Assembly: GCA_049970015.1 (NCBI GenBank)
Contig: JBMFNT010000002.1
Coordinates: forward strand, 1 to 58,116
Source of the DNA: Candidatus Micrarchaeia archaeon
Lineage (GTDB): Archaea; Micrarchaeota; Micrarchaeia; CAILAH01
DNA: 58,116 bases
Direction: 5' to 3'
Under the pieces are notes generated by a model. That model saw nothing but the letters and a program-made list of their open reading frames with translations. It ran no database searches and was not told the DNA's origin. Made by a program: the position numbers and the translations under genes. Positions 1 to 58,116 of the stretch are shown here, in pieces (the stretch's first letter is position 1; each line of letters opens with the position of its first letter).

Positions 1-235
1 ACTGAGGGGGGATACTTCCCCCCGCGGTTGTCTTCCCAAGGAAACCGGTAGGGGGTGGAACCCCCTGCGGTTGGCTTCCCCATTTATTGAGAGGGGGAGT
101 CAGGAATCCCAAGGAAACTAGAGGGGGACCCTTCCCCCTCTGGTTGGCTTCCCGAAGAAAGGTACGGGGGTAGCTGGAATCCCAAGGAAACCGGTAGGGG
201 GTGGAACCCCCTGCGGTTGGCTTCTCCCTTCTTCT
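1..235 (-). repeat. Modular array of GC-rich G5-loop-C5 hairpin units directly downstream (minus strand) of the tRNA-Ala 5' half; runs off the window edge
   Basis: Six units of gggggN5-8ccccc, each followed by gcggttggcttccc and/or aaggaaaccggta. A 43-nt exact direct repeat, cccaaggaaaccggtagggggtggaaccccctgcggttggctt, occurs at 35-77 and 181-223 (146-nt period). G+C is visibly above the flanking DNA. Confidence 0.8.
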
Positions 236-241
236 CCTCTT

Positions 242-277
242 TGCGAAGGCGGCGTCATACCATTAGACCACGAGCCC
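242..277 (-). tRNA. tRNA-Ala(CGC) 5' half (positions 1-37 only); 3' half not in window
   Basis: The reverse complement reads GGGCUCG-UG-GUCU-AAUGGUA-UGAC-G-CCGCC-UUCGCA(A). U8, A14, G18G19, A21 and U33 are present, the D stem is 3 bp plus a U-U, and the anticodon is CGC. The sequence after position 37/38 is not the GGCGG needed to close the anticodon stem. Confidence 0.75.
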
Positions 278-301
278 AGCACCATTTTTCAACAATGGAA
301 C

Positions 302-309
302 TATATATG
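302..309 (-). promoter_or_regulatory. TATA box for the tRNA-Ala 5' half
   Basis: GCATATATAG on the minus strand, centred about 28 nt upstream of tRNA position 1 (277). Confidence 0.5.
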
Positions 310-330
310 CTTTTTTCTGTTTGCCAAACA

Positions 331-340
331 TTTTATATAG
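331..340 (+). promoter_or_regulatory. TATA box for purF
   Basis: ttttatatag ends 22 nt upstream of the ATG at 362. Confidence 0.45.
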
Positions 341-361
341 TGTTTATTTTTGAAACCATCT

Positions 362-1735
362 ATGCTCAGCGAAAAGAAAGAGGAGTGTGGCATAGTTGGC
401 ATCTATTCTAAGAATCGCAAGAATATTTCTTATCATATTTACAGATCACTGCTTGCTTTACAGCATCGTGGCCAGGATGCAGCGGGCATTGCTCTAACTA
501 ATGGAAGAGTGGCGTTTGTTCATAAGGGCATAGGTACTGTGAACGAGGTGTTCAAGCACAATGATCTTCTTGTGGAGGGGTATATTGGTATTGGGCATAC
601 CCGCTATTCAACGACTGGTGGGTATTCACAGCTTGATGCGCAACCTTCACAAGTGCGTGACATTGCAGTAGCACATAACGGCCACATAGCAAATCAGGAT
701 ATTGTGAGGCGGATGCTTGAGCGTTTTGGGTATATTTTTACGAGCACAGTTGATTCTGAGACCATAGCATACCTTCTTGACAGCGTTCTGAGGGAAGGTG
801 CAAGCATAAAATATGCAATCATGAACCTTATGGATACTCTCGATGGGGCCTATTCAGATGTTGCAATAATTGGCAGTGCACTGGTTGTGTTCAGGGATCC
901 GCATGCCATACGCCCGCTTGTATGGGGCGAGAATGACGATTACATATGTTTTGCTTCTGAGAGTGTAGCGCTTGACATAAACGGCATTGAGTATAAGGGC
1001 ACTGTTAAAGGTGGAGAGCTTGTTATAGTTAATGAGGGTGGTATGCATAGGGAGATGATAAAGGAGGCAGAAACCCGCCATTGTATGTTTGAGTATGTGT
1101 ACTTTTCACGGCCTGATTCCTGTATAAATGATAGATATGTTTATGAGGTTAGGGAAAAATTAGGCGAGCAGCTTGCAAGAGAGTACCCTACTAATGCAGA
1201 TGTAGTTGTTGCAGTGCCAGACACTTCCAGGACAGCCGCATCAGCATTCTCCAGTTCTCTTGGTATACCTCTTGTGGAAGGTTTGATAAAGAATAGGTAT
1301 ATTGGCAGAACATTCATAATGCAAACACATGATGACAGGTGTAGTGCAGTATCCCTAAAGCTTAATGTTATAAGAAAACTGCTTGAGAATAGGAGAGTTG
1401 TGCTTATTGATGATTCGATTGTGCGCGGTACAACTCTTAAAGAAATAATCTCTCTTATAAGAAAGGCATTACCCAAAGAGGTTCACCTTAGGATAACATG
1501 CCCACCTATACGCGCCCCTTGTTTCTATGGCATAAACATTCCCACATACAAGGAGCTGATTGCGCATAACAGATCAATTGATGAGTTACGCAAATATTTT
1601 GGTGCCGATAGCATTGGCTACATATCAATGGATGGCCTAAAAGAAGTGCTTGGCAGTGATATATGCACGGGATGTCTGGATTGCAACTATCCTACACGGT
1701 ACGTGATGGAGCTTGCAAAGGTAGATCGTTGTTAA
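362..1735 (+). CDS. purF: Amidophosphoribosyltransferase (glutamine PRPP amidotransferase)
   Basis: Short propeptide then CGIVGIYS (Ntn nucleophile Cys), GHTRYSTTG, and the PRPP loop VLIDDSIVRGTT. The ATG at 362 is preferred over the TTG at 350. Confidence 0.93.
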   Translation: MLSEKKEECGIVGIYSKNRKNISYHIYRSLLALQHRGQDAAGIALTNGRVAFVHKGIGTVNEVFKHNDLLVEGYIGIGHTRYSTTGGYSQLDAQPSQVRDIAVAHNGHIANQDIVRRMLERFGYIFTSTVDSETIAYLLDSVLREGASIKYAIMNLMDTLDGAYSDVAIIGSALVVFRDPHAIRPLVWGENDDYICFASESVALDINGIEYKGTVKGGELVIVNEGGMHREMIKEAETRHCMFEYVYFSRPDSCINDRYVYEVREKLGEQLAREYPTNADVVVAVPDTSRTAASAFSSSLGIPLVEGLIKNRYIGRTFIMQTHDDRCSAVSLKLNVIRKLLENRRVVLIDDSIVRGTTLKEIISLIRKALPKEVHLRITCPPIRAPCFYGINIPTYKELIAHNRSIDELRKYFGADSIGYISMDGLKEVLGSDICTGCLDCNYPTRYVMELAKVDRC

Positions 1736-1743
1736 TTTAAAGG

Positions 1744-1750
1744 TTTTTTT
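1744..1750 (+). terminator. Oligo-T tract after the purF stop
   Basis: A T7 run lies 9 nt after the stop codon. Archaeal termination typically occurs at T-runs. Confidence 0.3.
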
Positions 1751-1754
1751 GCCA

Positions 1755-1964
1755 ATTCCCACATACAAGGAGCTGATTGCGCATAACAGATCAATTGATG
1801 AGTTACGCAAATATTTTGGTGCCGATAGCATTGGCTACATATCAATGGATGGCCTAAAAGAAGTGCTTGGCAGTGATATATGCACGGGATGTCTGGATTG
1901 CAACTATCCTACACGGTACGTGATGGAGCTTGCAAAGGTAGATCGTTGTTAATTTAAAGGTTTT
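1755..1964 (+). pseudogene. Tandem duplicate of the last ~195 nt of purF plus its 3' flank
   Basis: 1755-1964 repeats 1538-1747 at an offset of 217 nt. ORF 1749..1952 is identical to the purF C-terminus from IPTYKELIAHNR to the end. Confidence 0.9.
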
Positions 1965-1981
1965 GTAGCAAAAAAGAGTCT

Positions 1982-3091
1982 ATGACAAGATTTGTCGTTA
2001 TTTTATTGCTGCTGTTACCACTTTTTTATTCCGCTAGCATAGATTGTGTCCCAAGATCTTTTTCAAGCAATTCATTAGTTGCTGAGAAGTTCTGCAATAA
2101 CTACATTGGTAGCGATTGCAGGTGCTGGATTAACAATGCCTATGTAATATGCAGCTTTGACTTCAAGGACAAAATCACAGTAGCTTGCATTGGTGATAGC
2201 TGTACTATTAAAGTGCTTGATGAGAATAAGAGCATAGATTATGTTCCACTACAACTCTCTCTTGTTGGTTTGATGTGTGACAGAATAACAGGGGCAAAAT
2301 GTGATTGTGAGAGTATAAGTTCTGACACTGTTGAGTGTGAGATAAAAAATGTACGAGCAAAATCATTGTGTGATGATACTGGATGTACTATGTATATAGG
2401 TGAATTGAGTCATGAGAGCAAATACTGTGCGAAAGAAGAATCAGGGGTGCTTTTTGAGAAGGTAAGCAATGGTCTGGCTTTGAGCATTGAAGGTACAGTA
2501 GTGTCAGAGGATGGGGGAAGAAAGAAGCTTGATAATGGAATTATTTCCATATCAGGTCCTCTCAAGAGGGGCATAGAGGTTGAGATGGTTGCTGACATAG
2601 GATATGTTGATGAGAATTCTAGCCTCGCTGCAATACGCTCTGAAGTCAAAGAGGAGGCCAGAAATCTTTTCAGGAAAACAATCCGTGAACAGTATGGTAC
2701 GGAGGATTTTGAGACTATAGAGGCAATTGAAGTTAATCTTTCGAACCTTCGAGATGGAGAACACATAAAATCAGCAGTTGTTAGGTTTAAGGTACCTAAG
2801 ACCATTATCAAGGAAGGCACAGTTGTAGTTATACTTAGATATGATGATGAGGGAAGGGTATCTGTTTTAACACCTTCGGTCAGAGAGGACGATGCCCACT
2901 ATATATATGAAGTTAGCACGGATGGCCTTAGCCTTTATGCAGTTGCAACAATCAACCAGATCACTGGGTCGGTTGCTGAGGATCAATTGGGAGAAGAGAG
3001 TGCAAGTAAAAGGCAGGGAGAGATATGCGGTGTAGTGGGAGCAATCTTGCTGTTGCTTGGTGCTCTTTATACAGTTAACGAGAGTACATAA
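1982..3091 (+). CDS. Secreted/anchored Cys-rich protein, unknown function
   Basis: N-terminal signal-like hydrophobic segment, many Cys in the first 150 aa, and a C-terminal hydrophobic anchor (GVVGAILLLLGALY). Confidence 0.6.
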   Translation: MTRFVVILLLLLPLFYSASIDCVPRSFSSNSLVAEKFCNNYIGSDCRCWINNAYVICSFDFKDKITVACIGDSCTIKVLDENKSIDYVPLQLSLVGLMCDRITGAKCDCESISSDTVECEIKNVRAKSLCDDTGCTMYIGELSHESKYCAKEESGVLFEKVSNGLALSIEGTVVSEDGGRKKLDNGIISISGPLKRGIEVEMVADIGYVDENSSLAAIRSEVKEEARNLFRKTIREQYGTEDFETIEAIEVNLSNLRDGEHIKSAVVRFKVPKTIIKEGTVVVILRYDDEGRVSVLTPSVREDDAHYIYEVSTDGLSLYAVATINQITGSVAEDQLGEESASKRQGEICGVVGAILLLLGALYTVNEST

Positions 3092-3606
3092 AACACATAT
3101 ATGAACCATAGGATAAGGGCAATTCCTTCAATAGCATACCTTTTCATATCATTTTTTCTTCCCTCCACCACGCTACCGGATGCTATTGCAAGGAGTACAA
3201 TAAAATAGTAAGTTGGTATTAGAGTGGCACTCGCTGCCCAGAGTACACTGCTTACTCCAAAAGGTAATCCCACCAGGTGCAATAGAAACAGAATAATACT
3301 ATTTACGATAAAAGCAATACTGGTTATGTATATGAGCCCAACACTTATTTGCACAAAAGATTTTTTAGCTACTTGTGAGGCAATGAACCCAACAATGCTG
3401 TTTATAGATATTATCGATATACCATTTATTAATAGGTTGATAAGGTAGTTCAAGTACGAAAATTTTGTTGGTAAGGATATTATTATAAGAGCAATAAAAG
3501 ATACAATTGCTGATTTTATCACACTCACATTAATTATTTTGTTTCGCAGGTCCCTTTTTGATGCGAGAAATGCATACACATACTCTTTTATCCATTTCAT
3601 TAACAT
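3067..3606 (-). CDS. Multi-pass membrane protein, unknown function
   Basis: Several hydrophobic helices. Its start overlaps the cyclase stop by 7 nt. Confidence 0.55.
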   Translation of the reverse strand: MLMKWIKEYVYAFLASKRDLRNKIINVSVIKSAIVSFIALIIISLPTKFSYLNYLINLLINGISIISINSIVGFIASQVAKKSFVQISVGLIYITSIAFIVNSIILFLLHLVGLPFGVSSVLWAASATLIPTYYFIVLLAIASGSVVEGRKNDMKRYAIEGIALILWFIYVFYVLSLTV

Positions 3607-4517
3607 TCCACCCGGTACACTTTTATTGGGATGCTCTTCCCTTTTACAGCCACTTCCTCAGGTTCTGAAAACCTGAATTTACCTTTCACAAGCTCATATG
3701 TACTCTCGCTTACGACAATCTCTCCACTCTTTGCCACACCATTGAGCCGAGAAGCTATGTTTACAGTATCCCCTATCACAGTGTAATCCATATATCTATA
3801 CGACCCAATGTTTCCCATAACAACTTCTCCAGTGTTCACCCCTATTCCGATTGAGAAATTATTAACCCCATACTTTTTCTTCACCATACGCGCATACTCT
3901 CTCATCCTGTTTTGTATTTTTACACATGCTTTTATTGCACATACTGCATGATTCTCTTTTTGTACAGGTGCATTAAAAACAGCCATTGTAGCATCGCCTA
4001 TATACTTTAACACAGTCCCATCCTCGTTGAATATCTCTTCAGTTATTATATCAAAGTGCCCATTAAGCAATTCAACAATCTGTTTTGGGTCCAGTTTTTC
4101 AGAGAGTGATGTAAACCCCCTCACATCTGTGAACACCACTGTTACTTGATGCTTTTCACCACCTAACTGCAGGTCTTTCTGCTCAAGCAGTTTTTCAACA
4201 ATATTTTCTGACACATACTTAGAGAAGAACTGTTTTGTCTTTATCTTTTCCTTTTCTTCTTTTACCCTTCTACCTTCTACATACATTATCACTATTATTA
4301 TTGCAATAGGCATGACACTTGTTATTATCCTAAACTGCTCTATGAACTCCCTAAATATTTCGGAATACATGTTGAACCAGATGTTAAAGAATACGAGTAA
4401 CACCATAGCAGTCATTGCAATGTACTTAACATCATTCGTGTCAAGATACCTACAAATCATTTTTATGCTTATGTAAAGCAGAAGAAGTAATACTACGTTC
4501 TCAAGCATGCGATTCAC
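3600..4517 (-). CDS. Membrane-anchored class III adenylate/guanylate cyclase
   Basis: N-terminal TM helices followed by VVFTDVRGFTSLSE, YIGDATMAVFNAP, GVNTGEVVMGNIGS and DYTVIGDTVNIASRL. Confidence 0.85.
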   Translation of the reverse strand: MNRMLENVVLLLLLYISIKMICRYLDTNDVKYIAMTAMVLLVFFNIWFNMYSEIFREFIEQFRIITSVMPIAIIIVIMYVEGRRVKEEKEKIKTKQFFSKYVSENIVEKLLEQKDLQLGGEKHQVTVVFTDVRGFTSLSEKLDPKQIVELLNGHFDIITEEIFNEDGTVLKYIGDATMAVFNAPVQKENHAVCAIKACVKIQNRMREYARMVKKKYGVNNFSIGIGVNTGEVVMGNIGSYRYMDYTVIGDTVNIASRLNGVAKSGEIVVSESTYELVKGKFRFSEPEEVAVKGKSIPIKVYRVEC

Positions 4518-5892
4518 TTATTCTTCTAAGGTATTGCTGGTACCAGAGTGATTTCGCTATTGCGCTTATGGCAGATGACGGTGATCCATATGTCGGGAGG
4601 CCTGAAGACTCAACAATCTTGAGCAGCATTCGTGTATACTCCCCCCCAGTTGCAACTGATACTATAGTCTTATCAGTCATATTATCTGCTTCCATAACCA
4701 CTCTAATGACTTCAGGGCCCAACCCTACTGTTTGGAACAGCGTTATCACGACGATCGCATCTACACCTTCCTCTTTTATAATCTCAGTCAATACTTTCCT
4801 GTACCTTTCACTGTCTGCATCACCTGTCAGGTCAAGGGGATTGCCCACTACAACATGCCTTGGAAACATCCTTTTGAATTTTCTTATTGTTTTCTTGCTC
4901 AGCTGTGCAGGCCTAAGCCCATTTTTTTCGATTGCATCCATGGCAAGCACTCCATCTCCCCCACCATTCGTTATCACCATTATCCTGTCACCACGTGGAA
5001 GCGGTTGTAAGAACACTTTTAAAAGGTTGAACAATTCATCAAGATTTTCAGCCTCAACTGCACCTGCCTGTTTCAGCATCGAGCTGAATACTTTATAATC
5101 GCCTGCAAGCGCGCCAGTATGCGATTTTGCGGCCTCGGATGCAAGTCTTCCTTTACCTGCCTTGAGCACGACGACTGGTTTTATAGCAGTAGTGCTTTTA
5201 AGCACTTCATAAAACTTCCTTCCATCTTTAACCCCTTCGATATACACAACAATCACGCTTGTGTCAGGGTCATCTCTTAAATATTCCAGCAGGTCTGACT
5301 CATCAATCACTGTAGCATTGCCGTAAGATATAAATTTTGACACCCCTATGTTTGATTCTGCCACTAGATCAAGTATTGTTGAGCCGACCGCACCGCTTTG
5401 AGTTATGAAGCTAATTTTGCCTACTTGCGATCTTTTCATTTTGTATGTTGGCAGGAATGTGCTGTCAATATGTTTCTGCATATTTATTATACCGAGGCAG
5501 TTTGGGCCTATCGCAGCAATATTGTACTTTTTACATACCCTTACAAACTCCTCCTCCAGCTCTTTTTCTCCAACCTCTTTAAATCCTCCGGAGAGCACTA
5601 CTGCCCCACCAACCCCCTTCTTTCCACATTCCCTCAATACCTGGTTTACATAAGGTGCCGGCACAGCAATTATTGCACATTCAACATCCCCTTTTATGTC
5701 CAGCACGCTCTTGTAGCAATTTACACCAAGTATCTTTTCAGCGTTCGGATTAACGGCATATATCCTTCCATTGTACCCGCCCATCAGCAGGTTCTTAAGC
5801 ACAGCATTCCCGACCTTTGAAGGGTTTCTTGATGCGCCTACCACAGCAATGGTTTTTGGCTCAATGGCTTTTTTTAGGTCTAGTTTATCCAT
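4501..5892 (-). CDS. acdA: ADP-forming acetyl-CoA synthetase, alpha subunit (CoA-binding/succinyl-CoA synthetase-like)
   Basis: IAVVGASRNPSKVGN, GPNCLGI, and SHTGALAG (phosphohistidine loop). Confidence 0.88.
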   Translation of the reverse strand: MDKLDLKKAIEPKTIAVVGASRNPSKVGNAVLKNLLMGGYNGRIYAVNPNAEKILGVNCYKSVLDIKGDVECAIIAVPAPYVNQVLRECGKKGVGGAVVLSGGFKEVGEKELEEEFVRVCKKYNIAAIGPNCLGIINMQKHIDSTFLPTYKMKRSQVGKISFITQSGAVGSTILDLVAESNIGVSKFISYGNATVIDESDLLEYLRDDPDTSVIVVYIEGVKDGRKFYEVLKSTTAIKPVVVLKAGKGRLASEAAKSHTGALAGDYKVFSSMLKQAGAVEAENLDELFNLLKVFLQPLPRGDRIMVITNGGGDGVLAMDAIEKNGLRPAQLSKKTIRKFKRMFPRHVVVGNPLDLTGDADSERYRKVLTEIIKEEGVDAIVVITLFQTVGLGPEVIRVVMEADNMTDKTIVSVATGGEYTRMLLKIVESSGLPTYGSPSSAISAIAKSLWYQQYLRRISESHA

Positions 5893-5896
5893 ATGA

Positions 5897-6520
5897 TCAT
5901 CTCACAACTCTTACATCAACCGCATAATAGCTGTTTTCGTAGACCACCACTGGGTTAAGATCAATCTCTCTTATGCCTTTGTTTTTGTGCATTATAGAGC
6001 ATATTCTTTTCATAATCTCTGCAACCATATTCCTGTTAATCTTTGGCCCTCCTCTAAACTGGTCGAACACTACATCCGCCTTTGTTTCTCTTATCATATC
6101 AAGTGCATCTTCAGTTGATATAGGGCACAATCTCACCGAAACATCTTTGTAGAGCTCAACATTGACTCCTCCAAGGCCAAACAGCACAACCTCACCAAAC
6201 TGTTTGTCTCTTTTTGCACCTATTATTATTTCAATACCCTTTGGCACGTGCTCTTGCACTAGGAATCCATCAACCATGTATTTTCTTGCAGTGAGGCGGT
6301 TATACATGCGCCTGATTTCAACTGCAACATCCTCTCTTTCAATGTTTGTTACCACTGCCCCAACCTCTGTCTTATGAATAATGTTTTCACCAATGGCCTT
6401 TATGACATACCTTTCCGCATGAAACAAATCCTTTGGCAGTGAGGTGCCTTCTATTATAAGATACTTCGGAAGGTTTATCCCAGCCTTGCTGAAAAGTGCC
6501 AAATCCTCCTTCAACTGCAT
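5897..6520 (-). CDS. acdB: ADP-forming acetyl-CoA synthetase, beta subunit (ATP-grasp)
   Basis: ATP-grasp-like sequence lying directly upstream of acdA with a 4-nt gap. Confidence 0.8.
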   Translation of the reverse strand: MQLKEDLALFSKAGINLPKYLIIEGTSLPKDLFHAERYVIKAIGENIIHKTEVGAVVTNIEREDVAVEIRRMYNRLTARKYMVDGFLVQEHVPKGIEIIIGAKRDKQFGEVVLFGLGGVNVELYKDVSVRLCPISTEDALDMIRETKADVVFDQFRGGPKINRNMVAEIMKRICSIMHKNKGIREIDLNPVVVYENSYYAVDVRVVR

Positions 6521-6524
6521 TCAA

Positions 6525-7235
6525 TCACTTCAGATAAGCAAGCAAAACCGCCGTTACAAGTATGCCAAGCAAAATGATGATGCCAATATAGACCCAATAC
6601 TTTTCAAAATAGTATTTGATGTTTGCGATTATCTTTTGCTCAAATGTAATCTGCGCAGTTTCAGTGCCAAGCGAAATTTCCTGCATGGCAAGCTCTTTAG
6701 CAATCTTGTTCCTCACTTCTGGTGGCGCCTCTATAGTAGGCCTCTCAGCATGCTTTGCCCCGCCACTGGCCTGTACTTCCGGTCCTTGTTCAAACCCATG
6801 TGCAGTAAGCATGACTTCAACAGTGCCATTCTTTATCCTGTAATCAATAAACTTTTTCTTCCACAGCTTGTATATACTGTATGCAACATCCCTGCTATTT
6901 ATATTAAGCAAATTCTCAATTTGTGTAGGATCTCTTACCCCACCTTTTATGTGTCCGAGCACTGCAATATCCACACGGCCAAGGTTTCCTTCAGAAAACA
7001 AGTCAAGCTCTTTAAGAAGCTCCTTACCGCTTTCCGTAATTATGACTGGGCTATTGCCTATAGATGAATGTATATCGACAAACCCCTTAAGCTTGAGCGC
7101 ACCTAAAAGGTTTGCAGCCTCAAAAAAAGTGCTACTTATTTTTGGCCCAAAATTCTCCACAGTTGTTTCAGCATCTATCCTCTTTAATAGTGCAATATCT
7201 ATAAACTCAATGTCGCTCACAATAACAATTCGCAT
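6525..7235 (-). CDS. Hypothetical protein with C-terminal membrane anchor
   Basis: Long ORF that is first in the minus-strand gene string. C-terminal TM segment WVYIGIIILLGILVTAVLLAY. Confidence 0.5.
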   Translation of the reverse strand: MRIVIVSDIEFIDIALLKRIDAETTVENFGPKISSTFFEAANLLGALKLKGFVDIHSSIGNSPVIITESGKELLKELDLFSEGNLGRVDIAVLGHIKGGVRDPTQIENLLNINSRDVAYSIYKLWKKKFIDYRIKNGTVEVMLTAHGFEQGPEVQASGGAKHAERPTIEAPPEVRNKIAKELAMQEISLGTETAQITFEQKIIANIKYYFEKYWVYIGIIILLGILVTAVLLAYLK

Positions 7236-7268
7236 TGAAAATTAAAAAGCTTTTTAATACTGAACTCT

Positions 7269-9038
7269 TTGATGGAGTCCATAATTCGTCAGCCAATAGT
7301 AGTAGTAATGGGGCATGTTGACCACGGGAAGACAAGCATTCTTGATGCAATAAGGAAGACGAGTGTGCACAAGCGCGAGAAGGGTGCAATAACACAACAC
7401 ATAGGGGCAAGTGAAGTGCCATCAGAGGTCATAGTTGAGATGGGTAGAAGTTTTTTAAGCAAGATGAACATTTCAATAAAGATACCGGGCCTTCTTTTCA
7501 TAGACACTCCAGGCCATGAGGCATTCACCACCCTGCGAAAGAGAGGTGGCAGCATATCAGATATAGCAATCCTTGTTGTTGATGCTATGCAGGGGTTCCA
7601 GCCTCAAACGATTGAGTCCATAAACATACTTAGGGAGTACAAGACCCCATTCATAGTTGCAATGAACAAGATAGATCTAGTGCAGGGATGGAAAGATGCA
7701 AAGACTACTTCTTTCATGGAATCCTTTTCAAAACAATCCAAGCAAGCACAGGAAATGCTCGATTCAAAGGTTTATGAAGTGGTTTCAAGCCTGGCTGAGC
7801 ACGGGTTTAATTCTGACAGGTTTGATCGTGTCTCAGATTTTACAAAAGAGATTGCAATAGTTCCAGTGAGTGCAAAGACCATGGAAGGCATAATGGAAAT
7901 TCTTGTTATGCTTTCAGGCTTGTCCCAAAGATTCCTTGAAAAAAACCTGTACATAGATCCGGAACAACCGGGCCGGGCCAGTATAATCGAGATAAAGGAG
8001 GAGCCAGGTCTTGGCAAGACAATGGATGCAGTGCTTTATGATGGAACTATACGTGTGGGCGACAAGATTGCATTCCCTACCATTAATGGGCACAAGATTA
8101 CGCATGTACGCGCACTGCTCAGACCAAAGCCGCTTGATGAGATGCGTGACCCGCGCGACAAGTTTCTTCATATTGAGTTTGCGAGCGCAGCAGCCGGCCT
8201 TAAAATATCAGCACCCGATATAGATGATGCAATCCCGGGCTCAACATTGCTAGTTGTAAAGTCTGAAAATGATGCAGTTTTAGCAGAAGTTGATGCTGAA
8301 ATATCATCTATTTTGTCGCACACATCAAGTCAAGGGGTTATGGTAAAGGCAGATACATTGGGATCACTTGAGGCAGCCGCACGCCTTCTTTCTAAGGAGG
8401 GGATATCTGTTAGGAGCATGGGGATAGGTAATGTCTCCAAGAAAGATGTTGTTGAGTGCATATCCATATCATCAGTGAACCCATATGATGCCGTGATACT
8501 TGCATTCAATGTAAAGGTACCTAAAGATGTTGAGGAGTATGCACGCTCTGTACACATTCCAATATTCTGTGAGGATGTCATATATATGCTTGTCGAGAAT
8601 TACACAAAATGGCTTTCTGAAAAGGTAGAAGAGGAGAAAAGGAATGTGTTTATGAAACTACAGCCGATCGGCCAGATCTGCGTACTGTCTGGGTGCTGCT
8701 TTAGGGTGAGCAAGCCGAGCGTGTTTGGTGTGCGTGTTGTGGCTGGCAGGATAACTCCAGGAACTATGATGGTTAATGAGGATGGTTGTGAAATAGGCAG
8801 GATAAAGTCAATACAGCAAGATAAGGTTTCGCTTGCTGAAGCGCGTGAGGGGATGGAGGTTGCGATATCCATGGATGAGCCAGTGTACGGCCGTGATATA
8901 GTTGCGGGTAATGTATTATACACATATGTGCCAAAGGATGAGGCGAACATATATTTGGAAAAGTATAATAAACTAATATCTGATAAGGAAACATCATTAC
9001 TCATGCACATACTGAGGATAACAAAACAGAGGTATTGA
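7269..9038 (+). CDS. infB: Translation initiation factor aIF5B (IF-2 family GTPase)
   Basis: VVVMGHVDHGKTSILD, DTPGHEAF and NKID motifs. 589 aa. Confidence 0.93.
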   Translation: MMESIIRQPIVVVMGHVDHGKTSILDAIRKTSVHKREKGAITQHIGASEVPSEVIVEMGRSFLSKMNISIKIPGLLFIDTPGHEAFTTLRKRGGSISDIAILVVDAMQGFQPQTIESINILREYKTPFIVAMNKIDLVQGWKDAKTTSFMESFSKQSKQAQEMLDSKVYEVVSSLAEHGFNSDRFDRVSDFTKEIAIVPVSAKTMEGIMEILVMLSGLSQRFLEKNLYIDPEQPGRASIIEIKEEPGLGKTMDAVLYDGTIRVGDKIAFPTINGHKITHVRALLRPKPLDEMRDPRDKFLHIEFASAAAGLKISAPDIDDAIPGSTLLVVKSENDAVLAEVDAEISSILSHTSSQGVMVKADTLGSLEAAARLLSKEGISVRSMGIGNVSKKDVVECISISSVNPYDAVILAFNVKVPKDVEEYARSVHIPIFCEDVIYMLVENYTKWLSEKVEEEKRNVFMKLQPIGQICVLSGCCFRVSKPSVFGVRVVAGRITPGTMMVNEDGCEIGRIKSIQQDKVSLAEAREGMEVAISMDEPVYGRDIVAGNVLYTYVPKDEANIYLEKYNKLISDKETSLLMHILRITKQRY

Positions 9039-9202
9039 CGTATGAGAAACCATATCATCTTGCCAGCATTCCTTTCTTGGCCAGTAATATCAGGTAAAGA
9101 GATGTCATTACTCATACTGAGGATAACAAAACAGAGGTATTGACCTATGAGAAACCATATCATCTTGCTTGCAGTCTTGTTTGCATTCTTTTTTTGGCCA
9201 GT
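8994..9202 (+). repeat. Diverged tandem duplication of the infB-stop / next-gene-start junction
   Basis: 8994-9085 and 9105-9202 share tcattactcat...actgaggataacaaaacagaggtattgac(g/c)tatgagaaaccatatcatcttgc, with a 6-nt indel and a ~13-nt indel. Confidence 0.85.
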
Positions 9203-11081
9203 CTATTCGGTGAATTTTGAGCTGGATTCAGAGTACACGTTTGAACAAGGGAAACATCCATATAAAGTATTCGTTGAAAATGGAACAGTATACCTGCTTT
9301 TGCGGTATGAGAAAGAGGTGGAGGAATACGTACTGAAAGATGGCGGCCTGAAGCGGATAGGGTCTGTGGGAAAGGAGGGGCTTAATGGAAAGATTATGGG
9401 GCCACCTAAGGATTTTTGGGTTGATGGCGATTATGTATATTTTGTGGACGGTTCAGATGCGATCTTCAAGTTTAGAAAGTCAGACGGCGAGCTTGTTTTT
9501 GTGGGAGACAGCGAATCTTACAAGCCTGTGAATGGGGTTGCAATAGCGGCGAGTGGGGACCATATATACATAGTAGATGCTGAAGCTGATTCAATTATAG
9601 TGCTTTCACAATTTGCGGAGAACAGGTATATATACAATACAAGCATAAATCAGCGGATAGCAGGTGGTAATGCAGCATTTTCATATCCATCTGATATTTT
9701 CATTGAAGATGGGCTTATTTATGTTTCTGATATGGAGAACGATAGGATACAGGTTTTCAATAAGTCCGATTACACATTTGTCTCGTACTACGGGCTTGGG
9801 CGTGGTGGTGCAGTATTGACACAACCTAAGCATGTGGCGGTTGACAGCGATTATGTTTATGTGGTTGAATCAAAGGAAAAGTCAGTGAAGGTGCTTTTTA
9901 AGAGAGATGGGCGGATTGTACGTGAGATAAACAGCTCAGTTTATGGGTTTAAGGATATAAGCGGGATATTTTCTGATGGAAGCAAGCTTTATGTGGTTGA
10001 CAGCGGTTTGATGATGCTTGTGGTGTTTGACATAAACAAGACGAGCCTGCTTGACTATGATGATGTGTACCCATTGTTTGAAAAGATGAACACGTCCATT
10101 AACAACTTATGCGAAACATACTCTGTGGCATACCTTGCCGGCATGACTCAGCAGGATAAGTGCAATTACTACAAAGGTATTGTCAACCAGTCATATTCAT
10201 ATATATTGAACAAGTCATACGATCAAGCATACTCACTGATTACTGGCAAGATGCCTTCGATAGAAGGGGATATCTCATATCTTCAGCCAAGGGTTTTAGA
10301 TTTTCTGTATGGCATGCACTCAAACTATAGTAAAAGGATAAACATGCTTTACCCACAACTGTCAGGTGAGCTCAAAACATCAGCAAGGCAGATCAGGTCA
10401 GACCTTGCCAAGGCAAATTCATCAATATCAGCTGGAAGGTATGCAGAGGCATATATAACGCTCAAAGAGATCGGAGTAAGGATATCTGCGCTTGAGGATG
10501 CAATGGGTGGAGAAGAGCAGGTAGAATCAATGCTTAAAGAAAGATATATCAAGGAATTGAATAACCTAAGAGAAGAATACCAGATCATTGAAAAAGATTT
10601 GTACAAGTATGGGATGAACGATACAGCGCTTAACATAACCTCTCTGTTTGATGATGCAGGCGACCTGCTCGAGAGCGGTGATATAGATGAGGCGTACGAA
10701 GTGATCTTGCATCTGTCTAAAAGCATCTCAGAGGCAGGTGATGATGTATCCTCCAGGAAGAAATACAGCAGTGATGCAAACACAACTATTTATGAAGTGC
10801 GTGCAAGTATTGAGAAAGATCGGGTAATGCTTGAGCTGCTGTTTAAAAACAGGCTTACAGAAATAAATAATTCACTGGCAGATGCAGAAAGCCTGTTGTA
10901 CAGCAACCCTGAGATGGCATATGAATTATCAGGTGAAGCGCGCAACATGTTTATAGAGTTGAAAAAAGAGCTTGATGATACATTTTTCCTGGTTTTTGTT
11001 CTATTGGCCGCTGCCATTTTCCTGATTGCACTTGTAATCCTGCTGAGTTCCGGTATATACTTTATGTTTAGGAGAAAGTAG
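9147..11081 (+). CDS. Anchored extracellular protein with NHL-type beta-propeller repeats and a coiled-coil stalk
   Basis: Signal peptide, repeated motifs such as YVSDMENDRIQVF and YVVESKEKSVKVL, and a C-terminal TM plus RRK. Confidence 0.6.
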   Translation: MRNHIILLAVLFAFFFWPVYSVNFELDSEYTFEQGKHPYKVFVENGTVYLLLRYEKEVEEYVLKDGGLKRIGSVGKEGLNGKIMGPPKDFWVDGDYVYFVDGSDAIFKFRKSDGELVFVGDSESYKPVNGVAIAASGDHIYIVDAEADSIIVLSQFAENRYIYNTSINQRIAGGNAAFSYPSDIFIEDGLIYVSDMENDRIQVFNKSDYTFVSYYGLGRGGAVLTQPKHVAVDSDYVYVVESKEKSVKVLFKRDGRIVREINSSVYGFKDISGIFSDGSKLYVVDSGLMMLVVFDINKTSLLDYDDVYPLFEKMNTSINNLCETYSVAYLAGMTQQDKCNYYKGIVNQSYSYILNKSYDQAYSLITGKMPSIEGDISYLQPRVLDFLYGMHSNYSKRINMLYPQLSGELKTSARQIRSDLAKANSSISAGRYAEAYITLKEIGVRISALEDAMGGEEQVESMLKERYIKELNNLREEYQIIEKDLYKYGMNDTALNITSLFDDAGDLLESGDIDEAYEVILHLSKSISEAGDDVSSRKKYSSDANTTIYEVRASIEKDRVMLELLFKNRLTEINNSLADAESLLYSNPEMAYELSGEARNMFIELKKELDDTFFLVFVLLAAAIFLIALVILLSSGIYFMFRRK

Positions 11082-11110
11082 GGAGAAAACGAATTAAGTA
11101 CTAAACAGGA

Positions 11111-11653
11111 TCACCCTATACTTTTCACTCTTGGGTTTTTTGCAGTTATGTTAACATTCATTGTTTCATTGCCCTTCGTAAATGTTACTGACCAAACATC
11201 ATCCTGGCCAATATACTCTGCATTTGCTGTAACATCTTCTCCATTTCCTATAAACCTACTAACTTCCTTAGTCCCTGGTAAGGAGTGTGCTGCAACTATT
11301 GCCTCTTCTTCCCCAGTAATTATACAGTCGCCTTCACAGCTGTACTTACAGTCTTTCACAATATAAGTGGGCACCCCAGTTTCGTACCCAAATGTTGGAT
11401 ACTTGTACCTCAGCCTCATCCTGACAGGACATACGGACTTACTATTGAAAGTCACACGCACATTCGTGATTTCATACTCGCCTATCTTCTCAGTACCCTC
11501 AATCTCTATTATGTCAGCACCCGGATACTTTGCCTCAGCATCCTGTATTATGCTTTTCTCAAAATCACTCTTATCCATGTTAACCTGGCGTGTGCACCCA
11601 ATAACCACCAGCGCCACAAACAGAATGATTAATGTAGCAATTCTTCTAATCAT
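11111..11653 (-). CDS. Putative lipoprotein, unknown function
   Basis: Signal peptide ending in VIGC (lipobox-like). Confidence 0.5.
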   Translation of the reverse strand: MIRRIATLIILFVALVVIGCTRQVNMDKSDFEKSIIQDAEAKYPGADIIEIEGTEKIGEYEITNVRVTFNSKSVCPVRMRLRYKYPTFGYETGVPTYIVKDCKYSCEGDCIITGEEEAIVAAHSLPGTKEVSRFIGNGEDVTANAEYIGQDDVWSVTFTKGNETMNVNITAKNPRVKSIG

Positions 11654-12621
11654 TTATTACCACCTCTCCCCTCAAGCACAATCTGCGCGAGCAGTGCAGT
11701 TATTTGTATCCTTTCATCAGCACCTTCCGTAAGCCTGAAATTATATTCACCAATCTTATCAATCAACCTTACTTTTGCATTGTCTGGGATCCCCATCCGC
11801 ACTATTTCAGTATACATCTGATCGAGTATATCCTGCCCGCTCATGCCATATTCAACCATTATCCTGCTAAGCATCTTTCGCGATTCCGAGAAATTCCCGC
11901 TGTATGCGAGTGAAACAACATTTGCAATCTCCTCCGGTTTTGCACGCGCGGCAAGTGCATATATATCCTTCTCACTGATCTTTGTAGAGTGAAGGGATGC
12001 GCTCTGGAATAGGTTGATAGTCTTTCGCATGTCCCCTTCCCCGACCTCAACAAGCGCATCTATACTCTCTTTAGTCATGTGAAGTTTTTCACTTTTTGCA
12101 ATATGTTCAATCATCTTAACAATATCTTCTTTTTCAAGCAATGTGAACCTGAATATTGCACATCTGCTTTGGATGGGCTCAATTATCTTTGATGAATAGT
12201 TGCATGATAATATGAATCTTGTAACGTTTGAATACATCTCCATTGTCCTTCTCAGTGCATTCTGTGCATCCGCTGTAAGCGCATCTGCCTCATCAAGGAA
12301 TATTATTTTGAAAGGCACCTTTGTTATTGGAATGGAACGTGCAAAATCCTTAATCTTGCCACGCACCACATCTATTCCCCTTTCATCAGAAGCATTCAGC
12401 TCAAGAAAAGTTTCCCTGTATTCTTTTCCATACATCTCATGTGCAATTGCAATTGCAGCAGTAGTCTTCCCAACCCCTGCCGGCCCGGCAAAAAGAAGGT
12501 TAGGCATATTCCTTTCCTTAACATACGCCTCCAGTCTTTCAGTGATGTGCGCTTGCCCAACAATATCCTTTATTTTTGTGGGTCTGTATTTCTCAGTCCA
12601 TGGGATGTATGAATTTTCCAT
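11650..12621 (-). CDS. rfcS: Replication factor C small subunit
   Basis: PWTEKYRP, GPAGVGKTT, DEAD and SRC motifs. Confidence 0.93.
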   Translation of the reverse strand: MENSYIPWTEKYRPTKIKDIVGQAHITERLEAYVKERNMPNLLFAGPAGVGKTTAAIAIAHEMYGKEYRETFLELNASDERGIDVVRGKIKDFARSIPITKVPFKIIFLDEADALTADAQNALRRTMEMYSNVTRFILSCNYSSKIIEPIQSRCAIFRFTLLEKEDIVKMIEHIAKSEKLHMTKESIDALVEVGEGDMRKTINLFQSASLHSTKISEKDIYALAARAKPEEIANVVSLAYSGNFSESRKMLSRIMVEYGMSGQDILDQMYTEIVRMGIPDNAKVRLIDKIGEYNFRLTEGADERIQITALLAQIVLEGRGGNK

Positions 12622-12796
12622 ACGATTATTTGTTTGGCAAGAATGCTTATATTAGTAAGATTACACACTTTTCCAGCAACCAAAATGTTTATAAACGTAG
12701 TTAAGGCCAAAGTTAATAAAACTGGAGGTGTTAGGTTTGAAGATAGAAAAACAGTCAGATATTAAAGTTGCTGATAAAAATACAGATCTAGATTGC

Positions 12797-13861
12797 ATGA
12801 AGAGAAAAAGTGCCTGGGATAAGGCAAAGGAGAAGTTTGGCAGGGCAAAGAAGATTATGGGCATAGCTTTTGCTACTGCCGTAATATCACTTTCTGGGTG
12901 TGAAGGCTCTTTTGATACTGACAAATATTTGCACGATGCAGGTACTCAACATGATGGTGATGTAGGGATATTGCAAGATGCAAGCACTTTATCAGATGCT
13001 GGAGATACAAATATGCAGCAAGATGGTGGCATTTTGTGTTCTGATAATGATGCTTTAGTTAAGATTAAGCTTGTGATAAATGGAAGGAGTACAGTAGTTG
13101 AAAATGGTGGCAGTGTTAACATAAACGGTAAGGAGTATACTGTACACATATCAAGTGATAACAAGCTCATTTTGTCATCTGGCGATGACATAACTGTTAT
13201 TGGAAACGGTGAAGAGAAGGAAGTAAATGGTGTGCCTGTTAAGGATGCTGACAGGTGTACAGACCTTGTTAATTACACGAGCAGGGTACTGCTTAAGGTT
13301 GAGTATAACACCTCATCTGATTATGCAATACTTGGTGAGAATGATACAGCCGCATTTAACATAGATGGGGTAGGCTTTAATCTATCATCTAATGGCATAT
13401 CACAATGTGATTCTGGTCCAAGTGTAAGCCTAAGCCTTAAAATAAATGATAAAAACTATGAATTAAATGCTGGCAATTTTGAGGTCAGCAAGGAAAAGGA
13501 ACTCACTCTTAACATGGATTCAGGAACAGTTAAGGTTTCGGTGGCTGAGTTTGCTGTAGACCTGTTCCCTAAGAGTGATGCAGAGCTTTGCAGTACCACA
13601 AAGATGTATGTTGCTTTGGAGGTTAACGGTAAGGAGGTAAATGTTGAGGAAGGGGCGCAGATTGTTGAGAGTGATGTTTCGGTAAAAGCGGTAAAGACAT
13701 TCCCAGGAGCAACCGATGAGACAAAAAAAGCAGTGATTAATGTATCTTGCAATAACATGTCTGAGAAATTGAACGTAAGTAAGGGAGACAAACTCAGTTT
13801 GTGTAGTACAGAGATAGATGTGAAAGATGTTTTCTTTAAAACCACAGAGAATGAATTTTAA
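12797..13861 (+). CDS. Putative secreted lipoprotein, unknown function
   Basis: The ATG at 12797 gives MKRKSAW...AVISLSGC (lipobox). The remainder is Ser/Asp/Asn-rich and looks beta-rich. Confidence 0.5.
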   Translation: MKRKSAWDKAKEKFGRAKKIMGIAFATAVISLSGCEGSFDTDKYLHDAGTQHDGDVGILQDASTLSDAGDTNMQQDGGILCSDNDALVKIKLVINGRSTVVENGGSVNINGKEYTVHISSDNKLILSSGDDITVIGNGEEKEVNGVPVKDADRCTDLVNYTSRVLLKVEYNTSSDYAILGENDTAAFNIDGVGFNLSSNGISQCDSGPSVSLSLKINDKNYELNAGNFEVSKEKELTLNMDSGTVKVSVAEFAVDLFPKSDAELCSTTKMYVALEVNGKEVNVEEGAQIVESDVSVKAVKTFPGATDETKKAVINVSCNNMSEKLNVSKGDKLSLCSTEIDVKDVFFKTTENEF

Positions 13862-15117
13862 TCCTCAATTATTTTTCCTTTTACATGTGCAACCCGGCCA
13901 CTTATGATTTTTACTTTTACTCTTTCCCCCAGGTTTATATCTGAATTACCCAGCACGATATGTTTATAGTAATCATTCCTTGCAACATGCCCTTTTCCAT
14001 CCTCAAGAACAGTTGCACTACATACCTTTCCAACCCACATACAATTCCTTTCCAGTGAAATAGCATCACAAATCCTGCTCATCTCAACACTTCTCTTTTT
14101 TACCTCCCTTCCATCAATTCGGTCCATGTTAAATGCAACAGTGCCAGGCCGTGGGCTGAACTTTGACACATTTGTTGTGTCTGGCTCAATTTTCTTAACA
14201 AGTTCGATAGTCTGTCTAAAGTCCTCCTCGCGTTCTCCAGGAAACCCAACAATCACATCAGTCATAATGTTTGAGTACCTATCCTTTCGTATTCCCCTTA
14301 CAACCTGCATAAAATCATCAACACTATATTCCCTATTCATTTTTTTCAGTATCTCATCAGAACCGCTCTGCACAGGTATATGATAAAACTTGTAAAACAC
14401 ATCGTTTTCTCTTATTATATCTATAATCTCCATGTTTCTAACCAAATGCTGTGGATTTATCATTCCAACACGTATCTTTAAACTGACATTCATACGGGCA
14501 ATCTTTTCAAGCAGGTCTGTAAGCCGTGTTCCAATATCATGCCCGTATGCCCCAGTATCCTGTGCAGTCAGCCTTAGTTCTTTTACACCGGCCTCATCTG
14601 CAATACGCACCCTTCGCAGTATCTCTTCAGGCAGCATACTTTTCAGCCCCGGCCTTGCAATCTTTGTAAAACAGTACGTGCAACTACCCTTGCACCCTTC
14701 ACATACAGCAATGGATTCAACAAGCCTGCAGAAAGCGCACATATACTTGTTCTTATCATCATAGCCAAAGTAGTCCGTACTCAGCCCTGCGATTGCATCA
14801 TCGACTGCTCGAGGTATATACCCTATACTTTTTGTGCTTACGATTACAGAATCTGGTGCAAATTTCCTAACAAGTTTTGCATTTGCAGTGGCAATACACC
14901 CACAGACAACAACAGGTTTTTTTACATTTTGCAACCTGTGTATTATCCTTTTCTCGGTTGCATCCTTGACCCCACAGGTGTTTATTATTAAAACATCTGC
15001 ATCATTCTCATTATCAACCTCAAAAAATCCGTGCTCAACAAGCACCTTTCGCATAATATCAGAGTCGTGCCTGTTGAGCGTGCACCCATATGTTTCTATG
15101 TAAAACCTTGTGCTCAT
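13858..15117 (-). CDS. Radical-SAM methylthiotransferase, MiaB/MtaB (CDKAL1-like) family
   Basis: YIETYGCTLNRHDS (UPF0004 domain), CxxxCxxC (CKGSCTYC), and a C-terminal TRAM-like region. Confidence 0.85.
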   Translation of the reverse strand: MSTRFYIETYGCTLNRHDSDIMRKVLVEHGFFEVDNENDADVLIINTCGVKDATEKRIIHRLQNVKKPVVVCGCIATANAKLVRKFAPDSVIVSTKSIGYIPRAVDDAIAGLSTDYFGYDDKNKYMCAFCRLVESIAVCEGCKGSCTYCFTKIARPGLKSMLPEEILRRVRIADEAGVKELRLTAQDTGAYGHDIGTRLTDLLEKIARMNVSLKIRVGMINPQHLVRNMEIIDIIRENDVFYKFYHIPVQSGSDEILKKMNREYSVDDFMQVVRGIRKDRYSNIMTDVIVGFPGEREEDFRQTIELVKKIEPDTTNVSKFSPRPGTVAFNMDRIDGREVKKRSVEMSRICDAISLERNCMWVGKVCSATVLEDGKGHVARNDYYKHIVLGNSDINLGERVKVKIISGRVAHVKGKIIED

Positions 15118-16109
15118 TGCAATTCCTGTTCGATTGCATTACTGAACACGCTGTACGGCTGTGCGCCCACAATTGAAAGCCCATTCACAAAGAATGTAGG
15201 GGTACCGCTCACACCAGCGGCAGTGCCATCATTAAAGTCTTTTCTTACTATCTCTGCCGTTTTTCCAGAATCAAGGCATTCATTAAACTTCTGTGAATCA
15301 AGCCCTATATCCACAGCATATTTTTTCAAACTGTTTATGTCTAATGCATTATTGTTTTCAAACAGTTTATCATGCATCTCCCAGAATTTTCCCTGCTCAG
15401 CCGCACACTCTGCAGCCTCTGCTGCTTTCTCTGAATTCTCATGGAAAGAGAGTGGGAAATGCCTGTACACAAGCTTAACCTTACCCGTTTTTATGTAATT
15501 CTCATTAATCTGCCCGTACGTTTCCCTATAAAACCTTGTACAGTATGGGCATTGGAAATCACTAAACTCAACTATTGTAACAGGTGCGTTCGGATCACCT
15601 TTCATGTTCCTTGCATCACCAGCCAGTTGTTCCACACTCATTTTCCGATTACCTTCATTGCTAGGCCCGGATTTTAGCTGGGCCTTTGCAATTGCAACAT
15701 CCTCTTTTATTTTTGAAACCTCAATTGGCTTCTGCAACAGGTAATTGTAATCTTTGGTTATGTATACATCCTGCGGGTAAATTCCATCAACAGTAAAGCT
15801 CAGCACTGCAAAATCACCCTCTTCACTATACTTCACATACTTAACCGTGTGCTGTGTACCTGTCTGAACATAATACATGTCCTCAAATATGCTAGCAATC
15901 TCATTAATCTTGTTTTGGTTTTCTGAAAACATTGCACATGCAATAGTGTTGTTCTCCAGATTTGTACTGTTTTGGCCGGTTGCAGAGAGTACAAGTGGTA
16001 CTCCATAATACCCCATAACAATCCCAAACAAAAACACAGCTATTGAAGCAACCACCATTTCTTTGCTTATCTCAAGAGTTTTTTCTCCTTCTTTCACATA
16101 AAACACCAT
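15114..16109 (-). CDS. Membrane-anchored DsbA-family thiol:disulfide oxidoreductase
   Basis: N-terminal TM segment and the thioredoxin-fold motif FSDFQCPYCTRF. Confidence 0.8.
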   Translation of the reverse strand: MVFYVKEGEKTLEISKEMVVASIAVFLFGIVMGYYGVPLVLSATGQNSTNLENNTIACAMFSENQNKINEIASIFEDMYYVQTGTQHTVKYVKYSEEGDFAVLSFTVDGIYPQDVYITKDYNYLLQKPIEVSKIKEDVAIAKAQLKSGPSNEGNRKMSVEQLAGDARNMKGDPNAPVTIVEFSDFQCPYCTRFYRETYGQINENYIKTGKVKLVYRHFPLSFHENSEKAAEAAECAAEQGKFWEMHDKLFENNNALDINSLKKYAVDIGLDSQKFNECLDSGKTAEIVRKDFNDGTAAGVSGTPTFFVNGLSIVGAQPYSVFSNAIEQELQ

Positions 16110-16159
16110 TTTACCTTCTCTTTGAAAACAAATATAAACATATCTAATCTAAGGAGTTT

Positions 16160-18691
16160 GTGATTTTGTCATCTGAATTGGAGGATTTGTTTAAGAAACG
16201 GTTTGAAAAGTATACAGAAGTTCAGCTTAAGGCAATCCCTGTTATCAAGTCAGGAAAGGATACGCTCGTAGTTGCACCCACAGGTAGCGGCAAGACTGAA
16301 GCTGCACTGCTTCCAATCCTTGATATGATGCACAGCTCAGGAACCCCCTCTCCACTTACTACAATATACATAACCCCTTTACGTGCTCTTAATAGGGACA
16401 TGGTAGAAAGGTTAAGGGAGTGGGCAAGCTGGATAGGGTGTAGGGTTGGTGTGAGACACGGTGATACATCAGCAAAGGAAAGAAGCTTCCAGGTGAAACA
16501 TCCTCCGCACATACTCATAACAACACCTGAAACATTGCAAAACCTTCTTGCAAATGAGCGATTCATTCCTTATTTAAGAAACCTTAGGTTTTTGGTGATT
16601 GATGAATTGCACGAGTTGGTCTCAAGCAAACGTGGTGCACAGCTATCACTGGGTATTACAAGGTTGGGTGAACTAGCAAGTTTTCAGGTAATTGCTCTAA
16701 GCGCAACAGTGTCTGACCCAGAGAACATAGGCAGGCCATTTCTTAAGGAAAATTATGAGATAGTTGTTGATAAGTCTGCTAGGCCCCCGGACATCTCAGT
16801 GGAGTTCATAACTGGAAAAAGTGAGATGGGAAGGCTTGATACGCTATGCAGAAGAATAAAAGAAACAATACGAGGTTCAAAGGCGCTGATATTTACCAAC
16901 ACTAGGTATATGGCTGAGCTTGTAGGCTCTCGGTTGATTGCAGATGGGATGAATGTACTAGTCCATCATGGATCTCTTAGCAAGGAAGAGCGCGAGTCTG
17001 TTGAGGAAAGGTTTAAGAAAGGCGAGGTAAATGCGCTCGTGTGCACATCATCCCTTGAGTTAGGCATTGACATTGGTGATGTTGACCTTGTTGTGCATGT
17101 AGGTTCTCCAAAACAGGTTAAGAAAGCACTTCAGAGGATTGGCAGGAGCGGTCATGCCCATAATAAGGTTTCTAAGGGCATAATACTTTCATACAATATA
17201 TTTGATTTCAATGAAGCCAAGGTTATAGCAGAACTATGTATAAAGAATAGCATGGAAAGGGAAGTGCATATCTATCCTTGTATGGATGTGCTTGCCCATG
17301 CAATTGTAGGAAGGCTGCTCACTCAAAAAAGAGGTGTGGATGATGAAATGTATAGATTTTTCAAAACAAACTGGTTGTATTCATCCATTTCTCTTGATGA
17401 TTTTAAGCTATTACTATCTGAGATGCACAGGTATGGTGTAATATTTTATGATGGTTCAAGGCTAAGGTTAACAAACAAATCAAGAAAGTATTACTTTGAT
17501 CGTGCAAGCACAATACCATTTACCTTAAAGTATGGAATGGTGTGCAATGGCAGGATGATTGGATATTTAGATGAGAGGTATGTCTCGTTCCTTGAGGAAG
17601 GTGAGACATTCATAATGCGCGGTGTTCCGTGGACCGTGCTTAGCATAGAGGAGGACAGGGTTATTGTTGAACAATCACACTCATTCTTGTTAACAATACC
17701 TGAATGGGAAGGTGAACAGATACCGGTTAGTATGGATGTTGCAAAAATGGTTATTGATAAGATGGATTTCAGTAAAGATACAATCCGTATTGATGTGTAT
17801 GCAGATCTCATGATAATCTATACATTCCTTGGCAGTAGTGCAAACAATGCGCTTGCACTTGCGCTTGCAGCGCGATTGAATGAGCACTTAAACAGCAATG
17901 TTGTCGTTCAATCTTCCCCTTACGCAGTTGCTCTCAGACTCCCATATCCAATGAGTAAGGAATCATTCATCAATGCAATCCGTGGTATAAACATAAACAA
18001 TGAGATACTTTCAAACATTACAAATCTGAGGGCTTTCCAGTATATATTTTCACAGATGGCATACTATTTTGGGATGTCTGAAGCTCGCGAGCATTTTAGC
18101 AGCTATTATCTGTCAAAATGCTCTGCATCCTATGTTTACAAGGAATCGGTCAACTATTTCTTCTATAAGTATTGTGATACAAGCACGGCACAGGAATTTT
18201 TGGACAGGGTTTTGATGCACAGCAAAATCAAGTTCATCATTCACAAATCATTACCTGAGATTGGAATGCAGGCGATCGAACATATGTCAGGCTCACAAAT
18301 CCTTTTCCCACAAATACCACAGAGTGCAGTTGAGGTATTGCTTGGCAATCTTCCAGAAACATACAGGTTTAGGTGCCTTAACTGTGGCAATGAGTTCTAC
18401 GGATATACAAAAGATCTTCCAAAGAAATGCAACAAATGTATGAGTGTTCTTATTGCTCCTTCCTCAGAAAAAGAATCTGCAAGGCTGGATAGGGAGGAGC
18501 TTATGCGCAGGGCATCGCTTTACAATGCGTATGGCAGACGCGCGCTCATAGCACTCTCAACGTATGGGGTTGGTACTGAAACTGCTGCACGTATACTGGC
18601 AAGGCTCCATAAGGATGAACGTGCGCTTGCACTTGACTTATTGCGTGCACGTGAGCAATTCATAAGAACAAAGAAATACTGGTCTGCATAG
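16160..18691 (+). CDS. lhr: Lhr-type superfamily 2 DEAD/DEAH-box helicase with C-terminal zinc ribbon
   Basis: APTGSGKTEAA, DELH, SAT, HHGSLSKEER and GRSGH motifs, plus a C-terminal CLNCGN...CNKC. Confidence 0.85.
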   Translation: MILSSELEDLFKKRFEKYTEVQLKAIPVIKSGKDTLVVAPTGSGKTEAALLPILDMMHSSGTPSPLTTIYITPLRALNRDMVERLREWASWIGCRVGVRHGDTSAKERSFQVKHPPHILITTPETLQNLLANERFIPYLRNLRFLVIDELHELVSSKRGAQLSLGITRLGELASFQVIALSATVSDPENIGRPFLKENYEIVVDKSARPPDISVEFITGKSEMGRLDTLCRRIKETIRGSKALIFTNTRYMAELVGSRLIADGMNVLVHHGSLSKEERESVEERFKKGEVNALVCTSSLELGIDIGDVDLVVHVGSPKQVKKALQRIGRSGHAHNKVSKGIILSYNIFDFNEAKVIAELCIKNSMEREVHIYPCMDVLAHAIVGRLLTQKRGVDDEMYRFFKTNWLYSSISLDDFKLLLSEMHRYGVIFYDGSRLRLTNKSRKYYFDRASTIPFTLKYGMVCNGRMIGYLDERYVSFLEEGETFIMRGVPWTVLSIEEDRVIVEQSHSFLLTIPEWEGEQIPVSMDVAKMVIDKMDFSKDTIRIDVYADLMIIYTFLGSSANNALALALAARLNEHLNSNVVVQSSPYAVALRLPYPMSKESFINAIRGININNEILSNITNLRAFQYIFSQMAYYFGMSEAREHFSSYYLSKCSASYVYKESVNYFFYKYCDTSTAQEFLDRVLMHSKIKFIIHKSLPEIGMQAIEHMSGSQILFPQIPQSAVEVLLGNLPETYRFRCLNCGNEFYGYTKDLPKKCNKCMSVLIAPSSEKESARLDREELMRRASLYNAYGRRALIALSTYGVGTETAARILARLHKDERALALDLLRAREQFIRTKKYWSA

Positions 18692-18739
18692 TTTACATTT
18701 ATCGTAAAGTATTTATTTGTTGGATATGAGAAACTCTGC

Positions 18740-19669
18740 ATGGAAACAACGTGTAAAAAAGGAAAAGACTCCAATAGCAGGAAGTATTTTAAGAAATGGG
18801 GTGCATATATATTAGTAGGTGGCTTGATGATTGTTGGTGGTTATATGGGTGGCTCTGTTGCTCTCAAGAAATTTGAAGCAAGTAATACAGTCCCAGTAAA
18901 AGAAGAAAAGAAAATTACTCCTGCTAAAGATGCTATTATCAAAGATGCTGAGAAAGTGTATAATGAACTGAGTACCATGGTAAATGAGTTGGAGAATAAG
19001 TTCTGGGAAAGAAAAATCACCTTTTCGGAAATGATTGGTGAAATGAATTCAGGTATTTATAATCGCATGCCACAAATCTTGAAGGTTCTTTCCTCACTTG
19101 CACGCGAAGCGGTTAAGTATGAAGGAAGTAAAGAGAACCCCTATTATGAAATTTTAAAGAAGCTGTGCCATATTGGTTTTGACGCAGCTGTAGGGACACC
19201 TAATGATATAAGAGTGCCGCGAATTGCTTATGAATACATAAACGATGGGAGAAGGACTAAAGAGGAAATACTTGGAGCATTTGCAGCAATAGCAGTTGAA
19301 GATTCAAGTAGGTCGATTGATGAACCGTACTCAAGCGATGATCATTTCGCTGAGTCTATGATTAGAGCTGCAATGATCGTAGATATAAATGAAAAGCCCA
19401 GCGCAAACAAAAAAGAACTGGAGAAGAAACTCAATGAAATCCGCAATGAGAGGGATAATAGGCTCTATCATTCTTTTGACAGGTTCAAGGAGAACAACTC
19501 ACAATATAGCATAGTCGCGGATTTCATTTTAGACTATCTTTTACAAGATAAGTTTGGCAGTAAAAGCCCTATAGAGCGCTTCAACGAAGGATCATATGAT
19601 GAATACATGAGAAAAAGGCATATTGAGTGCATTAAGACGCTGATAGCAGTTGTGGGCTCAGTTCCCTGA
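18740..19669 (+). CDS. Hypothetical membrane-anchored alpha-helical protein (low-GC gene)
   Basis: One N-terminal TM segment. No motif recognised. Visibly lower G+C than the neighbours. Confidence 0.5.
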   Translation: METTCKKGKDSNSRKYFKKWGAYILVGGLMIVGGYMGGSVALKKFEASNTVPVKEEKKITPAKDAIIKDAEKVYNELSTMVNELENKFWERKITFSEMIGEMNSGIYNRMPQILKVLSSLAREAVKYEGSKENPYYEILKKLCHIGFDAAVGTPNDIRVPRIAYEYINDGRRTKEEILGAFAAIAVEDSSRSIDEPYSSDDHFAESMIRAAMIVDINEKPSANKKELEKKLNEIRNERDNRLYHSFDRFKENNSQYSIVADFILDYLLQDKFGSKSPIERFNEGSYDEYMRKRHIECIKTLIAVVGSVP

Positions 19670-21535
19670 GTACTTCAGTTTAGAGTATAGTTCTGGAGGC
19701 TTAGCTTTTTTTCCTGCGAAGTAATCAGCGAAGTAATCAGACAACTTTTCCAGGAACTCATACTGTTCCTCATAATATGTCGTTTTGGAGTATTCTCTAT
19801 ATTTTTCTGGATCAATATCTATTTTCTTTAGCTTTTCTTCAGCGATTTTAGTTATTGATTTCCTATCATCCTTATTAATAGCACTAAGTATCATATCATT
19901 AGTTAAGGGATCAATATGATATGGAAAAGCACCAAGTTTAAAGGCAAGAATAATATCATCTATCACCCATTCCGGTCTTTCATTTTTCAACCAATCCTTC
20001 TTTTCCCTATTTATTTTCAGAAAAGCCTTAGAGATAGCTGTCAGGTCTTGTATAGTTTTCTGCTTAGTTTCTCCCCAAATGCCTCTACAAATAGCTCCAG
20101 CACGTATCACATTATAAATTATTATAGCATGCTCTTTATATCCCTTATCAACCAATAATTCAAGTGCGCGCGCGTACTGCTGATAAAATTTAGATATTTT
20201 CATGCTATTAGCCATCCTTTTATTTGAGATTTCTTTAACTGACTCAGCAATCATCTTTGCATATTTAACTGCTTCATCCAAATCCGTATATACTCCCTCT
20301 TCATTGTATGTGCTCTCAAATAATTTGGTAGCAATGTGCATTCTCACAATGGGATCTAGATTATTTAGGTTAAGGCTTTTGCTTTTTTTTACAAATTCTA
20401 TATACTTTTTATCATACTCTATAACATATTTCTGATATGCTGGCGGCAAATTTTCGAATTCTTCTATTTTTAATTCCTGTCCATCAAATAACTTCTGTTG
20501 CGCTTTGCATGCCTTTACAGCATCATCAAATCCCATATTACTTCCCAAATAGTATGTTAAATTTTGCTTCTTAGCAATTGTTGGACTTTCTACTTCAGCA
20601 TGGCCCTTTCCTTCTTTGTCTATTTTTGTTGTATCATACAAGTAACTCTTCTTACCAATTTTAACAATTGCTACAGCATGGGATATTTCCATAGAATCTA
20701 TTGCAGCAACTTCTGTTATTGATACACTCCCTCTGGTTCCAGTGTCCTTTAGTATTGAGGCAGCCAATGCTGCGGCAGCAACACTCCCAGAAAAACAGTT
20801 TATTGAACGTTTCTCAGCTATTGATTCTACATCTGCCTGTGAAGAAAATGCATCGTAGCTCAACCCAAAACTGTTTTCGGCACTGTTTTTGGCATCTTTT
20901 TCCTTTTCTTCCTTTTTCTTGATCCTCCATTCCTCCATGACAGCATCTATGATCTTGCGTACATATTCCTCTTTTTCCTTTTCTGATTTACTATTAGCAC
21001 TATTGATTGCCTTTTCTAAAGTGGTCTCTTCCCCATTGATATTTATGGTCATTTTATTTATGTTAAACTGCTTTCTGAGTTCATAACCGATTTCAACAGC
21101 ACTCTCGCTAAGCGCAAATTCCGGTTTTTTCATAGCAGGACCCACAGCATTTTTTAAATATTCAGATGCTTTGGCATATCCATTATATTTTGCAATTTTC
21201 TCACATTCCTTTATTGTTTCCTCATCAATTACTTTTCCCTTTTGTTTGTAAAACTCAGTTTCGATCTTGATTGCGCGCACAGGATCCTTATCTATAAGGA
21301 CACTAAACATCTCCTCTTTTACTTTCTTCATAATATAATCAATACTCTTGTTTTTTTCGATCATTTTGAACGCCTTATCCCTTATTCTCTTATATTCTGG
21401 GGTTTCATATTCAATACCATATTTAGGAGCCTTTTGCATAATTAGAAATTCCACACCCAGTTTTTTTACAGGCTCCATCTCTTTTTTTACAAGTTCACTC
21501 TCTCCAGTTCCCATACAGTTATATATAGATTGCAA
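19658..21535 (-). CDS. Large hypothetical protein (low-GC gene); possible papain/transglutaminase-like Cys-His-Asp core
   Basis: 625-aa Lys/Glu-rich ORF. The segment NCFSGSVAAAALA...ISHAVAIVKIGKKSYLYDTT resembles a Cys...His...Asp thiol-peptidase arrangement, which is a weak inference. Confidence 0.5.
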   Translation of the reverse strand: MQSIYNCMGTGESELVKKEMEPVKKLGVEFLIMQKAPKYGIEYETPEYKRIRDKAFKMIEKNKSIDYIMKKVKEEMFSVLIDKDPVRAIKIETEFYKQKGKVIDEETIKECEKIAKYNGYAKASEYLKNAVGPAMKKPEFALSESAVEIGYELRKQFNINKMTININGEETTLEKAINSANSKSEKEKEEYVRKIIDAVMEEWRIKKKEEKEKDAKNSAENSFGLSYDAFSSQADVESIAEKRSINCFSGSVAAAALAASILKDTGTRGSVSITEVAAIDSMEISHAVAIVKIGKKSYLYDTTKIDKEGKGHAEVESPTIAKKQNLTYYLGSNMGFDDAVKACKAQQKLFDGQELKIEEFENLPPAYQKYVIEYDKKYIEFVKKSKSLNLNNLDPIVRMHIATKLFESTYNEEGVYTDLDEAVKYAKMIAESVKEISNKRMANSMKISKFYQQYARALELLVDKGYKEHAIIIYNVIRAGAICRGIWGETKQKTIQDLTAISKAFLKINREKKDWLKNERPEWVIDDIILAFKLGAFPYHIDPLTNDMILSAINKDDRKSITKIAEEKLKKIDIDPEKYREYSKTTYYEEQYEFLEKLSDYFADYFAGKKAKPPELYSKLKYSGN

Positions 21536-21552
21536 TAATAATAATAAAAGTT

Positions 21553-22014
21553 ATGCTTAGTGAGAGGGCGTATGCAAAACAAGTGCTTACATATGTAAAT
21601 AGCAGAAATTATGCAGATGCGCTGAGATTAGCATTAGAAATGGCCAAGAACTATCCATCCTCTTTTCTTTCTGCCTTTATTCTATCCAAGGCATACTTCT
21701 GGAATGATATGTACGATGATGCGGAATCGCACGCAACCAAAGCAGTTTCCTATGCTAAGAACGAAAATGATAGAAATCGGGCACGCTTTTTTCTCTCGTT
21801 AGTGTACATTCAGAAAGATGATCTCAGGAAGGCATATGAAATTCTAGATCAGATCCCAAAATCAAGCCTTGACCCTTATTACTGGGAACTGAAGGTAATT
21901 CTCGATCTTGCACTGGACAGGGGTAGTGAAGATGATTTCAAAAGACTTTACTTGTTGAATCGCGAGATGGCAGAAAAGCTTCTCATCGAGATCATGGTTA
22001 GATATAAAGTTTAG
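21553..22014 (+). CDS. TPR-repeat protein
   Basis: Repeated 34-aa helical pattern (ALRLALEMAK..., AYFWNDMYDDAESHATKAV...). The last 6 codons lie inside the left direct repeat. Confidence 0.6.
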   Translation: MLSERAYAKQVLTYVNSRNYADALRLALEMAKNYPSSFLSAFILSKAYFWNDMYDDAESHATKAVSYAKNENDRNRARFFLSLVYIQKDDLRKAYEILDQIPKSSLDPYYWELKVILDLALDRGSEDDFKRLYLLNREMAEKLLIEIMVRYKV

Positions 22015-22057
22015 TTGCATATTAATTGTATGCACTGCTTTTTGAGAATGGCAAGAT
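21993..22057 (+). repeat. Left direct repeat flanking the PMK-MVD cassette (decayed copy of the rfcL promoter and 5' end)
   Basis: 21993-22036 is identical to 24654-24697, and 22032-22057 is identical to 24775-24800. The left copy therefore equals the right copy with an 82-nt deletion between two gcact microhomologies. Confidence 0.9.
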
Positions 22058-22160
22058 GTAACTGCATTTACAAGTACTATTACAATCACCACATTCGACC
22101 GCACTGTTTGTTGAGATGTTATAAGGCTGCAACTTTTGGGAAAAAACTATTGCATTCCTG

Positions 22161-23447
22161 TTATTGAATCGAAATCAGATTGATCATTTTTTTGAATGTT
22201 TTTTTATTCTCTTTTCTAACACCTTCGTTGCTTATACTTAAATTTAATGGATTAATCTTTTTCTTCTGATAACTTCTCCAAAAATCCTCAACTTTCTTTT
22301 TTGACCTTTTACTTAGGCAAATCGCAGCGATTGCATCTCCTCCTCCTGCCCCAGGAAGCTTTGCTACGAATGCTCCATTCTTCTTTGTATCTTCAATTAA
22401 TTCCGAATATTCGCTTGGTTCGATTGGCGCTCCGCTAAGTTCACCAAGTTTCTTTGTCAATAACCTTCCCTTGTCAAACGCTTCTCTGAAATCGTTGAAT
22501 ACTTTAAGGTCATTCTTTAATCCTTCAGTTAATCTGGATTTCCTTTTCTTTGAAGCTACCTTTAGTACAAGCCCATATTTTTCAGGATTTTGTTTTGAAA
22601 GCTTGTTTATCTCGGAAAGCGCTGCTATTGCCAGCTGATTTGCTCCATTTAGTTCTATCATTAGTTGCTTGTACTGTTCTGGTTGAGCTTCTTTGAAAGC
22701 ATTAACCTGTTTCACCATCGCAGAAGTTGACGCTGACTCTCCAATAAAATTACCAATCACCGGAACAAATTTAGGTGGAAGTTCAAGTTGTTGAACTAAA
22801 TAATCCCACTTTTTATCAATGACAGAGACAACTTGTTCGATTGTTGGGTCATCAGACACGTCATTGATTATCGAAGGACTGTATCTTACGTAAGAGTGGC
22901 CGCCATATGTACTTGCAGCAACATCAAATCCACTACCTACCTTACCTTGCGCCTTTGAATGAGCAAACTGCGCAATTTTATGAATCAGTTCTCTGCTTTT
23001 GTCAATCTTGAAACCATATGCTTGAAGGATTGCTCCAACCGTTGCAGTTGTCACTGCTGCAGAGCTTCCGAGTCCTGCTTTTGATCCTTCAACCGAAAAT
23101 GCTGGATCACTAATTGTTGTAAGTTTGAAACCTATAATTCTTTTTCCTTTTCCCTTCAAATATTTTATGCATGTTTCAGTAGCTATCTTCACAAATTTGA
23201 TGACGCTTGCTTCTTGCTCACTGAGTTGCTTGTCAAAAACAATCTTTTCATTATCAATTCTTCCTTCAAGCTTCAATCTGAATTGAGGAAGATCAAATAC
23301 AATTTTGTTTTCTTTTGATGTTTCAACTCTTGCATAAACTCTTTTGTTAACACCTGTGACAAAACTCACATTTGGTCTCTCTAGGACCGAATACCCGCCT
23401 ATCCAAAGAATCTTCCCTGGTGCGGATGCAATTGAAATTTTCATCAT
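22161..23447 (-). CDS. Phosphomevalonate kinase (ERG8-type GHMP kinase)
   Basis: SAPGKILWIGGYSVLE N-terminus, GLGSSAAV, and KLPGAGGGDAI. Confidence 0.8.
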   Translation of the reverse strand: MMKISIASAPGKILWIGGYSVLERPNVSFVTGVNKRVYARVETSKENKIVFDLPQFRLKLEGRIDNEKIVFDKQLSEQEASVIKFVKIATETCIKYLKGKGKRIIGFKLTTISDPAFSVEGSKAGLGSSAAVTTATVGAILQAYGFKIDKSRELIHKIAQFAHSKAQGKVGSGFDVAASTYGGHSYVRYSPSIINDVSDDPTIEQVVSVIDKKWDYLVQQLELPPKFVPVIGNFIGESASTSAMVKQVNAFKEAQPEQYKQLMIELNGANQLAIAALSEINKLSKQNPEKYGLVLKVASKKRKSRLTEGLKNDLKVFNDFREAFDKGRLLTKKLGELSGAPIEPSEYSELIEDTKKNGAFVAKLPGAGGGDAIAAICLSKRSKKKVEDFWRSYQKKKINPLNLSISNEGVRKENKKTFKKMINLISIQ

Positions 23448-23525
23448 ATCACTTTTTCAAATCTAAACTCATATTAGAGTTCCACTCAAATCAAAAAGCA
23501 CTGCTTTTATATTCATATAATCACA

Positions 23526-24656
23526 TTATTCCACAATCAGTTTTCCAGAAGTTTCATCAAAGAAATGCTTTTTTACGTTTCCATTCTCATCGATAAGATG
23601 ATCCCTTTCAGCTGTGAGTATTTTTGGACCGTTTCCGATTTTACAAACCATTATCTTTTGAACTCCTTCAATTTCTTCAAGGATTTTCTTGATTTCAGGA
23701 ACATATTTTTCAATTGTAAATATGTGTGCGTTTGGACCTGCATCAAATGTGTACCCAGCCTTTATTTCTCCAGCCGAAGTATTGTAATCATGTATTGCAT
23801 AAATTATTTCTTTTGAAACATCGTTAAGGTACATAATTGGTGGCCATGTATCAAGCATTGTTGCATGCATATTATTGCTATCCCTCATAACCATTTCAAG
23901 AAGCTTTGGAAGATCCTTGTTTAATATTGCTGCTTTTACATTTTCAATTAATTTTGGTAGATAATTTAGTCTTGCGGGGTATAATAGACTTGTTGCAACT
24001 GTTTGTTTCATTCCAGCTCTTGAACTAACTTTTTTCTTACCAGATTCAACAATAGCAATAACATTCCTAAATTCTGGCCAGTGCGATGATTGTGCTATTT
24101 GAACAGCATAACTATCACTTCCATCTGCCTTACACCCTTTTTTCCATTCTACAAAACCTCCCAGAACTGATCTGCAGGCAGAACCAGATCCCAATCTTGA
24201 AAGAATTGAAAGTTCCTTACTATCAACTTTCAGATCAAGTGCGGCTACTGCCGCAACTGCAAGTGCGGCAAGGCCGGCTGCTGAAGATGCAAAACCGGCT
24301 GCTGTTGGGAAACAATTGAGAGATACAATTTTTGCCTTAAGGTTCGTTCCAGCTTTTTTTCGGACCACATCCAGTTGCTGAAGTCGCTCTTCTGTGTCTT
24401 TTCCTTCCATCTTCTTCCCATTAAGAATAAGTTCATCTTTTAAGAACTTATCTGAGAACATGACTGTCGTCCTTGTTTTCAGCTGTTCATCCATCGTTGC
24501 AGAAATACTTCCTTCTTTTGGAAGAATCAGTTTCTCATCTCTTTTCCCCCAATATTTTACAAGTGCAATATTTGCAGTTGCTTCTGCAGTTGCTCTATAC
24601 ATAGTTTCACCTATTCTTCCAGTTACCGCAGTACGGCTTTTAAATCTGTTTGCCAT
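23526..24656 (-). CDS. mvaD: Diphosphomevalonate decarboxylase (GHMP family)
   Basis: NIALVKYWGKRD, GFASSAAG, and FDAGPNAH. Confidence 0.85.
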   Translation of the reverse strand: MANRFKSRTAVTGRIGETMYRATAEATANIALVKYWGKRDEKLILPKEGSISATMDEQLKTRTTVMFSDKFLKDELILNGKKMEGKDTEERLQQLDVVRKKAGTNLKAKIVSLNCFPTAAGFASSAAGLAALAVAAVAALDLKVDSKELSILSRLGSGSACRSVLGGFVEWKKGCKADGSDSYAVQIAQSSHWPEFRNVIAIVESGKKKVSSRAGMKQTVATSLLYPARLNYLPKLIENVKAAILNKDLPKLLEMVMRDSNNMHATMLDTWPPIMYLNDVSKEIIYAIHDYNTSAGEIKAGYTFDAGPNAHIFTIEKYVPEIKKILEEIEGVQKIMVCKIGNGPKILTAERDHLIDENGNVKKHFFDETSGKLIVE

Positions 24657-24800
24657 GGTTAGATATAAAGTTTAGTTGCATATTAATTGTATGCACTTGT
24701 ACCAGAAATATGCCCCAAAGAGCTTGAAAGAATTTGCCGGAAACCCAGAAGCAGTTGAAAAAGTTAAGAAATGGGCACTGCTTTTTGAGAATGGCAAGAT
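24654..24800 (+). repeat. Right (intact) direct repeat: MVD start codon, the divergent promoter region and the first 110 nt of rfcL
   Basis: See the left repeat at 21993-22057. Confidence 0.9.
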
Positions 24801-25848
24801 ACAGAAACCTATATTCTTATATGGCCCGCCTGGTATTGGGAAGACTGCACTTGCGTATGCGGTTGCTCACGAGATGGGATGGGAACTCATAGAGTTTAAT
24901 GCCTCTGACACGCGAAACAAAAATAATGTTGAAAGGATAATTGGAGCAGCAAGCGGCTCAGCAGGATTATTCTCGAGGAGAAAACTTATACTGATTGATG
25001 AGGTTGATGGACTAGAGGGCACTGCTGATAGGGGAGGCATTTCAGCAATTGTCTCAATGATTAGGAGCTCTAGCCAGCCGATTATACTTACTGCGAATGA
25101 TGCATGGGATAGAAAGCTTACACCTTTACGCGGAGGCTGCGATTTTGTTGAGATGAAGAGGATTAACAAGAGGACGGTATTATTGACAATACGAGAGATT
25201 GCACATAAGGAAGGTATAAAGCTGAGCGATGAAGTGCTTGAGCGCATTGCAGATGCCAGCAACGGGGATCTGCGCTCTGCAATAATAGACCTTCAGGTAG
25301 GTCAATCTATCATGGAGAGGAACAGGGAAAGGCTGGTGTTTGAGTGCATGAAGGATTTATTCAAGGCAGAAGATTACCAGAATGCAGTTTCCTCATTTGA
25401 AGATTCATCTCTTGATCATGATATGATAAAGCTTTGGATAGAACATAATATAGCAAATGAGTATGAATCTGCTGAGGAGGTTGCACGCGCATACGATTAC
25501 TTGTCACGTGCAGATGTTTTTGATGGGAGGATAATCAGAAGACAGGCATGGAAGCTTCTCAAGTATAGCAATGCCATAATGCTTGCAGGGGTTTCATTAT
25601 CAAAAGAAAAAAAATACCATAAATTTGTAAAGTACGAATTCCCGAGTTACTTAAAAAGTATGAGTATGAGCTCTGAGAAGAGGCAGTTAAGAAAATCTAT
25701 TGTAAGAAAGGTTTTGCGCAAATGCCATACGTCAGCTTCCGATGCTGAAAGCTACCTCCCACTGCTCAGGGAGATGGCAAAGAAAGGAATGCCTCTTGAT
25801 TATTTTGAATTTGATGATGATGAGATTGCTTTTATCAAAAAGACATAG
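24691..25848 (+). CDS. rfcL: Replication factor C large subunit
   Basis: YAPKSLKEF, LYGPPGIGKTA, and LILIDEVDG. The ATG at 24691 is preferred over the TTG at 24676. Confidence 0.88.
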   Translation: MHLYQKYAPKSLKEFAGNPEAVEKVKKWALLFENGKIQKPIFLYGPPGIGKTALAYAVAHEMGWELIEFNASDTRNKNNVERIIGAASGSAGLFSRRKLILIDEVDGLEGTADRGGISAIVSMIRSSSQPIILTANDAWDRKLTPLRGGCDFVEMKRINKRTVLLTIREIAHKEGIKLSDEVLERIADASNGDLRSAIIDLQVGQSIMERNRERLVFECMKDLFKAEDYQNAVSSFEDSSLDHDMIKLWIEHNIANEYESAEEVARAYDYLSRADVFDGRIIRRQAWKLLKYSNAIMLAGVSLSKEKKYHKFVKYEFPSYLKSMSMSSEKRQLRKSIVRKVLRKCHTSASDAESYLPLLREMAKKGMPLDYFEFDDDEIAFIKKT

Positions 25849-25883
25849 ATAACTTTTATAATAAAATACGAGTAATCTCTTAT

Positions 25884-26282
25884 GTGAGAAGTGTTGCGGC
25901 AGATGCATTTGTAGTACGTGAGAACAAATTACTTTTGATAATACGCAAAAATGATCCGTTCAAGGGCATGTTTGCACTCCCGGGAGGGTACCTTGAAGAT
26001 GATGAGACTTTGGAGGAGTGTGTTGTAAGGGAAACTTATGAAGAGACTGGGCTAAATGTCAGGCCAAAGAAAATAATAGGTGTATATTCAGACCCTAGGA
26101 GGGACCCACGCAAGATTGTGAGTGTAGCATACTTGTGTGAGTATATTGGTGGGATGGCACATCCAGCCACGGATTCAGTAGAAGTATTGTGGTATGACAT
26201 TGATAAGGTAGATAATCTACAGCTTGCGGCAGACCATAATATTATTGTTAGGGATGGGGTGCTATTACTGAAGAAATTGTAG
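25884..26282 (+). CDS. NUDIX hydrolase
   Basis: Nudix box GGYLEDDETLEECVVRETYEETGL. GTG start. Confidence 0.85.
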   Translation: MRSVAADAFVVRENKLLLIIRKNDPFKGMFALPGGYLEDDETLEECVVRETYEETGLNVRPKKIIGVYSDPRRDPRKIVSVAYLCEYIGGMAHPATDSVEVLWYDIDKVDNLQLAADHNIIVRDGVLLLKKL

Positions 26283-26290
26283 GTGTTAGT

Positions 26291-28342
26291 ATGAATATTT
26301 TTAAGGTATTTTTCATGGCGTTTCTCCTATTTTCTTTGGTTTTTCCATACATCCCACAAAATGTTCTGCCAACGCAGATCTCTTGCATCAATACATCTTT
26401 CTCAAGGGAAGGTACATTAACAGTTTCTGCTGGTGAGATGCATAACATAATAGTTGAGTTGCTTGTACCACAACATTCAAAGAACCAGGAAGTATCACTT
26501 AACATTACTGATGCTGAAGAATTCTCTGACTCAGATGGGAACAGATGGGTACGTATCATGCATCCAGGTTATGAGAAAGTGTTCAATTTCAATATTGCAG
26601 GGAATGTATCCACTTGTGCAAACAAGGTGTATTATATTAATGAGACATATTCATTTGGCAGTGAGATGAATAAGTATCTTTCTGAAACAAAGCACATAAT
26701 CATTAATGATGCTATAAGACAGGAGGCAAGAAATATAACTTCCAGTCATAAAACTGACATTGATAGGATCGCCGCACTTGCCATATGGGTAAACGATTAT
26801 GTCAAGTATACTATACAAGATGTTGGAAAAAACAGGGATTCAGTATCTGTGTACAATGACCCACATGGCGTATGCACAGAATATACAAACTTATTCATTG
26901 CGTTATCCCGTTCGCTTGGGTACCCAACACGTGCAGTCATGGGGTACGCTTACTCCCCAGATTATGGATGGCAGCTACATTCCTGGGCAGAGGTATACTT
27001 AGGTGAATGGATAGGGGTTGACCCCACATGGCTTGAGGTTGGGTATATAGATGCAACGCATATCCCAATATATTTTAGTGAAGATACAGAGGTTGTAGAG
27101 CCTGCAAACACACAGGTCACTGACAAAGATGGAGTGCTGCAGTGGAAAAGCAAAGAAGAGTTTGGAGGGACATCTTCTGACATAACTGTTTTTGGCTATT
27201 CCTTGGACATACCGGAGTATAGCATTTTGCTTGCACCGGAAGATGTTGGGATTGGAGATGAAGGTGCAATTGTATTGAATCTGGACAGCGAAGATTACAG
27301 AATCATGAACATTATGGTGGCACCATGCCTCTCTGAAGGATTGCCAATGATGAAGGTCAAGCGCGAAAAGTTTGCAGTGCTTCTTCATCCTGGAAGAAAC
27401 AATATAATAATCCCCTATGAGGTCTCCCCATATCTTGACCCAAGGTACTCTTATGTTTGTCCTGTCTCGATAGCGCATAGTTTCGGGAGTGATGTCGTGC
27501 ACATAGCAGTAAACAGCAAGGCTGGGAAGTATACAAAGGTGTTTAATGCATTTGTTGCAAGGCATGGGGACAGGAACGCTACGGTACGTGTAGATTCATT
27601 TTATAGTGCTGACATAACATTTGTTGATGATAAGGGCACGTCTACTGCATATGTTCCAGCAGGTAAAGAGGTATTTTTTGACACATCTTTTGATGGGATC
27701 AGCAAGTATGTTGTAATTTACACAGATGGTTATGCACAATCCATCTTGCTTGAGCAGTCTTCAACTAATGATCAGCATTCTTACATATTAAGGGATTTTC
27801 ACATAACAAGCGCAGTACCTACAGATAGGAATGTAACCTTAGATATCTCTTTTGATGTAAACAGTGATGATCCTTACTTCTTTAAGTTGTATGTTGATGA
27901 TAAGCTTTTGTATTCTGAGAAATCAAATGACAAAATATACTCGCTAAATTATAGCTTTGACCCTGGCAGTGTTGGCAAACATAAGGTTCTTGCAATATTG
28001 GACACTGGATTTGATGAATATAAAGAAGAGGTTTACTATTCAGTTTTTAAACCAGAAATAACAATCGATAAATATGAAAACGAAACTTCATATGTTTTTG
28101 ACGTCAATGGACCGTATGCATCATACGAGTTTTATGTTGATGGAGAAAGGGTGGACCCTCATGTACAGAGAAATTTCACGGCCGGGTTTCACGAGATAAC
28201 TGTCAAATGGGTTGATCTTGCAGGGTATGAGCGAGTTCATACTGAGCGCTTTTATTCCGGAGAAGTAGGAAACAAAACGGTGTGCGCAGCCGTTCCAATT
28301 CTTATCATGTTAATATTAATTTTGTTTATATATAAGAGATGA
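26291..28342 (+). CDS. Anchored extracellular transglutaminase-like (cysteine protease fold) protein
   Basis: Signal peptide, then GVCTEYTNLFIALSRSLGYPTR...HSWAEVY...DPT (Cys-His-Asp), and a C-terminal TM segment. Confidence 0.8.
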   Translation: MNIFKVFFMAFLLFSLVFPYIPQNVLPTQISCINTSFSREGTLTVSAGEMHNIIVELLVPQHSKNQEVSLNITDAEEFSDSDGNRWVRIMHPGYEKVFNFNIAGNVSTCANKVYYINETYSFGSEMNKYLSETKHIIINDAIRQEARNITSSHKTDIDRIAALAIWVNDYVKYTIQDVGKNRDSVSVYNDPHGVCTEYTNLFIALSRSLGYPTRAVMGYAYSPDYGWQLHSWAEVYLGEWIGVDPTWLEVGYIDATHIPIYFSEDTEVVEPANTQVTDKDGVLQWKSKEEFGGTSSDITVFGYSLDIPEYSILLAPEDVGIGDEGAIVLNLDSEDYRIMNIMVAPCLSEGLPMMKVKREKFAVLLHPGRNNIIIPYEVSPYLDPRYSYVCPVSIAHSFGSDVVHIAVNSKAGKYTKVFNAFVARHGDRNATVRVDSFYSADITFVDDKGTSTAYVPAGKEVFFDTSFDGISKYVVIYTDGYAQSILLEQSSTNDQHSYILRDFHITSAVPTDRNVTLDISFDVNSDDPYFFKLYVDDKLLYSEKSNDKIYSLNYSFDPGSVGKHKVLAILDTGFDEYKEEVYYSVFKPEITIDKYENETSYVFDVNGPYASYEFYVDGERVDPHVQRNFTAGFHEITVKWVDLAGYERVHTERFYSGEVGNKTVCAAVPILIMLILILFIYKR

Positions 28343-28353
28343 GGTGTTGTTTC

Positions 28354-29790
28354 ATGACAAATATAAAATTGCTCAATAACCCAATGGGTACACCTACATA
28401 TGTGGAGTTTTGTTATTCTAAGGATAAAAAGCCAGTCTTGGAAGGCAGTCTGAAAAAGTATTCTGAGAATGCAACAGCAAAGGGTTTTGGGGCATCCCTT
28501 GGAGAATATTTTATAGTTAACGATGGGCTTATTTTAGTTGGTCTAGGTGAAAAAGGCAATTTTAAACCGCGTTTTATAAGAAAAGCAATCTTTTCCGCGC
28601 TCGGGTTTGTGAAGGCGCTTCGGATTGCCACGGTTGCCTTGATGTTAAAGCAGTTTGATGAGATTATTACTAAGAATGCCGTTTACTCCGCATACATGAC
28701 CGAGTATGAGTTTGATAAGTTTAGATCAAAAGAGGAGAAGAAGGAAAAAGGAAAGTTGGAACAAGTTCAACTGATTATTGATGAGAAGTTTAATCAGGCT
28801 ATGCGCGAGGTTGTTGAAGTATCTGAATCGATAAATTATGCACGTACTATTTGTAATACCCCTGCAAATGTGGCCTCCCCGCAATACATGGCAGAAGAGG
28901 CAAGAAAGCTTGCCAAGGAATGTTTATTGAAATGCTCAGTCTTAACAAAGAAAGATATGGAAAAGAAAGGGATGAACGCATTGCTTGCAGTTGCAGCTGG
29001 AAGCGCACGCGAGCCGGTGATGCCAATACTTGAATACTCTGCAAAGAACGCAAAGAAAACAATTGTTGTGGTTGGAAAAGGAATTACATTTGATAGTGGT
29101 GGTATCTCACTAAAGCCCAGTAAGGGTATGGATGAAATGAAGTTTGATAAGAGCGGTGCATGTGCAGTTCTTGGAATAATGCGCGCAGTATCAAAACTCA
29201 GACCAAACGTTAATGTAGTAGGGGTGCTTCCGTGCACAGATAACATGCCAAGCGGTTCTGCAACACGTCCTGGAGATATTGTAAAAGCATACAATGGAAA
29301 GACTATCGAGATACTTAACACTGATGCTGAAGGAAGGCTCATACTTGCAGATGCGATTGCGTATGCGGAGGATAAGTATAAGCCAGATTACATAATAGAT
29401 CTTGCAACGTTGACAGGTGCATGCATTGTTGCCCTAGGTGTTTATGCAATGGGTATGCTTTCAAACGATGACTCGTTTGCAAATACCTTTAAGGAAGCAA
29501 GCAACGCGAGCTTTGATGAACTGTGGCAGTTACCACTTTGGGATGAGTACAAAGATATGATGAAGAGTAAGGTTGCAGATATAAAGAATATATCAGATAC
29601 TGGCGAGGCAGGTACAATAACCGGTGCAGCGTTTATATCAAACTTTGTTTCAAAAGCAAAATGGGTGCACCTTGATATTGCAGGTACGGCACATAGATCA
29701 AAACCAGTGCCTCCATTCGATCACGGGGCCAGTGGTTCTGGCATATCAGTAGTAATAGAAGCAATAAAGATGATTGAAAAGGTAAAATAA
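28354..29790 (+). CDS. pepA: Leucyl aminopeptidase (M17)
   Basis: VGKGITFDSGG and NTDAEGRLILAD. The start could be 28339 instead. Confidence 0.9.
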   Translation: MTNIKLLNNPMGTPTYVEFCYSKDKKPVLEGSLKKYSENATAKGFGASLGEYFIVNDGLILVGLGEKGNFKPRFIRKAIFSALGFVKALRIATVALMLKQFDEIITKNAVYSAYMTEYEFDKFRSKEEKKEKGKLEQVQLIIDEKFNQAMREVVEVSESINYARTICNTPANVASPQYMAEEARKLAKECLLKCSVLTKKDMEKKGMNALLAVAAGSAREPVMPILEYSAKNAKKTIVVVGKGITFDSGGISLKPSKGMDEMKFDKSGACAVLGIMRAVSKLRPNVNVVGVLPCTDNMPSGSATRPGDIVKAYNGKTIEILNTDAEGRLILADAIAYAEDKYKPDYIIDLATLTGACIVALGVYAMGMLSNDDSFANTFKEASNASFDELWQLPLWDEYKDMMKSKVADIKNISDTGEAGTITGAAFISNFVSKAKWVHLDIAGTAHRSKPVPPFDHGASGSGISVVIEAIKMIEKVK

Positions 29791-29807
29791 TTATATGATG
29801 ATCAGAG

Positions 29808-30057
29808 GAGCGGCAAGCAGTAGTCTGCCTTCTGTTTTCAGCAGCATTTGTCTTAGCGCCATAATGGCTTGCACGTTCATTGCCTATAAGGATGGCCGTT
29901 TCATCCAGCGCATGCAGATGTCAGTTTTCTTCATTCCTTTTAGCAAGGCCGGTATCGTTTCTGTTCCGTCCTCTCCTATTACAGGAATATAGGCTCAGCG
30001 TGGGCAGAACTTCCTCAGCGCACCTTTTCTTTCTTGGGAAGAAAGAAAAGCTGCACC
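29808..30057 (-). ncRNA. rnpB: RNase P RNA, catalytic core (the 5' end may lie at ~30367; see findings)
   Basis: On the minus strand, in the canonical order: GAGGAAGUUCUGCCC (rc of 30002-30016, CR-I), ACAGAAACGAUACCGGCC (29947-29964), GGAUGAAACGGCC (29894-29906), and ACAGAAGGCAGACUAC (29820-29835). AGUUCUGCC pairs with GGCAGACU leaving one bulged U, which is the geometry of helix P4. Confidence 0.7.
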
Positions 30058-30357
30058 AAAAGAAAGAACCTCTTCTTTTTGAGAAGAGTTGCACCGAAAA
30101 GAACCTCTTCTTTTTTAAGAAGAGCTGCACCAAAAGAAAGAACCTCTTCTTTTTGAGAAGAGTTGCACCGAAAAGAACCTCTTCTTTTTGAGAAGAGCTG
30201 CATCAAAAGAACCTCTTCTCTTAGTGCAAACTTCTTTTTTTAGAAGAGTTGCACCAAAAGAACCTCTTCTTTTTGAGAAGAGCTGTATCAAAAGAACCTC
30301 TTCTCTTAGTGCAAACTTCTTTCTTCTCTCAAGGAGAGGTGCACCGTCAGCTGCACG
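30018..30357 (-). repeat. Tandem array of ~9 hairpin modules (about 34 nt each, two of ~50 nt)
   Basis: The plus-strand unit is gaaccTCTTCTttttgAGAAGAg(t/c)tgcacc followed by an (g)aaaa spacer. Unit starts are about 30066, 30101, 30140, 30175, 30209, 30260 and 30294, plus the perfect 11-bp hairpin at 30025-30049. Higher-order repeats are 30051-30123 versus 30124-30196 and ~30197-30281 versus 30282-30345. Confidence 0.9.
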
Positions 30358-30388
30358 CCTGCCGCTCATTATAATTTTGATTGATATG

Positions 30389-30396
30389 TATAAATA
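30389..30396. promoter_or_regulatory. Shared near-palindromic TATA box (tataaata) between the MFS gene and the putative RNase P RNA 5' end
   Basis: The centre (30392.5) is 25.5 nt from the MFS ATG (30418) and 25.5 nt from 30367. Confidence 0.45.
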
Positions 30397-30417
30397 GTTT
30401 TTGTATTATATTACCTT

Positions 30418-31581
30418 ATGAGTTCCGATAAGATAGGTAAAAAAAGCGATGGCAAAAAAAGCGTTATACTCCTTAGCATTACAAGTTTTATAAATGATGT
30501 AAGCAGTGAGATGATTCTTCCTATATTGCCATTTTTTCTTGCATCATTTGGTATTACTCCAGTATTCATAGGCCTTGTTGGTGGCGTGAGGGATTCTTTA
30601 TCAAGCTTGCTAAAAGTGTTCTCTGGATATCTTTCTGACAGGATTGGCAAGAGAATGCCTTTCATTTATACTGGTTATTTCATATCTTCAGTATTCAAAG
30701 TGCTGCTTGCATTTTCTCCAACATGGCTGTTTGCCATCATATTTTCATCGCTTGAGAGGATTGGAAAGGGAGTGAGAGATGCTCCTCGTGATGCACTTAT
30801 AGGAAGTCTTATGCCGGAAAGAACAGGGGAAGGGTTTGGGATACAACGCTCGCTCGATACTGCAGGTGCATTTATTGGTACAATTCTCATAATACTACTC
30901 TTTTACTACTTTGGCTTTGAACTGTTTTCAATAATACTGCTTGCAGGGTTTATAGGCCTTCTTTCACTTATCCCACTCTTGTTTGTTAGGGAGGAAAAAT
31001 ACGACAAGGTCACAAGAGGGATGTTTTTTTCAATAAAGAATATTCCGAAAGAGGCAAAAATGCTTATATTGGTGGCATCAGTGTTTACCTTAGCAAATTT
31101 CAGTTATATGTTTTTTATTATGAAAGCGCAGGTCGAAACCGGAAGTCTTATTTATCCTGTGCTCTTGTACCTGTTGTATAACTTATTTTATGCACTCTCC
31201 GCATACCCTTTGGGAACGTTTGCTGACATAATCGGCAAGAAAAAGACCCTGGCTTTGGGTTATTTCATGTTTTCATTTGTCATGTTTGGCATGATATATG
31301 CACATGATATTTTCTCACTTACAGTATTGTTTGTTTTGTATGGTATATCTGTGGGAATAGTTGAAACAATCCATAAAGCATATGTATATGACCTCTCTAG
31401 CAAGGATACTAAAGGTGTTTCGGCAGGAGTGTTTCAAGCATCTATTGGCATAATGGCACTTCCTGCAAGCATAATAGCAGGAGGCCTTTGGGAGATTTCC
31501 CCAGGTTATGCTTTTACCCTTGCAGGCATTTTCTCACTGTGTGCATTGATATTTCTTGCATTCATTAATCGGAAACAATAA
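30418..31581 (+). CDS. MFS transporter
   Basis: About 12 hydrophobic helices and an MFS loop motif, GYLSDRIGKR. Confidence 0.8.
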   Translation: MSSDKIGKKSDGKKSVILLSITSFINDVSSEMILPILPFFLASFGITPVFIGLVGGVRDSLSSLLKVFSGYLSDRIGKRMPFIYTGYFISSVFKVLLAFSPTWLFAIIFSSLERIGKGVRDAPRDALIGSLMPERTGEGFGIQRSLDTAGAFIGTILIILLFYYFGFELFSIILLAGFIGLLSLIPLLFVREEKYDKVTRGMFFSIKNIPKEAKMLILVASVFTLANFSYMFFIMKAQVETGSLIYPVLLYLLYNLFYALSAYPLGTFADIIGKKKTLALGYFMFSFVMFGMIYAHDIFSLTVLFVLYGISVGIVETIHKAYVYDLSSKDTKGVSAGVFQASIGIMALPASIIAGGLWEISPGYAFTLAGIFSLCALIFLAFINRKQ

Positions 31582-32602
31582 GCGAGGCTGCTTTTTTATT
31601 ACCCATACTTTTGTGTGCTATTCTTGATAAGAGCGCAACCCTTTCTTTGATAAATGTGCTCAGAGCAATCTCTATGCCCATTTCAACATTCTCTTGGCAT
31701 ATCCACCTTGGGTCAAGCATAATCCCAGCACCTATTCTTTCAACACCTTTTGCATTGTTAATACGCTCAGTATAATTTTTTGTAGGTATACATATTACAG
31801 GCGTTCCTGCACTTATGGATGACATTATCGTAGTGTGCCCACCATGTGTTATGATTGCGCGAGATCTCGATATTGCTTTTTCAGCATCTTTTCTGCAGAG
31901 TTGGCCATCACCAACCACAGCGTCATATCCGATTTTGTTAACCCATTTCTGCAATCTATCGCTTCTTACAGTATTCTTAACACTGCTGCCACCCATGCTT
32001 ATGAAAATCATATCCTTCTTTTTTGCTGGAGTGAGCAGAGCAGTTGGGCCAACGTGTGTGAATTTTGTTGGACTAAAATAAAGCAAGTTATGGGCAGATA
32101 CAGTAAATGGCGGGCTAAAATCTGGTATTAGTACCATGTTTGATAACTCTACCGCGGTTCTTGACAGGAAATTTGCCCCCTTTTCTATGTACTCGTTAGT
32201 TTTTGGGAACACATACCAAAGGTTTGTGCAGTTTGCAATGTTAATCACCCTTTTTCTTAACATGCGGCCTACAAAAAGCCCAAGAATATATCCATCAACG
32301 ACCAGCACATCTGGTTTTGTTGCAAGTATTATATCAGTTATTTTCTTTATTGCCAGCGGATGAAACCGTTTTATGTTTTGCCACAAGCTTTTACTTATAT
32401 TAACACTATCCTTGGTTGTAAATATCTCTCCTATTTCTGGAAGCGTATATACATTTTCATACCCCTCCTCAATAATAACTTCATAAGGCCTTCCGAACGA
32501 TGAGATGCTGACCTCACAATTGTTTTTAAGTTGGTCTACGATTGGAAGAGACCTGTAAACATGCCCAAGCCCAAACCCATTTATCATAAAATGTACTCTC
32601 AT
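31565..32602 (-). CDS. GT-B glycosyltransferase (MurG/UGT-like)
   Basis: C-terminal HGGHTTIMSSISAGTPVICIP nucleotide-sugar binding motif. Confidence 0.7.
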   Translation of the reverse strand: MRVHFMINGFGLGHVYRSLPIVDQLKNNCEVSISSFGRPYEVIIEEGYENVYTLPEIGEIFTTKDSVNISKSLWQNIKRFHPLAIKKITDIILATKPDVLVVDGYILGLFVGRMLRKRVINIANCTNLWYVFPKTNEYIEKGANFLSRTAVELSNMVLIPDFSPPFTVSAHNLLYFSPTKFTHVGPTALLTPAKKKDMIFISMGGSSVKNTVRSDRLQKWVNKIGYDAVVGDGQLCRKDAEKAISRSRAIITHGGHTTIMSSISAGTPVICIPTKNYTERINNAKGVERIGAGIMLDPRWICQENVEMGIEIALSTFIKERVALLSRIAHKSMGNKKAASLIVSD

Positions 32603-32609
32603 TTTAAGT

Positions 32610-33638
32610 TCACCTTACCTTGAATCTTAGGAGTGCAACCACACCACCAAATGCATTTAACTGGAGTGCAACTTGACTTTCTTCTGGAACTATTAACACA
32701 CTACCACCCTTGCTTTTTACATTATCTATTAGCATTTCATAAGACTCATCAGACCTTACCAGAGAATCCACTATGATAAGTTTTTCTATGGCACCCATCT
32801 CACTGCATTTCTCAACCTCTTTTTTCCCATACGCGCTCAATCCATCTTCCTTACCAATGCTTTTAAGGAACGTTTCAATATCCCTTACTGCAGCGCGCAC
32901 CTGCTCTTCTTCCATGATGTCTCTTATCTCATCGCTCCTTATCACCTCATACACTCCGCTCTTCTCCGCGTTTGATGCACTTACAAGCAGTATCCTTTTA
33001 GCAGTGTCTGGAGATTCTTTTCTTGCAAAGTTGTAGAAGTTCTCTTTTGTAAACCCAGGCCCGCCCAAGATTATCTTTCCATCGATTCTTTTCATTTCGT
33101 TGAGCACTTCATGGAAATACCTGTCAGTTGGTATATTCTTGTCAACCTTTTTACCAGTATTCTCAATCTCAATTCCAAACTCAACACCATACATTCTTAT
33201 TGAGGCAAATGTTGCTTTCTCATCATCCATAACAATTATGTTGAGAATACTTCTTCTGCTTGCTTTTATTGCATTTTCCAATGCCTCGATCTCATAATCT
33301 TTCCACTCCTTTCTTATGCTAACTTCATCCCCTATACCTACATCAATCGTATGGTATGCACCTATGGGTGCAACATACTCTGGGCGTGCCTCAACTATTT
33401 TACCAGTTACTCTTATACTGTTTGAATACTTGCTCAAATCCACTTTCTCCGCCTCAAGTATAACATATATACTAATCCTTTCTTCCCTATTGCTTCCAGG
33501 CGGCTTATACTTTCTATTAGTCCTAGCACTTACGGTTGCACCTTTTGTTATGAGTTTGTAAACATTCCACACATCTTCGAACGTCTCAGGGACAACTGAC
33601 ACTATACCATCTTTCCTGTTTATCTTTGCACGCATCAT
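32610..33638 (-). CDS. pelA: Pelota (mRNA surveillance / ribosome rescue factor)
   Basis: eRF1-like three-domain protein; EDVWNVYKLI and GPGFTKE motifs. Confidence 0.88.
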   Translation of the reverse strand: MMRAKINRKDGIVSVVPETFEDVWNVYKLITKGATVSARTNRKYKPPGSNREERISIYVILEAEKVDLSKYSNSIRVTGKIVEARPEYVAPIGAYHTIDVGIGDEVSIRKEWKDYEIEALENAIKASRRSILNIIVMDDEKATFASIRMYGVEFGIEIENTGKKVDKNIPTDRYFHEVLNEMKRIDGKIILGGPGFTKENFYNFARKESPDTAKRILLVSASNAEKSGVYEVIRSDEIRDIMEEEQVRAAVRDIETFLKSIGKEDGLSAYGKKEVEKCSEMGAIEKLIIVDSLVRSDESYEMLIDNVKSKGGSVLIVPEESQVALQLNAFGGVVALLRFKVR

Positions 33639-33687
33639 CTCATATTTTGTGCAAAGTTATTATTAGTATTTATTGAAAATAAAAGCG

Positions 33688-35439
33688 ATGAAACGGATAG
33701 CAGTAATTGATAGGAATAAGTGTATACGTGAAAAATGCGGTTACCTGTGCAGGCAGATATGCCCACCTGTACGCATGGGTATAGATGCAATCATTGTGAA
33801 TGAAGAAGGCTGGCCGGTCATAGATGAAAACCTCTGTACCGGCTGTGGCCTGTGCCCAAAGAAGTGCCCCACGAATGCAATCAAGGTGATAAATCTTGTA
33901 GGAGAGGCGGGAGAACCTTTGCACCAGTATGGGGTTAACATGTTCAGGATTTACAATTTTGCTGTGCCTAAGGCAGGCAGTGTTACGGCACTGGTTGGCA
34001 GGAATGGTATTGGCAAGACAACTCTTCTTGACATACTTTCAGGCAAGATTATACCTAACATGTTTGACCTTCTTTCAGAGCCATCTTATCAAAGCATACT
34101 TACAAGGACAAAGAATAAAGTGCTTATGAGCTATTTCGAAAGACTTATGAGCGGACAGAGAATGAGTTATAAGGTACAGAATGTTGAACTGCTGCGAAAG
34201 GCAGCCCCCAATGAACTGGTGGGTGATGTAATAAACAGGTTTGATGAGCGTAAAGTTTCTGCAGAAATTATCAAGAATCTTGGCATGGGAAAGTTCTTGG
34301 ATTCAACAATCTTGAGCTTGAGTGGTGGAGAACTTCAGAAAACTGCGGTTGCCATTGCAATATCCAAGGAAGCTGACGTATATTTTTTTGATGAGCCATC
34401 ATCATATCTGGATATATACGAAAGGGTTCGTGTGGCGCGCGAGATTTCAAGGCTTGCTGAAGAGTTCGGAAAGCAGGTGATCGTAGTTGAACATGATCTT
34501 GCACTGCTTGACTATCTTGCAGAATATGTCTATGTGCTGTATGGTGTTCCTGGAGCATATGGTGTTGTTAGTGGTATAAAAGGAGCGCGTACCGGTATAA
34601 ATGAGTTTATGGATGGGTATTTGAGAGAGGAAAATGTTAGGTTCAGAGAAACTTCGCTCAGGTTTGAATTATACTCTGCAGCCGAATCTGGGAAACAGAT
34701 ATTTTTCAGTTATCCTAGTATGGAGAAGAATTATGGGAGGTTTATGCTTCATGCAGATGCAGGAAATGTGAGGAAAGGTGAAGTGGTAGGCATAGTTGGC
34801 CCAAACGCAATAGGTAAGTCAACATTCATCAAACTGATGGCAGGTGTTGAAAAGCCAGATAATGATGCGAAAATCCCTGAGATGACAATATCTTACAAAC
34901 CCCAGTATATAAAGATTGATTTTGATGGAAAGGTTGATGAGTATATTACAATTGAGAAAGTTGGGCAAGAGTACATAAAAGAATTTGAGCTTGATGGGCT
35001 ATTACACAAGAAAGTGGCACATTTGAGTGGTGGTGAAATACAAAGATTGGCAATTGCATGTGCGTTGTCAAAAGATGTTGATATATACCTCCTTGATGAA
35101 CCATCTGCATTTCTGGATATTGAGCAAAGGATGCGCTTGTCAACAATAATAACACGGGATATAATGAACAAGGAGAAAGTGTGCTTTGTTGTTGACCATG
35201 ACATTGTGTTCATCGATTCTATTGCAAGCCGTATAATTAGGTTTGCTGGAACATCATCAGTTGAAGGGCATGCAAACAGTCCTGAAGATAAGGTTGCTGC
35301 GATGAATGCATTCTTAAAAGACATTGACATAACCCTGAGAAGGGACAAGGACACATTACGACCTAAGATAAATAAGAAAGGCTCAGTGCTGGACCGGGAG
35401 CAAAGACAAGCGGGCAACTATTACTATTATGTTAGTTAG
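33688..35439 (+). CDS. ABCE1 / RNase L inhibitor-type ribosome recycling ATPase
   Basis: N-terminal two 4Fe-4S Cys clusters (CGYLCRQICP, CTGCGLCPKKCP), two ABC cassettes (GRNGIGKTT, GPNAIGKST), and LSGGE twice. Confidence 0.93.
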   Translation: MKRIAVIDRNKCIREKCGYLCRQICPPVRMGIDAIIVNEEGWPVIDENLCTGCGLCPKKCPTNAIKVINLVGEAGEPLHQYGVNMFRIYNFAVPKAGSVTALVGRNGIGKTTLLDILSGKIIPNMFDLLSEPSYQSILTRTKNKVLMSYFERLMSGQRMSYKVQNVELLRKAAPNELVGDVINRFDERKVSAEIIKNLGMGKFLDSTILSLSGGELQKTAVAIAISKEADVYFFDEPSSYLDIYERVRVAREISRLAEEFGKQVIVVEHDLALLDYLAEYVYVLYGVPGAYGVVSGIKGARTGINEFMDGYLREENVRFRETSLRFELYSAAESGKQIFFSYPSMEKNYGRFMLHADAGNVRKGEVVGIVGPNAIGKSTFIKLMAGVEKPDNDAKIPEMTISYKPQYIKIDFDGKVDEYITIEKVGQEYIKEFELDGLLHKKVAHLSGGEIQRLAIACALSKDVDIYLLDEPSAFLDIEQRMRLSTIITRDIMNKEKVCFVVDHDIVFIDSIASRIIRFAGTSSVEGHANSPEDKVAAMNAFLKDIDITLRRDKDTLRPKINKKGSVLDREQRQAGNYYYYVS

Positions 35440-35474
35440 GCAAACATCAAAAGCGAACACTTGATATGAATAAA

Positions 35475-35945
35475 TTACACACGTAGCATATCAATAAGGA
35501 GATGTGATGCATATCCAACAAAACAGCATATTGAATATAACAAAGCATCTTTTATACCCATAGATATTAGTAGAAGAAACAGAACACTGGACAGGACAAT
35601 TGCAAACTGAAATGTATGCATTATTCCGCGATGCTTTGGGATGAGCATCTCACTGAACTTTATGAGCAATGTTGAGAGCAGTGCTGAAATAATGATCGAG
35701 TATATGAGCTCTATATTAAGTACAGTAAATGCCACTACAAAGAGTAGAATTGCAATCACTACCATCCCTATTGTCCTGTAAGCCTTTCTTGCAGTTGCAT
35801 CTTTGTGGTCAACATCAGGGAGTAGTGAGGATCCCAGGACTATTAGCCCCGCAGTAATGCTAGTTTCAATTGATGTGTTTATGTAAGATACTATTATGAT
35901 TGCAGCAAGCGCACCAAAGAGAGTGTGCACAAGAGCATTTGGCAT
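35475..35945 (-). CDS. Membrane-bound metal-dependent hydrolase (YdjM/DUF457-like)
   Basis: Four TM helices, plus LLPDVDH and HRGIMHT. Confidence 0.55.
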   Translation of the reverse strand: MPNALVHTLFGALAAIIIVSYINTSIETSITAGLIVLGSSLLPDVDHKDATARKAYRTIGMVVIAILLFVVAFTVLNIELIYSIIISALLSTLLIKFSEMLIPKHRGIMHTFQFAIVLSSVLFLLLISMGIKDALLYSICCFVGYASHLLIDMLRV

Positions 35946-36144
35946 ATTTGTTTATTCTTAAGTAAAAGTAAAAAATTAAACAATTGCAATTACTGAATTC
36001 TTTCTCTCAAATGCAATATCCATTTTGTGTGCAATTCTCTCAAGATCTGCTATTTTTAGTCCGCTCACTCCAAACTTCATTTTAACCACCAGAAAAAGCT
36101 ACATTATATGTATATATTGCGGTTATGTAAGTAAGTTTCCAGTA

Positions 36145-38757
36145 TTAGCTTATCAGGCAAATGCTCCAGCCACAATCTTTGCAGCTTGCACAACCAGACT
36201 CGAAGTGTATGTTCTGGCCATAGCATTCTGGGCACATACCATCTTTAATAATGATACCATTTTTCTGTGCCATATTAGCTTCTGGTTCTTTAGGAATATT
36301 CTTGATGTTTATGTATTCCTTCACATACTCATTTTTCTCAATTATACTAGATATCATTGCAAGCGAATATTTGCTTACAGGTAGTAATTCGATTTTTTTC
36401 TTCACCTTTCCTGTGGATATGAGCACCTGACCCTTCTTTGACTCATTCTTATATATTGTTATTCCTTTACATAAAAGCTCGTGTGCAAGAAGGTATGCTT
36501 GCTCAACATCTTCTATCTTCACATCGGCAGGCATGTTTATGGTTTTGCTTATGCTATCCGTTATCCACATCTGCATAACGGCCTGTGCAACCAAATGATC
36601 TATCCAGTGCACGTCCATGGATGTGACAAATACATATCTTATGTCATCAGGTATTTGTTCTATTCCCTGTACACTTCCATAGTTTTCCATTATCTGCTTC
36701 ACAAGCTCAATTGAATTAATTCCTCTTCTCTCAAGCTCTTTTTCAAGCAACTCATTAGTATAGTAGAATGAACCAACAGTAACCCTCTTTTCAAATGCAA
36801 GCGAATAAACAGGCTCGATTCCTGTGCTTGTGTCTGCAATCATTCCTATTGATCCTGTTGGTGGTGCTGTTGTAACCATGGCATTTCTAAGTCCATTCTT
36901 CTTTATTTTGCTAACAAGCGCATTCCAGTCACATGTCCATTCCTCTTTATGGTAATATCCCTCTATTGGCATATCCCCATTAACATAATCTGTCTTTTCA
37001 TAGAGTGGAAACGGACCGCGTGCCTCAGCCAAGCTGCAGGACTCCTCATATGCATAGTATGTGAGGTGCTCTGAAACTTTTTTCATAAACTCAAACCCAT
37101 CTTCACTATTGTACCTTATTCCAAGCTTTATGAGTGCATGGGCAAGCCCCATAACACCAACACCTATCCTTCTTGTCTTTTTTGTTTTTTTCTCGATTTC
37201 ACTGAGTGGGTACTTGTTCACGCTTATTATATTGTCAAGCACGCGTACAACAAACCTCACAGTCTTATGAAACCTTTCCCAGTCAAATGATGGTTTACCA
37301 CTTCCATCACTGATAACAAAATTCTCAAGGTTTATGCTTGCCAGATTACAAGATTCGTAAGGGTACAATGGCTCTTCCCCACAAGGATTAGTCACTTTTA
37401 TCTCTCCCAGGGTCCTTCTCATTATGTTCCTCCTGTTAATGTTGTCAAAGAATAGTATCCCAGGGTCAGCAGTCTCCCATGCATTCTCTGCAATCATCCT
37501 GAACAATGCCCTTGGATTAACTTTTCTTACTGTTTTCCCAGTTGTTGGGTGCACAAGCGGATACTCTTCATTTTTCTCAAAATATTTCCAGAAATCCCCG
37601 TTTACTCCAACAGATATGTTGAAGTTCTCAAGAAATCCCTCCTTCTTCTTTGCACTTATGAACTTCTCTATGTCCGGGTGCCATATCTCAAGTATCCCCA
37701 TATTTGCCGCGCGCCTTACCCCACCTTGCTTTATGACATCTGACACTGAATCAATGAGCTTCATAAAACTTACTGGACCGCTTGCAACACCTGTTGTAGA
37801 TGCTACAATATCACCCTCTGGCCGTATTTTTGAGAAATTGACACCCGTCCCTCCACCGCTCTTGTGTATCATTGCACAGTCCCTTGCAAGTTTCATTATT
37901 GATTCCATGTCATCCTCAACATCAAGCGTGAAACATGCGGACAGCATACCGAGTTTTCTGCCTGAATTTACAAGGGTAGGCGTGTTTGGCAGGAAATCCC
38001 TGCTTACCATCTTCTCATAAGCCTCCATTGCAACCGTTTCAGCCTTCATGAACATTTTCTTTTCTAGCATTGCAAGCAGTTTTTCAATGGAGATTTTCAC
38101 CTTTCCTTCCTGCCCAAGCTCATTATACAGGGCGATCAGTCTCTCAAAATTCCATTTATTGATCGGCCACCCGTTTATTGAAAATTTTCCATCAAACTTT
38201 TCAATATCCTTATACTTATCTCCAGCCTTCTTCTTTGCACTCCTTCCGCTTTTATCGTAAACTTTTTCATCGTAGAAAATTTCAGGAATTGCCATCGTGA
38301 CGGCCACGCTCTGGAACAATTCCTTTGGAGTCTGTATTGGTTTGCCAGTTTCATCCTTTAATAAGTAGCGTGCTGCAAGAAGCCTGAGCGCATTTATGCT
38401 GAATCTCTTGTCAACTTCATCCAGCTCTGTCTTGTTAAGTATTTTCTTCTTCTCCTCGCGTATCTCACTTTTCTTGTTCCTGTAAAGTATGTATGCCTTT
38501 GCAACATCAAACAATCCAACACGCATCAGCTCCACTTCTATTATATCCTGTATCTCTTCCACTGAAGGAATTTTTCTCTCAAACAACTTGCCGCACTTGG
38601 TAAGCACTTCTCCCACAATCCGCTTTAGGAGCTTCTCATCATACATCTCCTTTGCAATCATTGCCTTTTTTATAGAATTAGATATTCTCTCTTCATCAAA
38701 AGATACAATACGCCCATCCCTTTTCCTTACCTTTGCAGGCACTCGTATTTTTCCCAC
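36145..38757 (-). CDS. nrdJ: Class II (adenosylcobalamin-dependent) ribonucleotide reductase with ATP-cone and C-terminal zinc ribbon
   Basis: ATP-cone at the N-terminus (VRKRDGRIVSFDEERI), active-site NPCGEEPL, and a C-terminal CPEC...CASCKDC. Confidence 0.9.
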   Translation of the reverse strand: MGKIRVPAKVRKRDGRIVSFDEERISNSIKKAMIAKEMYDEKLLKRIVGEVLTKCGKLFERKIPSVEEIQDIIEVELMRVGLFDVAKAYILYRNKKSEIREEKKKILNKTELDEVDKRFSINALRLLAARYLLKDETGKPIQTPKELFQSVAVTMAIPEIFYDEKVYDKSGRSAKKKAGDKYKDIEKFDGKFSINGWPINKWNFERLIALYNELGQEGKVKISIEKLLAMLEKKMFMKAETVAMEAYEKMVSRDFLPNTPTLVNSGRKLGMLSACFTLDVEDDMESIMKLARDCAMIHKSGGGTGVNFSKIRPEGDIVASTTGVASGPVSFMKLIDSVSDVIKQGGVRRAANMGILEIWHPDIEKFISAKKKEGFLENFNISVGVNGDFWKYFEKNEEYPLVHPTTGKTVRKVNPRALFRMIAENAWETADPGILFFDNINRRNIMRRTLGEIKVTNPCGEEPLYPYESCNLASINLENFVISDGSGKPSFDWERFHKTVRFVVRVLDNIISVNKYPLSEIEKKTKKTRRIGVGVMGLAHALIKLGIRYNSEDGFEFMKKVSEHLTYYAYEESCSLAEARGPFPLYEKTDYVNGDMPIEGYYHKEEWTCDWNALVSKIKKNGLRNAMVTTAPPTGSIGMIADTSTGIEPVYSLAFEKRVTVGSFYYTNELLEKELERRGINSIELVKQIMENYGSVQGIEQIPDDIRYVFVTSMDVHWIDHLVAQAVMQMWITDSISKTINMPADVKIEDVEQAYLLAHELLCKGITIYKNESKKGQVLISTGKVKKKIELLPVSKYSLAMISSIIEKNEYVKEYINIKNIPKEPEANMAQKNGIIIKDGMCPECYGQNIHFESGCASCKDCGWSICLIS

Positions 38758-38807
38758 AGTTTTATTTTAGTATGCATCCTTTTATTTTTTATGCGTGATT
38801 TATACCC

Positions 38808-39494
38808 ATGAAACCAATAATCACGCTCTCGATAGGCGGGAGTCTTATAGTGCCAGGGGAACCTGATGTAGAATACATAAAGAAAATGGGCAATCTCCTC
38901 ATGAAACACTCCGTTAAGTTCAAGTTTGCAATCGTAACAGGAGGAGGTGCTGCGGCACGTGTCTATGCACGTGCGATGAAAAACATTATCAATAATGAGT
39001 TTTTGGCGGACCAGGCAGCAATAATGAGTACTTGGCAAAATGCATACCTAATACTTGCAGCATTACATGGGAAGGCTTACAAGACATTACCAAAAACATT
39101 TGATGAGGCGGCACAGGCGCTTGAGACGAACGATTTTGTTGTTATGGGAGGTACTATGCCAGGTATTACTACGGATACAGATGCAGTGCTTCTTGCGGAG
39201 AGGGTTGGCTCAAAAAGAATAGTAAACATAAGTAATGTGGACGCAATATATACGGGAGACCCGAGGAAGGATAGCAATGCAAAAAAGATTGACAGGATGC
39301 ATGTTGATGAGCTGGTTTCGATGGCCTCAGTTGCGGATAGGAGGAAGGCTGGAGAGAATTTCATATTTGACATACTTGCATGTAAGCTCCTCGCACGCTC
39401 TGGTATAGAGGCGCATTTTGTGAGCGGCCGCAACTTGATGGATGTTGAGAATGCAATTATTGGCAGGAAACATGGTGGGACAGTTGTAAAGTGA
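38808..39494 (+). CDS. pyrH: Uridylate kinase, archaeal type
   Basis: Amino acid kinase fold with LSIGGSLI, TGGGAAAR and GGTMPGITTD. Confidence 0.88.
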   Translation: MKPIITLSIGGSLIVPGEPDVEYIKKMGNLLMKHSVKFKFAIVTGGGAAARVYARAMKNIINNEFLADQAAIMSTWQNAYLILAALHGKAYKTLPKTFDEAAQALETNDFVVMGGTMPGITTDTDAVLLAERVGSKRIVNISNVDAIYTGDPRKDSNAKKIDRMHVDELVSMASVADRRKAGENFIFDILACKLLARSGIEAHFVSGRNLMDVENAIIGRKHGGTVVK

Positions 39495-39528
39495 GGCCAA
39501 GGAAGCGATACGTTCTACAATAGGATTT

Positions 39529-40215
39529 TTACTCGAGTACCCATTCTCCTTTGAAACTAACTTTCTTTGCACCTTTTATTTTCATCAAGTCTCTTGCGAT
39601 CAGGGCCATGCCAGCTGTATTCCTCGCATTCTTCTCATCATACTTTACGCTTCCCATATCTATCTCAATCTCACCTTCAGCCCTAGAACTTATGGTGCAT
39701 GCGATATCATACCTTTCAGCAAGCAACCTTGCCCTATCTTCAGCACTTTTTGCATCTTTCACAACTTTGAGCTCATACTTTAGTGGGACCCCGGCAAGTG
39801 GATGATTAAAATCAGTTATTACGCGCCCACTGTTGACAGCGCGTATGGTTGCAGGTGTATCATCTATATTGACAACCTGCCCTGGAATAGGGTCTATCCC
39901 AGCACTCTTGAACTGCTTTAGTGGAATTATTCTTACAAGCCCTTCATCTCTTTTACCAAACGCCTTCTCTGGAGGCACTTCAAATTCCTTACTCATATTT
40001 TCCTCAAGGCCTATCAGTACCTCATCAACCCCTTCAAGTATCTCTTTATTTCCAACAGTTAAAACTGCAAACCCATACCTTTTCTTTGGGTCGTATATCC
40101 CAGCCTCTTTTGCCTTTTTCTCATCTGTAGTATCTATTACATGCCCAGTGCTCTTTGAGTATGCAGTATACTCTATCTTAACAACATCTCCCTTTTCAAT
40201 AGCCATATACATCAA
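39529..40215 (-). CDS. FKBP-type peptidyl-prolyl cis-trans isomerase (long archaeal type)
   Basis: GDVVKIEYTAY...VIDTT, an IF-insert region, and NHPLAG. Confidence 0.85.
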   Translation of the reverse strand: MMYMAIEKGDVVKIEYTAYSKSTGHVIDTTDEKKAKEAGIYDPKKRYGFAVLTVGNKEILEGVDEVLIGLEENMSKEFEVPPEKAFGKRDEGLVRIIPLKQFKSAGIDPIPGQVVNIDDTPATIRAVNSGRVITDFNHPLAGVPLKYELKVVKDAKSAEDRARLLAERYDIACTISSRAEGEIEIDMGSVKYDEKNARNTAGMALIARDLMKIKGAKKVSFKGEWVLE

Positions 40216-40270
40216 CCTTACCTTAATTCAAAGCATAAACACTTTAAACTTTTGCTACTTATTCAAACAG

Positions 40271-41536
40271 ATGGCAATCTCAATAACCCGCAGCCAGGCA
40301 ATCCAGCTTATAGTCATATTAACAGCTATTGTATTCATTGCATCGACGCTGAGCATTTGGTTCAGAAGTAGCAACAGCTCACCACCTTCAGTTACTCAAT
40401 CAGGGCAGGCCTCAATCGAACAGAATGTTTCAATAGGCCGTGCAAACATAGTTCTTATCCTGGAGTCATACTCCCCAGTTGTCAAGTCAGGTGTTCTCAA
40501 TGATGATGCAAGCAATTATGTCAAGGAGCTTGCAGCTAATGGAAAGGTACAGTATATTGATACATCAAACCCTTCGTACACGACAATTGTTCTCTCAAAT
40601 AAAGATGATGTTTACAATTTTACAAAGACTTTACTATCGCTTGACACAAATGCAAGTATAATGCTTGAAGCATATGTGTACTCTAATGAGGAGTTTGATT
40701 TCATAACTCCAGAAGGTATTGTAAGGACTAGTATACCCCGTAGCAAGATCACTCTGACCTCTCCATATCCTGTTGGCAGTATGCTAGCATTCAATGCACT
40801 TGCACAGTTCTCCAATGGCAAGATTGTTAATGCGAAGCTTACCCCGCTTGCAATAACAGATACTGCTGAGATGCAAGCAAGGGTTGATGAGCTTTACCCA
40901 TATCATTATGTGAGGATGTTTTTCTTCTGGCATGATCGTGTAGCAATCAACAATTCATACGCCACACTAAAAGAATCTCTCTCGCAGATTAATGCAACTA
41001 ATATAAGCATGAGATATGTGCGTAATGATGTTGCATATGCTTCAAGGCCGTTGACTATTTATGAAATTGCCAGTTTGCAGGAAATGCTTCCAGGAGTTAA
41101 AATGGTGCGCGGCAATGAGATCGTGATATATAGCAATTACTCTTACACTGAGAATGATGTGAGTGATGGAGTTGCAAATGCAACAAACAACTCAGTATCT
41201 ATATCATTTTCTCCTCCACTGCTTGAGATTGTGTTCGATTACACTGGTCCGGTTGAAAAGCTTGACGAAGTGCTTGACGAGTTTGAATATACTCCCATTT
41301 CAAAAGAGGTTTATAGGAGGGCGCGCATAACAATTCCTGCTGGAAATGTTACAGTAAATGGCAAGGAGTATGAGATTGCAAAGAATATTGAGATTACAGC
41401 GCTTGTTCCATACAATGCCCAGGTTGGTGGAACCACTTCAGTAAAAATTAGACTATCAATACTAGGTGATCAGATCGTTTCTGCAGAACAGGTTCTTGAA
41501 GTACCAGTGAAAGTTGACAATAGGTACATTAAGTAA
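40271..41536 (+). CDS. Membrane-anchored hypothetical protein
   Basis: The ATG at 40271 is followed by a TM segment (LIVILTAIVFIASTLSIWF). The upstream part of ORF 39833..41536 is antisense to the FKBP gene and low-complexity. Confidence 0.55.
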   Translation: MAISITRSQAIQLIVILTAIVFIASTLSIWFRSSNSSPPSVTQSGQASIEQNVSIGRANIVLILESYSPVVKSGVLNDDASNYVKELAANGKVQYIDTSNPSYTTIVLSNKDDVYNFTKTLLSLDTNASIMLEAYVYSNEEFDFITPEGIVRTSIPRSKITLTSPYPVGSMLAFNALAQFSNGKIVNAKLTPLAITDTAEMQARVDELYPYHYVRMFFFWHDRVAINNSYATLKESLSQINATNISMRYVRNDVAYASRPLTIYEIASLQEMLPGVKMVRGNEIVIYSNYSYTENDVSDGVANATNNSVSISFSPPLLEIVFDYTGPVEKLDEVLDEFEYTPISKEVYRRARITIPAGNVTVNGKEYEIAKNIEITALVPYNAQVGGTTSVKIRLSILGDQIVSAEQVLEVPVKVDNRYIK

Positions 41537-41582
41537 ATTGCATAGATGTATTCATATTTATTTTATTTTTATCCACTAATTC

Positions 41583-41963
41583 ATGCACATGGCCAGAAAT
41601 TATGTTAAAGGGGCACGTTCAGAGCGTGAGCTTGCAAACATGCTTGTTGAAAGAGGTTTTCTTGTAGTGCGTGCTGCAGGCTCTGGTGTTTACAAGACTG
41701 CACCAGACCTTCTTGCATTTAAGGGACATGAGCAGTACGCGTTTGAATGCAAGGCATGGAAAGGCGATCGGCTCTCATTGAGAAAAGAGCAGTATGGATT
41801 GCTTAGGGAGTGGGAGGAAAAGAGCGGGCTTTCTGTTTACATTGCATGGAAAGTGCCATACGATGGCTGGCTCTTTGTAAGGCCGAGCGAGCTTAATGAA
41901 CATATGTCCATACGCATTGATCATGCAAGGCGGATAGGTCGCAGGATTGAAGGGTTGGTTTGA
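41583..41963 (+). CDS. hjc: Holliday junction resolvase Hjc
   Basis: GARSERELANML...RAAGSG...DLLAF...ECK, the archaeal Hjc catalytic pattern. Confidence 0.88.
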   Translation: MHMARNYVKGARSERELANMLVERGFLVVRAAGSGVYKTAPDLLAFKGHEQYAFECKAWKGDRLSLRKEQYGLLREWEEKSGLSVYIAWKVPYDGWLFVRPSELNEHMSIRIDHARRIGRRIEGLV

Positions 41964-41964
41964 T

Positions 41965-42960
41965 ATGAAAGGAGTGAAGGTGCTGAAGCAGCATGCGCAC
42001 GATGTCATCAAGCTGCTCTCGGCCAAAAATCTCATAAACAGGGAGTACGTGATAAAAAAAGGCAAGAAGTATGTATATATTCCTGTCAAAGGGCGGATGG
42101 GTTTTGAGGATATTCATGTTAGTGTTGTGAACATAAAATTTCAGAAAAAAGAAAAACAGCCCAAAACATTACGGGAAATAATTGATACTAATGGTTTTAG
42201 GGCGTTTGACATAATAGGGGATATTGCACTGATTGAAGTGCGGAAAGGTGATAAGGGATTGGAGAAACGGATTGGAAATGGAATACTCAAAGTTCACAAA
42301 AACATAAAAGCCGTTTTTGCAAAAGAGCCCGTACGCGGCAAGTACCGTGTAAGAGGTGTACGGTATGTGTGCGGTATCAATAAGACTGAAACAGTGCACA
42401 GGGAGCATGGATGCATGTTTAAGCTTGATATTTCTAAAGTGTATTTCTCTCAGAGACTATCGCATGAGCGTGGCAGGATAGCTGACCTTGTGAAAGAAGG
42501 TGAGAATATCCTTGTGCTTTTTGGGGGTGTTGCACCTTTTGCAATAGTCATAGCAAAAAAGCACAGGAATGTTAAAGTATATTCTATTGAGATTAATCCA
42601 GATGCACACATGTATGCACTTGAGAATGTGAGGTTGAATAAGGTTGAAGATAGGGTTTTTCCTGTGCAGGGAGATGTTATTGAGGTGTTGAGCGATAAAA
42701 AGTTCGAAAACTGGGCTGACAGAATAATAATGCCATTACCATGGAATGCAATAAATTTTATCCCGAATATAATACATTCTGCACGAAAGGGAAGCATGTT
42801 GCACATATACACATTCTGCAGGACAGAAGAGGTTGATGATGTAAAACAGAAAATCAGCAACCTGATTGGAAGGCCATCAAAGCTTATTTACTGCAGGCGT
42901 GTACGCACATACTCCCCAGATATTGAACAGTATGTTTTCGATTTCTTGGTTAATGGGTAG
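41965..42960 (+). CDS. trm5: tRNA (guanine37-N1)-methyltransferase Trm5 / Taw22 family
   Basis: FKLDISKVYFSQRLSHERGRI and SIEINPDAHMYALENVRLNKV. Confidence 0.82.
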   Translation: MKGVKVLKQHAHDVIKLLSAKNLINREYVIKKGKKYVYIPVKGRMGFEDIHVSVVNIKFQKKEKQPKTLREIIDTNGFRAFDIIGDIALIEVRKGDKGLEKRIGNGILKVHKNIKAVFAKEPVRGKYRVRGVRYVCGINKTETVHREHGCMFKLDISKVYFSQRLSHERGRIADLVKEGENILVLFGGVAPFAIVIAKKHRNVKVYSIEINPDAHMYALENVRLNKVEDRVFPVQGDVIEVLSDKKFENWADRIIMPLPWNAINFIPNIIHSARKGSMLHIYTFCRTEEVDDVKQKISNLIGRPSKLIYCRRVRTYSPDIEQYVFDFLVNG

Positions 42961-43375
42961 CATTTTCTATAATTCTCTTCACATTCTCCATCATTCTTGA
43001 GAATTGATACATTGCAGATTCCTCTATATCTTTGTAAAACTGTACCTTCTCGCCTGCAGACAGATTCTCGCTGGAGATGATATCAAGCTCAGCTATTGCT
43101 AACACATAGCTCTTTTTTATCTCATCTAGAGCCTCGCGGACAGCCTTTCTTACATTTGGGTCTATGGTTGAGCTATATATTTTGCTCAGTTTTTCAGTAT
43201 GTTCAACAAACCGTTTCTCTATCCTTTCTTGTACGGATTTTTTACCATGAACATCCTGCACAAAACCACTTATTTGCTGTAATAGCTCGCCAAGCCCTGA
43301 AATTTTCTTTTCTTCACTTATCAGCCTCTTTACCTTTTCCTCTTCTTTTTTGACAGGCTTGGTAGCCTCAAGCAT
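42950..43375 (-). CDS. Coiled-coil hypothetical protein
   Basis: 141-aa charged helical ORF with no recognisable motif. Confidence 0.45.
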   Translation of the reverse strand: MLEATKPVKKEEEKVKRLISEEKKISGLGELLQQISGFVQDVHGKKSVQERIEKRFVEHTEKLSKIYSSTIDPNVRKAVREALDEIKKSYVLAIAELDIISSENLSAGEKVQFYKDIEESAMYQFSRMMENVKRIIENATH

Positions 43376-43425
43376 GCATAACTATCTCATCCACATTTTT
43401 TAAATGTGCTTGCTTATGTTTTTAT

Positions 43426-44520
43426 ATGGAGCTTGCCGACCTTGAATATCATTACATTACCAGAGAACTGAAAGAGAAGCTCGTACAATCTCACATCTCA
43501 AAAATTTACCAGTTGACTGATGTTTTGTTCAAACTCACTTTTGCAGGAAAGACGGGCAAACATACCCTGCTGGTTCAAATCCCAAAGTATATCACACTAA
43601 CTTCGCGTGTGCTACAACCACCGGAAACACCATCAAACTTCATAATGGCATTGAGAAAACGGATTATGGGAGGGCAGGTGGAGGATGTTTACCAGAATGG
43701 GTTTGAGCGCATAGTTTTCATTAGTATAAAGAACCAGGGCAAGAGGTATAAGATGATTATAGAATTGTTTTCAAGGGGAAACATAATCTTGTGCAATGAG
43801 CAGGGTATTATTGAAGTTGTATACAGGAGTGAAGAGTGGAAGGACAGGAAGATTGCCCGCGGTCTTGAGTACAGGATGCCACCCTCAAAACTATCCCCAT
43901 ATGATATAACTACTGAGCATATAACCCTCTGCGGAAAGAAGAGCTTGTTTGCCGGTATATTGTCAAGAGTTTCAATCGCCCCTAAATATCTTGAAGAGGC
44001 ATTCTTCCGTGCAGGCATAAACCCAAAGATTAATGTTGAGCTTTCTGAGCATGACAGGCAGGAGCTGATTGAAAGGGTACACGAGGTATGTAATGAAGGA
44101 AGGTATTATGTGTACATGAAAGATGGAAAAATAGTAGATTATTCTGTATGCTCGCTGTCCAAGTATGCAGATTTTGAGAAAATGGAGTTTGGATCGGTGT
44201 GCGAGCTTATAGATAAGGTATACGAACCCGTATTGGTTGATACGGGCGCTGAAAACAATACTGTGAAAGAGAAGGAAAAGGCAGTTTTGGAAGAGATGAA
44301 GGTGCACCTTGAAGAGCTTCGCAGGAAGGCTGAAGAGTATAAGCAATATGGAGACTTGATATATTCTAACTATGCACTTCTCGAGCGATTGGTTGAGGAA
44401 ACAAAACTGATGGAACGCAAGGGCATGGATGATGAACAAATAAATAGACTACTTTCAGAAATATACTCCGGCGCACATTTTGATCGCAAGAGGAAAGTGC
44501 TGATAGTATCTTTTGATTGA
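43426..44520 (+). CDS. NFACT-N (FbpA/Rqc2-like) domain protein, short form
   Basis: The N-terminal pattern ...PSNFIMALRKRIMGGQVEDVYQNGFERIV...ELFSRGNIILC matches the NFACT-N domain. It is followed only by a coiled coil. Confidence 0.55.
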   Translation: MELADLEYHYITRELKEKLVQSHISKIYQLTDVLFKLTFAGKTGKHTLLVQIPKYITLTSRVLQPPETPSNFIMALRKRIMGGQVEDVYQNGFERIVFISIKNQGKRYKMIIELFSRGNIILCNEQGIIEVVYRSEEWKDRKIARGLEYRMPPSKLSPYDITTEHITLCGKKSLFAGILSRVSIAPKYLEEAFFRAGINPKINVELSEHDRQELIERVHEVCNEGRYYVYMKDGKIVDYSVCSLSKYADFEKMEFGSVCELIDKVYEPVLVDTGAENNTVKEKEKAVLEEMKVHLEELRRKAEEYKQYGDLIYSNYALLERLVEETKLMERKGMDDEQINRLLSEIYSGAHFDRKRKVLIVSFD

Positions 44521-44530
44521 TGGTGGTTTT

Positions 44531-46162
44531 ATGAAGTATTTGGTGACAGCAGCATTGCCGTATGCAAATGGTCCTTTACACTTGGGGCATGTGAGGAGCA
44601 CATACTTGCCAGCAGACATATACTCACGGTTTCTAAGAATGTTTGGTGAAGATGTGAAGTTTGTTTGTGCTACGGATGAGCATGGCACACCCATTGTGGT
44701 TAATGCAGAGAAGGAGAAAAAGACACCTAAGGAGTTTGTAGATTACTACCATGAGCTTGATAAAGAAATATTCCTGAAGATGGGGTTTTCTTTTGATTCA
44801 TTCCACAGAACATCAAGTAAGGAAAATTTCGAGCTTACCCAGCATTTCTTCAAAAAAATGAATGAAAATGGATATATCTATGAGCATGAGGTGAAACAGC
44901 TTTTCTGCACCAAATGCAAGCGTGCACTGCCAGACAGAATGGTAAAGGGCAAGTGTCCGTACTGTGGCGCAGAGGAACAGTATGGTGATCAGTGTGAGAA
45001 ATGTGGCCATGTGATAAAAGTTGAAAACCTTGTAAACCCGTATTGTGCAGTATGCGGTACTTCCCCTATAGTTACAGTTTCAAAACATTACTTTTTCAGG
45101 TTGAGTGCATTCTCTGACAGATTGCGTGAATGGATAGTGAGCAAGCAAGAGTTTCAAGATGAAGTTAAGAGGTATGTATTGAGCTGGATAGAAAATGGGC
45201 TTCATGATTGGGACATAACACGAGACTTGGAATGGGGTATACCTGTACCGGGCAGCACAAACCTTGTATTCTATGTGTGGTTTGATGCACCAATATGCTA
45301 TGTGAGCTCGACAAAAGCAATAGTAAAAAATTGGGAGGGATACTGGAAAGGCGATGATGTACGTATAATCCATTTCATAGGAAAGGACATAAGTTATCAT
45401 CATTACTTGTTTTGGCCCGCTATGCTCATGGCTGTTGATGAAGGGTATGCACTTCCTTATGCAATTCCAGTGCGTGGGTACCTTAATCTTGAAGGGGAAA
45501 AGTTCTCAAAAAGCAAAGGATGGTACATATCTATAGAAGATTTTCTGAAGATTTTTCCAGCAGATTATTTGAGATTCTATGAGACAGTTCTTACCCCCTA
45601 CTCAGCATCTGATGCCGACTTCTACTGGAGGGATTTTGAGGCGCGGATAAACAATGAGCTTGTTGCAAATGTTGGAAATTTCATCTATAGGACACTCTCC
45701 ATGATAAAACGAACATGCGATGGCAGGGTTCCTGAAGTCAAGCCGGACTATGACATGCTTTCTAAGATTATGCAAGCATCTGGAGATGTAAAGTCGCTCG
45801 CATATGAGTTTAAGGTCAAGGAAGCGCTTGACATAATCCTTTCATTATCATCCGAGTTCAATGCATATCTGAGTGCTAATGAACCATGGAAGAAGACAGG
45901 GCCGGAGAGGGATAAAATTCTGAAGACTGCTCTCCATGGAGTTCATGCGCTTTCAGTATTGCTCTTTCCATATATTCCAGAGTCGTGCCAGAGGCTGAGG
46001 AAACAGCTTCGGCTGGATACCGAGCCTAGTTGGATGGAAATAGAGGGCAATATAACTGGAAAAATCGACATTACTGAACTTGGTGAGGTTGCCCCGTTGT
46101 TTTCCAAGGTTGACGACAAGGTTATAAAGGAGCAGGAGTCATTGCTACGAGGAGATAAGTAA
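44531..46162 (+). CDS. metG: Methionyl-tRNA synthetase
   Basis: ALPYANGPLHLGHVRS (HIGH), KFSKS (KMSKS), and the CPYC...CEKCG zinc knuckle. Confidence 0.93.
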   Translation: MKYLVTAALPYANGPLHLGHVRSTYLPADIYSRFLRMFGEDVKFVCATDEHGTPIVVNAEKEKKTPKEFVDYYHELDKEIFLKMGFSFDSFHRTSSKENFELTQHFFKKMNENGYIYEHEVKQLFCTKCKRALPDRMVKGKCPYCGAEEQYGDQCEKCGHVIKVENLVNPYCAVCGTSPIVTVSKHYFFRLSAFSDRLREWIVSKQEFQDEVKRYVLSWIENGLHDWDITRDLEWGIPVPGSTNLVFYVWFDAPICYVSSTKAIVKNWEGYWKGDDVRIIHFIGKDISYHHYLFWPAMLMAVDEGYALPYAIPVRGYLNLEGEKFSKSKGWYISIEDFLKIFPADYLRFYETVLTPYSASDADFYWRDFEARINNELVANVGNFIYRTLSMIKRTCDGRVPEVKPDYDMLSKIMQASGDVKSLAYEFKVKEALDIILSLSSEFNAYLSANEPWKKTGPERDKILKTALHGVHALSVLLFPYIPESCQRLRKQLRLDTEPSWMEIEGNITGKIDITELGEVAPLFSKVDDKVIKEQESLLRGDK

Positions 46163-46205
46163 ATTTAAATAGATTTGTGCATATTTCTATGCGTAAGGTG
46201 GTCAT

Positions 46206-46466
46206 ATGCCAAAATATATGATTGCAAAACAACTTGCAGGTAAGAAAATAATTACCAGTGATGGTGAGGATCTGGGTAGGCTTTTGGATATAAAGGTTGC
46301 CGAGGTTGGCGGACGTCTGCAAACGCTTGTGATCGAGCCGAACTTCGACAGCCCGCTCGCGGCAAAATTGCAAAAAGATGAGCAGGGACACTCGCTCGTT
46401 TCTTATGATGCAGTAATGGCAGTGTCTGATTTTGTTATAGTAGACAAGAAAGTTCTCTCAGTTTGA
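46206..46466 (+). CDS. PRC-barrel domain protein
   Basis: GKKIITSDGEDLGRLLDIKV...LQTLVI. Confidence 0.7.
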   Translation: MPKYMIAKQLAGKKIITSDGEDLGRLLDIKVAEVGGRLQTLVIEPNFDSPLAAKLQKDEQGHSLVSYDAVMAVSDFVIVDKKVLSV

Positions 46467-46470
46467 TTTT

Positions 46471-47115
46471 ATGTCCCTTATAGCGGGCATTGATGAGGCT
46501 GGGCGCGGGTCAGTCCTCGGCCCGCTTTCCATTGCACTTGTTTGTGGTAATGAAGATGATTTTTTATCTATTGAGCTTACGGATTCTAAGCTCCTCACAC
46601 GCAAGGAGCGCGAATCACTTTACCCTGAAATAAGGAAGAAGTTTTACACATCTTTTATTCTTATAACTGCGAATGAGCTTAATGAGCTTATGAGAAGGTT
46701 TTCGCTCAATGAAATAGAGGCGATGAAGGCAGCATACTTGATTGAAGAGCTTCCGTTAAACCCATCACAGGTTTATGTAGACTCTCCAGACCCAATCGCA
46801 GAAAACTTTGGGCACAGGATTTTGAGGCATATGCAAAAAAATGTTTGTATAAATGCAGAGCATAAGGCAGACTTCAATTATCCTGTTGTGAGTGCAGCAT
46901 CTATAGTTGCAAAGGTTGTTAGGGATTGGGAGATCGACAGGATACGGGATGAACTAGGGTATGATTTTCTTTCTGGTTATCCATCTGATGAATCCACAGT
47001 TCTTGCAGTGAAAGAAATGTTAAGGACGGGCAAAGGAATAGAGTATGTAAGGATGCATTGGAGCACGGTTGAGAACATACTGTCTGAACAGAAGAAGCTG
47101 CATGACTATTTCTAG
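46471..47115 (+). CDS. rnhB: Ribonuclease HII
   Basis: GIDEAGRGSVLGPL, DSK, and SAASIVAK. Confidence 0.92.
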   Translation: MSLIAGIDEAGRGSVLGPLSIALVCGNEDDFLSIELTDSKLLTRKERESLYPEIRKKFYTSFILITANELNELMRRFSLNEIEAMKAAYLIEELPLNPSQVYVDSPDPIAENFGHRILRHMQKNVCINAEHKADFNYPVVSAASIVAKVVRDWEIDRIRDELGYDFLSGYPSDESTVLAVKEMLRTGKGIEYVRMHWSTVENILSEQKKLHDYF

Positions 47116-47139
47116 TTTTTGGTTGATGTTCATTTCCTT

Positions 47140-47410
47140 TCAATTATCCTGTTGTGAGTGCAGCATCTATAGTTGCAAAGGTTGTTAGGGATTGGGAGAT
47201 CGACAGGATACGGGATGAACTAGGGTATGATTTTCTTTCTGGTTATCCATCTGATGAATCCACAGTTCTTGCAGTGAAAGAAATGTTAAGGACGGGCAAA
47301 GGAATAGAGTATGTAAGGATGCATTGGAGCACGGTTGAGAACATACTGTCTGAACAGAAGAAGCTGCATGACTATTTCTAGTTTTCGGTTGATGTTCATT
47401 TCCTTTCAAT
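47140..47410 (+). pseudogene. Tandem duplicate of the rnhB 3' third, the intergenic spacer and the last 15 nt of the convergent DHH gene
   Basis: 47140-47410 repeats 46874-47144 at an offset of 266 nt with one mismatch (t/c near 47118/47384). The junction lies at a shared tcctttcaat. Confidence 0.92.
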
Positions 47411-48718
47411 ACATTCCCCTATTCTTTTTATGAAAGTGTTCAAGTGCTCAGGCATGATAGTAGCTCCAGCAGCAATGTTATGGCCTCCACCGACACCAAT
47501 ATCTTTACAGGCATAACTCATTATTTTGCCAAGGTCAATCCCCATCTCAACGAGTCTTTTTGTTGCACGCCCACTCACCTTTATCTTTTTTTCCTTATCA
47601 AGCGATATGGCTATTATAGGTTTATCTGCATTTATTGTACCATACAACATTCCTGCAATCACTCCTATAATCCCATCTTCAATAACCCCCCTCCCATCCA
47701 GGAGATAGAATGTGCCAAGGTCAACAACATTTTGTGTGGCATATTCTATCCCTTCTCTAAGCTTCTTTCTGTGGTATTCAAGCAACCCCCTTGCTTTCTC
47801 ATATGCACCGGGACGCATGAGTATAACATCTATGCCAATCTCCGGATGTTCATGCCTTCCACATGCATTTAGCAGTGTTGAAAACTCGCTGGCATCAGAC
47901 ATCTCAGTACCCTCAGGATATGTCAATAATTCATAAACTTCTCCTACGAGTGCTCTTGCATCCTCCCTCTTTCCCTTTTCATGCATATAACCTATGAGTG
48001 CGCTCCTAAGCCGCATTTTTTCATCACTGCTAAGCTGGTTGTATGTTCTCCATTCTTCCCCAGATTTTAATTCAATACCTAAAGATTCATAAAATGCCTT
48101 CACATTATCTTCATTGCCTGTGAGCCCAGGGATTATTGGGTCAACTGAGTATAGCAGGAATTGGACCAATGGCCTGCTCACCCTGCCAAACATCGTAATA
48201 TCATTGTAATGTTTTACTACCCCTGCAGCCTCACCCTCCTCAAGCATTTTGCGGTTCCATCCTATAAGCGGTGCTTGCATATCTCCCACTGCACCAACTA
48301 TCCCTATTGGCGCGAGCACAGGATTTCTCAGCACAAAGTATGCTGTGGATGCCCCTGACATCTCGTATGTTCCATCTATACCAAAAAGCCTTGGGTTGAC
48401 TTGTAGTATCCCTGTTTTTTCGATCGGAGGATGATGGTCGATCACCATGATATTTTTGTCAATACCTTCCAATTGTTCCTGTGCAGCAAGGTCTGCCAGT
48501 ATTATGTTTTCTTCCCGAGAGTTTGCAATTGCCTCTATTTCCTTGTCTGACAGCTTTCTGCAACTTTCCATTCTATAACTCTTGCCTTGGAGCTCAAGTG
48601 CCTTAGCAATTAGCCCTCCACTGCATAATCCATCTGCATCATAGTGATGTACAAGAAGGAACATATCTTTCTTTTCTATGAATTCCCGCGCCTCACTACA
48701 CCTCTTCTCAAAAGACAT
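47396..48718 (-). CDS. DHH-family RecJ/GAN(Cdc45)-like nuclease
   Basis: HHYDADGLCSG, VIDHH, and GGGHNIAAG. Confidence 0.82.
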   Translation of the reverse strand: MSFEKRCSEAREFIEKKDMFLLVHHYDADGLCSGGLIAKALELQGKSYRMESCRKLSDKEIEAIANSREENIILADLAAQEQLEGIDKNIMVIDHHPPIEKTGILQVNPRLFGIDGTYEMSGASTAYFVLRNPVLAPIGIVGAVGDMQAPLIGWNRKMLEEGEAAGVVKHYNDITMFGRVSRPLVQFLLYSVDPIIPGLTGNEDNVKAFYESLGIELKSGEEWRTYNQLSSDEKMRLRSALIGYMHEKGKREDARALVGEVYELLTYPEGTEMSDASEFSTLLNACGRHEHPEIGIDVILMRPGAYEKARGLLEYHRKKLREGIEYATQNVVDLGTFYLLDGRGVIEDGIIGVIAGMLYGTINADKPIIAISLDKEKKIKVSGRATKRLVEMGIDLGKIMSYACKDIGVGGGHNIAAGATIMPEHLNTFIKRIGECIERK

Positions 48719-48769
48719 ATTTGCTGATTAGTGTGTTAATTTTTAATAATTCTGCCCAAGAGATTTACA

Positions 48770-49408
48770 ATGATACTTGATTGGAGGATAGGATTTGCAG
48801 TTTATCTACTGTTTTCCACATTCCTTGTTGTCTTGGTGGTGGGGGCACCAGTCGCAGCACTTTTAGGCCATGATAATATTGCAAGTGCCCTTTACAATGC
48901 AGCAAAGCCGTTGTGCCACCAATGGATTTATCGGTCGCAGTGCATACTAGATAATGGTAAGTACTGGGTGTTTGATGATTGCATCCCACAGTCAACACAA
49001 TCAAATGTTATAGTTGAGACTAAATATTCATCATCCTTCAGAGGGTTTGATGGTTATTTCAGGTACTCGCGCGATCAAATCGGAATAAATAGGGCAGAGC
49101 ATGTCATACGTGATGGAATGGAAGGATACAAGATAGCAGTATGCTCGCGTGATTTTTTTATGTATCTTGGCCTTCTTATTGCAGCACCTGCTTATTTACT
49201 ACTCAGGAAAAGAATTACTACACTTCCATCAATGATCTACCTACTCATTGCCCTTGTGCCAATGGGTATTGATGGGACTGGACAACTTTTAGGTTTCTGG
49301 GAAAGCACAAACCTTGTAAGAAGTGCAACCGGCCTTATTGTAGGGATTGTAATGGGGTACTATTTAGTTTTCCTAACATGTGAAATTTTCGACAGAAAAC
49401 GAACGTAG
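48770..49408 (+). CDS. DUF2085-like membrane protein
   Basis: The CHQ motif (PLCHQWIYRS), a second Cys (AVCSRD), and four TM helices. Confidence 0.55.
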   Translation: MILDWRIGFAVYLLFSTFLVVLVVGAPVAALLGHDNIASALYNAAKPLCHQWIYRSQCILDNGKYWVFDDCIPQSTQSNVIVETKYSSSFRGFDGYFRYSRDQIGINRAEHVIRDGMEGYKIAVCSRDFFMYLGLLIAAPAYLLLRKRITTLPSMIYLLIALVPMGIDGTGQLLGFWESTNLVRSATGLIVGIVMGYYLVFLTCEIFDRKRT

Positions 49409-49447
49409 TGGAAATGTTTTTTAAATATTACCCATTCTAATGAGATT

Positions 49448-50869
49448 ATGCCTGTCCAATCGCATTTCACTTTTGAGAACACTTCACAGGTTAAAGTTCC
49501 AGAGGATCCAATAGAACGTGTTATAGGACAGGAGCATGTGATTGGTATTGCACGCATAGTTGCAAAGCAAAGGAGGCACCTGCTTCTTGTTGGTCCACCG
49601 GGTACAGGAAAGAGTTTCATAGCAAATACGATATCTGCGCTTCTTCCACCGCCATCATCACAGGTTGAAGTATACCAAAACATAAATGAGCCGCACAGGC
49701 CAATACTTAGGGTGAGGAACAGGGAAGAGGTCTTGAGTGAGCGGCGTCAGCACTCTAACGCACGGCTTGTTGACCCGCGCGATGTTCCATATTATGTATC
49801 AGAGCGTTTAGGGTTCAGGTGCAGGAAGTGCGGTACGATAAGTGATCCAGAGTCCAACATATGTTTGTACTGCGGTGCAGAGAAATACTATAGGAACAGG
49901 AATTTTGAGGATATGTTTTCAGCAACTCCGCGTCTTACAAAAGATGACAAGGTACTCATGCGTAAGACTAACCAGAAGGGAGAAGAAGAAGAGATAGTTT
50001 ACGAAAGGCATGGAAGCAAGGTAAAGGTCTACAAGAGTATGGAAAACCGACTGGGTACCATGCGCAAGGTCATAGTAAGCCTTGAACGGAAAACTTTTGT
50101 TCAGGCGACAGGTGCAAGCGAGTCCGAGCTTCTTGGGGATGTCATGCATGATCCATATGGGGGCCATCCCGAGATTGGCATACCACCGCATGAGAGGATA
50201 GTGCCCGGAGCGATTCACGAGGCGCATGAAGGCGTACTATTCATAGATGAACTTTCAACACTTGGTGAGCTGCAGAGGTATATATTGACTGCAATGCAGG
50301 ATAAGAAATTTCCAATAATTGGCAGAAATGCTACCAGCACTGGTGCAATCATCCGTGTGGATAATGTGCCATGTGATTTTATGCTCATAGGTGCAGTAAA
50401 CATAAATGACGTACCACACATACTACCTCCCCTGCGCTCAAGGATAATAGGTTCTGGGTATGAAGTTTTGCTTAACACAGTTATGGAGGATAACGAAAAA
50501 AACAGAGAGAAGATGGCACAGTTTATTGCACAGGAAATACAGAAGGATGGTAGGATACCACATGCTACAGCATCTGCATGTGAATGCATACTCAACGAAT
50601 CACGGATTCGTGCAAGGCAAATGGACGGCAAGGATGGATTAACCTTAAGGCTGCGTGACCTGAGCGGGATAATAAAGATGGCTGGGGATATTGCAATCGT
50701 TGATGGTGCTGAATTCATTGATACAGAGCATGTGATGAGTGCGCTCAAGCGTGCGAGAAGTATAGAGGAACAGCTGATGGATGACTACGGTAGTGTGTGG
50801 CGTGCTGGCATGAGTGACTATGCATCTTTCTCACGGAAAAGGAAAGATTCTGTGAGTGAAGTAAGATGA
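49448..50869 (+). CDS. Lon-related AAA+ ATPase with a zinc-ribbon insert and no protease domain
   Basis: Walker A VGPPGTGKS, inserted CRKCG...CLYCG, Walker B VLFIDEL, and a sensor region. The ORF ends where the Lon S16 domain would begin. Confidence 0.7.
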   Translation: MPVQSHFTFENTSQVKVPEDPIERVIGQEHVIGIARIVAKQRRHLLLVGPPGTGKSFIANTISALLPPPSSQVEVYQNINEPHRPILRVRNREEVLSERRQHSNARLVDPRDVPYYVSERLGFRCRKCGTISDPESNICLYCGAEKYYRNRNFEDMFSATPRLTKDDKVLMRKTNQKGEEEEIVYERHGSKVKVYKSMENRLGTMRKVIVSLERKTFVQATGASESELLGDVMHDPYGGHPEIGIPPHERIVPGAIHEAHEGVLFIDELSTLGELQRYILTAMQDKKFPIIGRNATSTGAIIRVDNVPCDFMLIGAVNINDVPHILPPLRSRIIGSGYEVLLNTVMEDNEKNREKMAQFIAQEIQKDGRIPHATASACECILNESRIRARQMDGKDGLTLRLRDLSGIIKMAGDIAIVDGAEFIDTEHVMSALKRARSIEEQLMDDYGSVWRAGMSDYASFSRKRKDSVSEVR

Positions 50870-51657
50870 TAGGCCTAGCCAACCCTGGGCGTGTAAAGAG
50901 AGAAGTTTACGATTTTTATTGTAATTATCCATATCCAAGCATACCTTCAATCTTTTCGAAAACACACAGACAGTTGATGAGGAGGATATTTTTGCTTGCT
51001 GGCTATAGAAGTGTAAGGGGGTTGAGGGTTCTTGATGCAGGGTGCGGTACAGGTGAAAAATCTGTATACCTTGCACTTAATGGAGCGGAAGTTACTGCGG
51101 TTGACTTCTCTCCCTCTCAGCTTTGTATAGCCAAAAGCCTCGCTGACAAGTATAATGTAGAAATCGATTTTGTGCAAGCTGACATATCTAATGTTGATTT
51201 GAAAAAGAAGTTTGACTTTGTGCTTTGTTTAGGTGTGCTCCATCATATGCCTGATTTTCATGAAGGGTTCTGTAATGTATCACGCCACACAGAAGAAGGA
51301 GGAAGGATTGTTTTAGGGTTGTATAATAAGTATGGAAGGCTAAGGTATAGAATAGAGAGAAAATTGCTAAGAATACTTAATGGAAATGACCCTAATAAGA
51401 TAATGAATTTTATTATGAATTCACCATTTGCATTTCCATTACGCACAGCATCCAGGCAAACATTATACGACAGATACGCTGTGCCTTATGAAACATACCA
51501 TACGCTTGAAGAGGTAAGGCAGCTGTTTTCAAAAAACAAGTTTAGTGTTTTAGGCATCCATCCAAGGTATGTTTATAGCGACCTTGTCTCACAGCTTGTT
51601 TGGCTGTTAAGCGGCAAATCTTTCTTCTTTGTATTTGGTGAAAAGAAAGAATTATGA
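50866..51657 (+). CDS. Class I SAM-dependent methyltransferase
   Basis: VLDAGCGTGEKS, AVDFS, and LGVLHH. Its start overlaps the Lon-like stop by 4 nt. Confidence 0.75.
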   Translation: MIGLANPGRVKREVYDFYCNYPYPSIPSIFSKTHRQLMRRIFLLAGYRSVRGLRVLDAGCGTGEKSVYLALNGAEVTAVDFSPSQLCIAKSLADKYNVEIDFVQADISNVDLKKKFDFVLCLGVLHHMPDFHEGFCNVSRHTEEGGRIVLGLYNKYGRLRYRIERKLLRILNGNDPNKIMNFIMNSPFAFPLRTASRQTLYDRYAVPYETYHTLEEVRQLFSKNKFSVLGIHPRYVYSDLVSQLVWLLSGKSFFFVFGEKKEL

Positions 51658-52833
51658 AAGGATTTTCTCAATTATTGATTTTATCTTGTATGGGTCATAA
51701 GTAAGCTTGATAAACCTTGTCTGCCCGCGTGTGCCTTTCCCAGAAGAGGTCAGGGTGATCAGCCCGAGCATATCCAAATCGTGAAGATATTCTGAGAACC
51801 ATCTTGAGCTTCTTGGAGAAATTCCAATAGATTTGCATGCTGCTACATAACTGTCATACACTTCACCTGACATGAACACATCTTGTCCATCATCACCAAG
51901 TTTCTTGTACTGACTGCCTTTTATGTAGAGCATTGATATGCCATACAATGCAATCTGTTCGTGTTGGGGTAGTGTGGATATTGTCTCAATCGCAAGGTCC
52001 TCATCAACACTTCTTCGCGCAAGCTCAACATGCTCTTCCGTAATCAACCTATGCCCTCTCTCATTTGCAATCATTCCAGCTTTGAGCACGAGCTTGAGCG
52101 CATACCTTGCATCTCCAGTCTCTCGTGCGGCAAGTGCAGATGCCATTCTTATGGCCGGCTCTGTCAGCACACCATCCATGAATGCTTTCTCCCCCCTTTG
52201 CTTTATTATCTCGTATAGCTGGGATGCATTATAAGGCCTAAAAACCAGTTCAGTCTCATAAAGCCCACTCTTGCTCCGTGGATCAAGCCGTTCTTTGAAG
52301 TGTAGCCTGTTTGATATGCCGATCATTGAAAGGCTTCCCGCCTCAAGCTCATCATTTGTACGAGTTATTGTGTATACCAGGTCATCAACATCGTTTACCA
52401 TATCTATTTCATCCATAATAACAATCAGGTGCATGTTGTTTTCTTCAATCCATTCCAGTATTGTTTCATACAACTTTGATAAGGGGTATCCCATCTTTGC
52501 ATCCCCCTTACATATATCGTTTGCAATCTTAAACATGACCTTGTACCGTGAGTCATATATCCTGCAGTTCATATACCGCATAACTGAGTTCTTCTTCATT
52601 TCGTTGAACTTTTCCATCACATGCTTTGAACAGCAGGTCTTGCCAGTTCCAGTTTTCCCATACAGGAACATATTCTTTGGCTTTGTGTTTTTAAGTGCGG
52701 GTGCAACAGTTTTCATTATAGTTTCAATCTCCTGCTCACGGTGTGGCAATATGTCAGGGACAAAATGCGGTGATAAAACATTCATATCATTGAAGATCCC
52801 ATTCTTTTGGACAATTTCTTCAAAGGTCAGCAT
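51652..52833 (-). CDS. cdc6: Orc1/Cdc6 replication initiator
   Basis: LPHREQE, LYGKTGTGKT, IMDEID, and a C-terminal winged helix. Confidence 0.9.
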   Translation of the reverse strand: MLTFEEIVQKNGIFNDMNVLSPHFVPDILPHREQEIETIMKTVAPALKNTKPKNMFLYGKTGTGKTCCSKHVMEKFNEMKKNSVMRYMNCRIYDSRYKVMFKIANDICKGDAKMGYPLSKLYETILEWIEENNMHLIVIMDEIDMVNDVDDLVYTITRTNDELEAGSLSMIGISNRLHFKERLDPRSKSGLYETELVFRPYNASQLYEIIKQRGEKAFMDGVLTEPAIRMASALAARETGDARYALKLVLKAGMIANERGHRLITEEHVELARRSVDEDLAIETISTLPQHEQIALYGISMLYIKGSQYKKLGDDGQDVFMSGEVYDSYVAACKSIGISPRSSRWFSEYLHDLDMLGLITLTSSGKGTRGQTRFIKLTYDPYKIKSIIEKILS

Positions 52834-52964
52834 TTCATCCCTCCAAAAATAAGCATCACTTTTAGTACATAAACTATTAAATAACTAATCCATGCTTTGC
52901 ACTTGGCAGCACTCAAGAATACTATATTTATAACTTTTATTGTAGCAATATAAACGGTGGTACT

Positions 52965-53330
52965 ATGGGAATACTGCAAAAATTTTCCAGCGCCCTAGGT
53001 CTCGGGGGGAGTGAGATGAATCTTCAGGAATACCTAAATACTGAAGATTTGGAGAATCTCGCCGAAGAGGAGGAAACTGTTGCCGCATATGTCAAGCCTG
53101 TTGCGCTCGAGAGCATGAAGGTGATTTCTGAAGTGCAGGAGGAGTTGAACAACGGAAACATAATACTTCTTAACATATCCCCCATGCTCAAAGACGAAAG
53201 GATGCTGAGCGAGGTAGTTAACAGGCTGAAGGAGCATGCAACCAAGATTCGTGGGGATATTGCAAGGATTGATAATGAGAAAATACTTTTAACTCCATCG
53301 AGAATAAAAATAGTGAAGAGAAGAAAGTAA
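52965..53330 (+). CDS. sepF: SepF-like cell division protein (DUF552)
   Basis: YVKPVALESMKVISEVQEELNNGNIILLNIS...GDIARIDNEKILLTP. Confidence 0.65.
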   Translation: MGILQKFSSALGLGGSEMNLQEYLNTEDLENLAEEEETVAAYVKPVALESMKVISEVQEELNNGNIILLNISPMLKDERMLSEVVNRLKEHATKIRGDIARIDNEKILLTPSRIKIVKRRK

Positions 53331-53349
53331 TTCTCTATTTTACTTCTTT

Positions 53350-54030
53350 TTAGGTTTTCTTTGTAATCTCTTTTAATACACATATGATCGAGTTAACCTC
53401 TTCATCAGATGCCCTTGTCAGCATATTCTTGAATGCACGCATGCACTTATCTTTGTTCTTTAAGCTTTTGCTTACGCGGTCAACAAGCAACCCAAAATAT
53501 TTAAGTGCATGTACCCTGGTTTTTGTATTAATTTCCTGTATATTGTTCATGGAATATTTTTTTCTTGAGAGCACATATGCAATTATCCCCGAGGCCACTG
53601 CAAGGTTTAGCGAGGCATATTCTTCGTCGGTCTCTATGTTTATGCAAAAATCACAATCACCAAGGACCTCAACAGGCAACCCAGTATCCTCACGGCCAAA
53701 CACAACCGCTGCATTGCTAAAGTCAATATAATTCCTTCTTTTTTCTATATCAGAGAGCTGTACCAGGTTTACAAGCCTCTTCCTACCTTTCTTTATGTTT
53801 CCAGTAGTACCTATCACTGGATAGCGCCCGCGGACAGCATATTTAAATGATTTCACAACATGTGCCTTTTTCAGCACATCTGCACCATGTTTGGCATATT
53901 TCATTGCAGTAAACCCTAAAGGCGCAATCGGGTTAACTATGTACAATTCTTCTATTCCAAAATTCTTCATAACACGGCATACCTTCCCAACATTCATGTC
54001 ATATATAGGTTCATAAAGCACAAATCTCAT
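53350..54030 (-). CDS. SpoU/TrmH-family RNA 2'-O-methyltransferase (TrmJ-like)
   Basis: NVGKVCRVMKNFG, VFGREDTGL, and SLNLAVASGIIAY. Confidence 0.78.
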   Translation of the reverse strand: MRFVLYEPIYDMNVGKVCRVMKNFGIEELYIVNPIAPLGFTAMKYAKHGADVLKKAHVVKSFKYAVRGRYPVIGTTGNIKKGRKRLVNLVQLSDIEKRRNYIDFSNAAVVFGREDTGLPVEVLGDCDFCINIETDEEYASLNLAVASGIIAYVLSRKKYSMNNIQEINTKTRVHALKYFGLLVDRVSKSLKNKDKCMRAFKNMLTRASDEEVNSIICVLKEITKKT

Positions 54031-54542
54031 TTTAATTCCACCAAGTATATTTTTTCAAAGAATAACTGCCTTTCCCTTATTACATTCCATGAATATCCGC
54101 ACCCCAGCGCATACCTCTTATACTTTTCATACCCTCTATCTGATATTACCATAAGTATAGACCCATTTTCTGCAAGATTATTGCGAGCTGTATTCAGGAA
54201 TTTCATTATAATATCCTCTCCGTTTTGGATATGTGTCCAGCAGATATCCCTCGGCTCGGAATCATCAAGGTAAGGGGTGTTAAATGCAATCAGGTCAAAC
54301 TTACCCTCTACCTCTGTGAACAGATCGCTAATAATAAACTTTACATTCTCTCTCTTTACATTTGTCTTTGCGCTCTCCACGGCCTGAGGGTTTATATCCA
54401 CACATACTATCTCATCTGCATTTCCTATACAGTTGGCCTGTATTCCATTACCTGTTCCCATATCAAGGAACCTTTTGCATTTTCTATTCTTGAGCTCATC
54501 TGCAAGCAGGTAAGAATCATCTGCGGGTTCATAGATATACAT
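54027..54542 (-). CDS. HemK/Mtq2-like N5-glutamine methyltransferase
   Basis: VYEPADDSYLL, LDMGTGNG, and FNTPYL (NPPY-like). Confidence 0.72.
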   Translation of the reverse strand: MYIYEPADDSYLLADELKNRKCKRFLDMGTGNGIQANCIGNADEIVCVDINPQAVESAKTNVKRENVKFIISDLFTEVEGKFDLIAFNTPYLDDSEPRDICWTHIQNGEDIIMKFLNTARNNLAENGSILMVISDRGYEKYKRYALGCGYSWNVIRERQLFFEKIYLVELK

Positions 54543-54594
54543 AGTTGGGTTTATGCATATGTTATTTTTAAAAGCATTAATATGCTAATGGAAA

Positions 54595-55305
54595 GTGGTG
54601 TTAAGCGTGAAAGCCCAGATAAAAAATACAACTGTTGGACAAATTTTGGTGTTCACACTTTCCAAGGGAGAGTATGCATATGTTGAGCCAGGTGGAATCA
54701 TATCTTCAACTGGCCAGGTTGAAATCAAGAGCGAGATTGCTGGAGGCCTTGAATCAGGTATACTTAGGATGTTTGGCGGAGGGGAGAGTGCATTCATAAA
54801 CAAAGTAACCGCAATTGAAGACACGGTCTTGGAGGTTGGTGTTTTATTACCAAGTGAAATAATTGAGGTAAACCTAGATGGTGCAATGATTTTGGGGGAT
54901 GGAGTATACCTTGCACACACTGGAGATATAAATATATCATCAAAGTTTGGATGGCTCACATCACTTGTAGCAGGTGCTGGTCTCATGTTCTTGTATGCTG
55001 AGGGCAAGGGTAAGTTATATTTGGCAGGTGCTGAGAGTATGTTCATAAAGAAGCTTGGGGCAGGTGAGTCTTTCTATGTTGATAATGCATGCTTTGTTGG
55101 CACAGATGCAAATGCAAAGATTGAGAAATTCATTGTAGGAAAAGGGCTTGTGAGCAAGATTGTTAGTGGAGAGGGCATAATGCTTAAGATAACTGGCCCA
55201 GCAACAGTATACTACCAAACAGAGAGCCCAGTATCACTGGCTGAATACATTACCCGTTATCTGAAAAGAGGTAAGAATTATGTGCGGGTTCATAGGATTG
55301 ACTGA
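54595..55305 (+). CDS. AIM24 / DUF124 family protein
   Basis: Beta-rich protein with GGESAFINK, LAGAESMF and ITGPATVYYQT, typical of the family. GTG start. Confidence 0.65.
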   Translation: MVLSVKAQIKNTTVGQILVFTLSKGEYAYVEPGGIISSTGQVEIKSEIAGGLESGILRMFGGGESAFINKVTAIEDTVLEVGVLLPSEIIEVNLDGAMILGDGVYLAHTGDINISSKFGWLTSLVAGAGLMFLYAEGKGKLYLAGAESMFIKKLGAGESFYVDNACFVGTDANAKIEKFIVGKGLVSKIVSGEGIMLKITGPATVYYQTESPVSLAEYITRYLKRGKNYVRVHRID

Positions 55306-55418
55306 ATACCTTGCCCGTTATGTAAGGGGATGAGCAAAGATAAGTTGTATAGGCCCAGCAACAGTATACTACCAGACAGAGAGCCCAGTATTACTGGCCA
55401 AATACCTTGCCTTTTCAC
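55196..55418 (+). repeat. Diverged tandem duplication of the AIM24 gene 3' end
   Basis: ggcccagcaacagtatactacca(a/g)acagagagcccagtat(c/t)actgg occurs at 55196 and 55352 (156-nt period). An extra partial copy, ctgaatac(c/a)tt(g/a)cccgttat, lies at 55240 and 55301. Confidence 0.85.
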
Positions 55419-55469
55419 TTTATGTAATTTATATAAAAGAAATGAGAAAAACCAAACAAGGTATGTTGT

Positions 55470-56573
55470 ATGAAAATAGCAATCCTTGGGGATTTTCACT
55501 TTGGATATGACAGGTTCTATGAAGACAGCTTTGTACAGGCAGAGCGTGCACTTATGAAAGCGCAGGATATTGCAGATGTTATTTTAGTGGCAGGAGACAT
55601 ATTTGATTCACGTACTCCAAAGCAGGAAGTGATCGCACAAGTATTTGAAATTTTCAACAAACTACACAAGAAAGTTATAGTTATACATGGAACACATGAG
55701 AGAAGACCACAGGGATTTACTAATCCAGTGGAACTTTTATGCAAGGCAGGGTATGCAGAATCATGCCATCTGCGACATATAGTCTTTGAAAAAGATGGTG
55801 AGAAGGTGGCTGTTTATGGGATTGCAGGCGTGCCAGAGGAGTATGCCAAGGTTGCAATAGAGCGCGCCCAGCCAAAACCATTTGAAGGTGCATTCAACAT
55901 ATTCATGTTCCACCAGAACCTTAAAGAGCTCATGCAGGTTGTTGAACATGGGCTTTACATCGATGACCTTCCAGCCGGCTTTGACTTGTACATTGATGGG
56001 CACATACATAAAAATTTAGAAATAAAAAAATCTGGAAGGCACCTTCTTGTGCCGGGTAGCACGGTTGTTACGCAGGTAAGAAAGGAGGAGAGTGTTAAAG
56101 GGTTTTATCTTTTTGATACTAGAGAACGTAGTGCCACATTTGTATCTATAGTTACAAGGCCCATCCTACACCTCTTAATCAAAAAAGAAAACAGCACCCC
56201 ATTAAAACAGAAAATAGATGAAGAGCTTTCAAAGTATGATATTTCACAAAAACCCATTGTGCGCATAGACCTAGACAGTAATGTTGAGTATTCCGAGCTT
56301 AGCGCATTGTATGAGCAATACAAGGACAAATGCTATATGTTTATTTTCACACCGCATGATGATGCTAACGAGTATGAAACAGATTTTAAGCATTTCGATA
56401 TGCATAATTTACCGGTCCGCGAACATGGGATGTCTATGTTTAAGGAAATGCTTATAAAGAATGGAATACATGTAGAAGATGCAGACGAATTGTTTGATGT
56501 GCTACAAGAAGATGATGAACAGATACGCGCATATTTAATAAACTTATTTGGTGGTTTGCGTGCCAAAAGATGA
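55470..56573 (+). CDS. mre11: Mre11 DNA repair nuclease
   Basis: Calcineurin-like motifs: LGDFHFG, GDIFD, GTHE, HQN, and GHIH. Confidence 0.85.
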   Translation: MKIAILGDFHFGYDRFYEDSFVQAERALMKAQDIADVILVAGDIFDSRTPKQEVIAQVFEIFNKLHKKVIVIHGTHERRPQGFTNPVELLCKAGYAESCHLRHIVFEKDGEKVAVYGIAGVPEEYAKVAIERAQPKPFEGAFNIFMFHQNLKELMQVVEHGLYIDDLPAGFDLYIDGHIHKNLEIKKSGRHLLVPGSTVVTQVRKEESVKGFYLFDTRERSATFVSIVTRPILHLLIKKENSTPLKQKIDEELSKYDISQKPIVRIDLDSNVEYSELSALYEQYKDKCYMFIFTPHDDANEYETDFKHFDMHNLPVREHGMSMFKEMLIKNGIHVEDADELFDVLQEDDEQIRAYLINLFGGLRAKR

Positions 56574-57243
56574 AGGGAAAGGGTTGCTTGAAAAAGCAAA
56601 AGATGACATCATAGATGGCTATTCAAAGATAAAACGCTCCTTATCCGAGGGGTCTTCAGCATTTTTGAATAACACATATATACTCCTCAAATACACACTA
56701 CTTACTATTGTACTTTCAGTTTCCTATGTTTTCATACAGGGAATACCATACATATCGTACGCATACCTGCTGCCAGCCACAGTATTGATCCTTCATTTCC
56801 ATTACGAATTTCTTATTATCCCAGTTAAGGATCTGAAAAGATTTTCATTTAATACACTTTCGCTAACATTCCTCCTATTAATCTCATATGTTACCATAAC
56901 TTTCAACCCACAGTCTCATAGCCAAGATCAATTTCCAACAGTTCATCTCATATCAACTTTCATATCTCTGTTCTCATTTGCGCTATTTCTTTTTCAGCCT
57001 GTATATATGGTGAAGGCAGGGGCAACCCCTCTTAAAGCGCTTAAGAACGCTTTTGGGTTCATATCAAACAATGCACTTAAAACAATGACCTACATAATAA
57101 TCCTCTTCTTTGCGCTTTCCATACTTTCTTCAATCCCATCATTAACCCCTCTTTCATTTCTCTCCCCAGTAGTTTTCATATACCTTTCATATGGCGTTTT
57201 CATATTCATACACTCATTTTGGGAGGTCTGCAGAAAGAAGTAA
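56548..57243 (+). CDS. Multi-pass membrane protein, unknown function
   Basis: About six hydrophobic helices. Non-ATG start (TTG/GTG) overlapping the mre11 end. Confidence 0.5.
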   Translation: MVVCVPKDEGKGLLEKAKDDIIDGYSKIKRSLSEGSSAFLNNTYILLKYTLLTIVLSVSYVFIQGIPYISYAYLLPATVLILHFHYEFLIIPVKDLKRFSFNTLSLTFLLLISYVTITFNPQSHSQDQFPTVHLISTFISLFSFALFLFQPVYMVKAGATPLKALKNAFGFISNNALKTMTYIIILFFALSILSSIPSLTPLSFLSPVVFIYLSYGVFIFIHSFWEVCRKK

Positions 57244-57837
57244 ACTTAAACATTAACTCACCAATCTTTGCCTTGCATCCATGAACACGTGACGTGCATT
57301 CGTTTACGATTTGATGATCTGACACTTCACTACATCTATGTTCAATTTATGTGTTTTCACACGAGCATGTCGGGTGATAGCAGAACGTATCAAGACACGC
57401 GCAAATGAACACGTCATAACTGAAACTCTAAAGAATGGCGCTGTAGATATGCCTCACAGTCGTGTGTATCTAATACTGCAAATGGATGACATTACGTCTC
57501 ATTGTCTGGTGGGTTTATTTGATAATGCAACTTCTGAAAATTACGTGGATTCATGAAAAAATGGATTTTTTTAGAGATGCCAGGCTAAATGTCAGTTAGG
57601 ACCAAAGGCGGAAACCACTGTTTGACAAATTTACACACGATTTAATACAACGTTTCGCGGATAAAAAGTTGCAGAAGACAATTTTTACGATTTCAACAAA
57701 CAATGAAGATTACAATACTCTTTTACTTCAAGATTTTCTGATTTTAAATTAAACTCTGCTTCTGGTTACTCCGGGTTTTAAAAACTTTCTGTAAACTTGT
57801 ATTGTTGCGTTGTCGGGTGCTGGATTCAATAAAAAAT

Positions 57838-58116
57838 TAAGTTTTGTTCGATTTGCTCAATTTAATCAAACTTAACCATTTATTGATGCTTTCTAACAAA
57901 ATTTCCATTCCTTTCATAATGGCTCTTGCACTTTCTAAACATCCATGAAAACCACGCATTATTTTTGTTCTGTCCCTAATAGTATTGTGTAATCTCTCTA
58001 TTTTGTGAATAAATCCTTTTTCATCTGCTATTACAACATATTGTCCTGCTCTCCATATAATCAGAGGCGACTATAAAACGGGTTTCTGCATCCATCACGT
58101 CTACAAACCAATTCTG
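57838..58116 (-). mobile_element. Degenerate DDE transposase remnant (IS6-like C-terminal signature), truncated by the window edge
   Basis: Minus-strand translation gives QNWFVDVMDAETRFIVASDYMESR. After a frame change it continues as IADEKGFIHKIERLHNTIRDRTKIMRGFHGCLESARAIMKGMEIL. The N-x-IE-x-H-x(4)-R...GF...A pattern is typical of IS6-like transposase C-termini. The element is far too short and frame-broken to be active. Confidence 0.45.

Follow-up and report, generated by a model that had tools for sequence, protein, structure and literature searches.

[quoted passage not shown]

The stretch of DNA analysed here (the window) comprises 58,116 nucleotides of contig JBMFNT010000002.1 from a Candidatus Micrarchaeia archaeon (assembly GCA_049970015.1). 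On its minus strand lies a locus that, judged from its sequence, is an archaeal RNase P RNA gene, the product of which is predicted to cleave pre-tRNAs at their 5′ ends. The gene order around it is conserved with relatives (NUDIX, transglutaminase, M17 aminopeptidase, RNase P RNA, MFS, glycosyltransferase), and in the syntenic relatives the same slot is filled by an ordinary RNase P RNA. The features of the locus are as follows.

30389-30394, TATA box (TTTATA on the minus strand, TATAAA on the plus strand)
30367-29808 (approximate ends), minus strand, RNase P RNA gene, 560 nt, containing the hairpin array
30357-30367, minus strand, P1 5′ strand GAGCGGCAGGC (RNAduplex with GCUUGCCGCUC, −27.4 kcal/mol)
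30350-30354, minus strand, P2 5′ strand GCAGC, followed by UG and then the conserved junction ACG (30347-30345)
30338-30344, minus strand, 5′-most P3 head GUGCACC, candidate basal P3 5′ strand, complementary to GGUGCGC at 30024-30018 (7 pairs, one of them U-G)
30317-30337, minus strand, diverged 5′-terminal module UCUCCUUGAGAGAAGAAAGAA, containing the hairpin CUCUC-CUU-GAGAG and aligning with the B′+X modules
30058-30316, minus strand, eight tandem modules X1-A1-B′-X2-A2-B1-C-B2, from module parse and repeat detection (the eight lines below give the parse)
30316-30290, minus strand, module X1
30289-30256, minus strand, module A1
30255-30232, minus strand, module B′
30231-30205, minus strand, module X2
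30204-30170, minus strand, module A2
30169-30132, minus strand, module B1
30131-30096, minus strand, module C
30095-30058, minus strand, module B2
30205-30289, minus strand, 85-nt higher-order unit A-B′-X, present in the window and in L002 and missing from L001 (the two sister alleles described below); with repeats on either side, its register can be placed in more than one way
30058-30131, minus strand, 74-nt higher-order unit C-B, found by allele comparison in the window assembly only
30018-30057, minus strand, terminal (innermost) P3 hairpin GGUGCAGC-UUUUCUUUCUU-CCC-AAGAAAGAAAA-GGUGCGC, an 11-bp perfect stem
29808-30017, minus strand, RNase P RNA core, beginning at U30017, defined by the Rfam match and by alignment with 10 relatives
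30016-30007, minus strand, CR-I GAGGAAGUUC (together with the P4 5′ strand, 30016-30003)
within 29808-30017, minus strand, motifs ACAGAAACGA and GAUGAAACGG, from the core alignment
29845-29841, minus strand, P2 3′ strand GCUGC, partner of the P2 5′ strand
29835-29828, minus strand, CR-V ACAGAAGG, from the core alignment
29829-29822, minus strand, P4 3′ strand
29818-29808, minus strand, P1 3′ strand GCUUGCCGCUC, partner of GAGCGGCAGGC

The core matches the Rfam family RNaseP_arch (RF00373) with a score of 60.7 bits (E = 3.7e-16) over positions 29815-30031. This score misses the gathering threshold of 84 bits, and a search at that threshold returned no match, since the model cannot bridge the insertion and the 5′ strands of P1 and P2 stay hidden from it. 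Among the syntenic relatives, RNAs with a short or moderate P3 reach 90-94 bits, and that with a 115-nt P3 reaches 50.4 bits. The conserved regions CR-I to CR-V are present in the canonical order, and GAGGAAGUUCUGCC, ACAGAAACGA, GAUGAAACGG, AGACAAAUGC and ACAGAAGG are invariant or nearly so in an alignment of 11 sequences. Across the same sequences helix P1 is 90.9% paired, with 3 pairs altered on both sides, P2 93.5% (4 such pairs) and the P4 pseudoknot 95.5% (1 such pair). Of 500 shuffles, none came up to the observed P1/P2/P4 covariation score. Pairing in the structure amounts to 85%, as compared with 28-54% when the partners are slid. The 5′ segment matches the family consensus P1-N-P2-NACG-P3 base for base, with P2 directly after P1, and in the minimum free energy (MFE) fold P1 encloses the entire 560-nt molecule (ensemble pairing probability 0.5-1.0).

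The molecule thus resembles archaeal type A RNase P RNA (RF00373) in having CR-I, ACAGAAACG, GAUGAAACGG and CR-V in the right order, and likewise P1, P2 and P4 with covariation support. It differs in its CR-I, which reads GAGGAAGUUC as in many Micrarchaeota, and above all in P3, which measures some 10-25 nt in the type A RNA and 168-327 nt of tandem hairpin modules here.

The first G of P1 (30367) follows 27 nt after the start of the TATA box; on the plus strand the box ends at 30394, which is 24 nt ahead of the MFS start codon (ATG at 30418). No other TATA box is present, and this one lies between the array and the MFS gene, in a P1-to-ATG interval of only 50 nt. Seven relatives have a TTTAWA/TTAAAT-type box about 27-30 nt upstream of P1, and in all relatives the position of the box follows P1, not CR-I. 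The box therefore appears to be common to the RNase P RNA gene and the divergent MFS gene, as archaeal promoter architecture would suggest. With the TATA box and the 5′ strands of P1 and P2 beyond the array, the array is internal to the transcript; with CR-I immediately downstream, it fills the slot of the 9-115 nt P3 of the relatives. The extra sequence (30337-30058) sits between the P2 5′ strand (30354-30350) and the CR-I/P4 segment (30016-30003), which puts the array within the gene at the site of P3. The original prediction, made from the DNA letters, had taken the minus strand as the RNA sense and the array as part of the RNase P RNA, and both points hold.

Tandem ~35-nt hairpin modules make up the array (30043-30322), arranged in higher-order units of 74 and 85 nt with 95-99% identity between copies. 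Tandem Repeats Finder (TRF) reports two overlapping arrays, one at 30043-30211 (period 74, 2.3 copies, 95% matches, score 308) and one at 30146-30322 (period 85, 2.1 copies, 95% matches, score 326), each with a ~35-nt sub-period. Segments 30043-30115 and 30117-30189 are 99% identical, and 30171-30240 and 30256-30325 are 97% identical. The copies are head-to-tail and highly identical, as in a minisatellite. Units of 73 and 85 nt had been predicted; the latter is right, and the former is 74 nt, owing to an extra A/T in one loop. Blocks 30051-30123 and 30124-30196 are near-identical as claimed (71 of 74 columns, or 72 of 74 in the correct register, 30043-30116 against 30117-30190). For blocks 30197-30281 and 30282-30345 the period-85 relation stands, but the second copy is partial, being near-identical over the first ~41 nt and then diverged (56 of 69 columns).

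Modules A, B and C share a layout of head (GGUGCANC or GAURCAGC), CUCUUC strand, A-rich loop, GAAGAG strand and U/C-rich spacer. The predicted formula GGUGCA(A/G)C-UCUUCU-loop-GAAGAG-GUUC-UUUU describes B and C correctly, but not A, the head of which is GAU(A/G)CAGC. Modules B′ and X combine into a longer hairpin with GUGCAA paired to UUGCAC. The stem of the 5′-terminal module has one residue fewer per strand than CUCUUC/GAAGAG, with pairing retained. The 5′-terminal, B′+X and terminal modules, though diverged, all still form hairpins. Within-species module copies are near-identical, so that covariation cannot assess the module hairpins, and the closest M17 homologue among 5.8 billion proteins is only 61% identical, leaving no sister species for such a test.

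The array folds with z = −6.0 in the sense strand, which is 17 kcal/mol better than the antisense strand. The stem of the terminal hairpin has a pairing probability of 0.68-1.0 in all three alleles, and this hairpin is homologous to the polyY/polyR P3 helices of three relatives (L124, L127 and L132). At the other end, GUGCACC directly follows ACG, the same place as the P3 5′ strand in all relatives. When the domain is folded in isolation, the GUGCACC/GGUGCGC closure is the MFE structure in both shorter alleles, but in the longest it is 4.4 kcal/mol less favourable; the penalty against local closure of the terminal hairpin ranges from 0 to 4.4 kcal/mol. In the full-length thermodynamic ensemble, global P3 closure and P2 have probabilities near 0 and local terminal-hairpin closure is preferred. 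Given this preference, the array may sit within P3 or in the P2/P3 junction.

Several other identities were considered for the array. Unique spacers are absent, which rules out a CRISPR, and a protein-coding repeat is ruled out by indels of 85 and 74 nt, which are not multiples of three and shift the frame; the ORFs called over the array in the three assemblies (71, 124 and 84 aa) gave no match in a Pfam search. Parts of the array match miRNA, PyrR and sRNA families of Rfam far under the gathering scores, and these were set aside as chance hairpin matches. K-turn or C/D-box-like features (UGAUGC, CUGA) were sought by eye in the array, and none was convincing.

As for the origin of the modules, the P3 of the syntenic relative L132 contains a single-copy GGUGCAGC-UUUCUUU-loop-GAAAG element. 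The same GGUGCAGC-plus-polypyrimidine element there shows that the modules are copies of P3 material, and they derive from the ancestral P3 element with head GGUGCAGC, polypyrimidine strand, loop and polypurine strand. The innermost element (30057-30018) adjoins CR-I as predicted, with a single U (30017) in between. The array had been read as iterated copies of the P2/P3 segment of the RNA itself. The P3 part of this reading is supported by the L132 element, but not the P2 part: the true P2 5′ strand is next to P1, ahead of the entire array in the RNA, and shows covariation with the 3′ strand it pairs with. GCAGC in the module heads is the same pentamer as the P2 5′ strand, but lies outside the P2 position.

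The module sequence is confined to this lineage in the searches made. With at most 2 mismatches, GAAGAGGTTCTTTT occurs at 7 sites in the 58-kb window, all within the array (0.67 expected). Among 129 loci (L001-L129), only four matched the modules, all from two sister assemblies; JGI metagenomes and viral contigs gave 0 matches, and phages and plasmids none. With no copy outside the array in the window or the databases searched, the modules do not behave as a dispersed or mobile (MITE-like) repeat. The original prediction had also left room for a purely selfish minisatellite; since no other copy was found anywhere searched, this may then be one confined to a tolerant helix of one gene. Exact-protein look-ups with the 478-aa M17 protein and with MFS returned the two sister assemblies only, and those with the 483-aa M17 ORF and the glycosyltransferase returned nothing. 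A scan of genome contigs gave, among the matches listed, a closest RNA core about 71% identical and neither the species nor a close relative, and a scan with the family CR-I pattern gave two loci only. RNAalifold on ~75-100 nt P3 extensions of four other Micrarchaeota yielded a poor alignment and no usable consensus. A literature search on RNase P RNA in Micrarchaeota found nothing.

We have compared the alleles of the window assembly and of two sister assemblies (GCA_049972225.1 and GCA_049699455.1; loci L001 and L002), all of them short-read MAG contigs. The P3 domain measures 168 nt in L001, 253 nt in L002 and 327 nt in the window, the steps being exactly one 85-nt and one 74-nt unit, and in this order the alleles read X-A-B, X-A-B′-X-A-B and X-A-B′-X-A-B-C-B; the corresponding RNAs would be 401, 486 and 560 nt long. 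The copy number has probably changed recently and by whole higher-order units. The recent unit-pair amplification that had been predicted is thereby supported, with copies 95-99% identical and assemblies differing by exactly +85 and +74 nt.

It is possible, if doubtful on balance, that these differences, and perhaps the largest allele too, are products of assembly and that the true array length is fixed. The three sequences all come from MAG contigs, skipping one cycle of a repeat graph would turn the longest allele into the shorter ones, contigs of this species break within the other hairpin array described below, and two perfect tandem duplications (217 nt ×2 and 266 nt ×2) lie elsewhere in the window. 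However, an array of at least three modules is found in three of three independent assemblies, contigs without module C traverse it unbroken, and the 217-nt duplication is found in a sister assembly as well. Module C (GGUGCAGCUCUUCUUAAAAAAGAAGAGGUUCUUUUC) and a G/A difference in module A2 occur in the window assembly only, and a mere duplicated read-through therefore does not account for the extra unit. The flanks differ by 0.2-0.8% SNPs, which indicates that the alleles come from different strains and the assemblies from different populations.

P3 is a hot spot of size change in Micrarchaeota RNase P RNA. Its length among the syntenic relatives is 9, 20, 21, 24, 64, 74 or 115 nt, the shortest being the nearly absent P3 of L125. 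Measured from the P1 start, CR-I lies 33-52 nt away in about 40 Micrarchaeota, 63-123 nt in 7 and 193, 278 and 352 nt in the three assemblies of the array species.

Taken together, these data make a lineage-specific expansion of P3 in the RNase P RNA of this Candidatus Micrarchaeia (DPANN) archaeon the probable explanation of the array. Slippage during replication, or unequal recombination, between the ~35-nt hairpin modules would have enlarged the array, which would be transcribed and retained as part of the RNase P RNA. It may fold into a long irregular rod with GUGCACC/GGUGCGC as its closing helix, or into a row of hairpins beside a locally closed terminal P3 hairpin. In either form the array would point away from the catalytic core and be tolerated like an rRNA expansion segment, while the P2/P3 junction, which binds Pop5/Rpp30 in other archaea, would keep its family consensus sequence. 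The data can be explained in this way without a specific function for the extra hairpins, and the apparently variable copy number argues for weak constraint on the array. In M. jannaschii the P2-P3 region touches Pop5 and Rpp30 and is located where the dimer halves meet (PMC6565675). An extra 300 nt at that face might do harm, which would count against its being tolerated.

A functional add-on seems unlikely: a multivalent platform for protein or RNA, a means of altering holoenzyme assembly or dimerisation at the P2-P3 face, or polypyrimidine-polypurine triple helices formed via the U/C-rich spacers. The enlarged P3 of eukaryotes is a protein-binding domain, and P3 enlargement recurs independently in seven other Micrarchaeota lineages (63-123 nt from P1 to CR-I; 64, 74 and 115 nt for P3 in the family). 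Every diverged module is still hairpin-forming, but polyY/polyR composition makes hairpins almost automatic. The spacer UUCUUUCUUUU mirrors the terminal stem strand UUUUCUUUCUU, an arrangement suited to a Y*R-Y triplex; the mirror repeat is, however, a trivial consequence of (CUUU)n periodicity, and the triple helix was set aside. The apparent two-fold difference in copy number between strains, the lack of a counterpart of the module sequence in any other lineage searched and the failure to recognise a K-turn-like or other known protein-binding motif likewise count against such a function.

The window holds a second hairpin-repeat array in the 5′ half of a tRNA(CGC), the locus of which continues beyond window position 1. 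This array begins precisely behind tRNA position 37, where archaeal introns canonically lie, and may be a giant intron or the mark of a split tRNA. We consider it quite unlikely that hairpin-repeat arrays are a general trait of the structured-RNA genes of this Micrarchaeon, as two unrelated arrays in one window could suggest. If they were, and if one pathway (excision or an organising protein) handled both, the essential RNAs of a genome-reduced archaeon would carry a new class of intervening or expansion element made of repeats, with the RNase P case caught while growing.

A functional tRNA would require its array to be spliced out or bridged, and an intervening sequence has been weighed for RNase P as well, where the array would be removed or cleaved after transcription, leaving a short mature RNA or two pieces joined by P1, P2 and the P3 base. 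This is improbable. A relaxed bulge-helix-bulge (BHB)-like structure can be drawn at the P3 base, CG|GUG|CACC|UC with GA|AAA|GGUG|CG, and L125 would function with almost no P3. However, a strict BHB motif is absent there, the relaxed one has outer helices of 2 bp and competes with a continuous 7-bp helix, and splicing at it would remove P3 entirely. With 170 relaxed BHB hits as compared with 60 in shuffles, a surplus due to the polyR/polyY sequence, one well-placed hit is weak evidence; the RNase P and tRNA arrays also have no common sequence. Finally, the suggestion of a protein-binding or termination array, an MFS regulator or another DNA-level or 5′-leader element of a divergent promoter is hardly credible, for although the array lies between two protein-coding genes and its hairpins with following U-runs look superficially terminator-like, the only TATA box, on the MFS side, and the covariation-supported P1/P2 5′ strands lie beyond it, the core lies 3′ of it, and an ordinary RNase P RNA occupies the slot in syntenic relatives.

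For the preferred reading, a lineage-specific P3 expansion, the closest precedents are the cyanobacterial STRR repeats and the giant yeast RPR1. STRR (short tandemly repeated repetitive) sequences in the RNase P RNA gene of heterocyst-forming cyanobacteria were reportedly described by Vioque in 1997 (Nucleic Acids Res 25:3471, cited in PMC2858038). Their repeat content is reported to vary between strains. There, as here, a peripheral helix encoded by the RNase P RNA gene holds tandem repeats, but the host is a bacterium and the helix is P12 of the specificity domain, rather than P3 of the catalytic domain in an archaeon. The STRR units are heptamers dispersed genome-wide, whereas the present ones are ~35-nt hairpins from the helix itself, with no copies elsewhere in the searches. 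P12 is dispensable in cyanobacteria (PMC2858038). The RPR1 RNA measures 1149 nt in C. glabrata and 1368 nt in N. delphensis, as compared with 369 nt in S. cerevisiae (PMC3001073; PMC3847288). In the nuclear RPR1 of Candida glabrata/Nakaseomyces the core is conserved and peripheral insertions inflate the RNA several-fold, as here, in a eukaryotic instead of an archaeal host. To our knowledge, those insertions have not been reported as tandem arrays of one module, and we know of no strain-level variation in their copy number.

The eukaryotic RNase P/MRP P3 helix-loop-helix is a conserved protein-binding module (Pop6/Pop7). The same helix is elaborated in both cases, conserved there and a variable repeat array with no partner protein indicated here. 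In rRNA expansion segments, as in the eukaryotic P3, an essential RNA keeps its core unchanged and enlarges a helix at its periphery, and the array follows the same general logic.

The P3 expansion would be a case of an essential ribozyme in which one of its own helices is duplicated in tandem to yield an expansion segment, with the intermediates visible as strain-level alleles. It would offer a rare view of how peripheral RNA domains such as the eukaryotic P3 and rRNA expansion segments may arise, and it is surprising for a small-genome DPANN archaeon, where RNAs are usually expected to shrink. In public MAG annotations the gene is missed at the Rfam gathering score and covered by spurious hypothetical ORFs, and an RNase P RNA recorded as absent in surveys of such lineages may reflect P3 insertions. 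The natural P3 series from 9 to 327 nt is a ready test of tolerance at the Pop5/Rpp30/dimerisation face known from M. jannaschii.

In the fold predicted for minus-strand positions 30375 to 29800, P1 is formed by GAGCGGCAGGC (30367-30357) pairing with GCUUGCCGCUC (29818-29808), and this helix encloses the entire 560-nt stretch, the array of hairpin modules included. Against the Rfam archaeal RNase P model, minus-strand positions 29815-30031 score 60.7 bits (E = 3.7e-16), and since this lies below the RNaseP_arch gathering score of 84 bits, the default scan of the window returned nothing.

Features of the RNase P RNA locus and its array
28354-29790, M17 leucyl aminopeptidase gene, flanking the RNase P RNA gene
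30418-31581, MFS transporter gene on the other flank, divergent from the RNase P RNA
30394-30389, minus, TTTATA box, starting 27 nt upstream of the first G of P1
30344-30338, minus, 5'-most head GUGCACC, directly after ACG
after GUGCACC and before the eight modules, minus, diverged module with hairpin CUCUC-CUU-GAGAG
30057-30018, minus, terminal hairpin GGUGCAGC-UUUUCUUUCUU-CCC-AAGAAAGAAAA-GGUGCGC at the end of the array, followed by U and then CR-I
30043-30211, period-74 array, 2.3 copies, 95% matches (Tandem Repeats Finder)
30146-30322, period-85 array, 2.1 copies, 95% matches (Tandem Repeats Finder)

In a public source the M17 aminopeptidase is assigned to a Candidatus Micrarchaeia archaeon MAG. 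On the opposite strand, the same TATA box lies 24 nt upstream of the MFS ATG. The 50-nt interval between the two genes (30368-30417) holds one symmetric TATA element (30389-30394), with 22 nt from one end to P1 and 24 nt from the other to the MFS ATG, a spacing that points to a promoter acting in both directions and to an MFS mRNA without a leader.

The position of the array was checked by covariation in an alignment of 11 sequences, in which trimming was confined to the apices of long P3 domains. Of the named structure (P1, P2, P4 and the P3 base), 85.3% is paired, compared with 28-54% when the partners are slid, and the observed covariation score was reached by none of 500 shuffles. Across the same sequences P1 is 90.9% paired with three pairs changed on both sides, P2 93.5% with four, and P4 95.5%; the window has compensatory changes of its own (A-U in P1 for the relatives' U-A, and G-C/A-U swaps in P2). 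Between lineages the P3 columns lack homology and hence are uninformative. The 5' strands of P1 and P2 thus lie at 30367-30350, upstream of the array, and the array fills the P3 slot. A promoter or terminator array, left open by the original prediction, is therefore rejected, since the TATA box and these 5' strands precede the array, which lies inside the RNase P RNA.

Family-level relatives, found by protein-guided look-ups (M17 55-61% identical), share the gene order NUDIX, transglutaminase, M17, RNase P RNA, MFS, glycosyltransferase; two further loci came from metagenomes by a CR-I pattern scan. Their 5' parts match the window base for base (TATA, ~27-30 nt, GAGCGG.. of P1, N, G.GCAGCU. of P2, ACG, P3), and their P3 domains of 9, 20, 21, 24, 64, 74 and 115 nt are each predicted to fold as a closed hairpin. 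Three relatives with a short or moderate P3 pass the Rfam gathering score (90-94 bits), and the one with 115 nt falls below it at 50.4 bits, like the window. The low score of the window is therefore due to the insertion and does not mark a pseudogene. One further relative, L126 (Logan SRR8371833 contig; M17 60% identical), ends 81 nt past M17, at the expected RNase P RNA site; no RNase P core was found in its remaining sequence, and a repeat at that point may have broken the contig.

A pattern scan with one genome per species gave at least about 80 Micrarchaeota RNase P RNA loci, and P1 was located in about 50 of them by duplex prediction against the 3' tail. Among the matches listed, about 40 loci have 33-52 nt between the start of P1 and CR-I and seven have 63-123 nt, against 193, 278 and 352 nt in this species' three assemblies. 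The 63-123 nt distances imply enlarged P3 domains in those lineages, so P3 enlargement is recurrent in the phylum. The seven are L063, L123, L038, L107, L077, L073 and L054, one of them a Candidatus Bilamarchaeum MAG. Four look related to one another 5' of CR-I (GGUUUUGGU...ACUGACA.AAxU), and RNAalifold gave no usable consensus for the P3 extensions of these four.

Modules of the array in RNA sense
X, 27 nt, GUUUGCAC-UAAGAGAAGAG-GUUCUUUU
A, 34-35 nt, GAU(A/G)CAGC-UCUUCUC-AAAAA-GAAGAG-GUUCUUUU
B', 24 nt, truncated, forming a longer hairpin with the next X via GUGCAA/UUGCAC
B, 38 nt
C, 36 nt

Module order in the three assemblies of the species
L001 (sister assembly): X A B
L002 (sister assembly): X A B' X A B
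window (eight modules): X A B' X A B C B

The repeat that had been noticed by eye is confirmed. On the plus strand, ~30043-30322 form a tandem array over a ~35-nt sub-period with copies 97-99% identical, and the 14-mer of the module core occurs seven times in the 58-kb window (0.67 expected), always inside the array. The first of two block pairs proposed earlier is a real repeat with a period of 74 nt instead of 73 (72 of 74 columns identical in the right register; one loop of the unit carries an extra base). The second is indeed an 85-nt repeat, with near-identity holding only to ~41 nt, past which its partial second copy diverges.

As to origin, the P3 of the relative L132, GUGCCUUUCUUU-GGUGCAGC-UUUCUUU-A-GAAAGCUG...CACC-AAAAGAAAGGUAC, holds the same head and the same polypyrimidine, loop and polypurine element in single copy, within a polyY/polyR basal helix, and the relatives L124 and L127 also have GUG(G/C)CUUUCU / AGAAAG.. 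basal helices. These elements support the view that the array repeats the P3 element of its own RNA. The share once assigned to P2 is dropped: the P2 position beside P1 holds its own GCAGC copy matching the family consensus, and the GCAGC of the module heads shares the sequence of the P2 5' strand but not its position. The original interpretation was largely right.

The locus is carried by two other public assemblies of the species, with flanks 99.2-99.8% identical to the window and array lengths stepping by exactly +85 and +74 nt. Only the window has module C and a G/A difference in its second A module. Such unit-wise differences fit unequal recombination or slippage between modules; they also fit cycle-skipping in a de Bruijn graph. 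On balance, the polymorphism is probably real.

GGUGCGC (30024-30018) has two competing predicted partners. Closure with the 5'-most GUGCACC would place the array inside P3 and keep the canonical P2/P3 junction; closure with the neighbouring head GUGCAGC would close the terminal hairpin locally and leave the array in that junction. For the domain folded alone, the energy gap between them is 0.7, 0.8 and 4.4 kcal/mol in the three alleles, and a global rod-like fold is the predicted MFE for the two shorter ones; local closure dominates the predicted full-length ensemble. The choice matters structurally, because Pop5 of M. jannaschii is placed on the P2/P3 junction, with Rpp30 touching P2-P3 at the dimer interface (PMC6565675).

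Taken together, the most likely reading, which we hold with reasonable confidence, is a recent and perhaps ongoing growth of P3 through tandem duplication, with the added sequence kept in the RNase P RNA and tolerated. A specific function of the array is unlikely. The array's sense strand is predicted to fold at -123.8 kcal/mol (z = -6.0) and its antisense strand at -106.4 kcal/mol (z = -4.4), and stem pairing is kept in all three divergent hairpins (5'-terminal, B'+X and terminal) despite sequence differences, which is weak evidence for selection given the polypyrimidine/polypurine context; the remaining copies are near-identical, leaving no room for covariation. Removal of the array after transcription, as an excised intron, is improbable, since a strict BHB motif was not found; one relaxed motif lies at the P3 base, amid a high background. 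No further copies were found elsewhere in the window, or in JGI metagenomes, viral contigs, phage/plasmid collections and the other fetched loci, which speaks against a dispersed or mobile element, and protein coding is rejected because indels shift the frame and the ORFs over the array (71, 124 and 84 aa) lack a Pfam match.

The window holds other repeats. A truncated hit to the Rfam tRNA model (18 bits, E = 0.06; anticodon CGC) aligns minus-strand 277-241 with model positions 1-37 and stops precisely at 37/38, the canonical intron site. From there to the contig end run GC-rich hairpin repeats, at least 240 nt in length (period ~73 nt, 2.6 copies, 71% matches), with units unrelated in sequence to the RNase P array; a sister assembly's contig likewise stops within this array, which would mark a split tRNA or else be a giant tRNA intron built of repeats. 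A 217-nt tandem duplication (1538-1964, two copies, 100% matches) covers the purF 3' end and recurs in a sister assembly, so it is not unique to the window; another of 266 nt lies at 46873-47410 (two copies, 99% matches). Neither length is divisible by three.

Tandem repeats inside an RNase P RNA gene recall the STRR heptamers in P12 of heterocyst-forming cyanobacteria, where P12 is reported dispensable (Vioque 1997, as cited in PMC2858038), and an oversized RNA with a conserved core recalls Candida glabrata (1149 nt, PMC3001073) and other Nakaseomyces (1368 nt, PMC3847288). In contrast to these cases, the host here is an archaeon, the helix affected is P3 of the catalytic domain, and that helix is itself the source of the hairpin modules that serve as units; strains also appear to carry different alleles. 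Our literature search found no paper on the RNase P RNA of Micrarchaeota. In public MAGs, hypothetical ORFs of 71 and 124 aa are annotated over the array; large P3 insertions leave the annotation of RNase P RNA in DPANN genomes with a blind spot.
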